From a virus (taxonomy: Duplodnaviria > Caudoviricetes), in IMG/VR virus record IMGVR_UViG_2834293421_000001, positions 1-64,000 of that record: a stretch of 64,000 nucleotides of DNA; one strand, written 5' to 3'. The number at the start of each line of letters is the position of its first letter. The first letter of the stretch is position 1. The notes beneath the pieces are model-generated. The model was not told the DNA's origin, made no database searches, and saw nothing but the letters and a program-made list of their open reading frames with translations. A program made the position numbers and the translations under genes. This document shows positions 1 to 64,000 of this stretch, piece after piece.

Positions 1-1530
1 TTACTTATTTTTTATTAACCTTGGGTATATTTTTATATTAAACCTTGAAGTTCTTTTTTTAGGTTCTCTGCTATAGTCTATGTAATCAATAACTTCTTTT
101 AGCAACTCATTTCTTTCTTGCATGTCATTACTTTGATAATATAATTCTAGTACTTTTTTGATTTGAGGTATTATATCTGCTATAGAGAACACTGATTCTT
201 TTTCATTTTCTAAATCTTTTTTAGCCTGAGATAAATTAGATCTATTTAAATCAATTTTATCTGTTAGAATCTTAGATCTATCTAAATATGTATCTACATC
301 ATAAATTCCTTGCTCTAATAAGTTATGTAAATTTTCCTTTTGTTTCATCAAGGTTTGATATTCAGATTCGAGTGATTTTATAATAGAGTAGTAAGATTCT
401 AAATTTGGATTTTTATTTTCGTTAGAATCTAAATCTTTAATTGAAACATTATAAGCATCCACCCAGTCTGCAAGCTCATTGATTATATCTTTTTCTAAAA
501 TATCAAGTCTGACACCTCTATTTTTACCACAGTTTAAGCACTTAACAAATTTAACAATCTCTTTATTTTTATAAGTCGACTGCTGAGCTATCATTCTATG
601 ACCACATTCAGAGCAAACTATTAGGCCGGCTAGGGGATTAGTTATAGTTGAATGTTGTTTAGTAGAAGGTATGAAATTTGATTTAAATAAACTTTGAGCT
701 TCTAAAAATATAGATTCATCTATTATAGGTTCATGAATTCCTTTGGCTTCAATACGCTCATCTATAGGTCTAGTTTTAGAGCTATTTTTTCCTCTCTCAA
801 CTTTATTCCATACAACATAGCCTGCATAAGTTTTATTTTTTAATATATCTCTGACACCTTTATCATACCAAGTTCTGCCTGTAGTAGTTTTTAGACCTAA
901 TGAATTTAAATGAGTGGCTATTTTAACGCCACCATAATGTTTATTAACATATAAATCAAATATCATTCTAACAACTTCTGCTTTATCTTTATCTATAACC
1001 ATAGATTTATTTCCGAATTCATCGAATACAAATTTATATCCATAAGGAGGTTTACTAGCTATAAATTTGCCTTCTTCAACACTTTTAACTCTACCTCTTT
1101 GCATACGTCTAGTAATAAGCTTAAGTTCTTTACGAGCCATAAATGCTTCAAATTCAGAGTATTCTTCATCCCACTCATTATTTAAATCATATGTTTTTCT
1201 AGGTGTTATAATTTTAGTATTGGACTTTTTAAAAGTTTCCAGTATAAGCCCTTGGTCTTGCATATTACCTCTACCAAGTCTATCTATATCCATAACTAAT
1301 ACAGAATCATAGAAACCATTTTTTACTTCCTCTAAAAGTTCTAACATTTTAGGTCTATAAGAAATACTTTCACCGGATACTAGTTCTTCTTTTATTTCTA
1401 CTATATTTAAATTTTGTTCTTTTGCTATCTTTAATAGAGTAGATCTATGTCTACTTAAAGTTTCAAATTCACCTTGCTTTTCAGCTTCTTCATCTGAACG
1501 TGACTTTCTTAAGTAAATACAAGTTTTCAT
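1..1530 (-). CDS. Large serine recombinase (integrase of prophage 1)
   Basis: YLRKSR catalytic motif, DRLGRG, recombinase domain PPYGY, Zn ribbon CSECG...CLNC, coiled coil. Confidence 0.95.
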   Translation of the reverse strand: MKTCIYLRKSRSDEEAEKQGEFETLSRHRSTLLKIAKEQNLNIVEIKEELVSGESISYRPKMLELLEEVKNGFYDSVLVMDIDRLGRGNMQDQGLILETFKKSNTKIITPRKTYDLNNEWDEEYSEFEAFMARKELKLITRRMQRGRVKSVEEGKFIASKPPYGYKFVFDEFGNKSMVIDKDKAEVVRMIFDLYVNKHYGGVKIATHLNSLGLKTTTGRTWYDKGVRDILKNKTYAGYVVWNKVERGKNSSKTRPIDERIEAKGIHEPIIDESIFLEAQSLFKSNFIPSTKQHSTITNPLAGLIVCSECGHRMIAQQSTYKNKEIVKFVKCLNCGKNRGVRLDILEKDIINELADWVDAYNVSIKDLDSNENKNPNLESYYSIIKSLESEYQTLMKQKENLHNLLEQGIYDVDTYLDRSKILTDKIDLNRSNLSQAKKDLENEKESVFSIADIIPQIKKVLELYYQSNDMQERNELLKEVIDYIDYSREPKKRTSRFNIKIYPRLIKNK

Positions 1531-1744
1531 ATTTTTTCGCCGCCTTTAACTAAGTAAATATAATATTATATTAAAATATATGGAAGTAGTTGACAATATT
1601 AAATCGAAAGTATGTTCTTTTTATTGATATAATTTAAAGGTAAAGTTTACAAAAATAATAAACTATTTACATTTTTTTACAAAATAATGGATGAATTATG
1701 ATATATTATAGATAGTAATATTTAACATAAAAGGAGGGAAATAT

Positions 1745-2251
1745 ATGGCCTTAGAAAATGGGACTGGAATATTAGACTATGAAGATTTAGAAAGTTGTTT
1801 AGAAAATTATAAAATTGACAATACAATTTTTAACAAAGCATTTATGCTTTTAAATTTGTATATGAATAAACCATCTTGGCCTCATTCAGTTAAGTTGTAT
1901 GAAGAAGAAGCTGAAAAAATTCTTGGTGGATCTATATATAGCATATGCAGAATGGGAGGCCAATTAAAGCCTTATTTTGATAATGAGGAAAATAAAAATA
2001 TAAATAAGGAGTTTAAAAGAGATTTAAGTTTTTTTGCATTAAATATATTTACAGTTTTAGATGATGCATATTCATTCAGAATGAATCCTTTTGAGCTAAA
2101 TTCTGTTTCATACACAATAAATGAGCATGAATGTGATAAGGTATGTGTAAAATTTTCAAGAAATGATAATGAATCACTAGATGTCTATATGTCAAAGTTT
2201 GATATAAGAAATATGATTGATTATCTTGAAAAATTATTAGCAGAAGGTTAA
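1745..2251 (+). CDS. Hypothetical cargo protein (168 aa)
   Basis: ORF with strong RBS AAGGAGG, between integrase and ImmA. Confidence 0.8.
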   Translation: MALENGTGILDYEDLESCLENYKIDNTIFNKAFMLLNLYMNKPSWPHSVKLYEEEAEKILGGSIYSICRMGGQLKPYFDNEENKNINKEFKRDLSFFALNIFTVLDDAYSFRMNPFELNSVSYTINEHECDKVCVKFSRNDNESLDVYMSKFDIRNMIDYLEKLLAEG

Positions 2252-2411
2252 AATGATGGTAGAAGCTAAAAGTGAAGTGATTTATTTAAATCGAAGAATA
2301 GAATCGAAAGATAGAGTTAAGAATAATAGTATAAAATCTTCTACATATAAAAATAAAAAATCTTTTGATTACTCTAAAGAAATATCTTTTGGATTAGAGG
2401 AGGTAGATGAT

Positions 2412-2771
2412 ATGGATTCTAAAGATGTAAATAATATACTTCTTAAGTATATGGATGGTATAGATAAGAAGTACGATGATTATAAACGTGATATGGTAGA
2501 ATCTGAAAAAAGAATCTACCAAAATGTAAAGGATTCAGAAGAAAGATATGAAAAAAGACAACAAGATTTTGAAAAAAGATTAGACTCAAGATTTGAAAAT
2601 ATTGAAAAAACTTTTGACAAAATGGAAAATAAATTTGATACATTATCTAGTGAAGTTAAAGAAAATAATAAGTACTTAAGAGGATTAACATATACAATTA
2701 TAGGTTTGGCTATAACGACTATCATAAGTATAGTAGGAATAGCTGTAACTGTTTATCTATCTGTGAAATAA
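2412..2771 (+). CDS. Coiled-coil protein with C-terminal TM helix (alternative upstream start at 2253)
   Basis: RBS GAGGAGGT 2397-2404 before ATG 2412; heptad-like D/E/K/F pattern; hydrophobic C-terminus. Confidence 0.75.
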   Translation: MDSKDVNNILLKYMDGIDKKYDDYKRDMVESEKRIYQNVKDSEERYEKRQQDFEKRLDSRFENIEKTFDKMENKFDTLSSEVKENNKYLRGLTYTIIGLAITTIISIVGIAVTVYLSVK

Positions 2772-2798
2772 AAAAGACTAGTTATACTAGTCTTTTTT
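2771..2798. terminator. Bidirectional intrinsic terminator
   Basis: aaaaagactagt-tat-actagtcttttt between convergent genes. Confidence 0.85.
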
Positions 2799-2800
2799 AT

Positions 2801-3280
2801 TTATGCTATAAACTCACTTATGATAAAGCTAGGAATAAAATAAATCGTATAATTATCAATTTTAACTGATACACCATATTTATTTTTATAGCACTCAAGA
2901 GCTTCATCTAAAAACGGAATAGTAATATCTAAAAACTCAGCTATTTCTTCTTTAGATCTGCAACGGTTTTTCCATGCATCAATAAGTCCATTCAATCCAA
3001 TTAGTTTGTCATAAGAAACCAATCTCGCTTTATATTCTTGTTTACAATTTGATATATCATCTAAATCTAATATATTTCCATAGCTTGTATAGTGATGAGC
3101 TAGTTCTTCAGCTAGTACACAAGCTTTTTCTTTATTTGAAGTTAATCTATTTTTATTAATAGCAATTTTCCCATCATAATATAAACCATCAGAATTAGAT
3201 TTAAGAGCAACCTCTTTTAAAATTATATTATTCTCATATGCCTCTTGTTGTAATTCCTCATATATATTCACATAATTCAC
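2801..3280 (-). CDS. ImmA/IrrE-family metallopeptidase (anti-repressor protease)
   Basis: CVLAEELAHHYT motif, QEYKAR; next to repressor. Confidence 0.9.
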   Translation of the reverse strand: MNYVNIYEELQQEAYENNIILKEVALKSNSDGLYYDGKIAINKNRLTSNKEKACVLAEELAHHYTSYGNILDLDDISNCKQEYKARLVSYDKLIGLNGLIDAWKNRCRSKEEIAEFLDITIPFLDEALECYKNKYGVSVKIDNYTIYFIPSFIISEFIA

Positions 3281-3287
3281 CTAGCTT

Positions 3288-3752
3288 TTACCAATTATCC
3301 ATATCTTCTATGTCTTGCATAATTTTATCCATTTCACCATGCTCAGTTAAATGGTCATTGTGAGCAGCGATTGTTTTTATGTCAGAGGCTGGCTGTTCTT
3401 TTATGTAAGATGGAATAAGAGTTAATTCAGAAACTCTTTTAATTGCTTCATCTTTTCCAGTTTCATTAAGATTATTAAAACTATTTAGTAATTTACGTTC
3501 TTTAATAGATATAGTATCTTTATTTTTTATATTTACATTTTTATTATTAATATCTTCCCAACCCATTAAATACGCTGGAGAAACATCAAATACCTCTGCT
3601 AAGGATTCAATTTTATCAGATGGAATATTTGATATTACACCACTTTCATATCTTTGTAGCGTTGGTTTCTTAACGCCAATTTTATTAGAGACTTCTTCTA
3701 AAGTTAAACCAAGTTCTAATCGCTTATTTTTTATATTTTCTTTTAAACCCAT
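3288..3752 (-). CDS. XRE-family phage repressor
   Basis: HTH LTLEEVS...LQRYESG, SPAYLMGW, C-terminal TIAAH motif; RBS GAGGTG before ATG 3752. Confidence 0.9.
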   Translation of the reverse strand: MGLKENIKNKRLELGLTLEEVSNKIGVKKPTLQRYESGVISNIPSDKIESLAEVFDVSPAYLMGWEDINNKNVNIKNKDTISIKERKLLNSFNNLNETGKDEAIKRVSELTLIPSYIKEQPASDIKTIAAHNDHLTEHGEMDKIMQDIEDMDNW

Positions 3753-3814
3753 GTAAGATTTCACCTCGATTCATATATATATTATTAATGATACAATATA
3801 AATATATAACAAAA

Positions 3815-4148
3815 ATTACTTAATAAGCAACGAAAATTTCAAAAAAAATAAAGAAAGTTACTTAATAAGTGTTGACAATGAATATTTAAGGATATAAAAT
3901 GTTACTTAAGAAGTAACAAAAGAGGTGAAATAAATGGTACAGATAAATGAAATTAAAGGTAGAATGAAAGCAGAAGGATACACTCAAGCTGAGTTGGCAA
4001 AAAAGTTAGGTATATCAGCTAAGACATTAAGTACAAGGTTAAAAAAAGGTGTATTTGGTTCAGATGAAATCGAAAAAATGATAACTATTTTAAAAATTGA
4101 AAATCCAATAGAGATTTTTTTTAAAAACTAAGTTACTTATTAAGTAAC
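3815..4148. promoter_or_regulatory. Lysis/lysogeny switch: four 17-bp operators (GTTACTTA-N-TAAGTAAC) at 3815, 3857, 3901, 4132 and sigmaA promoter TTGACA(3872)-17-TAAAAT(3895)
   Basis: Palindromic repeats read directly; the 4132-4148 copy is perfect. Confidence 0.85.
3934..4131 (+). CDS. Cro-like HTH protein
   Basis: YTQAELAKKLGIS HTH, divergent from repressor. Confidence 0.88.
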   Translation: MVQINEIKGRMKAEGYTQAELAKKLGISAKTLSTRLKKGVFGSDEIEKMITILKIENPIEIFFKN

Positions 4149-4168
4149 AAAATAAGGAGTGATTAAAA

Positions 4169-4819
4169 ATGAATAACATTATAAAAACAAATAATGAAGT
4201 ACTTACTTTAGACAGTAGAGAAGTAGCTGAAATGGTTGAAATGGAACATAAAAATTTATTAAGAAAAATAGATGAAGTTAATAAAGATTTTAACGAGCGC
4301 AAAATTGAGCTGGTTAAATATTGGGAAGAAAGCACATATAAAGATGCTAAAGGCGAAGAAAGAAGATGTTTAAAAATAACAAAGCGTGGATGTGGATTTA
4401 TAGCACATAAAACAACAGGAACTAAAGGAAACATATTTACTCATAAATACATGGAAAGATTTGAGGAAATGGAAAAACAGTTACAAGGTAACAACTTAGT
4501 ACCAATAGATGAAATAAAAAATGTAATAGTAGAGCAAGTAAAAGAGCAACTAGAAAAAGTTGATATAAAGTATTCAGACTATGTAAGACCACTTTCGACA
4601 GAGAAAAGAAGAATATCACAATATATAAAAGAAAGATTAGGTATAGATAAAGCAAATGATGAATATAAGCAAGTTAAAAATAGAGTATTAATGTTACTAG
4701 GAGCAGATAAGTGGGAAGATGTTCCAGTTGAAACATTATTAAACTCAATGAATTTAATAGATCAAAGTATAAAGGTTATAAAATCTGAAAGACCATACAA
4801 ACAAATGAATTGGTTTTAA
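4169..4819 (+). CDS. Rha-family phage regulatory protein
   Basis: LDSREVAEMV...HKNLLRKI, ESTYKDAKGE, FEEME motifs. Confidence 0.88.
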   Translation: MNNIIKTNNEVLTLDSREVAEMVEMEHKNLLRKIDEVNKDFNERKIELVKYWEESTYKDAKGEERRCLKITKRGCGFIAHKTTGTKGNIFTHKYMERFEEMEKQLQGNNLVPIDEIKNVIVEQVKEQLEKVDIKYSDYVRPLSTEKRRISQYIKERLGIDKANDEYKQVKNRVLMLLGADKWEDVPVETLLNSMNLIDQSIKVIKSERPYKQMNWF

Positions 4820-4857
4820 TAAATAAATTAAAGAGCCAGTGGGCGTAGGAGGTAATT

Positions 4858-5028
4858 ATGAAAGAAAATAAAACAATATCAAAACTAACAATAAAAAATA
4901 ACCATATATATCTAGATGATTTAGAGTTAAAGGGAGTTCAAGACTATGAAGTGAAAAGTTCTGCTCCAAATAAAATAGCAGAACTTACACTTAAATTAAT
5001 TATATCTACGGTTAAAATTGACTCTTAA
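4858..5028 (+). CDS. Small hypothetical protein (56 aa), not in ORF track
   Basis: RBS AGGAGGT; MKENKTISKLTIKNNHIYLDDLELKGVQDYEVKSS... Confidence 0.65.
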   Translation: MKENKTISKLTIKNNHIYLDDLELKGVQDYEVKSSAPNKIAELTLKLIISTVKIDS

Positions 5029-5386
5029 TAAGTTCGGTAATTACACCTGTTGCAATTTGTTTAATTGCATCTAAAGATGAAGTACCTATATTTTTAGATA
5101 TCTCTTTGGTTTTGGACCAGTTTGTATCAGAGCGTATATCAGCTAAAAATTTATGACCATCAGGAGTTAGGTCTGAAATTAAACAAGATCCACCCAAAAA
5201 CCAATGAACTTTTGTAATTAAGTAGGAAGCTTCACATTGTTTGATATGGTAAAGTACTTCTTCTGGAGAATATGAAATTAGTCTTGGGAAAATATTTTCG
5301 GAAGGATAACTCATATCTAAATTAAAGCCAGTATTTTCTTCAACGGTAAGAAGAATATCTCTTACGCAATCTGGATTTAATCGCAT
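5012..5386 (-). CDS. DUF2513-like protein (antisense moron)
   Basis: MRLNPDCVRDILL...YHIKQC...LTPDGHKFL...W signature. Confidence 0.8.
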   Translation of the reverse strand: MRLNPDCVRDILLTVEENTGFNLDMSYPSENIFPRLISYSPEEVLYHIKQCEASYLITKVHWFLGGSCLISDLTPDGHKFLADIRSDTNWSKTKEISKNIGTSSLDAIKQIATGVITELIKSQF

Positions 5387-5512
5387 AAATAACACAACCT
5401 TTCGATTAATTTTAGAAATATATTCCATAAAGGTATTATATCAAAGTTTAGAGACAAAAAGTTACAAATAAATACAAAAGTTAAATAGATAAAAATAAAT
5501 TAAGGAGGAACT

Positions 5513-5716
5513 ATGAAAATTAAATTAGATTTAAAATCATTAAAACTAGAAGTAGTCAGAAGTGGATATTCAATTAATGAAATGGCAGAAATAACAGGAT
5601 TAGCAAGACAAACAATATCAAAAGCATTGAACAATGAAATATCAGTAAGACCATCTACAGCAGGTAAGATAGCTAAGGCTTTAGGGGTAGATGTTAAAAG
5701 CATAATTCTAGAATAG
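5513..5716 (+). CDS. XRE HTH protein
   Basis: SINEMAEITGLARQTIS...KIAKALGV; RBS AAGGAGG. Confidence 0.85.
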   Translation: MKIKLDLKSLKLEVVRSGYSINEMAEITGLARQTISKALNNEISVRPSTAGKIAKALGVDVKSIILE

Positions 5717-5740
5717 GACAATTTTAGAAATTCATATGAT
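5711..5740 (+). promoter_or_regulatory. sigmaE-like promoter with overlapping SpoIIID-like box
   Basis: GAATAGG-N15-CATATGAT; TAGGACAATT (5714-5723) fits WWRRACARNY; twin at 47432-47461. Confidence 0.55.
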
Positions 5741-5763
5741 TTATATATAGGGAGGTTGAAATT

Positions 5764-5967
5764 ATGGCTACTAAAAGAAGAGAAACAGAATATGGAACTA
5801 TTGCAGAAACAGAGCATGGAATTATTGAAATAATCTCTCCAGAAGTAAGACTTGGGAGAAAGCAAACAGAAGAAGAAATTCAAGCTATACTTGATAGAAT
5901 TGCAAGGGTTAACTATAAAATAGCTAAAAGATTATACAAAGAAGGCAAGTTAGAGATTAAGAAATAA
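5764..5967 (+). CDS. Small protein, candidate recombination directionality factor
   Basis: 67 aa, RBS GGGAGG; function inferred from context only. Confidence 0.5.
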   Translation: MATKRRETEYGTIAETEHGIIEIISPEVRLGRKQTEEEIQAILDRIARVNYKIAKRLYKEGKLEIKK

Positions 5968-6028
5968 TATTATGCTCAAAGGGCTTAAGCTCTTGAGTTT
6001 AAATAAATTAGGACAAGCATAGGAGGAA

Positions 6029-6298
6029 ATGAGCATGTTTAAATTTTTAAGGAATTTAATACCGGTATCAAGAAAGAGATATAACAGATATCAAGAGGGA
6101 CTTTTAATTGATATAAAAAGGCTAGAAGATAAAAAATTTAAATTAGAAAATACAATTAAAGAAAATAACAGTGTAATTAGAGCATTAGATGATTTATTAA
6201 ATTATAAAGATGCAGAGATAGAGATACTTAAAAGAAAAGTTACATGGTCAAGTGAAATGCTTGAAAAAAGAGATATTGAGAATAGACAAATTGTATAA
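6029..6298 (+). CDS. Hypothetical coiled-coil protein
   Basis: ORF with RBS AGGAGG. Confidence 0.7.
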   Translation: MSMFKFLRNLIPVSRKRYNRYQEGLLIDIKRLEDKKFKLENTIKENNSVIRALDDLLNYKDAEIEILKRKVTWSSEMLEKRDIENRQIV

Positions 6299-6378
6299 AA
6301 AAAGTAAGAACTCATAAGCGACCAAACTTAAAATGAGTTCTTAAATCCAAACAAAAACTAATAGGAGGATAACATATT

Positions 6379-7362
6379 ATGAGCGAAGTTGCAATACTAT
6401 CTCAAGATGAAAAGTTCAGAAAATATTTAGATGCAAAGGTTATAGCAGATACAAAAAATATGTCAAAAGAAGAATGGCTAAAAAGTAGACAAGCAGGAAT
6501 AGGTGGAAGTGATGCATCTGCAATAGCAGGATTAAATCCTTGGAAAAGCTCAATCCAACTTTATATGGATAAGAAAGAAGAGAATCCACAAGAGATTAAA
6601 TCATTACGAATGGATTTAGGTAACAGGTTAGAAGGATTAGTTGCTGAATTATTTACAGAAGAAACGGGATTAAAAGTAAGGAACGTAAACGGAATACTTA
6701 AAAATGAAAAATATCCATTTGCACTAGCTAATATAGATAGAGCTATAGTAGGAGAAAAAGCATTCTTAGAATGTAAGACAACTAATTCATTTGCACTTAA
6801 AGAATGGAAAGATGGAGTACCATCACATTATGAAATACAATGCTTACACTATATGGCCATAACAGGAGCAACACATTGCTATATAGCAGCTTTAATAGGC
6901 AATAGTGATTTTATATGGCACAAGATAGAAAGAGATCAAGAAACAATAGATTATCTCATGCAAATAGAAAAAGAGTTTTGGGAAGAGAATATATTAAAAG
7001 ACATAGTTCCTTTACCAGATGGATCAGATGCTTATTCAGAATATTTAAAAGAAAAGTATAAAAAGTCAAATGGACAAGAAATAGAACTTCATTTATTAAA
7101 AGATGGTCCTCAAAAGCTTTTAAGATATGACGAGATAGTCACAGATATAAAAGCCTTAGAAACTGAAAAGAAATTGATAGAACAGGAAATACAACTTCAT
7201 ATGGAGGAGTTTGAAGTTGCCAAAATAGGTGATAGAAAAATAACTTGGAAAACTTCAAGTAGAAATTCAATAGATAGTAAAAAGCTTAAATCTGAAATGC
7301 CAGATATAGCAGCACAATATACTAAAACAAGTACTTCAAGAACTTTTAGAATAGGAAAATAA
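6379..7362 (+). CDS. YqaJ-like (lambda exonuclease family) protein
   Basis: IGGSD, ANIDR, LECKT, YEIQCLHYM motifs. Confidence 0.93.
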   Translation: MSEVAILSQDEKFRKYLDAKVIADTKNMSKEEWLKSRQAGIGGSDASAIAGLNPWKSSIQLYMDKKEENPQEIKSLRMDLGNRLEGLVAELFTEETGLKVRNVNGILKNEKYPFALANIDRAIVGEKAFLECKTTNSFALKEWKDGVPSHYEIQCLHYMAITGATHCYIAALIGNSDFIWHKIERDQETIDYLMQIEKEFWEENILKDIVPLPDGSDAYSEYLKEKYKKSNGQEIELHLLKDGPQKLLRYDEIVTDIKALETEKKLIEQEIQLHMEEFEVAKIGDRKITWKTSSRNSIDSKKLKSEMPDIAAQYTKTSTSRTFRIGK

Positions 7363-7386
7363 ATTAGAAAAGGGATGGTAGATGAA

Positions 7387-8205
7387 ATGAGTGATTTAAA
7401 AAATAAATTAGCAAATAAAGCTACAGGATCAACAACAGTAAAGAAGGTTAGTCCAAATAAAGCAATGGAACAGTTAATGACACAAATGGCAGGCCAAATA
7501 AAGAAAGCTTTACCAGAACATATGTCAAGTGAGAGATTCCAAAGGGTAGCATTAACTGCTTTTGGGAGTAATCCTAAATTCTTAAATTGTGAGCCTATGA
7601 GTTTCTTAGCTGCAATGATGGACTCAGCACAATTAGGATTAGAGCCAAATACACCTTTAGGACAAGCTTACTTAATACCATATGGAAATAAGGTTCAATT
7701 TCAAGTTGGATACAAAGGGTTACTAGAATTAGCACTAAGAAGTGGCAAGATAAAAACTTTATATGCACATGAAGTAAGAGAAAATGACAAGTTTGAGGTT
7801 AAGTATGGACTACATCAAGACTTAATACATGAACCAGTACTAAAAGGTGATAGGGGCGAAGTCATAGGATACTATGCAGTTTATCACCTAGATACTGGAG
7901 GTCATAGTTTTATATTCATGACAAAGGATGAAATATTAACTCATGCTAAGAACAAGAGCAAAACTTTCAATAACGGACCTTGGCAAACTGATTTTGATGC
8001 AATGGCAAAGAAAACAGTTATAAAACAACTTTTAAAATATGCTCCATTAAGCATAGAAATGCAAAGAGCAGTTAGTTCAGATGAAACTGTTAAAACAAAG
8101 ATAGATGAAGATATGAGTTTAGTATTTGATGAAACGGAGTCTATAGAAGCTAACTTTGAGATAAAGGAAGATGAAGATGGACAAACATCTATAGAAACAA
8201 ACTAA
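7387..8205 (+). CDS. recT: RecT single-strand annealing protein
   Basis: AQLGLEPNTPLGQAYLIPY, GYKGL, PWQTDFDAMAKKT. Confidence 0.95.
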   Translation: MSDLKNKLANKATGSTTVKKVSPNKAMEQLMTQMAGQIKKALPEHMSSERFQRVALTAFGSNPKFLNCEPMSFLAAMMDSAQLGLEPNTPLGQAYLIPYGNKVQFQVGYKGLLELALRSGKIKTLYAHEVRENDKFEVKYGLHQDLIHEPVLKGDRGEVIGYYAVYHLDTGGHSFIFMTKDEILTHAKNKSKTFNNGPWQTDFDAMAKKTVIKQLLKYAPLSIEMQRAVSSDETVKTKIDEDMSLVFDETESIEANFEIKEDEDGQTSIETN

Positions 8206-8280
8206 TAATAAAAAGAAGTAAGAGAATTATTATAAGCTCTTACTTCTAACATTAAAATGATAGCAAAGTGGGTGATATGG

Positions 8281-9141
8281 ATGGCTATATACAGACCTGT
8301 ACATGTTACGTTTTGGCAAGATCCAAAAGTTATAGAAGAAATGACTCCAGAAGATAAATTATTTTTTTTATATTTAATAACCAATCCAAAAACAACGCAA
8401 ATAGGTATATATCAGATAACTAAAAAACAAATGGCATTTGAACTTGGATATTCAATAGAAAGTATAAATGCACTTATGGATAGATTTGAAAATCATCATA
8501 AAACTATTATATATAATAAAGAAACTAGAGAGATTGCAATTATAAACTGGGGTAGATATAACTTCCCAAGAGCAGGAACTCCGATTGAAAATTGTGTAAA
8601 GAAAGAGCTTGCATCAGTTAAAGATAAGTCTCTTATAAAAATAGTAGGTGAGAGAATTGAAAATAAGAAAATTAAGAACATATTTATAAGTTTTCTAGAG
8701 GATGTACGTGACGAGTTACGTGACGGAGAACGTGACGAGGGGAATAACAATAACAAACATAATAACAATAACAATAATAATAACAAACACAATAATAAAA
8801 AAGTAAGTTTGGTTAATGTTGTTGAAGAAATTAATAAAAGATTTAGTTTAGAAGATGAAGACATAAAAAAAGTAGCTAATGTTTACTTAGCTACTGGGAG
8901 AGATATTGAGTATTTAATTGAAAAGCTTGATTTAGTAAACAATACCCCAAACGTTAAAAACATTGTAGGTTATTTACTAAAAGCTATCCAAGAGGATTAC
9001 AAACCTATTATTGACAAAAATAAGAATTCTATACCTGGTGTAAAAACTCGATTTCATAATATAAATCAACACTTTGATAAATATGGATCAGATGAATTAG
9101 AACAAATGCTTATAGAAAGTCAAATAGGAAAATTTAAATAG
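8281..9141 (+). CDS. Phage replication initiator
   Basis: FWQDPKV...LFFLYLITNP N-terminal winged helix; internal iterons. Confidence 0.85.
   Translation: MAIYRPVHVTFWQDPKVIEEMTPEDKLFFLYLITNPKTTQIGIYQITKKQMAFELGYSIESINALMDRFENHHKTIIYNKETREIAIINWGRYNFPRAGTPIENCVKKELASVKDKSLIKIVGERIENKKIKNIFISFLEDVRDELRDGERDEGNNNNKHNNNNNNNNKHNNKKVSLVNVVEEINKRFSLEDEDIKKVANVYLATGRDIEYLIEKLDLVNNTPNVKNIVGYLLKAIQEDYKPIIDKNKNSIPGVKTRFHNINQHFDKYGSDELEQMLIESQIGKFK
8706..8797 (+). repeat. Putative ori: 3x ACGTGACG at 12-bp period plus AAT/AAC tract
   Basis: Repeats at 8706, 8718, 8730 inside initiator gene, followed by AT-rich poly-Asn tract. Confidence 0.7.
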
Positions 9142-9143
9142 AG

Positions 9144-9509
9144 GTGAGTAGAGTGAAATACTCCAATATGTGTGATTTTGATTTTACTGATAATTATATA
9201 GCATTACTAGCTTGTATAGTAACAGGATTATCAGTAGATGAGTGTGTTAGAAAGATTGCATTGCAAAATAGAAGAGATCAAAAGAAAAAATCTAATAAAA
9301 AAAGAGTTGGAAATAAAAATGGATGTAAAGAAACTTATGTATTTGATATAGAAACAGGTGAACTACATAAGTTTCAAAGTGGGAAAGAAGCAGCACAAAA
9401 CTTTGGACTTAATCCTGCTGGAGTTGGATTTTATATACAACATAAATATAAATATAAACATAGATATATTTTTACACGAAACAAAAATTTTAAATTTAAG
9501 GGGAAATAG
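9144..9509 (+). CDS. Hypothetical protein with NUMOD1-like DNA-binding repeat
   Basis: YVFDIETGE...FQSGKEAAQNFG; N-terminus homologous to 49573. Confidence 0.65.
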   Translation: MSRVKYSNMCDFDFTDNYIALLACIVTGLSVDECVRKIALQNRRDQKKKSNKKRVGNKNGCKETYVFDIETGELHKFQSGKEAAQNFGLNPAGVGFYIQHKYKYKHRYIFTRNKNFKFKGK

Positions 9510-9511
9510 AA

Positions 9512-18831: not shown

Positions 18832-19038
18832 ATGGTTAAGTTAACAGAGAAAGAAAAAGAATTTTTAAAAGAGCATTTTCCATATAAAAAAGAACTTTTA
18901 ACTACACTAGATGTTGATGACATATTGACAGAATTGAATACGCTTATTCTTGAAATTGGATTTGACGAAGAATATAGATTAACTGATATTGGAAGAAAAG
19001 CTCAAAGAATGTATGACAACATATATAATAACAATTAA
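18832..19038 (+). CDS. Small protein, candidate immunity protein
   Basis: 68 aa, starts immediately after the toxin-like gene stop; terminator follows. Confidence 0.6.
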   Translation: MVKLTEKEKEFLKEHFPYKKELLTTLDVDDILTELNTLILEIGFDEEYRLTDIGRKAQRMYDNIYNNN

Positions 19039-19165
19039 AAGCACTTGCTTAATTTTAATAGTAGGTGCTTTTATTTTGTATAAATTTTGAAATAGTACTG
19101 ATTAGTTAGTATATTTTGGGAAAAAATGGTATAATTATATAAAATACAACTAGGGGTGATGTATA

Positions 19166-19678
19166 ATGGAAAAAATGCCAGTAGATATACTTATAGAAGG
19201 ATTAGAGGAATGGAATAAAAAAAGAAATTCAAAAAAAGCTCAAGATTATCTTACTTTATTATCGATTTTAAATGGAGATTTAGGAAATGACTTATCAGAA
19301 ATCTTTAATCCAGATGAAGGAATACAAAAACAATTAGATTTATTGAGAGCAAGAGTTATAGAACTATCTACAGAGCAAAATATTAATCAAGTTATGATTG
19401 TTGAGGGGATAGTATCTAGAATAAGTAGATATTTTAGACGTTCATATAGTGCTACTTTAAGAAATTTAATAATGTTCGAATCAATAGATAAAAATGAAAT
19501 GCCACATGCAGAACATTTAGCTGAAAAATTAAAAAATCCAGAATATCTGATTGGAATGGAGTTAGATGAAACTGAATGGGATTCAATAGTATCAAAACAT
19601 TTTAATGATTTTTTATTAGGATTAATGGATACACAAAATATATTGAAAGAAATTGAAAAATTAAAAAAACAAAATTAG
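19166..19678 (+). CDS. Hypothetical moron protein
   Basis: Own TGGTATAAT promoter; flanked by terminators (19037-19072, 19691-19717). Confidence 0.75.
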   Translation: MEKMPVDILIEGLEEWNKKRNSKKAQDYLTLLSILNGDLGNDLSEIFNPDEGIQKQLDLLRARVIELSTEQNINQVMIVEGIVSRISRYFRRSYSATLRNLIMFESIDKNEMPHAEHLAEKLKNPEYLIGMELDETEWDSIVSKHFNDFLLGLMDTQNILKEIEKLKKQN

Positions 19679-19756
19679 ATAAATCTCAATAAAAAAGCCT
19701 TAGAAATAGGGCTTTTTATTATGCAAAAATTTAATTTAAGAAAGGAATGACTATAG

Positions 19757-20362
19757 ATGGCAAAGTTAAGTGAAATATTAGGAGATAACTATAATGCGTT
19801 ATCTGAGGATATAAAAAGTAAATATAAGGATATAGATTTAGTTGATAGTTCTAAATATGTTGAAAAGACTAAGTTTGATGAAGTTAAGCAAGCTAAAAAG
19901 CAACTTGAAACAGATGTTAAAGATAGAGATACACAATTAGAAACTTTAAAGAAATCAGTTGGAGATAATTCTACTTTAAAGCAGCAAATTGAACAATTAC
20001 AAAATGATAATAAAAAGAAAGATGAAGAATATCAAGCAGAGCTTAAAGATTTAAAATTAACTAACGCTATTAAGTTAGCTATAACTGATTCAGCACAAGA
20101 TATTGATTTAGTGACTGGATTAATAGATAAATCTAAGCTTATTTTATCTGAAGATGGAACGGTTACAGGCTTAGATGAACAAATAACTGGATTAAAAGAA
20201 TCAAAAAGTTTCTTATTTAAATCAGAAGAATCCAATCAAAATAATACTATTCAATTTTCAAAGAGTACCAATTTAGGTAATAATGGAGCAACTACAAAGT
20301 CTCTAAGTGAGTTAATGCAAGCTAAAAATGCTAATCCAAATATGGAAATTAGCTTTAAATAA
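19757..20362 (+). CDS. Scaffolding protein (Gp20-like)
   Basis: Coiled coil; GLDEQITGLKES.SFLF. Confidence 0.88.
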   Translation: MAKLSEILGDNYNALSEDIKSKYKDIDLVDSSKYVEKTKFDEVKQAKKQLETDVKDRDTQLETLKKSVGDNSTLKQQIEQLQNDNKKKDEEYQAELKDLKLTNAIKLAITDSAQDIDLVTGLIDKSKLILSEDGTVTGLDEQITGLKESKSFLFKSEESNQNNTIQFSKSTNLGNNGATTKSLSELMQAKNANPNMEISFK

Positions 20363-20400
20363 ATATAAATAAAAAATAATAAAAGAAAGAAGGAATGACA

Positions 20401-21483
20401 ATGTCAAGTTTTAATGAAAAAATATTTAACGGTGAGGTATTTGGACAGTACATGAATACAGTACCTAACTTAAATAGAAATGAGCTTATAAAGAGTAAAG
20501 CTATAAGACAAAGACAAGATATAGCTAATTTATTTAGTGCACAAGTAGGTGGAAACTATGCAACTATACCTATAACTGGAAGAATAGGAGGAGAAGCACA
20601 AAATTATGATGGTAAAACATCAGCAGAAACACAAAAGTTAAAAACTTTTAGTCATAGTAGAGTTGTAGTAGGAAGACAGGCTGCTTGGGTAGAAACTGAC
20701 TTTAGTTATGATATAACTGGAGGTAAAGATTTCATGGAAGAAGTAGGAAAACAGGTTGCTGAATATTGGGATGAAATAGATCAAGCTACGATACTATCAA
20801 TATTAAAAGGTATTTTTAGCATGACAGGAAAAGAAAATTCAACTTTTGTAAAAGAACATACTTATGATATTACAGCAGCTAAAAATAAAGAAGAACAAGT
20901 ATTTAGTGCGACTACTTTAAATACAGCAATACAAAAGGCTTTAGGAGACAATAAGGCTAAGTTTTCTATATCAATAATGCATTCAGCTGTAGCTACTAAT
21001 TTAGAAAATTTAAAATTAATAGCATATATGAAATATACAGATGGTCAAGGTATAGAAAGAGATTTAACTCTAGGAACTTTAAATGGTAGGGTTGTTCTTA
21101 TAGATGACAACATGCCAGTAGAGAATGTAAAAGCCAAAGGAAATGAAGGGGAACTTAATTATGAGCCGGCTTATAATAAATATACTACTTATGTATTAGG
21201 TGATGGAGCTTTTGAATATACAAATTGTGGGGCTAAAGTTCCGAATGAGATGGCTAGGGATCCTAAAACAAATGGTGGGGAAACTACTTTATATAGTAGA
21301 CAAAGAAAAATATTTGCTCCTTTTGGAATATCATTCACTAAAGCATCTATGGCTAGTTTATCTCCTACAGATGCAGAGCTAGAAATGGGAGTTAATTGGG
21401 AGTTATGTAATAATACAGGAGAATCAAAAGAATATATAGAGCATAAATTAATACCTATAGCTAGAGTAATAACTAGAGGATAG
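20401..21483 (+). CDS. Major capsid protein
   Basis: FNGEVFGQY, QNYDG, MHSAVATNLE, RDPKTNGG; follows scaffold. Confidence 0.88.
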   Translation: MSSFNEKIFNGEVFGQYMNTVPNLNRNELIKSKAIRQRQDIANLFSAQVGGNYATIPITGRIGGEAQNYDGKTSAETQKLKTFSHSRVVVGRQAAWVETDFSYDITGGKDFMEEVGKQVAEYWDEIDQATILSILKGIFSMTGKENSTFVKEHTYDITAAKNKEEQVFSATTLNTAIQKALGDNKAKFSISIMHSAVATNLENLKLIAYMKYTDGQGIERDLTLGTLNGRVVLIDDNMPVENVKAKGNEGELNYEPAYNKYTTYVLGDGAFEYTNCGAKVPNEMARDPKTNGGETTLYSRQRKIFAPFGISFTKASMASLSPTDAELEMGVNWELCNNTGESKEYIEHKLIPIARVITRG

Positions 21484-21487
21484 GATT

Positions 21488-21829
21488 ATGGATAAATATG
21501 TAGATTATAAGTTTTATAGTGAAGTCTTTGGAGGAAAATTATCTTCTAAAGACTTTTCTTTATATGAATTTAAAGCTAGAAAATTTATAGATACTATAAC
21601 CTTTAATAGAATCAATGAAAATAACTTAAATGATGATATAAAAATGGCCGTATGCATAGCAATAGAAAAAACTAAAAAGTCAGATTCTGAAAGGAGCTTT
21701 AAATTAAGTGAAACAGTTGGGAAACATAGCGTTTCTTACTCAGAAAGTCTTTTAAGAAAGTTTGAATCTAGTCTTTATAAAGAAATAAGTATATATTTAC
21801 CAAATGATTTACTTTATAGAGGTGTGTAA
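21488..21829 (+). CDS. Head-tail adaptor
   Basis: YVDYKFY...SETVGKHSVSY...LLYRGV. Confidence 0.8.
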   Translation: MDKYVDYKFYSEVFGGKLSSKDFSLYEFKARKFIDTITFNRINENNLNDDIKMAVCIAIEKTKKSDSERSFKLSETVGKHSVSYSESLLRKFESSLYKEISIYLPNDLLYRGV

Positions 21830-21831
21830 GT

Positions 21832-22257
21832 ATGGCTAATATGACTTTATTTAATAGTATATATAATCCGGAGACGGAGCGTACAGAGTATATACGAACT
21901 TATTTATATGATATTGACTGGCAAGGGGAGCAAGCTGTTACAGTAGGTGATAAAGGTTTATTAAGCGCTGATAAAATAACTTGTTTCATACCATTTACAG
22001 TTAATACAGAAGATAAAAAATATATCTCTCCTGGAGAATTTAATAAATTGGATATTAAAGAAGCTAATAAATTTTACACATTAAAAAAAGCTGATTTTAT
22101 AGTAAAAGATATAGTTGATTTTAAACTTTCTTCATATGAAAGAGGTAAGCAATTTAAAGATTTAGAACGTCTTTATACAGTTGGAACTATAGTAAGTGTA
22201 ATAAAAAATGATTTTGGAAGTGAATACTTACAACATTGGGAAGTAGGTGCTAAGTAA
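21832..22257 (+). CDS. Head closure/neck protein
   Basis: Synteny; DFGS..LQHWEVGAK. Confidence 0.7.
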   Translation: MANMTLFNSIYNPETERTEYIRTYLYDIDWQGEQAVTVGDKGLLSADKITCFIPFTVNTEDKKYISPGEFNKLDIKEANKFYTLKKADFIVKDIVDFKLSSYERGKQFKDLERLYTVGTIVSVIKNDFGSEYLQHWEVGAK

Positions 22258-22616
22258 TGCCACTTAATGTTACTTTTAAGATGGATGGAATAGAAAAGAT
22301 TTTAGCTAAACGAAACCTTGAGGAAAGAGGAAAGGCCCAGGGATTTTTAACTAATGAAGTAGCTAGGATGGCTAACCCTTACGTACCATTTAAAACAGGC
22401 GCATTAAAAGATACACAGGTAGAAATTTCAAATGGAAAAATTAAATATAAAGCTCCTTATGCTCGTAAACAGTACTACAACAACTCAGGAAATGGAAAAC
22501 AAGGTACGAATAAAGGTGGTATGAGAGGTAAGCGATGGATTGAAAGAATGTGGGCAGATAAAGGTCCGGAAATTGTAAAGTCTGTTGCTTCATTTGTAGG
22601 AGGGAAAGCTAAATAA
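22257..22616 (+). CDS. Minor capsid/neck protein
   Basis: YVPFKTGALK, PYARKQYY, GKRWIER. Confidence 0.8.
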   Translation: MPLNVTFKMDGIEKILAKRNLEERGKAQGFLTNEVARMANPYVPFKTGALKDTQVEISNGKIKYKAPYARKQYYNNSGNGKQGTNKGGMRGKRWIERMWADKGPEIVKSVASFVGGKAK

Positions 22617-23045
22617 ATGACTATTATAGAGAGCATAAGAAAATTTATAAAAAAATGCCCTTTTTTAGAAGAGTTTAATGGAGCTGTAAGAATAGGAGTT
22701 GACTATTTAGATTCAGAAACAACTACATATTCTATAGAAAAAGTTCCATGTAACCCTATTATAAAAAAGTATGTTGATGGATCTAGTAAAAGACAAGAAC
22801 AATTTATATTTGCAAGTAGGGAAAGTTATGGCGAAGATATATTTAATAACTTGGAAAATATTAATTTTTATGAAAAATTTGCAGAGTGGATTGAACAAAA
22901 CAACGATGAAGGTAATTTACCTATTTTAGATAATAAAGAGGCTTTATCAATAGAACTAACAAGCAATGGATATGCCTTTCAAACAGATATTGACAAAGCT
23001 CAATATCAAATACAAATGAAATTAATTTATATGGAAGGGAAGTAG
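22617..23045 (+). CDS. Tail terminator/completion protein
   Basis: YVDGSS.RQ.QF, AQYQIQ; synteny. Confidence 0.7.
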   Translation: MTIIESIRKFIKKCPFLEEFNGAVRIGVDYLDSETTTYSIEKVPCNPIIKKYVDGSSKRQEQFIFASRESYGEDIFNNLENINFYEKFAEWIEQNNDEGNLPILDNKEALSIELTSNGYAFQTDIDKAQYQIQMKLIYMEGK

Positions 23046-23050
23046 ATAAA

Positions 23051-23536
23051 ATGGCTGTAAGAAAGAGAAAAACAGTAGCTGACTATTTAAAGGTTGGTAA
23101 GGAGTTTGTTTTTATGGGTGTAGGATTTACGGAGTTAAATGAAAGTCCAAGTGCTAAAACAAAAAGCAAACAATATATAAATGAACAATCAGCAACAACA
23201 AGTATAACAGGATATGAAACTGAATTTGGTTTTGAAACAGACCAGATAAGAGATGAAAAAGCCATAGATTTTATATGTAACATTGGAGAACTTCAAAAAA
23301 TTGGAGCAGATGCTGAAACAGAATATATAAAGGTAGATTTAGATAAGCCTGCAAAAGCCGAGAATGGATTTAGAGCAAGAAAGTTTAAGGTAGCTGTATC
23401 TATAGACGATTTTGAAGCTAAAGACAATGAAATGAGTGCTAAAGGGAAATTACTAGGTATGGGAGACTTAGTAGTAGGAACTTTTGATACATCTACTAAG
23501 ACCTTTACAGAAGGTTTTGAAGCTAAAACAGAATAA
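23051..23536 (+). CDS. Major tail tube protein
   Basis: MGVGFTELNESP.A...QYIN; synteny. Confidence 0.8.
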   Translation: MAVRKRKTVADYLKVGKEFVFMGVGFTELNESPSAKTKSKQYINEQSATTSITGYETEFGFETDQIRDEKAIDFICNIGELQKIGADAETEYIKVDLDKPAKAENGFRARKFKVAVSIDDFEAKDNEMSAKGKLLGMGDLVVGTFDTSTKTFTEGFEAKTE

Positions 23537-23553
23537 TTAAAGGGGTGTATGTA

Positions 23554-23955
23554 ATGATAAAGATTTTAGGTGAAGAGTTTGAATTAGATACAATGGATCT
23601 AGATGTATCTGAAACTATAGAAAAGGAAATGAAAAAAGTTCCTGAAAAACTTAACAAATTAAGCAATAATGTAACTAGGATAGAGGCTATAAGAGAAACT
23701 GTAACTATAGTTTCAGAATGTATGGATAATATTTTAGGTAAAGGTGCAAGTGAAAGAATATTTAAGGGTAAAAGAAATCTTAAATTAGCTATGAAAGCAT
23801 TTGAAGAGTTAGCTATAGGTATAAGTAAAGAAGATGAAAATGTAGAAAAAGAATTTCAACAATCTATAAATAAATATTCTTCAAATAGAGTAGCTAAAAG
23901 ACACTCAAATCACCAAAATAAAAAAACTTACAATAAAAATTATAACAAAAAATAA
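23554..23955 (+). CDS. Tail assembly chaperone
   Basis: LGKGASERIF motif; follows tail tube. Confidence 0.7.
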   Translation: MIKILGEEFELDTMDLDVSETIEKEMKKVPEKLNKLSNNVTRIEAIRETVTIVSECMDNILGKGASERIFKGKRNLKLAMKAFEELAIGISKEDENVEKEFQQSINKYSSNRVAKRHSNHQNKKTYNKNYNKK

Positions 23956-24575
23956 TGAATATACTTATTGATTTACTACCTACAAAAGTAGAAATAGGAA
24001 AGAAGATGTACAAAATCAATTCAGATTTTCGTACATCTATTTTATTTGAATTGTTGATGTATGATGATTCTATTTCTGATGAATTTAAATGTATTCAGGC
24101 TTTAGAGTTGTATTACCCTTCAATGCCACCAGAAAGATATTTTGAAGATGCTATACATAAAATATTATGGTTTTATAGTTGCGGCAAAGAAACTGAGAAT
24201 AAAGATGAAAATACTGAAAATATCCATTCTAAGGTAGAGAGAGTATATTCTTATGAATATGATGATAGTTATATCTATAGTGCTTTTTTAAGCCAGTATA
24301 ATATAGATTTACAAGATATAGACAATTTACATTGGTGGAAATTTAAAGCAATGTTTGAATCTTTAAAAGAAGATAATAAGATTTGTGAAATAATGAAATA
24401 TAGAGCATCTGATTTATCTAAAATAAAGGATAAAGAAGAAAAAGCATTTTATAAAAAGATGAAACAAGTATATAAACTTCCTGAGTATATAGATAAAGAG
24501 CAAAAAGAAAAAGAAGATGAAATTGCTAAAATATTAATGGGGGATGGAGTATTAGACCTTGATGTACTTACTTAA
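23955..24575 (+). CDS. Gp15-family tail chaperone
   Basis: INSDFR, IYSAFLSQYNIDL, LHWWKFKAMF. Confidence 0.88.
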   Translation: MNILIDLLPTKVEIGKKMYKINSDFRTSILFELLMYDDSISDEFKCIQALELYYPSMPPERYFEDAIHKILWFYSCGKETENKDENTENIHSKVERVYSYEYDDSYIYSAFLSQYNIDLQDIDNLHWWKFKAMFESLKEDNKICEIMKYRASDLSKIKDKEEKAFYKKMKQVYKLPEYIDKEQKEKEDEIAKILMGDGVLDLDVLT

Positions 24576-24627
24576 GAAATAGTAGGTACTTTTTTATACC
24601 CAAATTTAAATGAAAGGAGGGTGATAT

Positions 24628-27519
24628 ATGTCAGATGGAACTATTGTAATTGATACCAGGATAGATAGTTCTGGAGCAAGAAGAGGAACTAGAGAACTAT
24701 ATCAAGAAGCTAATAGATTAGCTAATGAATATAAAAGAGCTGGAATGAGTTCTTCTCAAGCTTGGAAAAGAGCTTGGAGTGAAATAGAAGGTAGTAGTAG
24801 ACGAGGAACAAATGAAGTAAGAGGAAATATAAATTCTATATCATCTATTGCAAAAAAATGTGCAACTGCTCTAGGTGGCTTATTTATATTAGATAAAGTT
24901 AAAGATTATGCTACTGAAGTTGTTAAAACTGGAATTAGTTATAATGCTATGTCAGAACAAGCACAAGTTGCATGGGCTACTATTTTAGGAAGTCAATCAA
25001 AAGCATCTCAGATGATGAAAGATATTGAAAAATATGCAGCTGAAACTCCTTTTAGTAAAATGGGAGTCGATGCAATGGCCAAACAATTAACCAATGCTGG
25101 ATTTCATGGGAAAGCACTGTTTGACCAATTAACTAAGTTTGGTAATATGGGTTCAGCTTTTGGTATACAGGAAGATAGTTTAAAAGAAATGGTTAGACAG
25201 TATTCTCAAGTTCAACAAGCACAAGTTGCATATACTGAAGATTTAAATATACTTCAAGATAGAGGTATTCCAATATTTAAGGCATTAGCCGAAGTTATGG
25301 GAGTTCCTGTTTCACAGGTTAAAAAACTAGCTAGTGAAGGTAAGGTTACAGCTGATGTTTATAATAAAGCAATAGATAGTATCGCAAGTCATACAACTGG
25401 GGCCATGGAAAATCAATCAAAAACTTTTTCAGGTATGATGTCAACATTAGAAGATAACTTATCAATGTTAGCTGGAGCACTAGCTAAGCCTATATTTGAT
25501 AAAATGAAAGAGAATTTACAAGGCTTAATGCCTAAACTAGAAGAGTTTACTACCTTAGTTGGTAAAGAAGGTATAGGAAATGCAATAAGCACTATGTTCC
25601 CACAGTTAAAACCTTTAGTAGATTTTTTTACAAGTATAGCTAATGTATTAACTACAGTTGTTATACCAGCTCTTTTAAATTTTGGGGGATGGATAGCATC
25701 TAACATTGGACCTATTTCATTTTTAGCAACAACCATTGGTGGAGCTGTGTTAGCATTTAAAGGGTTTATGATTGTAAAAGGCATTGTTTCTGCATTTCAA
25801 GAGGCTCAATTAGCAATAGCTTTATTTTCAATGAATGCCGAAGGAGCTACTATAGCACAAGGAGCATTTAATGGAATGTTGAGTATAGGAGAAACAGTTG
25901 TTGCTTTACTTACTGGAAAAGTTACTTTAGCTGCTTTAGCACAAGAGGCTTGGAATGCTGTAATGGCAATGAACCCTATAGGTTTATTAGTTATGGCAAT
26001 AGGAGCTTTAGTAGCAGCGTTTATTTATTTTTGGAATACATCTGAAAGCTTTAGAAACTTTTGGATTGGATTATGGGATGCTGTAAAGAATGCTTGTATT
26101 ACAGCCTGGAATTCAATATGTACATTTTTTACTGATACAATACCAAATGCATTTAATAGCATAATTAATTTTTTTAAATCTGATTGGAAAGAAATATTAT
26201 TATTTATAGTTAATCCATTTGCTGGGGCTTTTATGTTAGCTTATAAGCACTGTGATGGTTTTAGAAATTTTATAAATAACTTAGTAAATAATATAAAGAT
26301 GTTTTTTGTAAATGGTTTTAATAATATGAAAACTTCTGTAATTAACTTTGCAACTAATGCATTACTTACAATACAAACATGGGGTACTAATGTATGGAAT
26401 TTTTTTGTAGTAACAATTCCTTCATGGATTACTAATATTTTTAATTGGTTTAATGAGTTACCATATAAAATAGGTTTTGCTTTAGGTTTTGTAGTAACTA
26501 AAATTATTATGTGGGGAGTTGGAGTTTGGAATTATTTAATGACTAATGTACCAATTTGGATTAATAATGTAGGAACATGGTTCTCAGAACTTCCAGGTAA
26601 AATATGGACTTGGCTGTGTGATTCAATAAATAAAGTGGCTGCCTGGGGTTCTGAGATGTGGGATAAAGCTACAACTATAGCTAGTCAATTTATTTCAGAT
26701 TGTATAAATTATGTATGTCAGTTACCAGGGAAAATATGGAATTGGTTATGTATAACAATAAATAAAGTTTCTGCTTGGGGGTCTCAAATGTGGGCTAGGG
26801 CTAAAGCTATAGCCAGTCAATTTGTTTCAGATTGTATAAACTATATATGCCAGCTACCGGGGAAAATATGGACCTGGCTTTGTAATGCTATATCTAAAGT
26901 AGCAGCTTGGGGAAGTAACCTTTGGAATACTGGGAAAAATGCAGCTTTAAGATTAGTACATGCTGTTGTTGATACTGTTAAATCTATACCTGGAAAGATG
27001 ATTTCTATTGGTAGAAATATAGTTCATGGAGTATGGAATGGTATAACAGGAGCAGCAGGATGGTTTAAAAGTAAAATTCATGATTTTTTTGGTGGAATAG
27101 TTGATGGTGCAAAATCGGCTTTAGGAATCCATTCTCCAGCTAGAAAAATGATTCCTATAGGTAAATATACTGTAGAGGGTACTGAAGTTGGTATGTCTAA
27201 ACAATTCCCAAAGATGCAAGAAAAGTTTAAAGGTAAAGTACATGGACTTGTTTCTGACATGAAAGCTAAAGTACAATATGAATCTATTTCTTTAGGAAGT
27301 TCCATTTTATCAAAGAGTAATTTTGATATTATAGAAAAAAATAATGATAAAAATAATCAATCAGATGTTTCAGGAGTTATTTCATCTTTAAATAAAACTT
27401 TAAAATCTCTTGATCCAAAGATTTACTTAGATAGTAATGAACTTCTTTACTCTAAAGCCGAATTAATAAAAAATTCTTTAGATAGTAATGAACAAAGGAA
27501 TCCTAAATTTGCATATTAA
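24628..27519 (+). CDS. Tape measure protein
   Basis: AAETPF, GIPIF, MNPIGL, Trp-rich ~40-aa repeats, LGIHSPAR. Confidence 0.93.
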   Translation: MSDGTIVIDTRIDSSGARRGTRELYQEANRLANEYKRAGMSSSQAWKRAWSEIEGSSRRGTNEVRGNINSISSIAKKCATALGGLFILDKVKDYATEVVKTGISYNAMSEQAQVAWATILGSQSKASQMMKDIEKYAAETPFSKMGVDAMAKQLTNAGFHGKALFDQLTKFGNMGSAFGIQEDSLKEMVRQYSQVQQAQVAYTEDLNILQDRGIPIFKALAEVMGVPVSQVKKLASEGKVTADVYNKAIDSIASHTTGAMENQSKTFSGMMSTLEDNLSMLAGALAKPIFDKMKENLQGLMPKLEEFTTLVGKEGIGNAISTMFPQLKPLVDFFTSIANVLTTVVIPALLNFGGWIASNIGPISFLATTIGGAVLAFKGFMIVKGIVSAFQEAQLAIALFSMNAEGATIAQGAFNGMLSIGETVVALLTGKVTLAALAQEAWNAVMAMNPIGLLVMAIGALVAAFIYFWNTSESFRNFWIGLWDAVKNACITAWNSICTFFTDTIPNAFNSIINFFKSDWKEILLFIVNPFAGAFMLAYKHCDGFRNFINNLVNNIKMFFVNGFNNMKTSVINFATNALLTIQTWGTNVWNFFVVTIPSWITNIFNWFNELPYKIGFALGFVVTKIIMWGVGVWNYLMTNVPIWINNVGTWFSELPGKIWTWLCDSINKVAAWGSEMWDKATTIASQFISDCINYVCQLPGKIWNWLCITINKVSAWGSQMWARAKAIASQFVSDCINYICQLPGKIWTWLCNAISKVAAWGSNLWNTGKNAALRLVHAVVDTVKSIPGKMISIGRNIVHGVWNGITGAAGWFKSKIHDFFGGIVDGAKSALGIHSPARKMIPIGKYTVEGTEVGMSKQFPKMQEKFKGKVHGLVSDMKAKVQYESISLGSSILSKSNFDIIEKNNDKNNQSDVSGVISSLNKTLKSLDPKIYLDSNELLYSKAELIKNSLDSNEQRNPKFAY

Positions 27520-27536
27520 GGATTCCTTTTTAGATT

Positions 27537-28265
27537 ATGGGGGTGATACTTATTAAAGCATATATTCAAATAGATGGTATAAACTCTTTCTATAGTTTAG
27601 GATTGCATATGTATTTAATTGATATAGAAAGTATAAATGAAGATGTAGAGCATACTCCAGTAGAAGGTAGAAGTGGGACACTAACAGAAAGAAAAGGTAC
27701 TTATCCAGATAGAAAGTTACATTTTGGATTTGACTTAAAACGTAGATCAAAGGAATCTCTTGAAAGCTTTTATAGTAGAATATTTGATGTTGAAGAATGG
27801 ATTGATAATTCTATAGGTAAAGAATTAATTTGTTTTACAAACTGTAACTTTAAATATCTAATAAAAAGTGTTTCTAAAAAGACAGAGTCTACAATGCATA
27901 TGTGTTCAATAGAAATAGAATTTGTATGTGATCCATTTAGATATTTAGCAAATGAAATACCTATAGTTTTAAATTCATCTACTAATATATTCTACTTAGG
28001 AACAGTACCAGGAGAATGCAATATAAAAATATATGGTCAAGGTAATGTACAGCTTACTATAAACTCAAATACCATTATAATCAATAATATTAATGATTAT
28101 GTTGAGTTAGATAGTAAGCTTTTAGAGTGCACAGACAAAGATAGGTTAAGCAAAACTAGAGATATGATTGGACATTTCTCCGTATTAACAAGAGGTGATA
28201 ATAAAATTAGTTGGGTAGGTAATGTATCTAAAATTGAGATACTACCAAGGACAGCATTTAAATAG
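27537..28265 (+). CDS. Distal tail protein (Dit)
   Basis: VEGRSGTL, FVCDPFRY, GDNKISW. Confidence 0.85.
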   Translation: MGVILIKAYIQIDGINSFYSLGLHMYLIDIESINEDVEHTPVEGRSGTLTERKGTYPDRKLHFGFDLKRRSKESLESFYSRIFDVEEWIDNSIGKELICFTNCNFKYLIKSVSKKTESTMHMCSIEIEFVCDPFRYLANEIPIVLNSSTNIFYLGTVPGECNIKIYGQGNVQLTINSNTIIINNINDYVELDSKLLECTDKDRLSKTRDMIGHFSVLTRGDNKISWVGNVSKIEILPRTAFK

Positions 28266-28278
28266 GAGTATATATATT

Positions 28279-30978
28279 ATGAGTAATAAAAAAATAGTAA
28301 AAGTATGTATCTTTAATCAAAGTGCAAATCCAGATGAAGTTGTTTATTCAAATGGGGATAAGATACTTGATAATATAATAATAGAGGCTAAAACAGATGA
28401 ACATCTTTTAACTGGTGAGTATTATTTAGATTTAGTTTCCCTGATAGATAAAGAAGGACTTCATGAATCTTTAATTGAGGAAGCTATTATCAAGGTCCAG
28501 TTAGACTATGGAAATGAATATTTTAGAATAGCTAAAGTAAATAGAAGTAGTAGAGATGTAAAAGTATTTGCTAGACAAATTACAATATCTGAAATGCTTG
28601 ATATGTGGATTGAGGATACTAGACCAACAGATACTAGTGGACAAGGTGCATTATCAATATTAAGACAAAAATCAATAGGTAAAAAAGATATACAAATCTT
28701 TTCAGATATAGAAAAGATTAATACAGCTTATTATATGAAAATGAATTTATATCAAGCTATATATGATTGTGATCAATCCTTTGTAAATAGATGGGGTGGA
28801 GAAACCTTAAGAAGAGGGTACACTGTTTCTATAAACAATAGAATAGGAGCAGATAGAGGTGTTCAAATACGTTCTAGGAAAAATCTAACTGGATTTGAAG
28901 CTAAAACAGATATAGATAATGTATGTACTAGAATTAAGCCAACTGGATTTGATGGTATAACTATAGATGGATATATAGATAGTCCTCTTATAAAGAAATA
29001 TAGTGCGGTTAAGACAAAAGAAATTAAATATGAATCTGTAAAAGTAAGAGATGAAAAAAATCCTGATGAAGGATTTAACACACTTAAAGAGGCTCAAGAA
29101 GAACTTAAGAGATTAGCAAAATTAGAATTTACACAAAAGCATATAGATGAATTAAGAGCATCATATAAAATTAATTTTGTACAACTTGAATACACAGAAG
29201 AATATAAAAACTATGTTCAAGCTGAAAGAGTCTATTTAGGCGATACAGTCAATGTATATGAAGAAAAACATAAAGTACATGTTAATGTTAGATGTATTAG
29301 AAAGAAATATGATGTTTTAAGACAAAGAACTATAGAAATTGAGTTATCAAATACAGATATAAGTCAAAAGTCTATAACTACTTCGGATATATTAGCAGAG
29401 TTAAACTCTATAATAAAAGATACTAAAAATAATAACGTACAAGATATTATCCAAAGTATGATAAACTCAGGAATTAAAGACAGTTATGTGATTCCTAGAC
29501 AAAATGAAATTATAGTAGCTGACAATAAGGATTTAAATTTAGCTCAAAATGTTTGTAGATTAAATAAAAATGGATTGGCTTTTTCTAAAGATGGCTACAA
29601 AGGAAAATATAGTTATGGATTTACAATAAATGGAGTTATAAACGCTAGTTTAATCGCAACTGGTATACTTAGTACAATAATGATTCAAAATAGGGATGGA
29701 AGCTTACAAATTGATTTATCTGGTACAAATGGAGTTAAGTTTTTAAAAAATGGAATTAAAGCTGTGGAATTAGCAGGCAATATAATGAATTTTTATGATT
29801 GGGATGGTGTAGGTAATCCAATAGGAAAGTTATTTTCTGCAAGATTATTTAATACTGAAACTCCAGGAATAACATTATCTAATACTTTAGATAGTTATTT
29901 AGGGATAGCTTATGAAAATCCTAGTGCTACAAATGGAACATTCCCATTTTATATTTTATTTGATAAATATAATAAAACAGGAAAAGCACCATACCCAATA
30001 ATGATAAGAGAAAATATGTGTATGAATGGATATAATTTAATTTTAGATAAAGATGGTTTAAATGAAATATATAGATCTACTGATGGTAATAATTTTATAA
30101 ATAAAGCAACTAATTATTGGGGAGTTGTTGGAAGTAATCTTAAATGGAAAATGAAATTAGGAAATAACAGTCTTTATTTATGTGATTTAGATACTGACAA
30201 AACATATTTTAATTCTAGTCATTATGAAACATATTTTGGAGATAATTCAGGATATAAGTATTCATCTTTTAAAAAAGGTATTTGCGAATTATTTAATGGC
30301 CCAAAAAGATATTGTTTGATTTCAGAAAATGAAACATTTTTTGGAGATAGTTCAGGACATAAATATGCAAATTTCAAACCCGGAACAATCACACTTTGGG
30401 ATTCTAGTAGAAATGCATATTTCTTTGTATCTAATATAGGAAACTTAGTATCTAAGTTAAAGTTCATTGCAGATAATGGGATAGAAGTAAGAGGAGATTT
30501 AAAAGTTTACGGGAATAAAAACTGTATTCAAAAAACTAAAAAATATGGAGAAAGATTATTCTATAGTGTAGAGGATTGCGAAAGTTATTTAACTGATAGA
30601 AGTTTGCACTTATTAACTGTAGAAGAAGTTAAACATAATAATAAAGTTACATATGAAAGAGTAGTTCTATTAGATAATATATTTAAAGATAGTGTTAACC
30701 TTGATTTAGATTATACAGTTGAGATAATAAAGCAAGGCTGGGGAGATTACAGAATAAAAGAACAAACAAAAGATTATTTTGTGGTGGAATCAGATAGAAA
30801 AGATTTTACTTTTAAATATGTTGTAACAGCTAAAAGACAAGGATTTGAAGAAGAAAGAAATAAAGAAGTCTTTTTAGATGCTTTAAAAGAAAATAATTTA
30901 AATAGTGATATTATTGAAAATAAAGAGTATTGGAGATTATATACAGAAAAAGAAGGTGATAGTATTGGCAATAAATAA
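28279..30978 (+). CDS. Tail spike/endopeptidase-family (Tal-like) protein
   Basis: FVNRWGGE, GVQIRSRKNL, TRIKPTG, LGDTV. Confidence 0.85.
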   Translation: MSNKKIVKVCIFNQSANPDEVVYSNGDKILDNIIIEAKTDEHLLTGEYYLDLVSLIDKEGLHESLIEEAIIKVQLDYGNEYFRIAKVNRSSRDVKVFARQITISEMLDMWIEDTRPTDTSGQGALSILRQKSIGKKDIQIFSDIEKINTAYYMKMNLYQAIYDCDQSFVNRWGGETLRRGYTVSINNRIGADRGVQIRSRKNLTGFEAKTDIDNVCTRIKPTGFDGITIDGYIDSPLIKKYSAVKTKEIKYESVKVRDEKNPDEGFNTLKEAQEELKRLAKLEFTQKHIDELRASYKINFVQLEYTEEYKNYVQAERVYLGDTVNVYEEKHKVHVNVRCIRKKYDVLRQRTIEIELSNTDISQKSITTSDILAELNSIIKDTKNNNVQDIIQSMINSGIKDSYVIPRQNEIIVADNKDLNLAQNVCRLNKNGLAFSKDGYKGKYSYGFTINGVINASLIATGILSTIMIQNRDGSLQIDLSGTNGVKFLKNGIKAVELAGNIMNFYDWDGVGNPIGKLFSARLFNTETPGITLSNTLDSYLGIAYENPSATNGTFPFYILFDKYNKTGKAPYPIMIRENMCMNGYNLILDKDGLNEIYRSTDGNNFINKATNYWGVVGSNLKWKMKLGNNSLYLCDLDTDKTYFNSSHYETYFGDNSGYKYSSFKKGICELFNGPKRYCLISENETFFGDSSGHKYANFKPGTITLWDSSRNAYFFVSNIGNLVSKLKFIADNGIEVRGDLKVYGNKNCIQKTKKYGERLFYSVEDCESYLTDRSLHLLTVEEVKHNNKVTYERVVLLDNIFKDSVNLDLDYTVEIIKQGWGDYRIKEQTKDYFVVESDRKDFTFKYVVTAKRQGFEEERNKEVFLDALKENNLNSDIIENKEYWRLYTEKEGDSIGNK

Positions 30979-33313
30979 CTTTCATTTTAAGTTAGATATA
31001 GAAAGAGAAGACCATATACCCAAATTCCGACTAAAGCAGTATGACACTGCTATTTTTTATGCAAGTCTTTATAAAAATGGGCTTCCTTATCATTTTGAAA
31101 ATGAAACAATTAAAATGTTTGTAAAGAAAGCAGATGGAACTATAGTTTATCAAGAAGATAATATAACTATTCAAGATGATGAAGTTAAAATAAATGTAAA
31201 AAATCAAGCATTAACAAGTGCTGGATTAACTTATGCTGAATTAGAATTAAAATCATTAAGTGGTCAAGTAACAACAGCTACATTTGTATTTGATGTAAGA
31301 GAAAAGGTAGGCTCTGATAAGGCTATAGAATCTATTACAGATATATGTACTTTAGAAAAAATTGACAAGTATGTTGGACAAGCTAAAAAAGAACTAGATA
31401 AATTTAAACAAGACCTTTCTAAATTAGAGGATTTAGTAGCAAATAAAGATAAACTAGAAGGTCAAAATACAGAAGCTAAAATTAATGTAAAGGAACTAGA
31501 AAGAGTTTTAGAGCAAGCTAATAATATAGTTGATAATGGTGGTAAAAAGGTTATAGGTAACAATATAATTTCAGAAAGCTCAAATGGTTATATACAAGAT
31601 ATAAAACTAACTGGTAAAACAATACTAGTTAATAATCTAAATGAAGAAGTTGAGCCAGGAACAGCAGGAGCTACACTTAAATCCGTAGGGGATGGAGTAG
31701 ACAACATAGAGATTTTAACTATTAAGGCAGATAATAATTTATTTAATCCTAATGAATGTATAAATGGGAAATATGTAGCTGATGGTGGAGTTTTAGATGT
31801 TTCATCTATTAATCCAACTGACTTTAACGTTGCTTTTATAAAAATTCCTACAGGTGATTTTTCAATAACTATAAGTGGGTTAACAAATAGTGTTGTAACT
31901 GGAAATCAATCTGCTTATATAGGATTTTATGATAAAAATAAAAATCCTATAAACTCTGCGATTTTTAATGTTAAAAATCCATTCACTAAAACATTTACTA
32001 ATTCAGATCTAGGATTTATAGCTGTAACTGTTAAAAATGAAGATTTAGGCACTTTAAATGTAACTATAGGAAATGAAGTAAAACCCTATACAAAATATGA
32101 AGGAAGTAAAAAAAAGCTTTTATATTATGTTCCTGTACTTAAATCGTGGATGAAACCTATTCTACGAGGTGTAAACAATGGGTTAAAAGATACAGTAGAA
32201 AGCTATAATAATAAAGTTTATTATCATAAGAAATGTATAGAATTTAATATAAATGGCAGTGAAAATTGGGTATTTGATGCTGATTTAGGGAATACAATTA
32301 GATGTTATCTAAGAAACTCAAATTTATCTCCTGGATTAGTTGTATCTGATAAATTTAATTCTATAGAAAACTATACACTTGATAATGAACATATATATAC
32401 TTCTAAAGGTATTTTATGGTTATTTCTAAATAAATCTAAAGCTACAGATTTAAATTCTTTTAAAAATTATTTTAAAGTAACTCCAACTACTGTAGTTTGC
32501 CCAATGATTAAAGAGGAAGTTTATGAATGCTTAGATATATCAACTAGGTCTTTTAATCCTCAAACTTTATTTTCAGTAAGTAGTGGAGCAATAGATCCTC
32601 AAGTAGAATATTATATACCTTCTTCTTTTGTATCTTCGGATAGTTCAATATCTGAAAAGCTTGAAAATGTTGATGATAGTTTATTAAAGCTTATGTTTGA
32701 TTTTTTAGGACATAAGCATGATTCTAGATATGAAAGAATAGATTTAGGAACTGTTAAAGATTTTAACACAGCTCTTACACCAGGCAAATATTGGGTAGCT
32801 GCAGATGATAAAATTCCTAATGGCCCTTATGGTGGAGGGATATGGGGTTATTTAGAAGTATCATCTACAAGTGAAACAGAAACTGCACAAACATTTACTA
32901 GCAGTATTAATGGATCAAAATTTTTTAGGCTATTAAACTTTCAAGGAAAATGGACTAATTGGTCAAAAACTCCTGTAGTAACTGATTTCGTAACAGGAAA
33001 TGTAGAGGGCAAACACTATGCAATATTTCCAAACGGATTAATGATACAATGGGGTAATTTAATATTGAATTTCCCAGGAGGTTGTAATAATACTAAAGGC
33101 TATGTTTATTTTCCAAAAACCTTCACAAGTGACTTTATATTTACTGGATCTCTAGCTAGAAATAATTGGGCTGGATATTCTGAGACTATAGCAGTCCTTG
33201 CTGAGGATAATTCTAGTCGTGGTTTCGTTGAAGCTAGATGTATTGATAGTTCTGTATATCCGACTAGTGATAAAACCGTAACTATTAACTGGATTGCGAT
33301 AGGGAGGTATTAA
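30965..33313 (+). CDS. BppU-like baseplate/receptor-binding tail protein
   Basis: N-terminal KQYDT...KKADG BppU-like; C-terminal FPNGLMIQWG...FPKTF...NWIAIG gp53-like. Confidence 0.8.
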   Translation: MAINNFHFKLDIEREDHIPKFRLKQYDTAIFYASLYKNGLPYHFENETIKMFVKKADGTIVYQEDNITIQDDEVKINVKNQALTSAGLTYAELELKSLSGQVTTATFVFDVREKVGSDKAIESITDICTLEKIDKYVGQAKKELDKFKQDLSKLEDLVANKDKLEGQNTEAKINVKELERVLEQANNIVDNGGKKVIGNNIISESSNGYIQDIKLTGKTILVNNLNEEVEPGTAGATLKSVGDGVDNIEILTIKADNNLFNPNECINGKYVADGGVLDVSSINPTDFNVAFIKIPTGDFSITISGLTNSVVTGNQSAYIGFYDKNKNPINSAIFNVKNPFTKTFTNSDLGFIAVTVKNEDLGTLNVTIGNEVKPYTKYEGSKKKLLYYVPVLKSWMKPILRGVNNGLKDTVESYNNKVYYHKKCIEFNINGSENWVFDADLGNTIRCYLRNSNLSPGLVVSDKFNSIENYTLDNEHIYTSKGILWLFLNKSKATDLNSFKNYFKVTPTTVVCPMIKEEVYECLDISTRSFNPQTLFSVSSGAIDPQVEYYIPSSFVSSDSSISEKLENVDDSLLKLMFDFLGHKHDSRYERIDLGTVKDFNTALTPGKYWVAADDKIPNGPYGGGIWGYLEVSSTSETETAQTFTSSINGSKFFRLLNFQGKWTNWSKTPVVTDFVTGNVEGKHYAIFPNGLMIQWGNLILNFPGGCNNTKGYVYFPKTFTSDFIFTGSLARNNWAGYSETIAVLAEDNSSRGFVEARCIDSSVYPTSDKTVTINWIAIGRY

Positions 33314-33314
33314 A

Positions 33315-33812
33315 ATGAAAATGTATATATCATTTGATAAAGACACACTTAAAATTAAAGGGTATTATGATGATTTAAGTTCAAATATACCTAGTCCTTA
33401 TATTTTGATTAATGAAGACCTATATAAATATTTACAAGGATTAACAAGTGATTTTAAACTAAAAGAAAACTTCATGTTAAAAGAGATTTATACAATTGAA
33501 GATAAAGATATATTTGAAATAATTCCTTTTGAGTATGAAAAACCAAAACCAACTAGAACTGATTTATTAGAAAAACAAAATGCATTTTTAATAAAAGAAA
33601 GTCTAGAAAAAGATATTCAAATTAAGGAATTAAATATAAACTTAGAACAAGCAACTTTAAAATCAATTAACAAAGATATTGAAATAAATAATTTAAATAG
33701 TAATATGGCTCAAACAACTTTAAATTTAGTTAATAAAGATATACAAGTTAAAGATATAGAAAAAGATGTTGCTAATCTAATATTAAAATCATTAACATTA
33801 GGAGGTAATTAA
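33315..33812 (+). CDS. Tail-associated hypothetical protein with 21-aa coiled-coil repeats
   Basis: KDIQIKELN/KDIEINNLN/KDIQVKDIE repeats. Confidence 0.7.
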   Translation: MKMYISFDKDTLKIKGYYDDLSSNIPSPYILINEDLYKYLQGLTSDFKLKENFMLKEIYTIEDKDIFEIIPFEYEKPKPTRTDLLEKQNAFLIKESLEKDIQIKELNINLEQATLKSINKDIEINNLNSNMAQTTLNLVNKDIQVKDIEKDVANLILKSLTLGGN

Positions 33813-33814
33813 AA

Positions 33815-34000
33815 ATGGATAAATGGTATTTTGAAATGGCAAAGAAATATTTTGATTTAAAAATATATAAGGTAGATGATGTTAGGTTATTTGTTCAAGC
33901 TGAAAGAATAACAAAAGAACAGTTTAAAGAAATAACTGGCGAAGATTACGATAAGCCTACTAATAATTTACCGATGGTTATAACTGAAGATAGACAATAA
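33815..34000 (+). CDS. XkdX-family protein
   Basis: FVQAERITKEQFKEITGEDY. Confidence 0.88.
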   Translation: MDKWYFEMAKKYFDLKIYKVDDVRLFVQAERITKEQFKEITGEDYDKPTNNLPMVITEDRQ

Positions 34001-34055
34001 ATAATGAAGGACTATAAAAGATAGTTCTATTTTTATGCAATTTTTAGGAGGGTGT

Positions 34056-34289
34056 ATGAATAATGAAGTAGCAGACCATATGTTAGAAGCACATGAAAGA
34101 CGTATTAATAATCATTCTGAAAGATTAGATAAATTAGAACAGAGTGATGCTAAAAGAGAAATACAAATAGATAATTTATGTAAAAGTATAGAAGGACTTG
34201 TAAACACATTAAAATGGGGCTTTGGCTTTATATGTAGTGGTGTTATAGGTTTCTTTTTTTATGCAATACAAAATCATTTATTTAAATAA
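34056..34289 (+). CDS. XhlA-like hemolysin/holin accessory
   Basis: HERRINNHSERLDKLE, C-terminal TM. Confidence 0.85.
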   Translation: MNNEVADHMLEAHERRINNHSERLDKLEQSDAKREIQIDNLCKSIEGLVNTLKWGFGFICSGVIGFFFYAIQNHLFK

Positions 34290-34305
34290 AAAGGAGATAA
34301 GTTAA

Positions 34306-34557
34306 ATGGAAACAATAATTAAATTTGTACCTGAGCAGTTACTGATATTAGTAGCTGCTCTTTATGTTGTAGGAATGTTTTTAAAGAAAACACCAAAAGT
34401 AAAAGATTGGAGTATACCTTGGATTTTATTAGTTTTAGGTATTGGTTTTAGTATATCTATAATGGGATTGAATTCTACAAGTATTTTACAAGGTATAATT
34501 TGTAGCTTTGGGGCAATAGCAACAAACCAGATTGTAAAACAAACAATTAATAAATGA
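34306..34557 (+). CDS. Holin
   Basis: Three hydrophobic segments, KKTPKVKDWSIP, NQIVKQ. Confidence 0.88.
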   Translation: METIIKFVPEQLLILVAALYVVGMFLKKTPKVKDWSIPWILLVLGIGFSISIMGLNSTSILQGIICSFGAIATNQIVKQTINK

Positions 34558-34663
34558 TAAAATTTTTGTAATCAAAAATAGTGTATACTAGGTTTTATTA
34601 TAAAAAATAAGATATTTAAATAGCTATTTATATATAAAAAATAAATGATAGGAGGAATTAATT

Positions 34664-35605
34664 ATGAAAAAAAATATTACAGATCCAGGACATGGAGGAT
34701 ATGATTCAGGGGCACCAGGAGTTCATGGATGTTTAGAAAAAGACGTAGTTTTAGATGTGGCTAATAGGGTTGCTGAATATTTAAAAAATCAAAATATAGA
34801 GAATATAAATACTAGAACTACGGATGTATTTGTTACTTTAAATGATAGAACTAATGAAGCTAATAAATTAGGGGTAAACTCATTTGTATCAATACACTGT
34901 AATAGTTCTGAAAATCCTAATGCACAAGGGTTAGAAACTTATTGCTATAAGTTCAAATATAGAGATTTAGCTGATGTTGTGCACTCTGAATTAATAAAAG
35001 CAGGGCTTTACACTAAAGATAGAGGTGTAAAAGAAGGAAATTTACATGTAGTAAGAGAATCTAACATGCCTGCTTGTTTGGTTGAATTAGGATTTATAAC
35101 TAATGAAGAGGACTATAATTTAATAATGAACAATAAAGATGGATTTGCTAAAGCAATAGCTAAAGGAATATGTAAGTTCAATGGAGTTACTTGGAATGAA
35201 TCCTCTGACATATTACCAAATAAAAATATTGATGTTACTTATCAAGTATATACAAATGGAAGATGGCTTCCTAATGTAACTAAAGCAAATGATTTTGCAG
35301 GAATTTTTGGAAGCCCTATACAAGCTATATATGCTAACTTAAATCAAGGAAGTATAAGCTATAGAGTCCATACAGTAAATGGAACTTGGTTACCTTGGGT
35401 AACAGATAGAAGTGATTATGCAGGCATATATGGTAAAAATATAGATGGTTTACAAATGCAATTAATAGGATTAGATAACTATAGTGTTGAATATAGCGTA
35501 TATGTAGAGGGTAGATGGCTTCCTTGGGTTATAGATTTAAATGACTATGCAGGTATATACGGTAAAGTTATAGAAGCAATACAAGTACAAGTTATTAGAA
35601 AATAA
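34664..35605 (+). CDS. Endolysin: N-acetylmuramoyl-L-alanine amidase (Amidase_3) with three C-terminal cell-binding repeats
   Basis: DPGHGG, EKD, SIHCNS, LVELGFITN; repeats WLPWV..D.AGIYG. Confidence 0.95.
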   Translation: MKKNITDPGHGGYDSGAPGVHGCLEKDVVLDVANRVAEYLKNQNIENINTRTTDVFVTLNDRTNEANKLGVNSFVSIHCNSSENPNAQGLETYCYKFKYRDLADVVHSELIKAGLYTKDRGVKEGNLHVVRESNMPACLVELGFITNEEDYNLIMNNKDGFAKAIAKGICKFNGVTWNESSDILPNKNIDVTYQVYTNGRWLPNVTKANDFAGIFGSPIQAIYANLNQGSISYRVHTVNGTWLPWVTDRSDYAGIYGKNIDGLQMQLIGLDNYSVEYSVYVEGRWLPWVIDLNDYAGIYGKVIEAIQVQVIRK

Positions 35606-35611
35606 ATAGAT

Positions 35612-35655
35612 AAAAAAGAGTACCAAATAAAAAACTTATTTGGTACTCTTTTTTT
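35612..35655. terminator. Bidirectional terminator
   Basis: aaaaaagagtaccaaataa...ttatttggtactctttttt. Confidence 0.88.
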
Positions 35656-35671
35656 ATTGAAATCTAGGTCC

Positions 35672-36175
35672 TTAGTGTGATGGGTGTGTCCCTATATCAT
35701 TACTTACGTCCACGACATGATTATCAGATTCAGGTGTATCAAAATTATCACAAGGGATGTTTTCTTCTTGAGGAATTGTTTTTTCTAGTGATGTTTCATC
35801 ATGTTTTTGAATGTTTTTATCATCCGATTGGTTTATATCTTTTTCTATATTTGTACTTTCTATAACTTTATGTTTTACTTCAGCTTGTGGTGTTTCTACA
35901 GGTTTTTTATTTTTAGAAGTTTCTGTTTTGATTTCTTCAGAATCCGTATTCTTACTATTTTCTGTTGTCTTTTCAACAATATCTTTATCTTTTTCTATTT
36001 TTTTAGAATCGTCTTTCTTAACTTCTTTTTTACTCTTTTCTTCTTTTATTACTTTTTCATGTTTAGGTTTTTCATTTTTATGTACATCTTTATTTGATGT
36101 ATTGATATTACTTATAAAAAATCCAGAGCCTAAAATGACAATACTACTTAATATACCGATTAACCCTTTTTTCAT
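35672..36175 (-). CDS. Membrane-anchored/secreted charged low-complexity protein (moron)
   Basis: N-terminal hydrophobic helix, K/E-rich body, RBS GAGGGG. Confidence 0.75.
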   Translation of the reverse strand: MKKGLIGILSSIVILGSGFFISNINTSNKDVHKNEKPKHEKVIKEEKSKKEVKKDDSKKIEKDKDIVEKTTENSKNTDSEEIKTETSKNKKPVETPQAEVKHKVIESTNIEKDINQSDDKNIQKHDETSLEKTIPQEENIPCDNFDTPESDNHVVDVSNDIGTHPSH

Positions 36176-36763
36176 AATATCCCTCCTATATAATTCTATA
36201 TTTATAATAACATAAATTTTTATTACAAAAAATGGAAAATATATAAATAAATTGCAATTTATCTTATTTGGTATAATTTTATAGTTAATTTAATCTAGGG
36301 ATACTTTAAGTCTTAATGTAAAAAACTATATATATTTAGTGAGGTACTGGGTACTTATATAAATTTATTAATTGAAGAAAGAAATAAATTAAAAATAAGT
36401 AAATTTGATTTGAACTTATAACTTGAACTTTAGTAATATATTTATATATATCAAATTCATTAAATATTCATGTAAGGACAAATAAAGGCATTGTTAAGGA
36501 GAAAGCACAGTTTTAAACTGTGACTTTTATATGATTAAAAAAAGTAGATAGTTAATGATTACTTTTTTAGTTATTTGCATATTAAAAATATTAATAACCA
36601 TATGGATAAGTATAGAAGGATTTAGAGGAAAGAAAGGAATTAAGTATGTTAACTCTTACTATTTAGAATTAATTTAAAGTAAATAAAAATAAGTATTAAT
36701 TCAATAATTACTTCAGATAAAGAACTTAATTATCTAGTTGTTAGAAAGGAGTAATATGGTAAT

Positions 36764-37035
36764 TTACTTCGCCCCAATTGTTTGACAAAAAAATTAAAAG
36801 ATGGGGAGTTTTTATATGTCAAAACATAATTGTAAGTTTAGGCTAAAAGTTGTTAAATCTTATTCAAATGGAGATGATGGATACAAGTTAATAGCAAAAC
36901 AGTATGGCATTTATATATATGTACAAGATAAAAGATGAGTTAATAGTTATAAAGTATTGTGAGCAGATATCTTAAAAAGAAAAAATAAGCATAGTTCATA
37001 TACTGTACAATTCAAATTAGATGCGTTTAATTGTA
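36764..37035 (+). pseudogene. Degenerate IS3/IS150-family orfA remnant with left end
   Basis: ccccaa..ttgaca..tgggg end structure, then MSKHNCKFRLKVVKSY..GYKLIAKQYGI..KR*VNSYK..YTVQFKLDA with stops. Confidence 0.7.
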
Positions 37036-37256
37036 AATGTTATGCATAAAATGCTTTTTATATTTATTAATTTAATGCCAATGAGTATTTACAAAAATAT
37101 ACATATACTATAGTATGATTAAAATAATATTAAATAAAAATAATATATTGATTAGGAGTTAGGTTGAGTAATATTAAAATATATTGTTAATAAATACAAA
37201 ATATAGTATTATTATTATGATAATAACATAATAGACTTTAATAAGGGGGAAACTAA

Positions 37257-38195
37257 ATGAGCAGTAGCACAACACTATATTATGCCAAGGTAAATTTAAA
37301 TTCATCACATATATTTGATGTTTATGATCAGGTATGCAGTTTAGAAGATGTTTTAAAAAAATTATATAACTCTATATCTAAAGGCATAGCTCATAAAAGA
37401 GTTGACGAATATAATGGAGTTGAAACATACAGAGCTAACTACTCTTTTGAAAATATAGAGAAAAATGAAGACGAGGTATATATATATGGAACTGTAGTAA
37501 AAAAATCAGATATATATGCAAATCAAAGAGATAAAGATGATAAACCTATAAAGGTTCCTGTAGAAAATGAGGAATATATAAAATTTTACTTTGATGTGTT
37601 GAATGAAACTATAGTATTTCATACAACAAATAGATTTGGATATATGGAGTTTATAGAGGCTATTTCTATACTTTTAAATACTAGTATAAATAATGTATAT
37701 GGAAATGAAGATGAATGTTATCACTTTGATGTTAGCTTAAAAAGATGCAATTTAAATATAGAAGATATTAAGGAGGAATTAAAGAGACTCAAGTATGTGG
37801 AAACACTAAAAATTGATATAATACCTCCAAACCCTGATCCAGATATATTAGATGAAATAAGAAAAAATGGTGAAGAGCGATTAGAATATCTAAAAAATGG
37901 GAATGTAACATATAAGAGTACATTACTTCAATCAAAATCTTCAACAGGTATAGTTCTTGACTCAGATATTGTAAATAAAGAGTTAGATGAAGCTGTAAAT
38001 TTACACTCCAAGTTAAGTAGTGAAGATGCTTTAAATAAAGGTTATATTCAAGTTGAGGCTGTGTCTAGAGAGGGAGGAACATACTCAACTAAAGATAATC
38101 AACCTATTAAACAAGTAATAGATAAATACCATATGGAGGATTTTGAAAGTTTTGTCTCATTTTGTAAGAGAAGCATAAAAGCTTTATTCAATTAG
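37257..38195 (+). CDS. DUF4747-like soluble protein (cargo)
   Basis: FYFDVLNETIVF...IIPPNPD pattern recalled from DUF4747; unverified. Confidence 0.6.
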   Translation: MSSSTTLYYAKVNLNSSHIFDVYDQVCSLEDVLKKLYNSISKGIAHKRVDEYNGVETYRANYSFENIEKNEDEVYIYGTVVKKSDIYANQRDKDDKPIKVPVENEEYIKFYFDVLNETIVFHTTNRFGYMEFIEAISILLNTSINNVYGNEDECYHFDVSLKRCNLNIEDIKEELKRLKYVETLKIDIIPPNPDPDILDEIRKNGEERLEYLKNGNVTYKSTLLQSKSSTGIVLDSDIVNKELDEAVNLHSKLSSEDALNKGYIQVEAVSREGGTYSTKDNQPIKQVIDKYHMEDFESFVSFCKRSIKALFN

Positions 38196-38210
38196 AGGTG
38201 AAAATCAAAT

Positions 38211-38933
38211 ATGATTAAAAGATTTTTTAAGTATAATAAATTTAATGAAATTGCAAACTTAAAACTTATAGAATGTAAAATAGCATTTTTAACAACCCTT
38301 ATACTTTTATTTGTTTTCTACAAGATTAAGATATATGATGAATTTAAACTATTTGAACCTGCTGTTCAAAATGTAGCAATATATATTGCAGCTGCACTAA
38401 TAGGAATGTTAGGTATAATATTAGCAGGTATTGCATTTATGACATCATCATTAAACAAAGAAAATATGGAATCAATAGAGAAAATCAATGGATCTAATTC
38501 AATAGAAAAAGTTTTAGTAAGTTTTGAATTTCTTGCTTTTTTAGTTGGAATTCAAGTTATTGAATTTTTTACAATATACATAATTCTTTTTTCAACTTTA
38601 AACTTAGTAGGTGAAATTACATTTTACGGATTAGCTGCATTGATAACGTATTTATTTACATTTACATTGTTTTATACGGTTGTGTTAGTAGGAGACTCTA
38701 TACAGTTCTTTTTACTAACAAGAACTTATGATAAAATTAATGAAATGGATAAAAGTGTAGTAAGTATAGCTAATGAAGTTAAAATAGACTTTATATTAAA
38801 AATACTTATAGAAAATTATGGGATCGAAGTTGAGGAGATAACAAGTAAGTTAATTGAACATTGTGAGAATTGTACTATTGATAAAAAAGAAGATGTTATA
38901 ACCTATTTGAAAAATATGTATTTTGAAAAATAG
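38211..38933 (+). CDS. Four-TM membrane protein co-transcribed with 37257
   Basis: Four hydrophobic segments; 15-nt gap; terminator aagaagcactc...gagtgcttctttt follows. Confidence 0.75.
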   Translation: MIKRFFKYNKFNEIANLKLIECKIAFLTTLILLFVFYKIKIYDEFKLFEPAVQNVAIYIAAALIGMLGIILAGIAFMTSSLNKENMESIEKINGSNSIEKVLVSFEFLAFLVGIQVIEFFTIYIILFSTLNLVGEITFYGLAALITYLFTFTLFYTVVLVGDSIQFFLLTRTYDKINEMDKSVVSIANEVKIDFILKILIENYGIEVEEITSKLIEHCENCTIDKKEDVITYLKNMYFEK

Positions 38934-39215
38934 ATTTTTTATACTTAATAATAAGACATAAGAAGCACTCAATACGAGTGCTTCTTTTTATTTATAAGAT
39001 TTAAAATGTTGATTTTATTAATCTCCAATATTAAGTTAACTAGAAAGTATGTGTATAGAATTAAATTATATTTAATATATATTCTACAATATGAACTATA
39101 TTAGATATAGTTATTTTGTAGAATATAACTTTGTTTTGTGTAAGTTAATTATAATATTATAATCAATTGAACTAATAATGATAAATATGAATATTTATTG
39201 CACTTATCCTTAAAT

Positions 39216-39275
39216 GTAAAAAATAAATGTTATCATCAAACTGACTATTGAATATCGGTTCTAACATTTACTTTA
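39216..39275. other. Right attachment junction of prophage 1
   Basis: Inverted repeat taaatgtta (39224-32)/taacattta (39262-70) centred on 39247, where the host ORF stops. Confidence 0.8.
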
Positions 39276-48731: not shown

Positions 48732-48863
48732 ATGGGAATAATAGAAGCAGCCAAGATTCTTAGAGACATAGCAAAGAAGATTGCCAAAGATAGAGGTATA
48801 ACAGAACAAGAAGCATGGTTAGAAGCTTTAGAGGTATTCAAAAGAGAATATAGAGTTTGGTAA
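48732..48863 (+). CDS. Small hypothetical protein (43 aa)
   Basis: RBS AGGAG; MGIIEAAKILRDIAKKIAKDRG... Confidence 0.6.
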   Translation: MGIIEAAKILRDIAKKIAKDRGITEQEAWLEALEVFKREYRVW

Positions 48864-48936
48864 GTTTACATCTAAGATTAAGATAAAAAATGCCTAGTAG
48901 AGATAAGGTTGTAATTTATATAAGAAAAGCGAGAAC

Positions 48937-49392
48937 TTATTGTTTCGCTTTTCCTATAATGTTTCTTAAAGTTGATGAAGAGTTATAACCTAAAGAAAAA
49001 GAAGCAATAGAATCTATTAATCTATCTGAATCATTCTTCTCTATATAAACTCTTATATTTATTATAGAAATTTTGTAATAGTTTAATATGGACTGCATAG
49101 CTAGAATAATATCATTATCTTCTTTAGAAAGCTTTGAAGTATGAATAGTTAAATTATTGATTAATGTTTCTATAAATCTAATGTCTTTATTGACTTTATC
49201 TGGATCAATGCTTTTTGTAGCAACAGATTTTACTAATAAATACATATAATTATCTATTATTTCTAACTCTTTAATATATTCGTTGCTAATGGGTGGAGGA
49301 GTTAGAGAATTAAATGCATAGGTTGTATTTATATTTATTGCAAATAGAATTAATACAATTGAAAATACAATGCTTAATTTTTTTATAAACAT
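48937..49392 (-). CDS. Secreted hypothetical protein (moron)
   Basis: Signal peptide ending TYA; RBS AAGGAGGTG. Confidence 0.8.
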   Translation of the reverse strand: MFIKKLSIVFSIVLILFAININTTYAFNSLTPPPISNEYIKELEIIDNYMYLLVKSVATKSIDPDKVNKDIRFIETLINNLTIHTSKLSKEDNDIILAMQSILNYYKISIINIRVYIEKNDSDRLIDSIASFSLGYNSSSTLRNIIGKAKQ

Positions 49393-49572
49393 ATATTCAC
49401 CTCCTTTATACAACTATTATGTGTAGAGGAAAAATTATAAATTCAGGATATGTAATAAAAATTTATCTAAAATAAAAAATGGATTACTAAGAATATGTCA
49501 TATTTTAAATAATAAGAAAGAAATTAGATTATTATTTATAGGTTTAAATATAAAACAAAAAATTAAATAGGG

Positions 49573-50118
49573 GTGATTAGAGTGAAATATTCTAATTCTT
49601 GTGATTTTGATTTTACAGATAACTATCTTGCTTTATTAGCTTGCATATTAAATCCAAGTTTAAGTATAGGAAAAGCTATTAAACATATAGTACTTGATGA
49701 TCCTAAAGATGATAAAGGAGGATACTATAGAAAGATTAAACCTAAACAGAATTATAATTATAAAGTTAAGGTAGTAGATGAAGTAGAAGGGAAAGAAAAG
49801 GAGTTTGATGGATTAGAGGATTGTTGTAAATTTCTAGATATGAGAAGAGCAGATATAACAACTTATATAAAGCACAATAGATTGTTTAGAAAGAGATATA
49901 GGATAAAAGCTTTAGAAACTATAAGAGAAGTTGAAAGAAAGCCGTTGATAGTTATAGACAAATTAAAAAATGAGACTATAGAGTTTGATAGTGTTAATAA
50001 AGCATGTGATTATTTAAATGCTAGCAGAGGTAATTTAAATCAAGCAATAGAAGCTAAAAGACTTTTTAGAAAGAGATATAAACTTGAGTATAAAATAAGG
50101 GGTGATAAAAATGAGTAA
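49573..50118 (+). CDS. Hypothetical protein with two NUMOD1-like repeats
   Basis: EFDGLEDCCKFL/EFDSVNKACDYL, RLFRKRY twice; homolog of 9144. Confidence 0.7.
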   Translation: MIRVKYSNSCDFDFTDNYLALLACILNPSLSIGKAIKHIVLDDPKDDKGGYYRKIKPKQNYNYKVKVVDEVEGKEKEFDGLEDCCKFLDMRRADITTYIKHNRLFRKRYRIKALETIREVERKPLIVIDKLKNETIEFDSVNKACDYLNASRGNLNQAIEAKRLFRKRYKLEYKIRGDKNE

Positions 50119-50332
50119 ATCAACAGAGTTAAAGTATGTTGAAATAGAACGTAGTATACCCAGTGTAAAAGAAACATTCTTTAAAGCAAGTGACTACAAA
50201 ACATATCCAAATTATATGGCACTGGCACAATGTATATGTGGTAAAGAGATTAATGGAAAGCTAAGGTTTCCAGAAAGTGCAGATAAAATAATGAGTGCTT
50301 GGGGGATCAGAGGTGGAAATAAAGAGGAATAA
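50111..50332 (+). CDS. Hypothetical protein, homolog of 10032-10226
   Basis: Near-identical C-terminal ~60 aa. Confidence 0.75.
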   Translation: MSKSTELKYVEIERSIPSVKETFFKASDYKTYPNYMALAQCICGKEINGKLRFPESADKIMSAWGIRGGNKEE

Positions 50333-50855
50333 ATTTATGGATTAAAAGAAAGATAAGTTATAGGTGGTGGAAAATCTGAAAAATAGAGACAAACTATTTA
50401 TATTAATTGCTATAGTTATAGCTATTATAATTTTAATTTGTTTTAAACTATTTGCTAGTATAGGTATAAGTTGAGAACATTTTTTATTTAGAGTTAAAAA
50501 GGACTAGCTTTAACTAGTCCTTTTGGGAATTGGATATTGAGAGTTAAATTTTGAAAATAGTCTAAATAAACTGCATTTAAACTGTTAAAGGGTAAAATCT
50601 ATTGATATCTTCAAATGTCAATTTTATTATTTGTCTATTTATTAAAAAATATTCAAAAACTCAGTAAATTTAAATATAAAATTTAAATTTATTATGAAAG
50701 TTTATATAAAATTTATTTTAATTAAGTAAAAATTAAGAATAAGGGTATATAATAATTAATCATATAGATATACAAGGGTTACCTTATATGATAAATATAT
50801 TTATATAGGTAGTTTTATTGATAGAAATTGTTAGAAATATGTTAGGAGTGATAGT

Positions 50856-51113
50856 ATGAATGGCAAAAATAATAAAGGCATTGTAAGAAATATCGATTCA
50901 CTAGGAAGAATCGTAATACCAAAGGAATTTAGAAGAATGTTAAATATAAATGAAAATGATCCAGTTGAAATATTATGTGAAAATGGAACTATTAAGCTTA
51001 AAAAACATAATAATTCGTGTATTTTATGTGGATCAAAAGAAAATTTAAAAAACATCAAAAATATTTTTATATGTGAAAAATGTTTAGAGGAAATGAAAGA
51101 TATTATTGATTAA
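50856..51113 (+). CDS. AbrB-family regulator with Zn finger
   Basis: GIVRNIDSLGRIVIPKEFR; homolog of 11442. Confidence 0.9.
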   Translation: MNGKNNKGIVRNIDSLGRIVIPKEFRRMLNINENDPVEILCENGTIKLKKHNNSCILCGSKENLKNIKNIFICEKCLEEMKDIID

Positions 51114-51137
51114 AAGAAAAACGGGAAGTGACTGCCT

Positions 51138-51641
51138 ATGGATAAAAAAGAATTATTTAAAAAAGTAGAATTAAGATTGCATAATTATAAGTTTCTAGAA
51201 GCTCAAATAAATAATATAGAATTAGATATAAAGAAAGAGAAAATGAGATATAGAGGTTGTGGAGCTATAAATTATGGTGAAAGAACAAGTGAAACTTATA
51301 ATATTTCTAGAATTGTTGAAAAAGAGGTTATAGATAAAGAGAAGAAAATAGATAAATTGATGCAAAGTAAATTAGAAAAAGAAATAGAGAAAGCGAAAAT
51401 AGAAAACTCATTAAGTTGCTTAGATGTTAATGAAACTAATTTCTTTGAATTATTTTATAATAGCAAAAATAAAAATAATATGAAATATATAAGCCTTAAG
51501 CTACACATGGATCGCAGTCATTGCTACACAGTAAGAGAGCGATTAGTTTATAAAATTATGGGTATGTTGTATCCAAACTATGAAGAACTACCATTATTTA
51601 ATGAAAATAATAGCAAAGCCAACACTTTGGCTACATTTTAG
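51138..51641 (+). CDS. ArpU/RinA-like late transcriptional activator
   Basis: Highly similar to 11723-12226. Confidence 0.8.
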   Translation: MDKKELFKKVELRLHNYKFLEAQINNIELDIKKEKMRYRGCGAINYGERTSETYNISRIVEKEVIDKEKKIDKLMQSKLEKEIEKAKIENSLSCLDVNETNFFELFYNSKNKNNMKYISLKLHMDRSHCYTVRERLVYKIMGMLYPNYEELPLFNENNSKANTLATF

Positions 51642-51777
51642 CGACAAAGTAAAGATTTTTTATACATTCAGAGGTGGTAATATAGTAGTATAGGAAATTT
51701 AAGATAACTCAATTGCTTATTTCCTAATAACTCCCTCTTTATATAATGGCTAGGGTATAAATTTACCCTAGCAACGT

Positions 51778-51846
51778 GAGGATATAGTTTAATGGTAAAA
51801 TAGCTATTTAGAAGATAAGAGGTTCGATTCCTTTTAACCCTCACCA
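51778..51846 (+). ncRNA. tRNA-like RNA without a canonical anticodon arm (copy 2)
   Basis: GAGGATA-TA-GTTT-AATGGTA-AAAT, T-arm AGAGG-TTCGATT-CCTTT, ends CCCTC-A-CCA; anticodon arm reduced to CTA-TT-TAG; 69 nt. Confidence 0.7.
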
Positions 51847-52089
51847 ATATAACTTTACGGCTCTTAAGAGCACTCTGTAGCGGTATGGAGTATAAACTAG
51901 TTACATTTATTAGATTTATTAGCAACAACTTATTATGTTCAAAAAAGTCAGGACTTTCTCACCTGGCTTTTTTATTTTATATTTACTTTATTTAAATGAG
52001 TGTGGATATACTATAAATTATGTATAATTTATAGTATAAACTATTGAACAATAGTAATATATTATCAATATTTAAGTGGGGGAGATATT

Positions 52090-52290
52090 ATGAGGAAGTG
52101 TTTAAGATGCAATGAAACTATGGTTGAAGACTACATGCTAAAAACTGAAAACTTTACAGCTCAAGCATCAGTAGTATTAGGAAAAGGAAGTGGGGTTTTT
52201 TCATCAAATAAAGGAAAGATAAAGGCTGCAGTATGCCCAAATTGTGGAGAAATTTCAATATTTTTTGATAAGCTAGATAAAATTAAATAG
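52090..52290 (+). CDS. Small Zn-ribbon protein
   Basis: CLRC...VCPNCGEI. Confidence 0.8.
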   Translation: MRKCLRCNETMVEDYMLKTENFTAQASVVLGKGSGVFSSNKGKIKAAVCPNCGEISIFFDKLDKIK

Positions 52291-52386
52291 TGTATTCATA
52301 TTAAAAGTATATGAATTTAAAGTGGACAATTAGGGTCCATTTTTTTTTATAGGTTTGTATTCAAATCAGATTTGAGGTGGTGAGAT

Positions 52387-52935
52387 ATGAACTATGTAGA
52401 ACCTATTAGAAATTTAGATACATTAGAAAATATGTGCTCCTATTTAAAAAAGACAAATGAAAGAGACTACCTTCTATTTATGATGGGTATATATACAGGT
52501 CCTAGAGTATCAGATATATTAAAGTTTAGAATATATGATGTAAAAGATAAAAGGCAAATAGTCTTAAGAGAAAAGAAAACAGGGAAACAAAAATTCATAG
52601 AGATAAACCCAATACTGAAAAGAGCAATTAAAGATTATGTAGAGGACAAGGATCCTGATGATTTTTTAATTAAATCACGTAAAAACTACAATAGACCTAT
52701 ATCTAGAGAAAGAGCATATGTGATTTTAAAAGAGTTGGGAGAATTATTTGATGTTCCTTGTTTAGGAACCCATAGTATGAGAAAAACATGGGGATACCAT
52801 TACTATAAACAAACTAAAGATATAGCATTACTTCAGAAGATATTTAACCATTCATCTCCAGCTGTAACCTTACATTATATAGGTATAGACCAAGACAGAA
52901 TGAATAAAGCTTATACTAGCTTTAGATATTTTTAA
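52387..52935 (+). CDS. Small tyrosine recombinase (catalytic domain only)
   Basis: TGPRVSD (Pro in place of usual Leu), EKKTGK, HSMRKT, FNHSS, HYIG. Confidence 0.9.
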   Translation: MNYVEPIRNLDTLENMCSYLKKTNERDYLLFMMGIYTGPRVSDILKFRIYDVKDKRQIVLREKKTGKQKFIEINPILKRAIKDYVEDKDPDDFLIKSRKNYNRPISRERAYVILKELGELFDVPCLGTHSMRKTWGYHYYKQTKDIALLQKIFNHSSPAVTLHYIGIDQDRMNKAYTSFRYF

Positions 52936-53205
52936 TTTAATTTTATCTAGAATATAACATAAAAAGAGAATGTTATATTGGTTTATTTTATTTAGAAAAA
53001 ATAACGATTGAAATCATTGGAAATACTAAGTCTACAGTGGGTATATAAGTTGATAAAATGTATATAACACACTATTAGATATGTTATGTTCATAAGGTAG
53101 GGTTTATAAATAACTTGAAAGTATGATAAATTATAGAAAAATTTGTATATTACTAAAGCTTAAGGGAAATTATAATTACTAATTATAATTTTGGAGGTAT
53201 AGCTG

Positions 53206-53886
53206 ATGTTTAAACACGATAAAAAATTGTTTAGAGAAGTAAAAGTAGAAAGACCAAACCCTCAATATGCAGTTTTAATGCAAGAACAATTAGGAGGGGC
53301 AAATGGAGAGCTAAAAGCAGCAATGCAATATTTATCTCAAAGTTTTAGAATAAAAGATAAAGAGATAAAAGATTTATTTCTAGATATAGCAGCGGAAGAA
53401 CTTAGCCATATGGAAATGGTTGCTCAAACAATAAATTTATTAAATGGACATGATGTTGACTACCAAGCAGTTGATTCTGGAGAAATAGAAACTCATGTAC
53501 TAAGTGGATTATCACCATTTTTAATAAACTCTTCAGGAGCACCTTGGACTGCTGATTATGTTACTGTAACAGGAGACTTAGTTGCAGATCTATTATCAAA
53601 TATAGCATCAGAGCAAAGAGCAAAAGTTGTATATGAATACTTATATAGACAAATTGAAGATAAATACGTAAGAGAAACAATAGACTTCTTACTTAACAGA
53701 GAAGAAGCTCATAATGCTTTATTTAGAGAGGCATTAAATAAGATTAAAGATACAGGTTCAAATAGAGATTTTGGAGTTACTGAAGACTCTAAATTATACT
53801 TTGACTTATCTAGTCCGGGACCTAACAATCATAATACAAAGATGGATATTAACCCACCTTCTTTCAATGAACCAATAAAAAAATAG
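53206..53886 (+). CDS. Manganese catalase family protein
   Basis: EQLGGANGELKAAMQY, EELSHMEM, ASEQRAK, REEAH. Confidence 0.93.
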   Translation: MFKHDKKLFREVKVERPNPQYAVLMQEQLGGANGELKAAMQYLSQSFRIKDKEIKDLFLDIAAEELSHMEMVAQTINLLNGHDVDYQAVDSGEIETHVLSGLSPFLINSSGAPWTADYVTVTGDLVADLLSNIASEQRAKVVYEYLYRQIEDKYVRETIDFLLNREEAHNALFREALNKIKDTGSNRDFGVTEDSKLYFDLSSPGPNNHNTKMDINPPSFNEPIKK

Positions 53887-54004
53887 TAAATAAAAAAGAA
53901 CTCTTTAAAAGGGTTCTTTTTTATTTTGTAGGAGTAAATGATTTAGATGATGATATGAAACAAAGTATTGTTTAAATTGAAAATTGATAAATGAGGAATT
54001 AGAT

Positions 54005-54418
54005 ATGCTAAAGAAGTTTTGTAGATGTGGGAAAATTATTCCCCAAGAAATTTCTATGTGCTCTGAATGTGAAGCTAAATTTAATAATAGACAACAGAAA
54101 GTATATAAGGATTATAGAAAGCGAAGAGTAGACTTTAAAGAACAGAAGTTTTATTGCAATAAAGAATGGAAGTTTACTAGAGACTCTGTAAGACAAAGAG
54201 ATGATGGTATATGTAAGTTATGTGATGATAACTTAAGTGATGTAGTACATCATATAGAGACTTTAAAAGATTGCTGGAGCAAGAGATTAAATATGAATAA
54301 CCTTATATGTTTATGAGATAGGTGTCATAAGAAGGTACATAGAATGTACGATAAAGGAGAAGTATCTAAAATTAAGATGCAAAATGAACTAAAAGAATTG
54401 ATAAAAGAAAATTATTAA
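54005..54418 (+). pseudogene. HNH packaging endonuclease with in-frame TGA at 54314
   Basis: RDDGICKLC..VVHHI...NLICL*DRCHKKVH; frame stays open to 54418. Confidence 0.85.
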
Positions 54419-54500
54419 AGGATAGGGGGGGAGTCAAAAAGTTTTTGGCTTTTGACGTAAGTCCACGGTTGCAGTTTTTTTGCGCGGAAACTCCCTAAAT
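54419..54500 (+). other. Putative cos region
   Basis: GC-rich island (ggggggg...ccacggttgcag...gcgcggaaactccc) between HNH and terS. Confidence 0.6.
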
Positions 54501-54604
54501 AAAATTTTTTTGGACAGAGCAGAGATAGCTATGATTTAGAATTTATCTAAATTATAGCTATTTTAAATTTTGTAAAAATTAAAAAAAAATAAGGAGGTGA
54601 TAAT

Positions 54605-55060
54605 ATGGCTAGACCTAGGCAACCTGTTTCTCTACTTCAAGCTAAAGGCAAAAAACATTTAACAAAAGCTGAAATAGAAGAAAGAAAATCTCAAGAACTA
54701 AAAGTTAATTCAGATAATGTTAAAGCTCCTGTTTTTCTTAATGAAAGTTTAGTTGATGAATTTAATAAGTTTGTACAAGAAATGAATAGATTTGAAATTT
54801 TAGATAACACAGACTCGGATGCAGTAGGAAGATATACTTACTACAAAAATGAATTTGCTAGAATTGCTAAAAAGCTTTCTAAAACAGGTCCAGATAATAA
54901 AAAATATGATGATTATCTAAAAAAGCTAAGTAATATAAGTAAAGAAATAAATATTTTAGAAGTAAGATTTGGTATTACACCTGGGAATAGATGCAAATTA
55001 GTTATCCCTACTCAAAAAGAAGATAAACCTCCAAATAAATTTTCTAAATTTATGAAATAA
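54605..55060 (+). CDS. Terminase small subunit (P27 family)
   Basis: MARPRQP..GKKHLTKAEIEERK, FGITPGNR. Confidence 0.9.
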   Translation: MARPRQPVSLLQAKGKKHLTKAEIEERKSQELKVNSDNVKAPVFLNESLVDEFNKFVQEMNRFEILDNTDSDAVGRYTYYKNEFARIAKKLSKTGPDNKKYDDYLKKLSNISKEINILEVRFGITPGNRCKLVIPTQKEDKPPNKFSKFMK

Positions 55061-55068
55061 GGGGGTGG

Positions 55069-56799
55069 TTGTATGTGAATATAGACAGGGTTACTAGATA
55101 TGCTTTAGATGTAGTTGAAGGAAGAGAAATAGCTGGTAAAAATGTTATTTTAGCCTGTAAAAGACATTTAGAGGATTTAGAAAAGTCAAAATTAGCACCT
55201 TATATTTATGAATTTGATGCAGTTTTAGCTTTAGAATCAATAGAGTTCTTTGAAAGTCTAAGGTTTACAGATGGAGAAATAGCTGGGCAAGAGGTTGAGT
55301 TATTTGGATTCCAAGATTTTATAATAGGATCATTGTTTGGTTGGGTTTCAAAAGAAACTGGATATAGAAGATTTAGAAAAAGTTATGTACAACTTGCTAG
55401 AAAGAATGCGAAATCTCTTTTAAATAGTGGTTTAGCTATTAAATTATCAGCTTTTGATAACTATCCAAACGCTCAAGTTTATTGTACTGCTACAAAAATG
55501 AAACAAGCTAGGATAGTTTGGGAGCAAGCCAGTAAATTTATAAATGCAGAATCAGATTTAAAAGAATTATTTAAGATAAAAGACCATGATGCAATTATAG
55601 AATCTCTATATAGTGGCGGTAAAATAATGGCACTAGGAAGAGATACAGGAACTATAGATGGTTTTGATCCTCATGGCGGTATCATCGATGAATATCACAG
55701 TCATAGAACCAATCAAATGGTTAAACTCCTTGAAGATGGTTCTGTTAACCAAGCTGAATCTTTAATTAGTATTATAACTACGGCAGGGTTTAATTTAAAT
55801 GGACCGTGTTATAAAGAATGGGAATACTGTAAAAGTGTTTTAGAAGGAATAGTAAGCAATGATGAATACTTTATATACATAGCACAAATGGATGAAGATG
55901 ATGATATTTGGAATCCAGAAAACTGGTGTAAGGCCAATCCATTAGTTGCAAAACTACCCAAAGGATTAGAAAATTTAAAGAGATTTGCAAAAGAAGCAAT
56001 GCAAAAAGGTGGAGAAGATCTAAGAAATTTCCTAACTAAATCTTTAAATATATGGTATGAGTTTTCAGACGACCAATACATAGGACCAGAAAAATGGGCA
56101 AAGTGTAAATCTAAAAAGACATTAGAAGATTTTAGAGGACAAAAATGTTATGTAGGTTTAGATTTAAGTTCTGGAGGAGACTTAACTTCATTAGCTTTAA
56201 TATTTGTATATTATGTTGAAGGAGTTAAAAAGTATTTTATACATTCACATTCATTTATTCCTAAAAACAGAGTTGAGGAACATATAAAAAGTGATAATGT
56301 ACCTTATGATGTTTGGATAAAAGCTAAACTTCTGACAGTTACAGAAACTCTTGGAGGAATAAAAACAGACTATAAATATATAATTGCATATTTAAAGTCT
56401 TTAATTGAAGAATATGACTTGAAAATTGAACAGTTAGGCTACGATCCACATAATGCAGATGCATTTTTAAGTGATTTAGAAGAATTAGGGTGCGATTGTA
56501 TAGAAATATATCAATCACCTAAATGGCTAAATGATGCTACGGAAGATTTTAAATTAGAAGTAGAGGCTGGAAATGTTGAATACAATGAGGAAAATGAACT
56601 TTTAGCATGGTCAGTTGTAAATGCAAAAACAGTTTCTAATTCAAGTGGAGAAATTAAGATAGATAAAGATAGAAGAAATAAAAGAATAGATCCAGTAGAC
56701 TCTGTTATAGATGCATATAAACTAGCATTTAAAGAAGAAAGATTGTCTGATATTAATGAAACAGTTGATAAATACTTTGACATAATGGGATGGAATTAG
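55069..56799 (+). CDS. Terminase large subunit (cos-type)
   Basis: ARKNAKS, IIDEYH, ITTAG, GLDLS, RIDP. Confidence 0.95.
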   Translation: MYVNIDRVTRYALDVVEGREIAGKNVILACKRHLEDLEKSKLAPYIYEFDAVLALESIEFFESLRFTDGEIAGQEVELFGFQDFIIGSLFGWVSKETGYRRFRKSYVQLARKNAKSLLNSGLAIKLSAFDNYPNAQVYCTATKMKQARIVWEQASKFINAESDLKELFKIKDHDAIIESLYSGGKIMALGRDTGTIDGFDPHGGIIDEYHSHRTNQMVKLLEDGSVNQAESLISIITTAGFNLNGPCYKEWEYCKSVLEGIVSNDEYFIYIAQMDEDDDIWNPENWCKANPLVAKLPKGLENLKRFAKEAMQKGGEDLRNFLTKSLNIWYEFSDDQYIGPEKWAKCKSKKTLEDFRGQKCYVGLDLSSGGDLTSLALIFVYYVEGVKKYFIHSHSFIPKNRVEEHIKSDNVPYDVWIKAKLLTVTETLGGIKTDYKYIIAYLKSLIEEYDLKIEQLGYDPHNADAFLSDLEELGCDCIEIYQSPKWLNDATEDFKLEVEAGNVEYNEENELLAWSVVNAKTVSNSSGEIKIDKDRRNKRIDPVDSVIDAYKLAFKEERLSDINETVDKYFDIMGWN

Positions 56800-56808
56800 A
56801 AGGGAGGT

Positions 56809-58077
56809 GTGAAAGTGAACCTTATAAAAAATTTAAAGAATCTTATATTACCTAAACCACAAACTGTTGATATGAGAAGTGAAAAGTTATTAGAGTGGCT
56901 AGGTATAACAACTAGAAATAAAAATATCTTAAGTGAAGTTACTTATTTTACTTGCTTAAAAATGTTATCTGAGACATTAGGTAAAATGCCTATTAAAATG
57001 TATCAAGAAACGGAAAAAGGTGTAATAAGAGCAGCACCAAATAAAGCATATAATTTATTAAAGGTTAGACCTAACCCTTATATGACACCCTCTATATTTT
57101 GGGCAACTGTAGAAAATAATAGAAATCACTTTGGAAATGCTTATGTTTATATAAGAAAAGAATTTAAGCGTGAAAAATATGGAGCTACATATGAAATAAA
57201 AGATTTATGGATTATGCCAAGTAATGATGTACAAGTTATTATGGACAATAAAGGAATCTTTGGAATTAAGGATGCACTTTGGTATATCTATACTGATAGA
57301 TACACAGGCGAACAATTTGTATTTAAAAATGAAGAAGTACTACACTTTAAAACCTCATTTACATTCGATGGTATATCAGGAGAGCCAGTTAGTAAAATTT
57401 TAAAATATACCCTTGAGGGTGGAGTTGAAAGTCAAAATTTCATTAATAACCTTTATAAAACAGGACTTACTGCAAAAGCTACATTGGAATATACAGGAGA
57501 TTTAGATAAGTCAAAAGAAGATAAATTAATAGAAGGTATTTCAAGGTTTGCTAATGGATCTCAAAATGCAGGTAAAATAATTCCTATTCCTCTTGGGATG
57601 AAAATAACACCTTTAAATATAAAGCTAACAGATAGTCAATTTTATGAATTAAAGAAATTTTCATCACTTCAAATAGCAGGAGCATTTGGAATAAAGCCAA
57701 ACCAAATAAATAACTATGAAAAATCTAGTTATTCAAGTGGAGAAATGCAACAACTTAGCTTTTATGTAGATACAGAGCAATTTATATTAAAACAATATGA
57801 AGAGGAAATCTGCTATAAATTATTAAGTGATGAAGAGAAAAATGAAAATAAGTATTATAAATTCAATGAAAAAGCTATTTTACGAACAGATGCAAAAACA
57901 CAGGCTGAGTGTTTAACATCCTTTGTAAATAATGCTATATATACTCCAAATGATGCTAGAGCAATTTTAGATATGCCAGCAAAAGAAGGTGGAGATGTAT
58001 TAGTTTGTAATGGTAACTATATACCTATAACAAAAGTAGGAAAGCAATATGGGGAAGGAGGCGAAAACAGTGAGTAA
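56809..58077 (+). CDS. HK97-family portal protein
   Basis: RPNPYMT, GNAYV, EVLHFK, IAGAFGI, TPNDAR. Confidence 0.95.
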   Translation: MKVNLIKNLKNLILPKPQTVDMRSEKLLEWLGITTRNKNILSEVTYFTCLKMLSETLGKMPIKMYQETEKGVIRAAPNKAYNLLKVRPNPYMTPSIFWATVENNRNHFGNAYVYIRKEFKREKYGATYEIKDLWIMPSNDVQVIMDNKGIFGIKDALWYIYTDRYTGEQFVFKNEEVLHFKTSFTFDGISGEPVSKILKYTLEGGVESQNFINNLYKTGLTAKATLEYTGDLDKSKEDKLIEGISRFANGSQNAGKIIPIPLGMKITPLNIKLTDSQFYELKKFSSLQIAGAFGIKPNQINNYEKSSYSSGEMQQLSFYVDTEQFILKQYEEEICYKLLSDEEKNENKYYKFNEKAILRTDAKTQAECLTSFVNNAIYTPNDARAILDMPAKEGGDVLVCNGNYIPITKVGKQYGEGGENSE

Positions 58078-58915
58078 AATATTAAATTTACAAAATAAAG
58101 ATACCAAAACTGGAGAATTAAAAAATGTTGGTAAGATAGAAATAAAAAATCAAACAGAAGAAAAAGCAGAACTTTATTTCTATGGTGATATAGTTTCAGA
58201 TAGTTGGAGTAGTTGGTGGGCAGATGAAGATAAATGCCCTCAAGATGTAAGTGACTTCCTGAAGGAACTAGAGAATTCACAAAATGTAGATATATATATC
58301 AACTCTGGCGGTGGATCTGTATTTGGTGGAATAGCAATTTATAGTATGTTAAAAAGACATAAAGGTAAAAAGACTGTTCATGTTGATGGATTAGCAGCAA
58401 GTATAGCTAGTGTAATAGCACTTGCAGGAGATAAAGTTATAATACCTAAGTATGCTAACTTTATGATTCATAACCCTTTAACATTTTTATTTGGAGGATA
58501 TAACGCTAAAGATTTAAATGAGATTGTGGGAGCTTTAGAAAGTTGTAAGGAAAGTATATTAAATATATATATGGACCATGCAAAAGAAGGAGTAACAAGA
58601 GAAGAAATTTCAGAACTCATGAATCAAGAAACATGGTTTACTGGTGAAAAAGCTGCAGAATACTTTAATATTGATGTAGAAGAAGAATTCGAAGCAGTTG
58701 CATGTTCATCTAACTTTTTTGATAAATATAAAAATACTCCTAAAAACCTATTTGAAGAAAATAAAAAAAGTGATGAAAATCAAAAATTGGATATAGAAGA
58801 AATTGCAAATAAAGTACTTTTACATCTACAAAATCAAAAAGAAGATGATAAAAAAGTAGAAAATACAATTGAAAAAGAAAAAGAAGATATATTGAAGGAT
58901 TTAGATTTATACTAA
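58070..58915 (+). CDS. ClpP-like prohead protease
   Basis: INSGGGSVF, DGLAASIAS, FMIHNP, ETWF. Confidence 0.93.
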   Translation: MSKILNLQNKDTKTGELKNVGKIEIKNQTEEKAELYFYGDIVSDSWSSWWADEDKCPQDVSDFLKELENSQNVDIYINSGGGSVFGGIAIYSMLKRHKGKKTVHVDGLAASIASVIALAGDKVIIPKYANFMIHNPLTFLFGGYNAKDLNEIVGALESCKESILNIYMDHAKEGVTREEISELMNQETWFTGEKAAEYFNIDVEEEFEAVACSSNFFDKYKNTPKNLFEENKKSDENQKLDIEEIANKVLLHLQNQKEDDKKVENTIEKEKEDILKDLDLY

Positions 58916-58967
58916 GTCTTTTTTTATTGCCAAAATCCAAAAATACATAGAAAAGTGAGGAATAAAA

Positions 58968-64000: not shown

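Follow-up and report, generated by a model that had tools for sequence, protein, structure and literature searches.

We lean towards reading the segment from 5711 to 6018 of the analyzed window (the whole stretch of 64,000 nucleotides, which comes from a Caudoviricetes record and holds two prophages) as a portable developmental excision cassette, in which a mother-cell promoter would drive a directionality factor that removes the prophage from a sporulation gene. This reading draws on the promoter motifs and their geometry, their conservation in front of unrelated small genes, the linkage of these genes to serine integrases and the splitting of the target genes, and it places the cassette of prophage 1 with the SPbeta and skin kind of element as a further member.

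Finding the directionality factor of a large serine integrase is difficult, since, according to the accessible text of a published account (PMC12286644), such factors have neither sequence nor gene order in common. Should the cassette mark them, the 24-nt pattern described below would pick out candidates for no fewer than four Clostridia integrase families, and could thus yield new integrase/factor pairs for genome engineering. Developmental gene rearrangement in Clostridia would also come to include an SsuA/YtlA-like transporter and dpaA, also in relatives that carry the labels Clostridioides difficile and Paraclostridium sordellii.

Promoter motifs and their possible readers

The features of prophage 1 that are considered here are the following.

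1–1530, minus strand: integrase 1, large serine recombinase (509 aa); its stop codon is bases 1–3, where the record begins
5711–5721, plus strand: −35 region with box 1, GAATA ([GT][AC]ATA) fused to GGACAA; full string GAATAGGACAA
5733–5740, plus strand: −10 element CATATGAT, 11 nt 3' of GGACAA and 17 nt 3' of ATA
5745–5749, plus strand: predicted transcription start, placed from the position of the −10 element; leader of about 15–19 nt
5750–5755, plus strand: ribosome-binding site GGGAGG, read in the sequence
5764–5967, plus strand: 67-aa gene, small-protein class A, candidate recombination directionality factor of integrase 1
5970–6002, plus strand: imperfect hairpin (core 5974–5998) followed by TTTAAATAAATT; at best a weak terminator, lineage-specific
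6009–6018, plus strand: box 2, TAGGACAAGC, abutting the ribosome site of the next gene (6029–6298)
39245–39802, minus strand: N-terminal 185 codons of an SsuA/YtlA-like binding-protein gene, cut by prophage 1 (attR side)

All motif coordinates given by the initial annotation were verified directly in the sequence: GAATAGG lies at 5711–5717 and is followed after 15 nt by CATATGAT at 5733–5740, TAGGACAATT occupies 5714–5723, and the TAG at 5714–5716 also terminates the upstream HTH_3 gene (5513–5716). In B. subtilis the −35 element of sigmaE is [GT][AC]ATA, and WWRRACARNY is the consensus of SpoIIID. Promoters of sigmaE in C. difficile consist of an ATA −35, a spacer of 16–18 nt and a CATA-type −10; CATATTAT/CATATAAT-type −10 elements are common to sigmaE and sigmaK promoters there, the ATA −35 belonging to sigmaE (PMC3789822, accessible part). 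At GAATA-N17-CATATGAT the ATA, a spacer within this range and a −10 of the form CATA...T are all present, and box 1 (TAGGACAAtt) agrees with the 10-bp SpoIIID site TAGGACAAGC at 8 of 10 positions.

Taken singly, these motifs occur in the AT-rich window at about chance level, and each alone is therefore unremarkable. The loose consensus WWRRACARNY is uninformative (74 matches vs. 74.85 expected), TAGGACAA was found five times against 2.52 expected (13 of 100 shuffles reach five), and the generic sigmaE pattern ATA-N17-CATANNNT has 12 matches for 11.26 expected. The joined pattern RGACAA-N11-CATANNNT, with an expectation of 0.14, occurs at two sites, which are the cassette of prophage 1 and its twin in prophage 2, and a count of two was reached in none of 100 shuffles. 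Contigs from RNA libraries (three studies; four of 16 runs placed) lie over 5755–5905, 5795–6099 and 5832–5985, and as contigs they indicate neither start, strand nor timing.

Several other identities were considered for the boxes and rejected. Operators of the phage repressor would be expected between repressor and cro, where zero copies were found (3765–3933), and no copy precedes the late operon, where a late-activator site would stand. The Spo0A box is TGTCGAA, and such a reading on the other strand would require TC where 19/19 clusters have GG, while a sigmaK promoter requires AC at 16–17 nt from CATA, a distance that is 13 nt here.

Alternatively, the readers of the boxes might not be sigmaE and SpoIIID but, for instance, the housekeeping polymerase with another monomeric host regulator, or a stationary-phase factor, which would make the unit an ordinary early or middle phage promoter, with the small gene perhaps still encoding an excision factor. 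We regard this as unlikely, even though the factor reading the boxes is a putative one, named from sequence comparison, and generic sigmaE matches stay at the chance level. SpoIIID is encoded by host relatives (141 bits vs. Pfam PF12116), in keeping with the preferred reading. Other points from the hosts favor the alternative: the SpoIIID-type boxes of the host relatives differ from those of the cassette at two positions (their own sigK and spoIIID promoters carry TATACAAGC and TATAACAAGC and not GGACAA), and the strict pattern was found in the two host genomes at the prophage only. The consensus proposed for SpoIIID of C. difficile, KRTAACARK, has TA where the cassette boxes have GG. Moreover, a SpoIIID site overlapping a −35 could repress and not activate, as is reported for spoVD of B. 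subtilis. Against a sigma-70-type promoter, however, stands the distance from AGGACA to any TATAAT-like hexamer, which at 14 nt is too short, and the positions conserved among cassettes are those of [GT][AC]ATA and CATAnnnT, not of TTGACA and TATAAT. The box, which is not palindromic, is the same as the site bound by a SpoIIID monomer, the same geometry drives sprB, which is experimentally mother-cell-specific, and the insertion targets belong to sporulation regulons. The cassette occurs under several Clostridia names (Clostridium, Cellulosilyticum, Lachnospirales, Romboutsia), so whichever factor reads the boxes must be widely conserved in the hosts.

Small gene, hairpin and second box

The 67-aa protein has relatives in 85 clusters, every one of which is named hypothetical, and it had no Pfam or PHROG match at E-values up to 0.1; an Xis/excisionase-type helix-turn-helix (e.g., Pfam HTH_17) was rejected as its identity, as no profile matched. 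Its AlphaFold2 model (pLDDT 84) has three strands followed by two helices, and comparison with PDB structures, directionality factors included, gave no solved look-alike: Foldseek returned no PDB match at E-values up to 0.001 and the best Z in VIA-align was 3.1. A sequence-profile search of the PDB gave designed coiled coils and calmodulin only, the ESM Atlas search unnamed clusters only (scores of 0.84 or lower), and the phage collection no DNA match and a single weak protein match (E 0.04).

The hairpin, which the initial annotation had counted as part of the cassette, is present at its core of 5974–5998, but it is weak, unconserved and poor as a terminator. The folding energy of −11.6 kcal/mol corresponds to a z-score of −1.27 (matched by 18 of 200 shuffles), only three T stand 3' of the stem, a terminator scan of the window did not list it, and it was found in the near-identical loci L002–L012 only; the identity of an intrinsic terminator was consequently dropped.

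Box 2 is an exact copy of the 10-mer TAGGACAAGC, the high-affinity SpoIIID site of B. subtilis (PMC11180830). The exact 10-mer occurs at two sites in the window, 6009 and 7658 (the latter within recT), and seven matches were found with up to one mismatch (2.88 expected). Of the 19 non-redundant cassettes, 12 have a box of the form [GT][GT]ACAAG 3' of the stop codon, compared with 55 of 1392 background windows (4%). Of the two parts that might insulate the cassette from the downstream lytic genes, only the second box is conserved, and it also persists in an element in which no lytic genes follow (L197).

Conservation of the unit and linkage to serine integrases

The 24-nt query pattern ATAGGACAATTTT-N7-CATA retrieved 64 viral-contig stretches, and in 55 of them a conserved unit was recognized, which consists of [GT][AC]ATAGGACAA-N11-CATAnnnT, a ribosome site and a gene of 54–93 aa with its start codon 38–59 nt after the start of the motif, as is also the case in 19/19 clusters. 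The encoded proteins fall into at least 12 unrelated classes, and ten further cassette proteins were, like the 67-aa protein, without a Pfam match. Among 19 non-redundant cassettes, ATAGGACAA is identical in all, the preceding G/T and A/C, which are unforced positions, are kept in 18/19 and 19/19, and T stands at the eighth −10 position in 14 of 19 clusters; ascertainment of these sets largely began from the motif or the small gene. Box 1 was also found at constant spacing in 19/19 relatives that were retrieved via the protein alone, despite differing upstream genes. In the family searched around genome G001, 13 of 112 genomes contain the 24-nt pattern and none its reversed control. It is this conservation in other DNA, and not the motifs in the window alone, that supports the unit.

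A twin of the cassette is present in prophage 2 of the same window.

41850–43442, minus strand: integrase 2, large serine recombinase (530 aa; 24% identity with integrase 1)
47434–47461, plus strand: twin promoter, ATAGGACAATTTT-N7-CATAAAAT
47480–47731, plus strand: 83-aa gene, class B, candidate directionality factor of integrase 2; no sequence kinship to class A
47753–47759, plus strand: twin box 2, GTACAAG, at the ribosome site of the following gene

A common fold of the small proteins was considered and rejected, as class A is predicted to have three strands and two helices and class B a disordered head and three helices.

The small gene lies on the same element as the integrase and is inherited together with it, as is expected of a directionality factor. 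All integrase-1 relatives with at least 50% identity have the cassette (25/25, about 8 lineages), while 33 of 36 relatives below 45% identity are without it by the patterns used (the exceptions are L162, L181 and perhaps L176). In mosaic loci the only persistent parts are the integrase, the small gene and, partly, ImmA and the Xre repressor, and the non-phage elements L197, L198 and L199 are reduced to integrase, cassette gene and cargo. A large serine recombinase was found in 11 of 17 motif-bearing viral records and a terminal tyrosine integrase in none; the tyrosine-type candidates of motif-bearing phages were limited to internal XerD-like frames of 183–226 aa and one 366-aa frame in G008. 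On these grounds the 67-aa protein is a candidate directionality factor of integrase 1.

A promoter timed by sporulation could nevertheless express a small protein of another function, i.e., a regulator that holds off the lytic programme, an anti-repressor that starts it, or an actor on host spore development. The small proteins are indeed extremely diverse, and the cassette slot is always directly 3' of the repressor/cro switch, where regulators also occur; known directionality factors, however, are just as diverse (PMC12286644, accessible text). Six motif-bearing records are without any recombinase, five of them being 66–85% complete, but in all six the end of the record lies about 0.5–4 kb from the cassette, in the direction of the expected integrase. 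Box 2 is kept where no lytic genes follow (L197), but so is the small gene, which stays by the integrase in non-phage elements devoid of any lytic programme to regulate, and its class tracks the integrase family and not the repressor or replication modules. We thus consider such functions distinctly unlikely and retain the directionality factor as the preferred reading. Chance resemblance in AT-rich DNA, with no dedicated regulatory unit, would suit the single motifs, which occur at the expected rate, but is extremely improbable, as it is contradicted by the conservation of the box across loci with unrelated flanks, the fixed ORF distance, the reversed control and the joined-pattern count.

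Target genes, proposed mechanism and known systems

In the binding-protein gene that prophage 1 interrupts, the reading frame is split at a conserved site and both halves are intact. The C-terminal half stands beside the integrase in L019 and L197 but is absent from the present record, which begins at the integrase stop codon. One and the same binding-protein gene is split by integrase-1 elements; among the 78 genomes with this gene, 14 have it cut and most have it intact, and 11 of these 14 contain the exact motif. The remaining three, G119, G055 and G045, are without it and match a shorter pattern: G119 exactly and at a distance of 51 kb, G055 with one mismatch at 30 kb, and G045 on other contigs. 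Overall, cassette-bearing elements target the SsuA/YtlA-like binding-protein gene, the ATPase gene of that system or dpaA, the latter being split by other cassette-bearing integrases.

In B. subtilis, ytlA, ytlC, ytlD, spoVFA and spoVFB are genes of the sigmaK regulon. For mother-cell expression of the target, the relatives considered were CD1891, CD1904 and CD1927 of C. difficile and ytlA, ytlC and ytlD of B. subtilis, and the binding-protein gene of the window is presumably an orthologue of YtlA or CD1891. By eye, its upstream region has no clear sigmaK promoter. A literature search for CD1891, CD1904, CD1927, CD1892, CD1903 and CD630_18910 gave Saujet 2013 as the only relevant paper, and one for intervening elements in dpaA or spoVFA gave no describing paper.

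According to the mechanism that we propose, a sigmaE-type promoter, GAATA-N17-CATATGAT, whose −35 is fused to the near-ideal SpoIIID site GGACAA, would start transcription near 5747 during sporulation and express the 67-aa gene alone. The product would act as directionality factor of the integrase at 1–1530 and make attL x attR recombination possible within the mother cell, so that prophage 1 would leave the SsuA/YtlA-like binding-protein gene in time for its sigmaK-dependent expression, while the forespore would retain the prophage. DNA damage would bring transcripts of the early lytic promoters into the 67-aa gene by read-through, as with SPbeta's sprB. A probable role of the SpoIIID site at 6009–6018, the second of the cassette, is to restrict transcription running on into the recombination and replication genes, or to tune the unit in some other way. 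One SpoIIID site is predicted to activate or time the promoter and the other to insulate the unit from downstream DNA. The identity of the sigma factor and of the protein acting at the boxes, the interaction of small protein and integrase, and the role of box 2 are the parts that we infer. The core of this reading was already contained in the initial annotation, and it is partly supported, by the conservation of the promoter geometry before unrelated small genes, its identity with that of sprB, the persistence of the small gene with the integrase and targets related to the sigmaK regulon, with the hairpin removed as a conserved part.

A broader proposal is more speculative, and we would sooner doubt than accept it. 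The two-box sigmaE/SpoIIID cassette may be a portable module of many unrelated serine-integrase elements in spore formers, present in a looser form in SPbeta, that marks their cognate directionality factors through sequence alone, and SpoIIID at box 2 may act as a developmental roadblock that uncouples mother-cell excision from the lytic programme. The parts of this module are a box 1 fused to the −35, a short leader, a small ORF and a box 2 about 20 nt past the stop codon.

Known systems were compared on the basis of the accessible portions of the respective reports. These agree with the background that the initial annotation had cited, i.e., the −10 of sigmaE (PMC3789822), the need for CD1234 (PMC5025042) and the promoters of sprB (PMC4191935). 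SPbeta of B. subtilis, an active prophage that encodes a large serine integrase (SprA), sits inside a mother-cell sporulation gene, as is proposed for prophage 1, and its directionality-factor gene sprB (58 codons), which shares a transcript with upstream genes upon induction and is transcribed by itself in sporulation, can be likened to the 67-aa gene (PMC4191935). The mapped mother-cell promoter of sprB reads AGACAA-N11-CATATAAT, with the same spacing of box and −10 as in the cassette, and it is the sole match to RGACAA-N11-CATANNNT in 12.4 kb (0.03 expected). Both systems thus have the geometry RGACAA-N11-CATAnnnT and a leader of about 20 nt, predicted in the case of the cassette, the distance from transcription start to start codon being 20 nt in sprB (PMC4191935) and 14 nt in CD1234 (PMC5025042). 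They differ in that the −35 of sprB is an imperfect AAG and that of the cassette ATA, no second box stands 3' of sprB, sprB lies at the prophage end far from the integrase whereas the 67-aa gene is about 4 kb from it, and the target of SPbeta is spsM in place of an SsuA/YtlA-like binding-protein gene. No sequence similarity was found between SprB and the 67-aa protein.

C. difficile's skin element, with its recombinase CD1231, offers a second parallel (PMC5025042, accessible portions). CD1234 is likewise small (72 aa) and of no known family, it has a sigmaE promoter, SpoIIID dependence and a 14-nt leader, for all of which the cassette has predicted counterparts, the serine recombinase is constitutively expressed, and the host belongs to the bacterial family of this prophage's relatives. 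In contrast to the cassette, where GGACAA is fused to the −35, the box of CD1234, TGTAACAAT, has its centre 46 bp upstream of the start site; the skin element is, moreover, defective and located in sigK, and these portions describe no second box for CD1234.

The gin element in gerE of Bacillus cereus is a non-prophage with recombination genes only, like L197, L198 and L199, and differs from the cassette elements in host class and target gene (PMC5595907, accessible portions). The yin element in yabG of Clostridium botulinum combines a serine recombinase with a 53-aa candidate directionality factor proposed from AlphaFold models, and its small gene stands behind a putative sporulation promoter, proposed to be of the sigmaK type, whereas the cassette promoter is predicted to be of the sigmaE type; in the same portions of that report yin is described as unique to one isolate, while the cassette is widespread (PMC10747680).

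Cassette promoter and the factors that would read it

Every string named in the initial annotation was located at its position in the window, and the candidate sporulation-timed cassette that it described in prophage 1 (box 1, GGACAA, fused to the minus-35, then a CATA-type minus-10, a ribosome site, a small gene and box 2) is real. Its core reading, that the 67-aa gene encodes a directionality factor (a small protein enabling attL x attR recombination by a large serine integrase) timed by sporulation, is the best-supported explanation, and for the whole chain we hold it to be slightly better than an even bet. The provirus record has a length of 74,289 bases, the first 64,000 of which are covered by the window.

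Features of the window
1-1530, minus strand: integrase 1, large serine integrase of 509 aa, at the start of prophage 1; the record begins at its stop codon
After integrase 1, in order: two unknown genes, ImmA, Xre repressor, cro-like gene, Rha-type anti-repressor
Between the Rha-type anti-repressor and the HTH_3 gene, reverse strand: DUF2513 gene
5513-5716: HTH_3 gene, 67 aa
5764-5967: candidate directionality-factor gene, 67 aa, directly after the HTH_3 gene in gene order
3' of the candidate gene, in order: 89-aa coiled-coil gene, YqaJ, RecT, DnaD-like gene
39245-39802: N-terminal half of a binding-protein gene
47434-47461: twin promoter in prophage 2, ATAGGACAATTTT-N7-CATAAAAT, 5' of an unrelated 83-aa gene

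WWRRACARNY was found 74 times in the window (74.85 expected), ATA-N17-CATANNNT 12 times (11.26 expected) and TAGGACAA five times (2.52 expected); taken alone in an AT-rich window, such single motifs mean little. For RGACAA-N11-CATANNNT, the joined pattern, there are two matches (0.14 expected), a number reached in none of 100 shuffles, and its second match is the twin cassette in prophage 2, where GTACAAG stands 3' of the 83-aa gene, at the ribosome site of the next gene. A second exact copy of TAGGACAAGC was seen inside recT, on its coding strand (7658-7667).

In the cassette, ATA precedes CATA by 17 nt, the AC of the box precedes CATA by just 13 nt, and the [GT][AC]ATA is also a fit to the minus-35 of B. 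subtilis sigmaE. As described in PMC3789822, C. difficile sigmaE promoters combine a minus-35 ATA, a spacer of 16-18 nt and a minus-10 such as CATATTAT, while sigmaK promoters have AC in place of ATA, so that with these distances the match is to sigmaE. Box 2 (6009-6018) is identical, in every letter, to the high-affinity 10-mer of the B. subtilis SpoIIID monomer, as that site is given in PMC11180830. Both host relatives searched encode SpoIIID (141 bits) and carry an uninterrupted sigK; sigK has the promoter TTATACAAGC-N19-CATATAAT in each of the two species (L043, L044), and spoIIID (L041, L042) the promoter ATA-N16-CATATATA, 5' of which two TATAACAAGC boxes form an inverted repeat resembling a terminator. 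These boxes of the host relatives are related to those of the cassette, not identical. At the sequence level, the chief doubt is the difference from KRTAACARK, the SpoIIID consensus proposed for C. difficile in the account of Serrano et al. (PMC5025042).

The strongest parallel for the cassette promoter is SPbeta, where the sprB promoter (AGACAA-N11-CATATAAT in the SPbeta record) matches the joined pattern and is its sole match in 12.4 kb (0.03 expected). According to the sprB transcript data of Abe et al. (PMC4191935), the sporulation start lies 20 nt upstream of sprB's start codon, and the transcript is mother-cell-specific and monocistronic during sporulation and co-transcribed with upstream genes after mitomycin C. 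The cassette would belong to the SPbeta/skin kind.

Conservation of the cassette

The cassette is a conserved unit, and its promoter module is unusually conserved. Relatives of the 67-aa protein formed 11 clusters in a single-sequence search and 85 in a profile search, all named hypothetical, with source names of Paraclostridium/Paeniclostridium, Romboutsia, Terrisporobacter and Clostridioides. All 19 loci found via this protein (17 viral, 2 genomic) have box 1 and CATA upstream at identical spacing, even where the upstream gene differs, and 18 have GGACAAG 3' of the small gene, replaced by AGACAAAG in L020. Scanning the viral collection for ATAGGACAATTTT-N7-CATA returned 64 stretches (uncultured Clostridium, Clostridia metagenome genome, Cellulosilyticum, Niameybacter/Holtiella, Romboutsia), 55 of them with an ORF of 54-93 aa and its ribosome site starting 38-59 nt past the motif; L096 runs off the fetched end, seven stretches lack such an ORF and in one the ORF lies 115 nt away. 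These ORFs represent at least 12 unrelated classes. Among the 112 family genomes searched around G001, 13 contain the same motif and none its reversed control.

After clustering at 70% protein identity (19 clusters), ATAGGACAA was invariant, but most clusters had been ascertained with that very string; of the two unforced bases before it, the first is G/T in 18/19 clusters and the second A/C in 19/19, and the eighth base of the minus-10 is T in 14/19. The TAG inside box 1 (5714-5716 in the window; also in L002-L006 and L020) is the stop codon of upstream genes that are unrelated between lineages, which marks the left cassette edge as a place where phage modules have repeatedly been joined by recombination. 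The family genome G055 contains ATAGGACAA-N11-CATA six times without mismatch, spread over four contigs; in most copies the box is followed by AAATT. This suggests several cassette-bearing elements within one genome.

The small gene, its integrase and box 2

Among the 17 motif-bearing viral records, 11 encode a large serine recombinase and none a terminal tyrosine integrase; the six others, five of which are 66-85% complete, have no recombinase, and all end ~0.5-4 kb from the cassette on the repressor side. The class of small protein tracks the integrase family: class A (the 67-aa protein and relatives) accompanies relatives of integrase 1 (54-99% identity to it), class B (the 83-aa protein and relatives) relatives of integrase 2, and a GRYxxKITH class a third family. 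In the eleven mosaic loci compared, the sole persistent parts are integrase, ImmA, Xre repressor (in part) and small gene, while Cro, Rha, the HTH and coiled-coil genes, YqaJ/RecT and DnaD vary. In a reciprocal search seeded with integrase 1 rather than the small gene, the cassette accompanied 25/25 relatives at ≥ 50% identity (~8 lineages; ATG replaces ATA in two loci); below 45% identity it accompanied just L162, L181 and perhaps L176 of 36 relatives. Judging from these sequence associations, the small gene probably encodes the directionality factor for its integrase, and the conserved promoter module may be of practical use for finding such factors.

The class A model (pLDDT 84) is built of three strands with two helices, that of class B (pLDDT 76) of a loose head with three helices; compared with solved structures, neither had a look-alike, nor did they resemble each other. 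Directionality factors share no fold, as stated in PMC12286644, and the predicted diversity agrees with this, without being positive evidence.

Past the stop codon, [GT][GT]ACAAG occurs within 120 nt in 12/19 clusters (55/1392 background windows); the box lies between +10 and +24 in ten of the 12. Box 2 is a conserved feature, usually abutting the ribosome site of the next gene. The hairpin that had been counted as part of the cassette is present 3' of the 67-aa gene; it is weak, unlisted by the terminator scan and absent from the L013, L018, L019 and L020 lineages, being in the window lineage an insertion between stop codon and box 2 that shifted the box from ~+20 to +43. Box 2 could plausibly act as a roadblock; it is also kept in minimal elements, where no lytic genes lie downstream.

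Minimal elements and insertion targets

Such stripped-down elements, devoid of phage genes, occur in three genomes; besides an integrase and cargo, each has a cassette whose small protein is a class A relative of 93 or 62 aa. These loci (L197, G024:C1:1981000-2000900; L198; L199) span ~8-9 kb with an integrase-1-like recombinase, and all occupy one identical site of the binding-protein gene. L197 and L198 carry an AraC-like gene, a PadR gene, an ECF sigma/anti-sigma pair and an ABC exporter, and L199 a methionine-type ABC importer. For relatives of the 93-aa protein, the source labels are Clostridioides difficile or Clostridioides sp.

The target of integrase-1 elements is a binding-protein gene of the SsuA family, split at ...NVRTD(I/V)Q | FGV...; its C-terminal half adjoins the integrase in L019 and L197. 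This gene was found in 78/112 family genomes, with the frame cut to 185-216 codons in 14, 11 of which have the exact 24-nt motif. In G054, an intact copy lies on one contig and a 67-codon fragment at the end of the motif-bearing contig, which suggests a second gene copy or an assembly split. Integrase 2 adjoins a permease and a C-terminal fragment of 51 residues, which gave no match in the family search and looks like the C-terminal part of the transporter's ATPase. The two prophages would together interrupt a single putative sporulation transporter. The third integrase family cuts dpaA at ~position 135, and a fourth integrase is located close to the 3' end of this gene. In the core sporulation list, ytlA, ytlC, ytlD, spoVFA and spoVFB are sigmaK-regulon genes (PMC3416734), and we infer that the window's genes are the same genes.

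The dipicolinate synthase gene dpaA (spoVFA) is split by cassette-bearing serine-integrase prophages in L120 (2642-3124), L124 (203-625) and L117 (2170-2666); the cut lies at ~residue 135 for two related integrases, which seem to be oppositely oriented, and near residue 264, immediately before dpaB, for a third, unrelated one. In G053, a second cassette-like unit (L199 478-687) is located beside a ferredoxin gene, ~9 kb to the left of the minimal element; its motif is relaxed and its ORF has 66-69 aa.

What the first reader, a model, noticed from the sequence alone, without database searches (positions are those of the whole stretch)
51778..51846. Second, diverged anticodon-less tRNA-like RNA (prophage 2)
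Seen: same length (69 nt) and position. D-loop AATGGTA; T-stem changed (AGAGG vs GAAGG) but still pairs with CCTTT; T-loop and ACCA identical; the anticodon region differs and is again collapsed. Substitutions mostly spare the T-loop and 3' end, suggesting selection on tRNA shape rather than decoding. The acceptor stem here is imperfect.
Basis: partly seen in the sequence, partly recalled or inferred. Interest (0 to 1): 0.7.

Follow-up and report, generated by a model that had tools for sequence, protein, structure and literature searches.

The report
Anticodon-less tRNA relic in phage leader
This 69-base stretch is a phage tRNA-Glu gene that has lost its anticodon loop but kept its upper half; it sits in the leader RNA ahead of a prophage's late genes and most likely now serves as a cutting signal for tRNA-processing enzymes.

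Summary
51778-51846 scores as tRNA in Rfam (32.7 bits, gathering 29), while ARAGORN finds no tRNA. It is the twin of 12362-12430.

Related prophages carry, at the same place, full-length tRNA-Glu(UUC) genes. Other variants there are a 3-base anticodon loop, a 60-85-base insert, or only an acceptor/T-arm minihelix. Copy 2 is the most eroded recognisable form:
- 16 bases stand where 23 should be;
- 5 of 7 acceptor pairs remain;
- it is 4 bases shorter than 16 of 20 related haplotypes.

It cannot decode. It lies in a structured, terminator-ended leader behind a RinA-like regulator.

The T stem stays paired in 69 of 70 cells across 14 collapsed variants. One of them shows a compensated A-U to U-A swap. 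A minihelix with the same geometry covaries in Clostridioides difficile phage leaders. However, between the two window copies the element is no better conserved than unstructured leader parts (p = 0.20), and three leader types lack it.

Best reading (0.5): a t-element-like RNase P processing signal. Main rival (0.3): a decaying relic. No RNA ends could be mapped.

The scan had already reached the same reading for the twin copy, and noted similar RNAs in other prophages.

The parts
51138..51641 (+). 167-aa late-regulator-like gene (context). It is 85% identical to the twin gene at 11723-12226.
   Evidence: phrog_36 'transcriptional regulator', E 1.1e-24. Weak match to the RinA family TIGR01636, E 2.9e-4, below its cut-off. 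No Pfam family. Identity to the twin.
51623..51645 (+). Two imperfect direct repeats of about 11 bases that straddle the regulator's stop codon. They are a candidate activator-binding site.
   Evidence: Read. Perfect repeats stand at the same place in relatives. In staphylococcal and enterococcal phages such repeats just after the regulator gene are its binding site (PMC3753634, passages read). The assignment is by analogy only.
51659..51686 (+). Promoter-like site TTTATA-16-TATAGT, the likely start of the leader RNA.
   Evidence: 9 of 12 matches. The twin site at 12244-12271 matches 10 of 12. The number of such sites is no higher than in shuffles, so this rests on conservation and position.
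51749..51772 (+). Hairpin H0: a 9-pair stem with a 6-base loop that always precedes the tRNA-like element.
   Evidence: Predicted. The stem sequence differs between relatives while pairing is kept, in 19 of the 21 rows. L093 is cut off in that table. In L064 the whole-stretch fold pairs only 6 pairs of the H0 stem, beside another hairpin.
51773..51777 (+). 5-base linker AACGT, with T at position -1 before the first acceptor base.
   Evidence: T at -1 appears in all 21 rows. One row, L014, was printed 3 bases out of register because of my coordinates.
51778..51846 (+). The finding: a tRNA-Glu-derived, anticodon-less tRNA-like element. It has an acceptor stem with 5 of 7 pairs, a D arm, a 16-base remnant, a T arm and ACCA.
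   Evidence: Rfam tRNA 32.7 bits. No ARAGORN call. Own model R1 scores 79 bits. Anatomy table.
51860..51897 (+). Hairpins H1 (51860-51871) and H2 (51872-51891) plus the ATAAAC tail. This is the most conserved core of the leader and is identical in both prophages.
   Evidence: 0 differences in 51847-51899. The core is present in leaders that lack the tRNA module (L057, L076, L098).
51941..51979 (+). Intrinsic-terminator-like hairpin followed by a T run, ending the leader.
   Evidence: 12-pair stem in the fold. It was missed by the scan, whose rule allows loops of at most 8 bases; this loop has 9. It is identical in copy 1.
12362..12430 (+). Twin element of prophage 1. Its anticodon stem is kept and closed by a 3-base loop.
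   Evidence: Rfam tRNA 42 bits. Anatomy table.

Best explanation
The element descends from a phage tRNA-Glu(UUC) gene. The gene lies in the promoter-proximal leader of the late (packaging) operon, between a RinA-like regulator gene and a terminator.

A deletion of 6-7 bases removed the anticodon, so the element no longer decodes (shown). What remains is the part of a tRNA that processing enzymes read (shown):
- T at -1;
- four intact terminal acceptor pairs;
- ACCA;
- a canonical T arm of the form GGTTCRANYCC;
- the D-loop GG.

Inferred mechanism: the leader is transcribed from the promoter-like site at 51659-51686. Host RNase P cuts before 51778. The upstream piece then ends in hairpin H0, and 3' trimming after ACCA frees the downstream hairpins and late RNA. 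The element would thus act as a punctuation mark, like the t-elements of plant mitochondria.

Copy 2 is a weakened member of this class.
For: Descent from tRNA-Glu.
- Relatives hold ARAGORN-called tRNA-Glu(ttc) genes at the same place. These score 55-63 Rfam bits, against 42-48 for the copy 1 type and 26-36 for the copy 2 type.
- L095 is full length and has the same T stem and variable loop as copy 1.

Cloverleaf.
- On 28 distinct sequences 91.5% of cells pair, against 41-56% when partners are slid.
- The T stem pairs in 97.8% of cells, with 3 pairs changed on both sides. The D stem pairs in 100% (one search is similar).

After loss of the anticodon (14 distinct collapsed sequences).
- 69 of 70 T-stem cells pair.
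- L093 has a compensated A-U to U-A swap.
- Acceptor pairs 1-4 are intact in 13 of 14 sequences.

Recurrent loss of the lower half only.
- Of 45 leader copies, 26 are collapsed, 12 full length, 4 a minihelix, 2 carry an insert and 1 has no module.

Minihelix class.
- The minihelix class and a look-alike in C. difficile phage leaders pair in 90.6% of cells, against 28-44% when slid. The T stem pairs in 100%, with 3 pairs changed on both sides.

Context.
- Regulator. Promoter-like site.
- The leader folds with z -4.05.
- Contigs of RNA libraries from 4 of 4 runs span the element.

Precedent.
- t-elements are cut by RNase P or RNase Z (PMC1920247, passages read).
Against: - No RNA 5' or 3' end could be seen. 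All runs were assembled contigs, and the tool warns that DNA may be present in such libraries.
- The acceptor stem is eroding. By my reading, 5 of 7 acceptor substitutions in the collapsed lineage break a pair. Copy 2 has 5 of 7 pairs and an extra T at the T-stem junction.
- Between copies 1 and 2 the element is no better conserved than unstructured leader parts (p = 0.20).
- Among 20 haplotypes of the copy 2 type the element shows 15.9 events per 100 bases, against 7.5 in H1-H2 and 27-34 in the spacers. This is only mildly below the spacers (one-sided p = 0.046).
- Its middle is indel-prone: it is 4 bases shorter here than in 16 of 20 haplotypes.
- Three leader types lack the module (L057, L076, L098).
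- One relative has the base of its acceptor stem destroyed (L101).
- Bases -2 and -1 can pair with C74 and A73 (fold), which might disturb canonical cleavage.
- The 69-base fold has z -1.37.
Confidence: 0.5

Rival explanations
1. The element is a decaying pseudogene. The tRNA-Glu gene lost its function when the anticodon loop was deleted. The rest persists only because it is young, sits between constrained neighbours, and is copied around by recombination. Any RNase P cutting is incidental.
For: - Its divergence equals that of unstructured leader parts (p = 0.20).
- The acceptor is eroding and the middle has indels.
- The copy 2 type has the lowest tRNA scores, 26-36 bits, and 2 of the 8 copy 2-type relatives scored fall below the gathering score.
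- The module is absent from 3 leader types.
- L101 has a broken acceptor.
- L091 shows that modules are shuffled by recombination.
Against: - The T stem is kept in 69 of 70 cells, with a compensated transversion pair in L093.
- There are at least five different ways of losing or altering the lower half, while the acceptor/T-arm stack is kept in 44 of 45 leader copies.
- A minihelix without D and anticodon arms is conserved with covariation across phages whose regulators are only 57-58% identical.
- Collapsed forms are the commonest state, 26 of 45. These copies are from related strains and are not independent.
Confidence: 0.3
2. The element is a trans-acting tRNA mimic. Once cut out, the CCA-ended, non-decoding tRNA-shaped RNA binds a factor that reads the tRNA elbow or 3' end. 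Examples would be a tRNA-targeting defence nuclease, a toxin, or a tRNA-modifying or CCA-adding enzyme. The RNA would act as a decoy or sponge during late infection.
For: - ACCA is encoded in all 14 collapsed variants. The D-loop GG and the T loop are invariant in all 28 sequences of A4.
- Its position before the terminator would give high expression whenever the late promoter fires.
- Phage tRNAs that counter tRNA nucleases are known (PMC11464382, abstract seen in the listing).
Against: - The minihelix and insertion classes lack CCA, and the minihelix class lacks a D loop, so no elbow or 3' end is common to all classes.
- No partner was identified.
- The acceptor of copy 2 is weakened.
Confidence: 0.1
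3. The element is a 5' stabiliser that stays attached. RNase P cuts at 51778, but the encoded CCA blocks RNase Z. The tRNA-like fold then remains at the 5' end of the leader or late RNA and shields it from 5' exonuclease.
For: CCA is encoded. That CCA inhibits RNase Z in Bacillota is recalled knowledge and was not tested here. An A/T-rich single-stranded stretch follows ACCA.
Against: Classes without CCA occupy the same site. There are no end data.
Confidence: 0.07
4. It is not an RNA feature. It would instead be a chance match, a DNA site (operator, cos or att) or part of the antisense ORF at 51668-51928.
For: An 86-codon antisense ORF overlaps the element. The region lies where cos sites are expected, upstream of the HNH and terminase genes.
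Against: - The antisense frame is broken in copy 1 and in L004.
- Pairing-preserving changes argue for RNA.
- Homology to full tRNAs excludes chance.
- The same element precedes two different packaging modules.
Confidence: 0.03

Closest known systems
Phage-encoded tRNA genes (Rfam RF00005), including tRNA genes placed in late-operon leaders of lambdoid phages (the latter recalled and named in earlier scan notes, not checked here)
   Same: The element descends from such a gene. It keeps the acceptor, D and T arms and an encoded CCA. Full-length tRNA-Glu(UUC) relatives stand at the same leader position.
   Different: It has no anticodon loop: 16 bases stand where 23 are needed. ARAGORN rejects it, so it cannot decode.
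Plant-mitochondrial t-elements (Forner et al. 2007, PMC1920247; passages read)
   Same: Both are non-canonical tRNA-like folds with a conserved GGTTCRANYCC T arm, embedded in longer transcripts. In the plant case RNase P or RNase Z cutting makes mRNA ends. That is the working model here.
   Different: The organelle elements are eukaryotic and not homologous. For them transcript ends were mapped; here none are.
mascRNA of MALAT1 and the tRNA-like parts of murine gammaherpesvirus 68 TMER transcripts (recalled, not checked)
   Same: A non-decoding tRNA-like fold is used as a handle for tRNA-processing enzymes to release neighbouring RNA hairpins.
   Different: These are eukaryotic nuclear or viral systems, and they are not homologous.
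Phage T4 stable RNAs rnaC/rnaD and the RNase P-matured C4 RNA of phages P1/P7 (recalled; also named in earlier scan notes)
   Same: They are phage small RNAs with tRNA-like ends that RNase P matures.
   Different: They have different sequences, hosts and genome positions. Their relation to this element was not tested.
tmRNA tRNA-like domain and bacterial YrlA (Y RNA-like) tRNA mimics
   Same: Both have an acceptor/T-arm mimic without an anticodon arm.
   Different: There is no tmRNA call and no Rfam match other than tRNA. There is no message part. The 5' and 3' ends meet in the acceptor stem, as in a tRNA.

Membership tests
tRNA (RF00005), functional decoder | Covariance-model score at or above the gathering score | tested here: met
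   32.7 bits against 29. This is the lowest band among relatives.
tRNA (RF00005), functional decoder | Anticodon arm: a 5-pair stem with a 7-base loop | tested here: not met
   16 bases lie between the D and T stems, against 23 in L095. There is no ARAGORN call. The Rfam alignment deletes most of the arm.
tRNA (RF00005), functional decoder | Seven-pair acceptor stem abutting the T stem | tested here: inconclusive
   5 of 7 pairs, plus one extra T at the junction. Pairs 1-4 are intact.
tRNA (RF00005), functional decoder | Elbow nucleotides: D-loop GG and T-loop TTCRA | tested here: met
   AATGGTA and TTCGATT. These are invariant in the 28 sequences.
t-element-like processing signal (functional class) | Non-canonical cloverleaf with a conserved GGTTCRANYCC arm | tested here: met
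   GGTTCGATTCC at 51821-51831. The motif is as given in PMC1920247.
t-element-like processing signal (functional class) | Lies inside a longer transcript | tested here: inconclusive
   Contigs from RNA libraries of 4 of 4 runs span it together with its flanks. Contigs do not prove transcription.
t-element-like processing signal (functional class) | RNA ends coincide with the element's ends, and RNase P or RNase Z cuts it | not testable with these tools
   Only assembled contigs were served. Table 6 lists no begin or end places.
tmRNA | tRNA-like domain plus a tag reading frame and pseudoknots | tested here: not met
   ARAGORN found no tmRNA, and Rfam gave no tmRNA match.
Late-regulator (RinA/ArpU/LtrC superfamily) controlled late leader | The regulator belongs to the superfamily | tested here: inconclusive
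   phrog_36, E 1.1e-24. TIGR01636 RinA scores 21 bits, below its cut-off of 31.9. No Pfam family.
Late-regulator (RinA/ArpU/LtrC superfamily) controlled late leader | Direct repeats just after the regulator gene, followed by the packaging-gene promoter | tested here: met
   Repeats at about 51623-51645 and the promoter-like site at 51659-51686. The pattern is as described in PMC3753634. Binding itself was not tested.

The most novel reading that the evidence does not exclude
The cut-out, CCA-ended, non-decoding tRNA-shaped RNA is a trans-acting mimic made in bulk from the late promoter. It would occupy a host factor that reads the tRNA elbow or 3' end, such as a tRNA-targeting defence nuclease or toxin. 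The hairpin-linker-minihelix cassettes seen here and in C. difficile phage leaders would then be one undescribed family of phage tRNA decoys.
Probability: 0.08. Interest if true: 0.8.

Novelty: new variant of a known kind. Interest (0 to 1): 0.45.

Why it matters
If the reading is right, temperate phages of Peptostreptococcaceae re-use the upper half of a tRNA as a built-in handle for host tRNA-processing enzymes at the head of their late operon. These phages include well-studied Clostridioides difficile phages, whose leaders hold look-alike minihelices. This would be a bacterial-virus counterpart of the tRNA punctuation and t-elements known from organelles.

It would also explain why annotation pipelines miss these genes, and why phage "tRNA" calls near the gathering score should not be read as decoders.

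It gives a simple, testable handle on late-gene RNA processing in phages that can be induced in the laboratory.

The element itself is a duplicate of the one already examined in prophage 1 and is its more eroded form, so this finding adds little new information of its own.

Tried and rejected
Searches that found little or nothing.
- Nucleotide search of the leader against 50,697 phage records: no match.
- The 5'-half motif in viral contigs gave 30 loci. Two of the three (L090, L092) are chance hits, and L091 is a recombinant.
- Of the 6 genome hits, one (L077) is a chance hit in an archaeal coding region.
- The family search found 8 of 112 genomes. Two of these (L086, L087) are short matches unrelated to the leader.
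- Rfam at E <= 1 on 51600-52000 gave only tRNA.
- Rfam on the C. difficile phage leaders gave nothing. My own model scores them only 13.7-13.9 bits, E about 0.2, so their minihelices rest on the pair counts, not on a search score.
- L027 and L029 (6-base anticodon loop) were not listed by Rfam at E <= 1, though ARAGORN lists them as tRNA of unknown type. I have no explanation.

Folding. Single-sequence folding does not single out the element (z -1.37 and -0.34; even the full-length L095 does not show its D arm), so I did not use energies as evidence.

RNA runs. The four runs laid were all contigs. Contig ends at 51927 carry library adaptor letters in two runs, and I read these as library artefacts, not RNA ends. 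No processing site can be claimed. Parts without cover are not evidence.

Terminator/acceptor similarity. I considered an antiterminator pairing and rejected it. The shared stretch touches only one base of the terminator stem. In addition, leaders with other acceptor sequences carry unrelated terminators.

Other rejections.
- The antisense ORF is rejected.
- The cabRNA of staphylococcal phages maps inside terS-terL, not in the leader, so it is not related.

Literature. Searches for a description of this element found none. I saw listings and abstract starts only, except for passages of PMC3753634, PMC1920247, PMC11477304 and 10.1101/2023.03.07.531596. Supplementary files were not opened.

Full report
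WHAT IS THERE

The stretch 51778-51846 reads as follows:
- acceptor strand GAGGATA;
- TA;
- D arm GTTT-AATGGTA-AAAT;
- a 16-base remnant;
- T arm AGAGG-TTCGATT-CCTTT;
- one extra T;
- acceptor strand AACCCTC;
- ACCA.

Rfam's tRNA model matches it at 32.7 bits (gathering score 29; E 0.0057 for the 64-kb window). It matches the twin at 12362-12430 at 42 bits. ARAGORN finds no tRNA or tmRNA in the window. The Rfam alignment shows why: nearly the whole anticodon arm is deleted.

Two details need correcting. Two of the eight substitutions between the copies fall in the 3' acceptor strand. One of the two acceptor mismatches (A7/A66) is ancestral.

WHERE IT LIES

The record is a provirus of 74,289 bases. 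It has two different packaging modules:
- terS/terL at 13390-15433;
- HNH, terS, terL and portal at 53984-58077.

Each module is preceded by a 167-aa gene. The two genes are 85% identical. They match phrog_36 'transcriptional regulator', match the RinA family weakly, and match no Pfam family.

After each gene comes a leader of about 330 bases that is 90% identical between the prophages. In prophage 2 its parts are:
- direct repeats over the stop codon;
- a promoter-like site at 51659-51686;
- a 5' hairpin;
- hairpin H0 at 51749-51772;
- the linker AACGT;
- the tRNA-like element;
- hairpins H1 and H2 at 51860-51891;
- a spacer;
- a terminator-like hairpin with a T run at 51941-51979.

The whole leader folds much better than shuffles (z -4.05).

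Repeats directly after the regulator gene, followed by the packaging-gene promoter, are the pattern described for RinA/ArpU/LtrC activators (PMC3753634, passages read). In prophage 1 the first gene starts about 25 bases after the terminator's T run. Late transcription must therefore start upstream of the terminator. This last point is inference.

WHAT IT DESCENDS FROM

Relatives came from several searches:
- a search with the regulator protein (27 loci);
- the H2 motif in viral contigs (43 loci);
- one-genome-per-species contigs (6 hits, 1 a chance hit; hosts named Paraclostridium, Romboutsia and an Anaerovoracaceae MAG);
- a family search (8 of 112 genomes);
- metagenomes (10 loci).

The same slot, after H0 and the linker, holds a series of forms:
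- Full-length tRNAs that ARAGORN calls tRNA-Glu(ttc). They score 55-63 Rfam bits.
- The same tRNA body with anticodon TGA (L062) or TGG (L083), or with a 6-base loop (L027, L029).
- The copy 1 type, with a 5-pair anticodon stem closed by 3 bases.
- The copy 2 type.
- A type with a 60-85-base insert (L078, L100).
- A type with only acceptor stem and T arm (for example L042).

L095 is decisive. It is a full-length tRNA-Glu(UUC) with the T stem and variable loop of copy 1, and its middle is 23 bases long. Copy 1 has 17 bases there, copy 2 has 16, and the commoner copy 2 variant has 20. A deletion of 6-7 bases removed the anticodon.

Counting the 45 leader copies of the window plus one search gives: 26 collapsed (5 of copy 1 type, 4 like copy 2, 16 with four more bases, 1 cut locus), 12 full length, 4 minihelix, 2 insert and 1 without the module. 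These are related strains, not independent samples.

IS THE SHAPE UNDER SELECTION?

Family level.
- On 22 MAFFT-aligned sequences, 89.9% of cells pair, against 40-57% when partners are slid.
- On 28 model-aligned sequences, 91.5% pair against 41-56%. This alignment leans towards the structure.
- The T stem pairs in 97.8% of cells, with 3 of 5 pairs changed on both sides. The D stem pairs in 100%. The acceptor pairs in 85.7%.

After the anticodon loss (14 distinct collapsed sequences).
- 69 of 70 T-stem cells pair.
- L093 has the same collapsed 12-mer as copy 1 but a compensated A-U to U-A swap in the T stem.
- Acceptor pairs 1-4 are intact in 13 of 14 sequences.
- The inner acceptor pairs are eroding, with 71 of 98 acceptor cells paired. 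By my reading, 5 of 7 acceptor substitutions break a pair.

Between copies 1 and 2.

| Region | Differences | Comparison with the tRNA-like element |
|---|---|---|
| tRNA-like element | 8 of 69 | - |
| Synonymous sites of the regulator | 35 of 85.5 | p = 6e-5 |
| Unstructured leader parts | 19 of 97 | p = 0.20 |
| H1-H2 plus terminator | 0 of 88 | p = 0.001 |

Among 20 haplotypes of the copy 2 type.
- The element shows 15.9 events per 100 bases, H1-H2 shows 7.5, and the spacers show 27-34 (one-sided p = 0.046 against the spacers).
- The window's copy lacks four bases that 16 of the 20 haplotypes have. RNA-library contigs of 3 of 4 runs carry 4 extra bases at this place.

Dispensability and shuffling.
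- Three leader types lack the module (L057, L076, L098).
- L101 has a ruined acceptor.
- L091 is a recombinant.

Taken together: the T arm and the end of the acceptor stem look constrained, the middle does not, and the two-copy comparison alone cannot prove constraint.

A WIDER PATTERN

The regulator has 57-58% identical homologues in 24 phage records, among them phiCD119, phiC2, CDMH1, phiMMP03, phiCD505, phiCD508 and CD1801. In the seven records I fetched, the unannotated gap after that gene holds repeats, a promoter-like site and an H0-like hairpin. It also holds two tRNA-like minihelices without D and anticodon arms.

The second minihelix follows an 8-pair hairpin and a 5-base linker ending in T. 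This is the same layout as H0-AACGT here. It also shares its acceptor sequence with the minihelix class of the window's relatives.

On 4 + 4 distinct sequences, 90.6% of cells pair against 28-44% when slid. The T stem pairs in 100% of cells, with 3 of 5 pairs changed on both sides. Pair 7:66 is unpaired in all 8.

Search scores for these elements are weak (no Rfam match; 13.7-13.9 bits with my model).

An upper half without the lower half has thus persisted across deeply diverged phages. This is the strongest argument against a mere relic.

MECHANISM

Every form shares the same features: a stable hairpin, a short linker ending in T, and then a stack of acceptor and T stems with a 7-base loop. 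This is the minimal substrate of bacterial RNase P (established knowledge, recalled). It is also the logic of plant-mitochondrial t-elements, which are non-canonical tRNA-like folds with a GGTTCRANYCC arm whose ends coincide with mRNA ends (PMC1920247).

I therefore propose RNase P cleavage before 51778. The upstream RNA would end in H0, and trimming after ACCA would free H1-H2 and the late RNA.

What is shown: descent from tRNA-Glu, loss of decoding, the conserved anatomy and the context.

What is inferred: transcription, cleavage and benefit. RNA-library contigs of 4 of 4 runs span the element, but they cannot show ends or even prove transcription.

RIVALS

The rivals are a decaying relic (0.3), a trans-acting mimic or decoy (0.1), a retained 5' stabiliser (0.07), and a DNA site, chance match or antisense ORF (0.03; the ORF is broken in relatives).

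NOVELTY

I found no description of this element in five literature searches. The kind, however, is known: tRNA-derived non-decoding RNAs and t-elements.

Earlier notes of this scan reached the same reading for the twin copy and list similar anticodon-less tRNA-like RNAs in late leaders of other prophages. Those are unchecked AI notes and not independent support.

This particular copy is the more eroded duplicate, so its own interest is moderate.

Noticed in passing
window 51847-51899 (twin 12431-12483): The H1-H2 block is identical in both prophages. It is the only leader part present in every relative, including three leader types without the tRNA module. H2 folds as an 8-pair hairpin with a G(C/A)GG loop followed by ATAAAC. 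Changes in relatives turn G-U pairs into A-U pairs (L094, L095, L083, L091). Its role is unknown; it may be a read-through or antitermination signal before the terminator.
   Followed up: partly
L103:3130-3349 (phiCD119), with the same place in L104-L109 (CD1801, phiC2, CDMH1, phiCD505, phiMMP03, phiCD508): The unannotated gap of about 700 bases after the regulator homologue of C. difficile phages holds two tRNA-like minihelices without D and anticodon arms, an 8-pair hairpin followed by ACCA, and a terminator. There is no Rfam match. Pairing is kept through changes on both sides.
   Followed up: partly
L062:2937-3011 and L083:1558-1632 (- strand): These are full-length relatives with the tRNA-Glu body. 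Their anticodon-loop letters read TGA and TGG instead of TTC, on an otherwise almost unchanged cloverleaf. This is either an anticodon switch or drift in a non-decoding RNA.
   Followed up: no
L078:2376-2510 and L100:1364-1473 (- strand): These tRNA-like genes have a 60-85-base insert in place of the anticodon arm and no encoded CCA. The acceptor and T arms are perfect. The two inserts share only their first 20 bases or so.
   Followed up: partly
window 51981-52375: RNA-library contigs of two runs join 51980 to 52363 or 52376. Their strains therefore lack the stretch of about 380-395 bases with the zinc-ribbon gene 52090-52290. That stretch is an insertion between the terminator and the next gene.
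   Followed up: no
window 52387-53886: Directly after the leader's terminator come a 182-aa protein consisting only of a tyrosine-recombinase catalytic domain (Pfam Phage_integrase) and a 226-aa manganese catalase. Both lie ahead of the HNH and terminase genes, which is an odd cargo at the head of a late operon.
   Followed up: no
window 51668-51928 (- strand): An 86-codon antisense ORF covers the whole leader. It is broken in copy 1 and in the commoner 4-base-longer variant, so it is not a gene.
   Followed up: yes
run X1, loose end before window 51848 (table 7): A contig from a metatranscriptome carries yet another variant of the T arm and 3' acceptor strand in front of the H1-H2 block, ending in TCA instead of CCA.
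   Followed up: no
L091:2282-2354 (- strand) and flanks: This is a recombinant leader. It has the promoter region and H0 of the copy 1 type joined to a tRNA-like element of the copy 2 type, so the cassette is exchanged between leaders.
   Followed up: no
L027 and L029 (tRNA-like with 6-base anticodon loop): Rfam listed no match at E <= 1, although close relatives score 55-60 bits and my own model scores these two at 76-78 bits. This may be a filter effect. It is unexplained.
   Followed up: no
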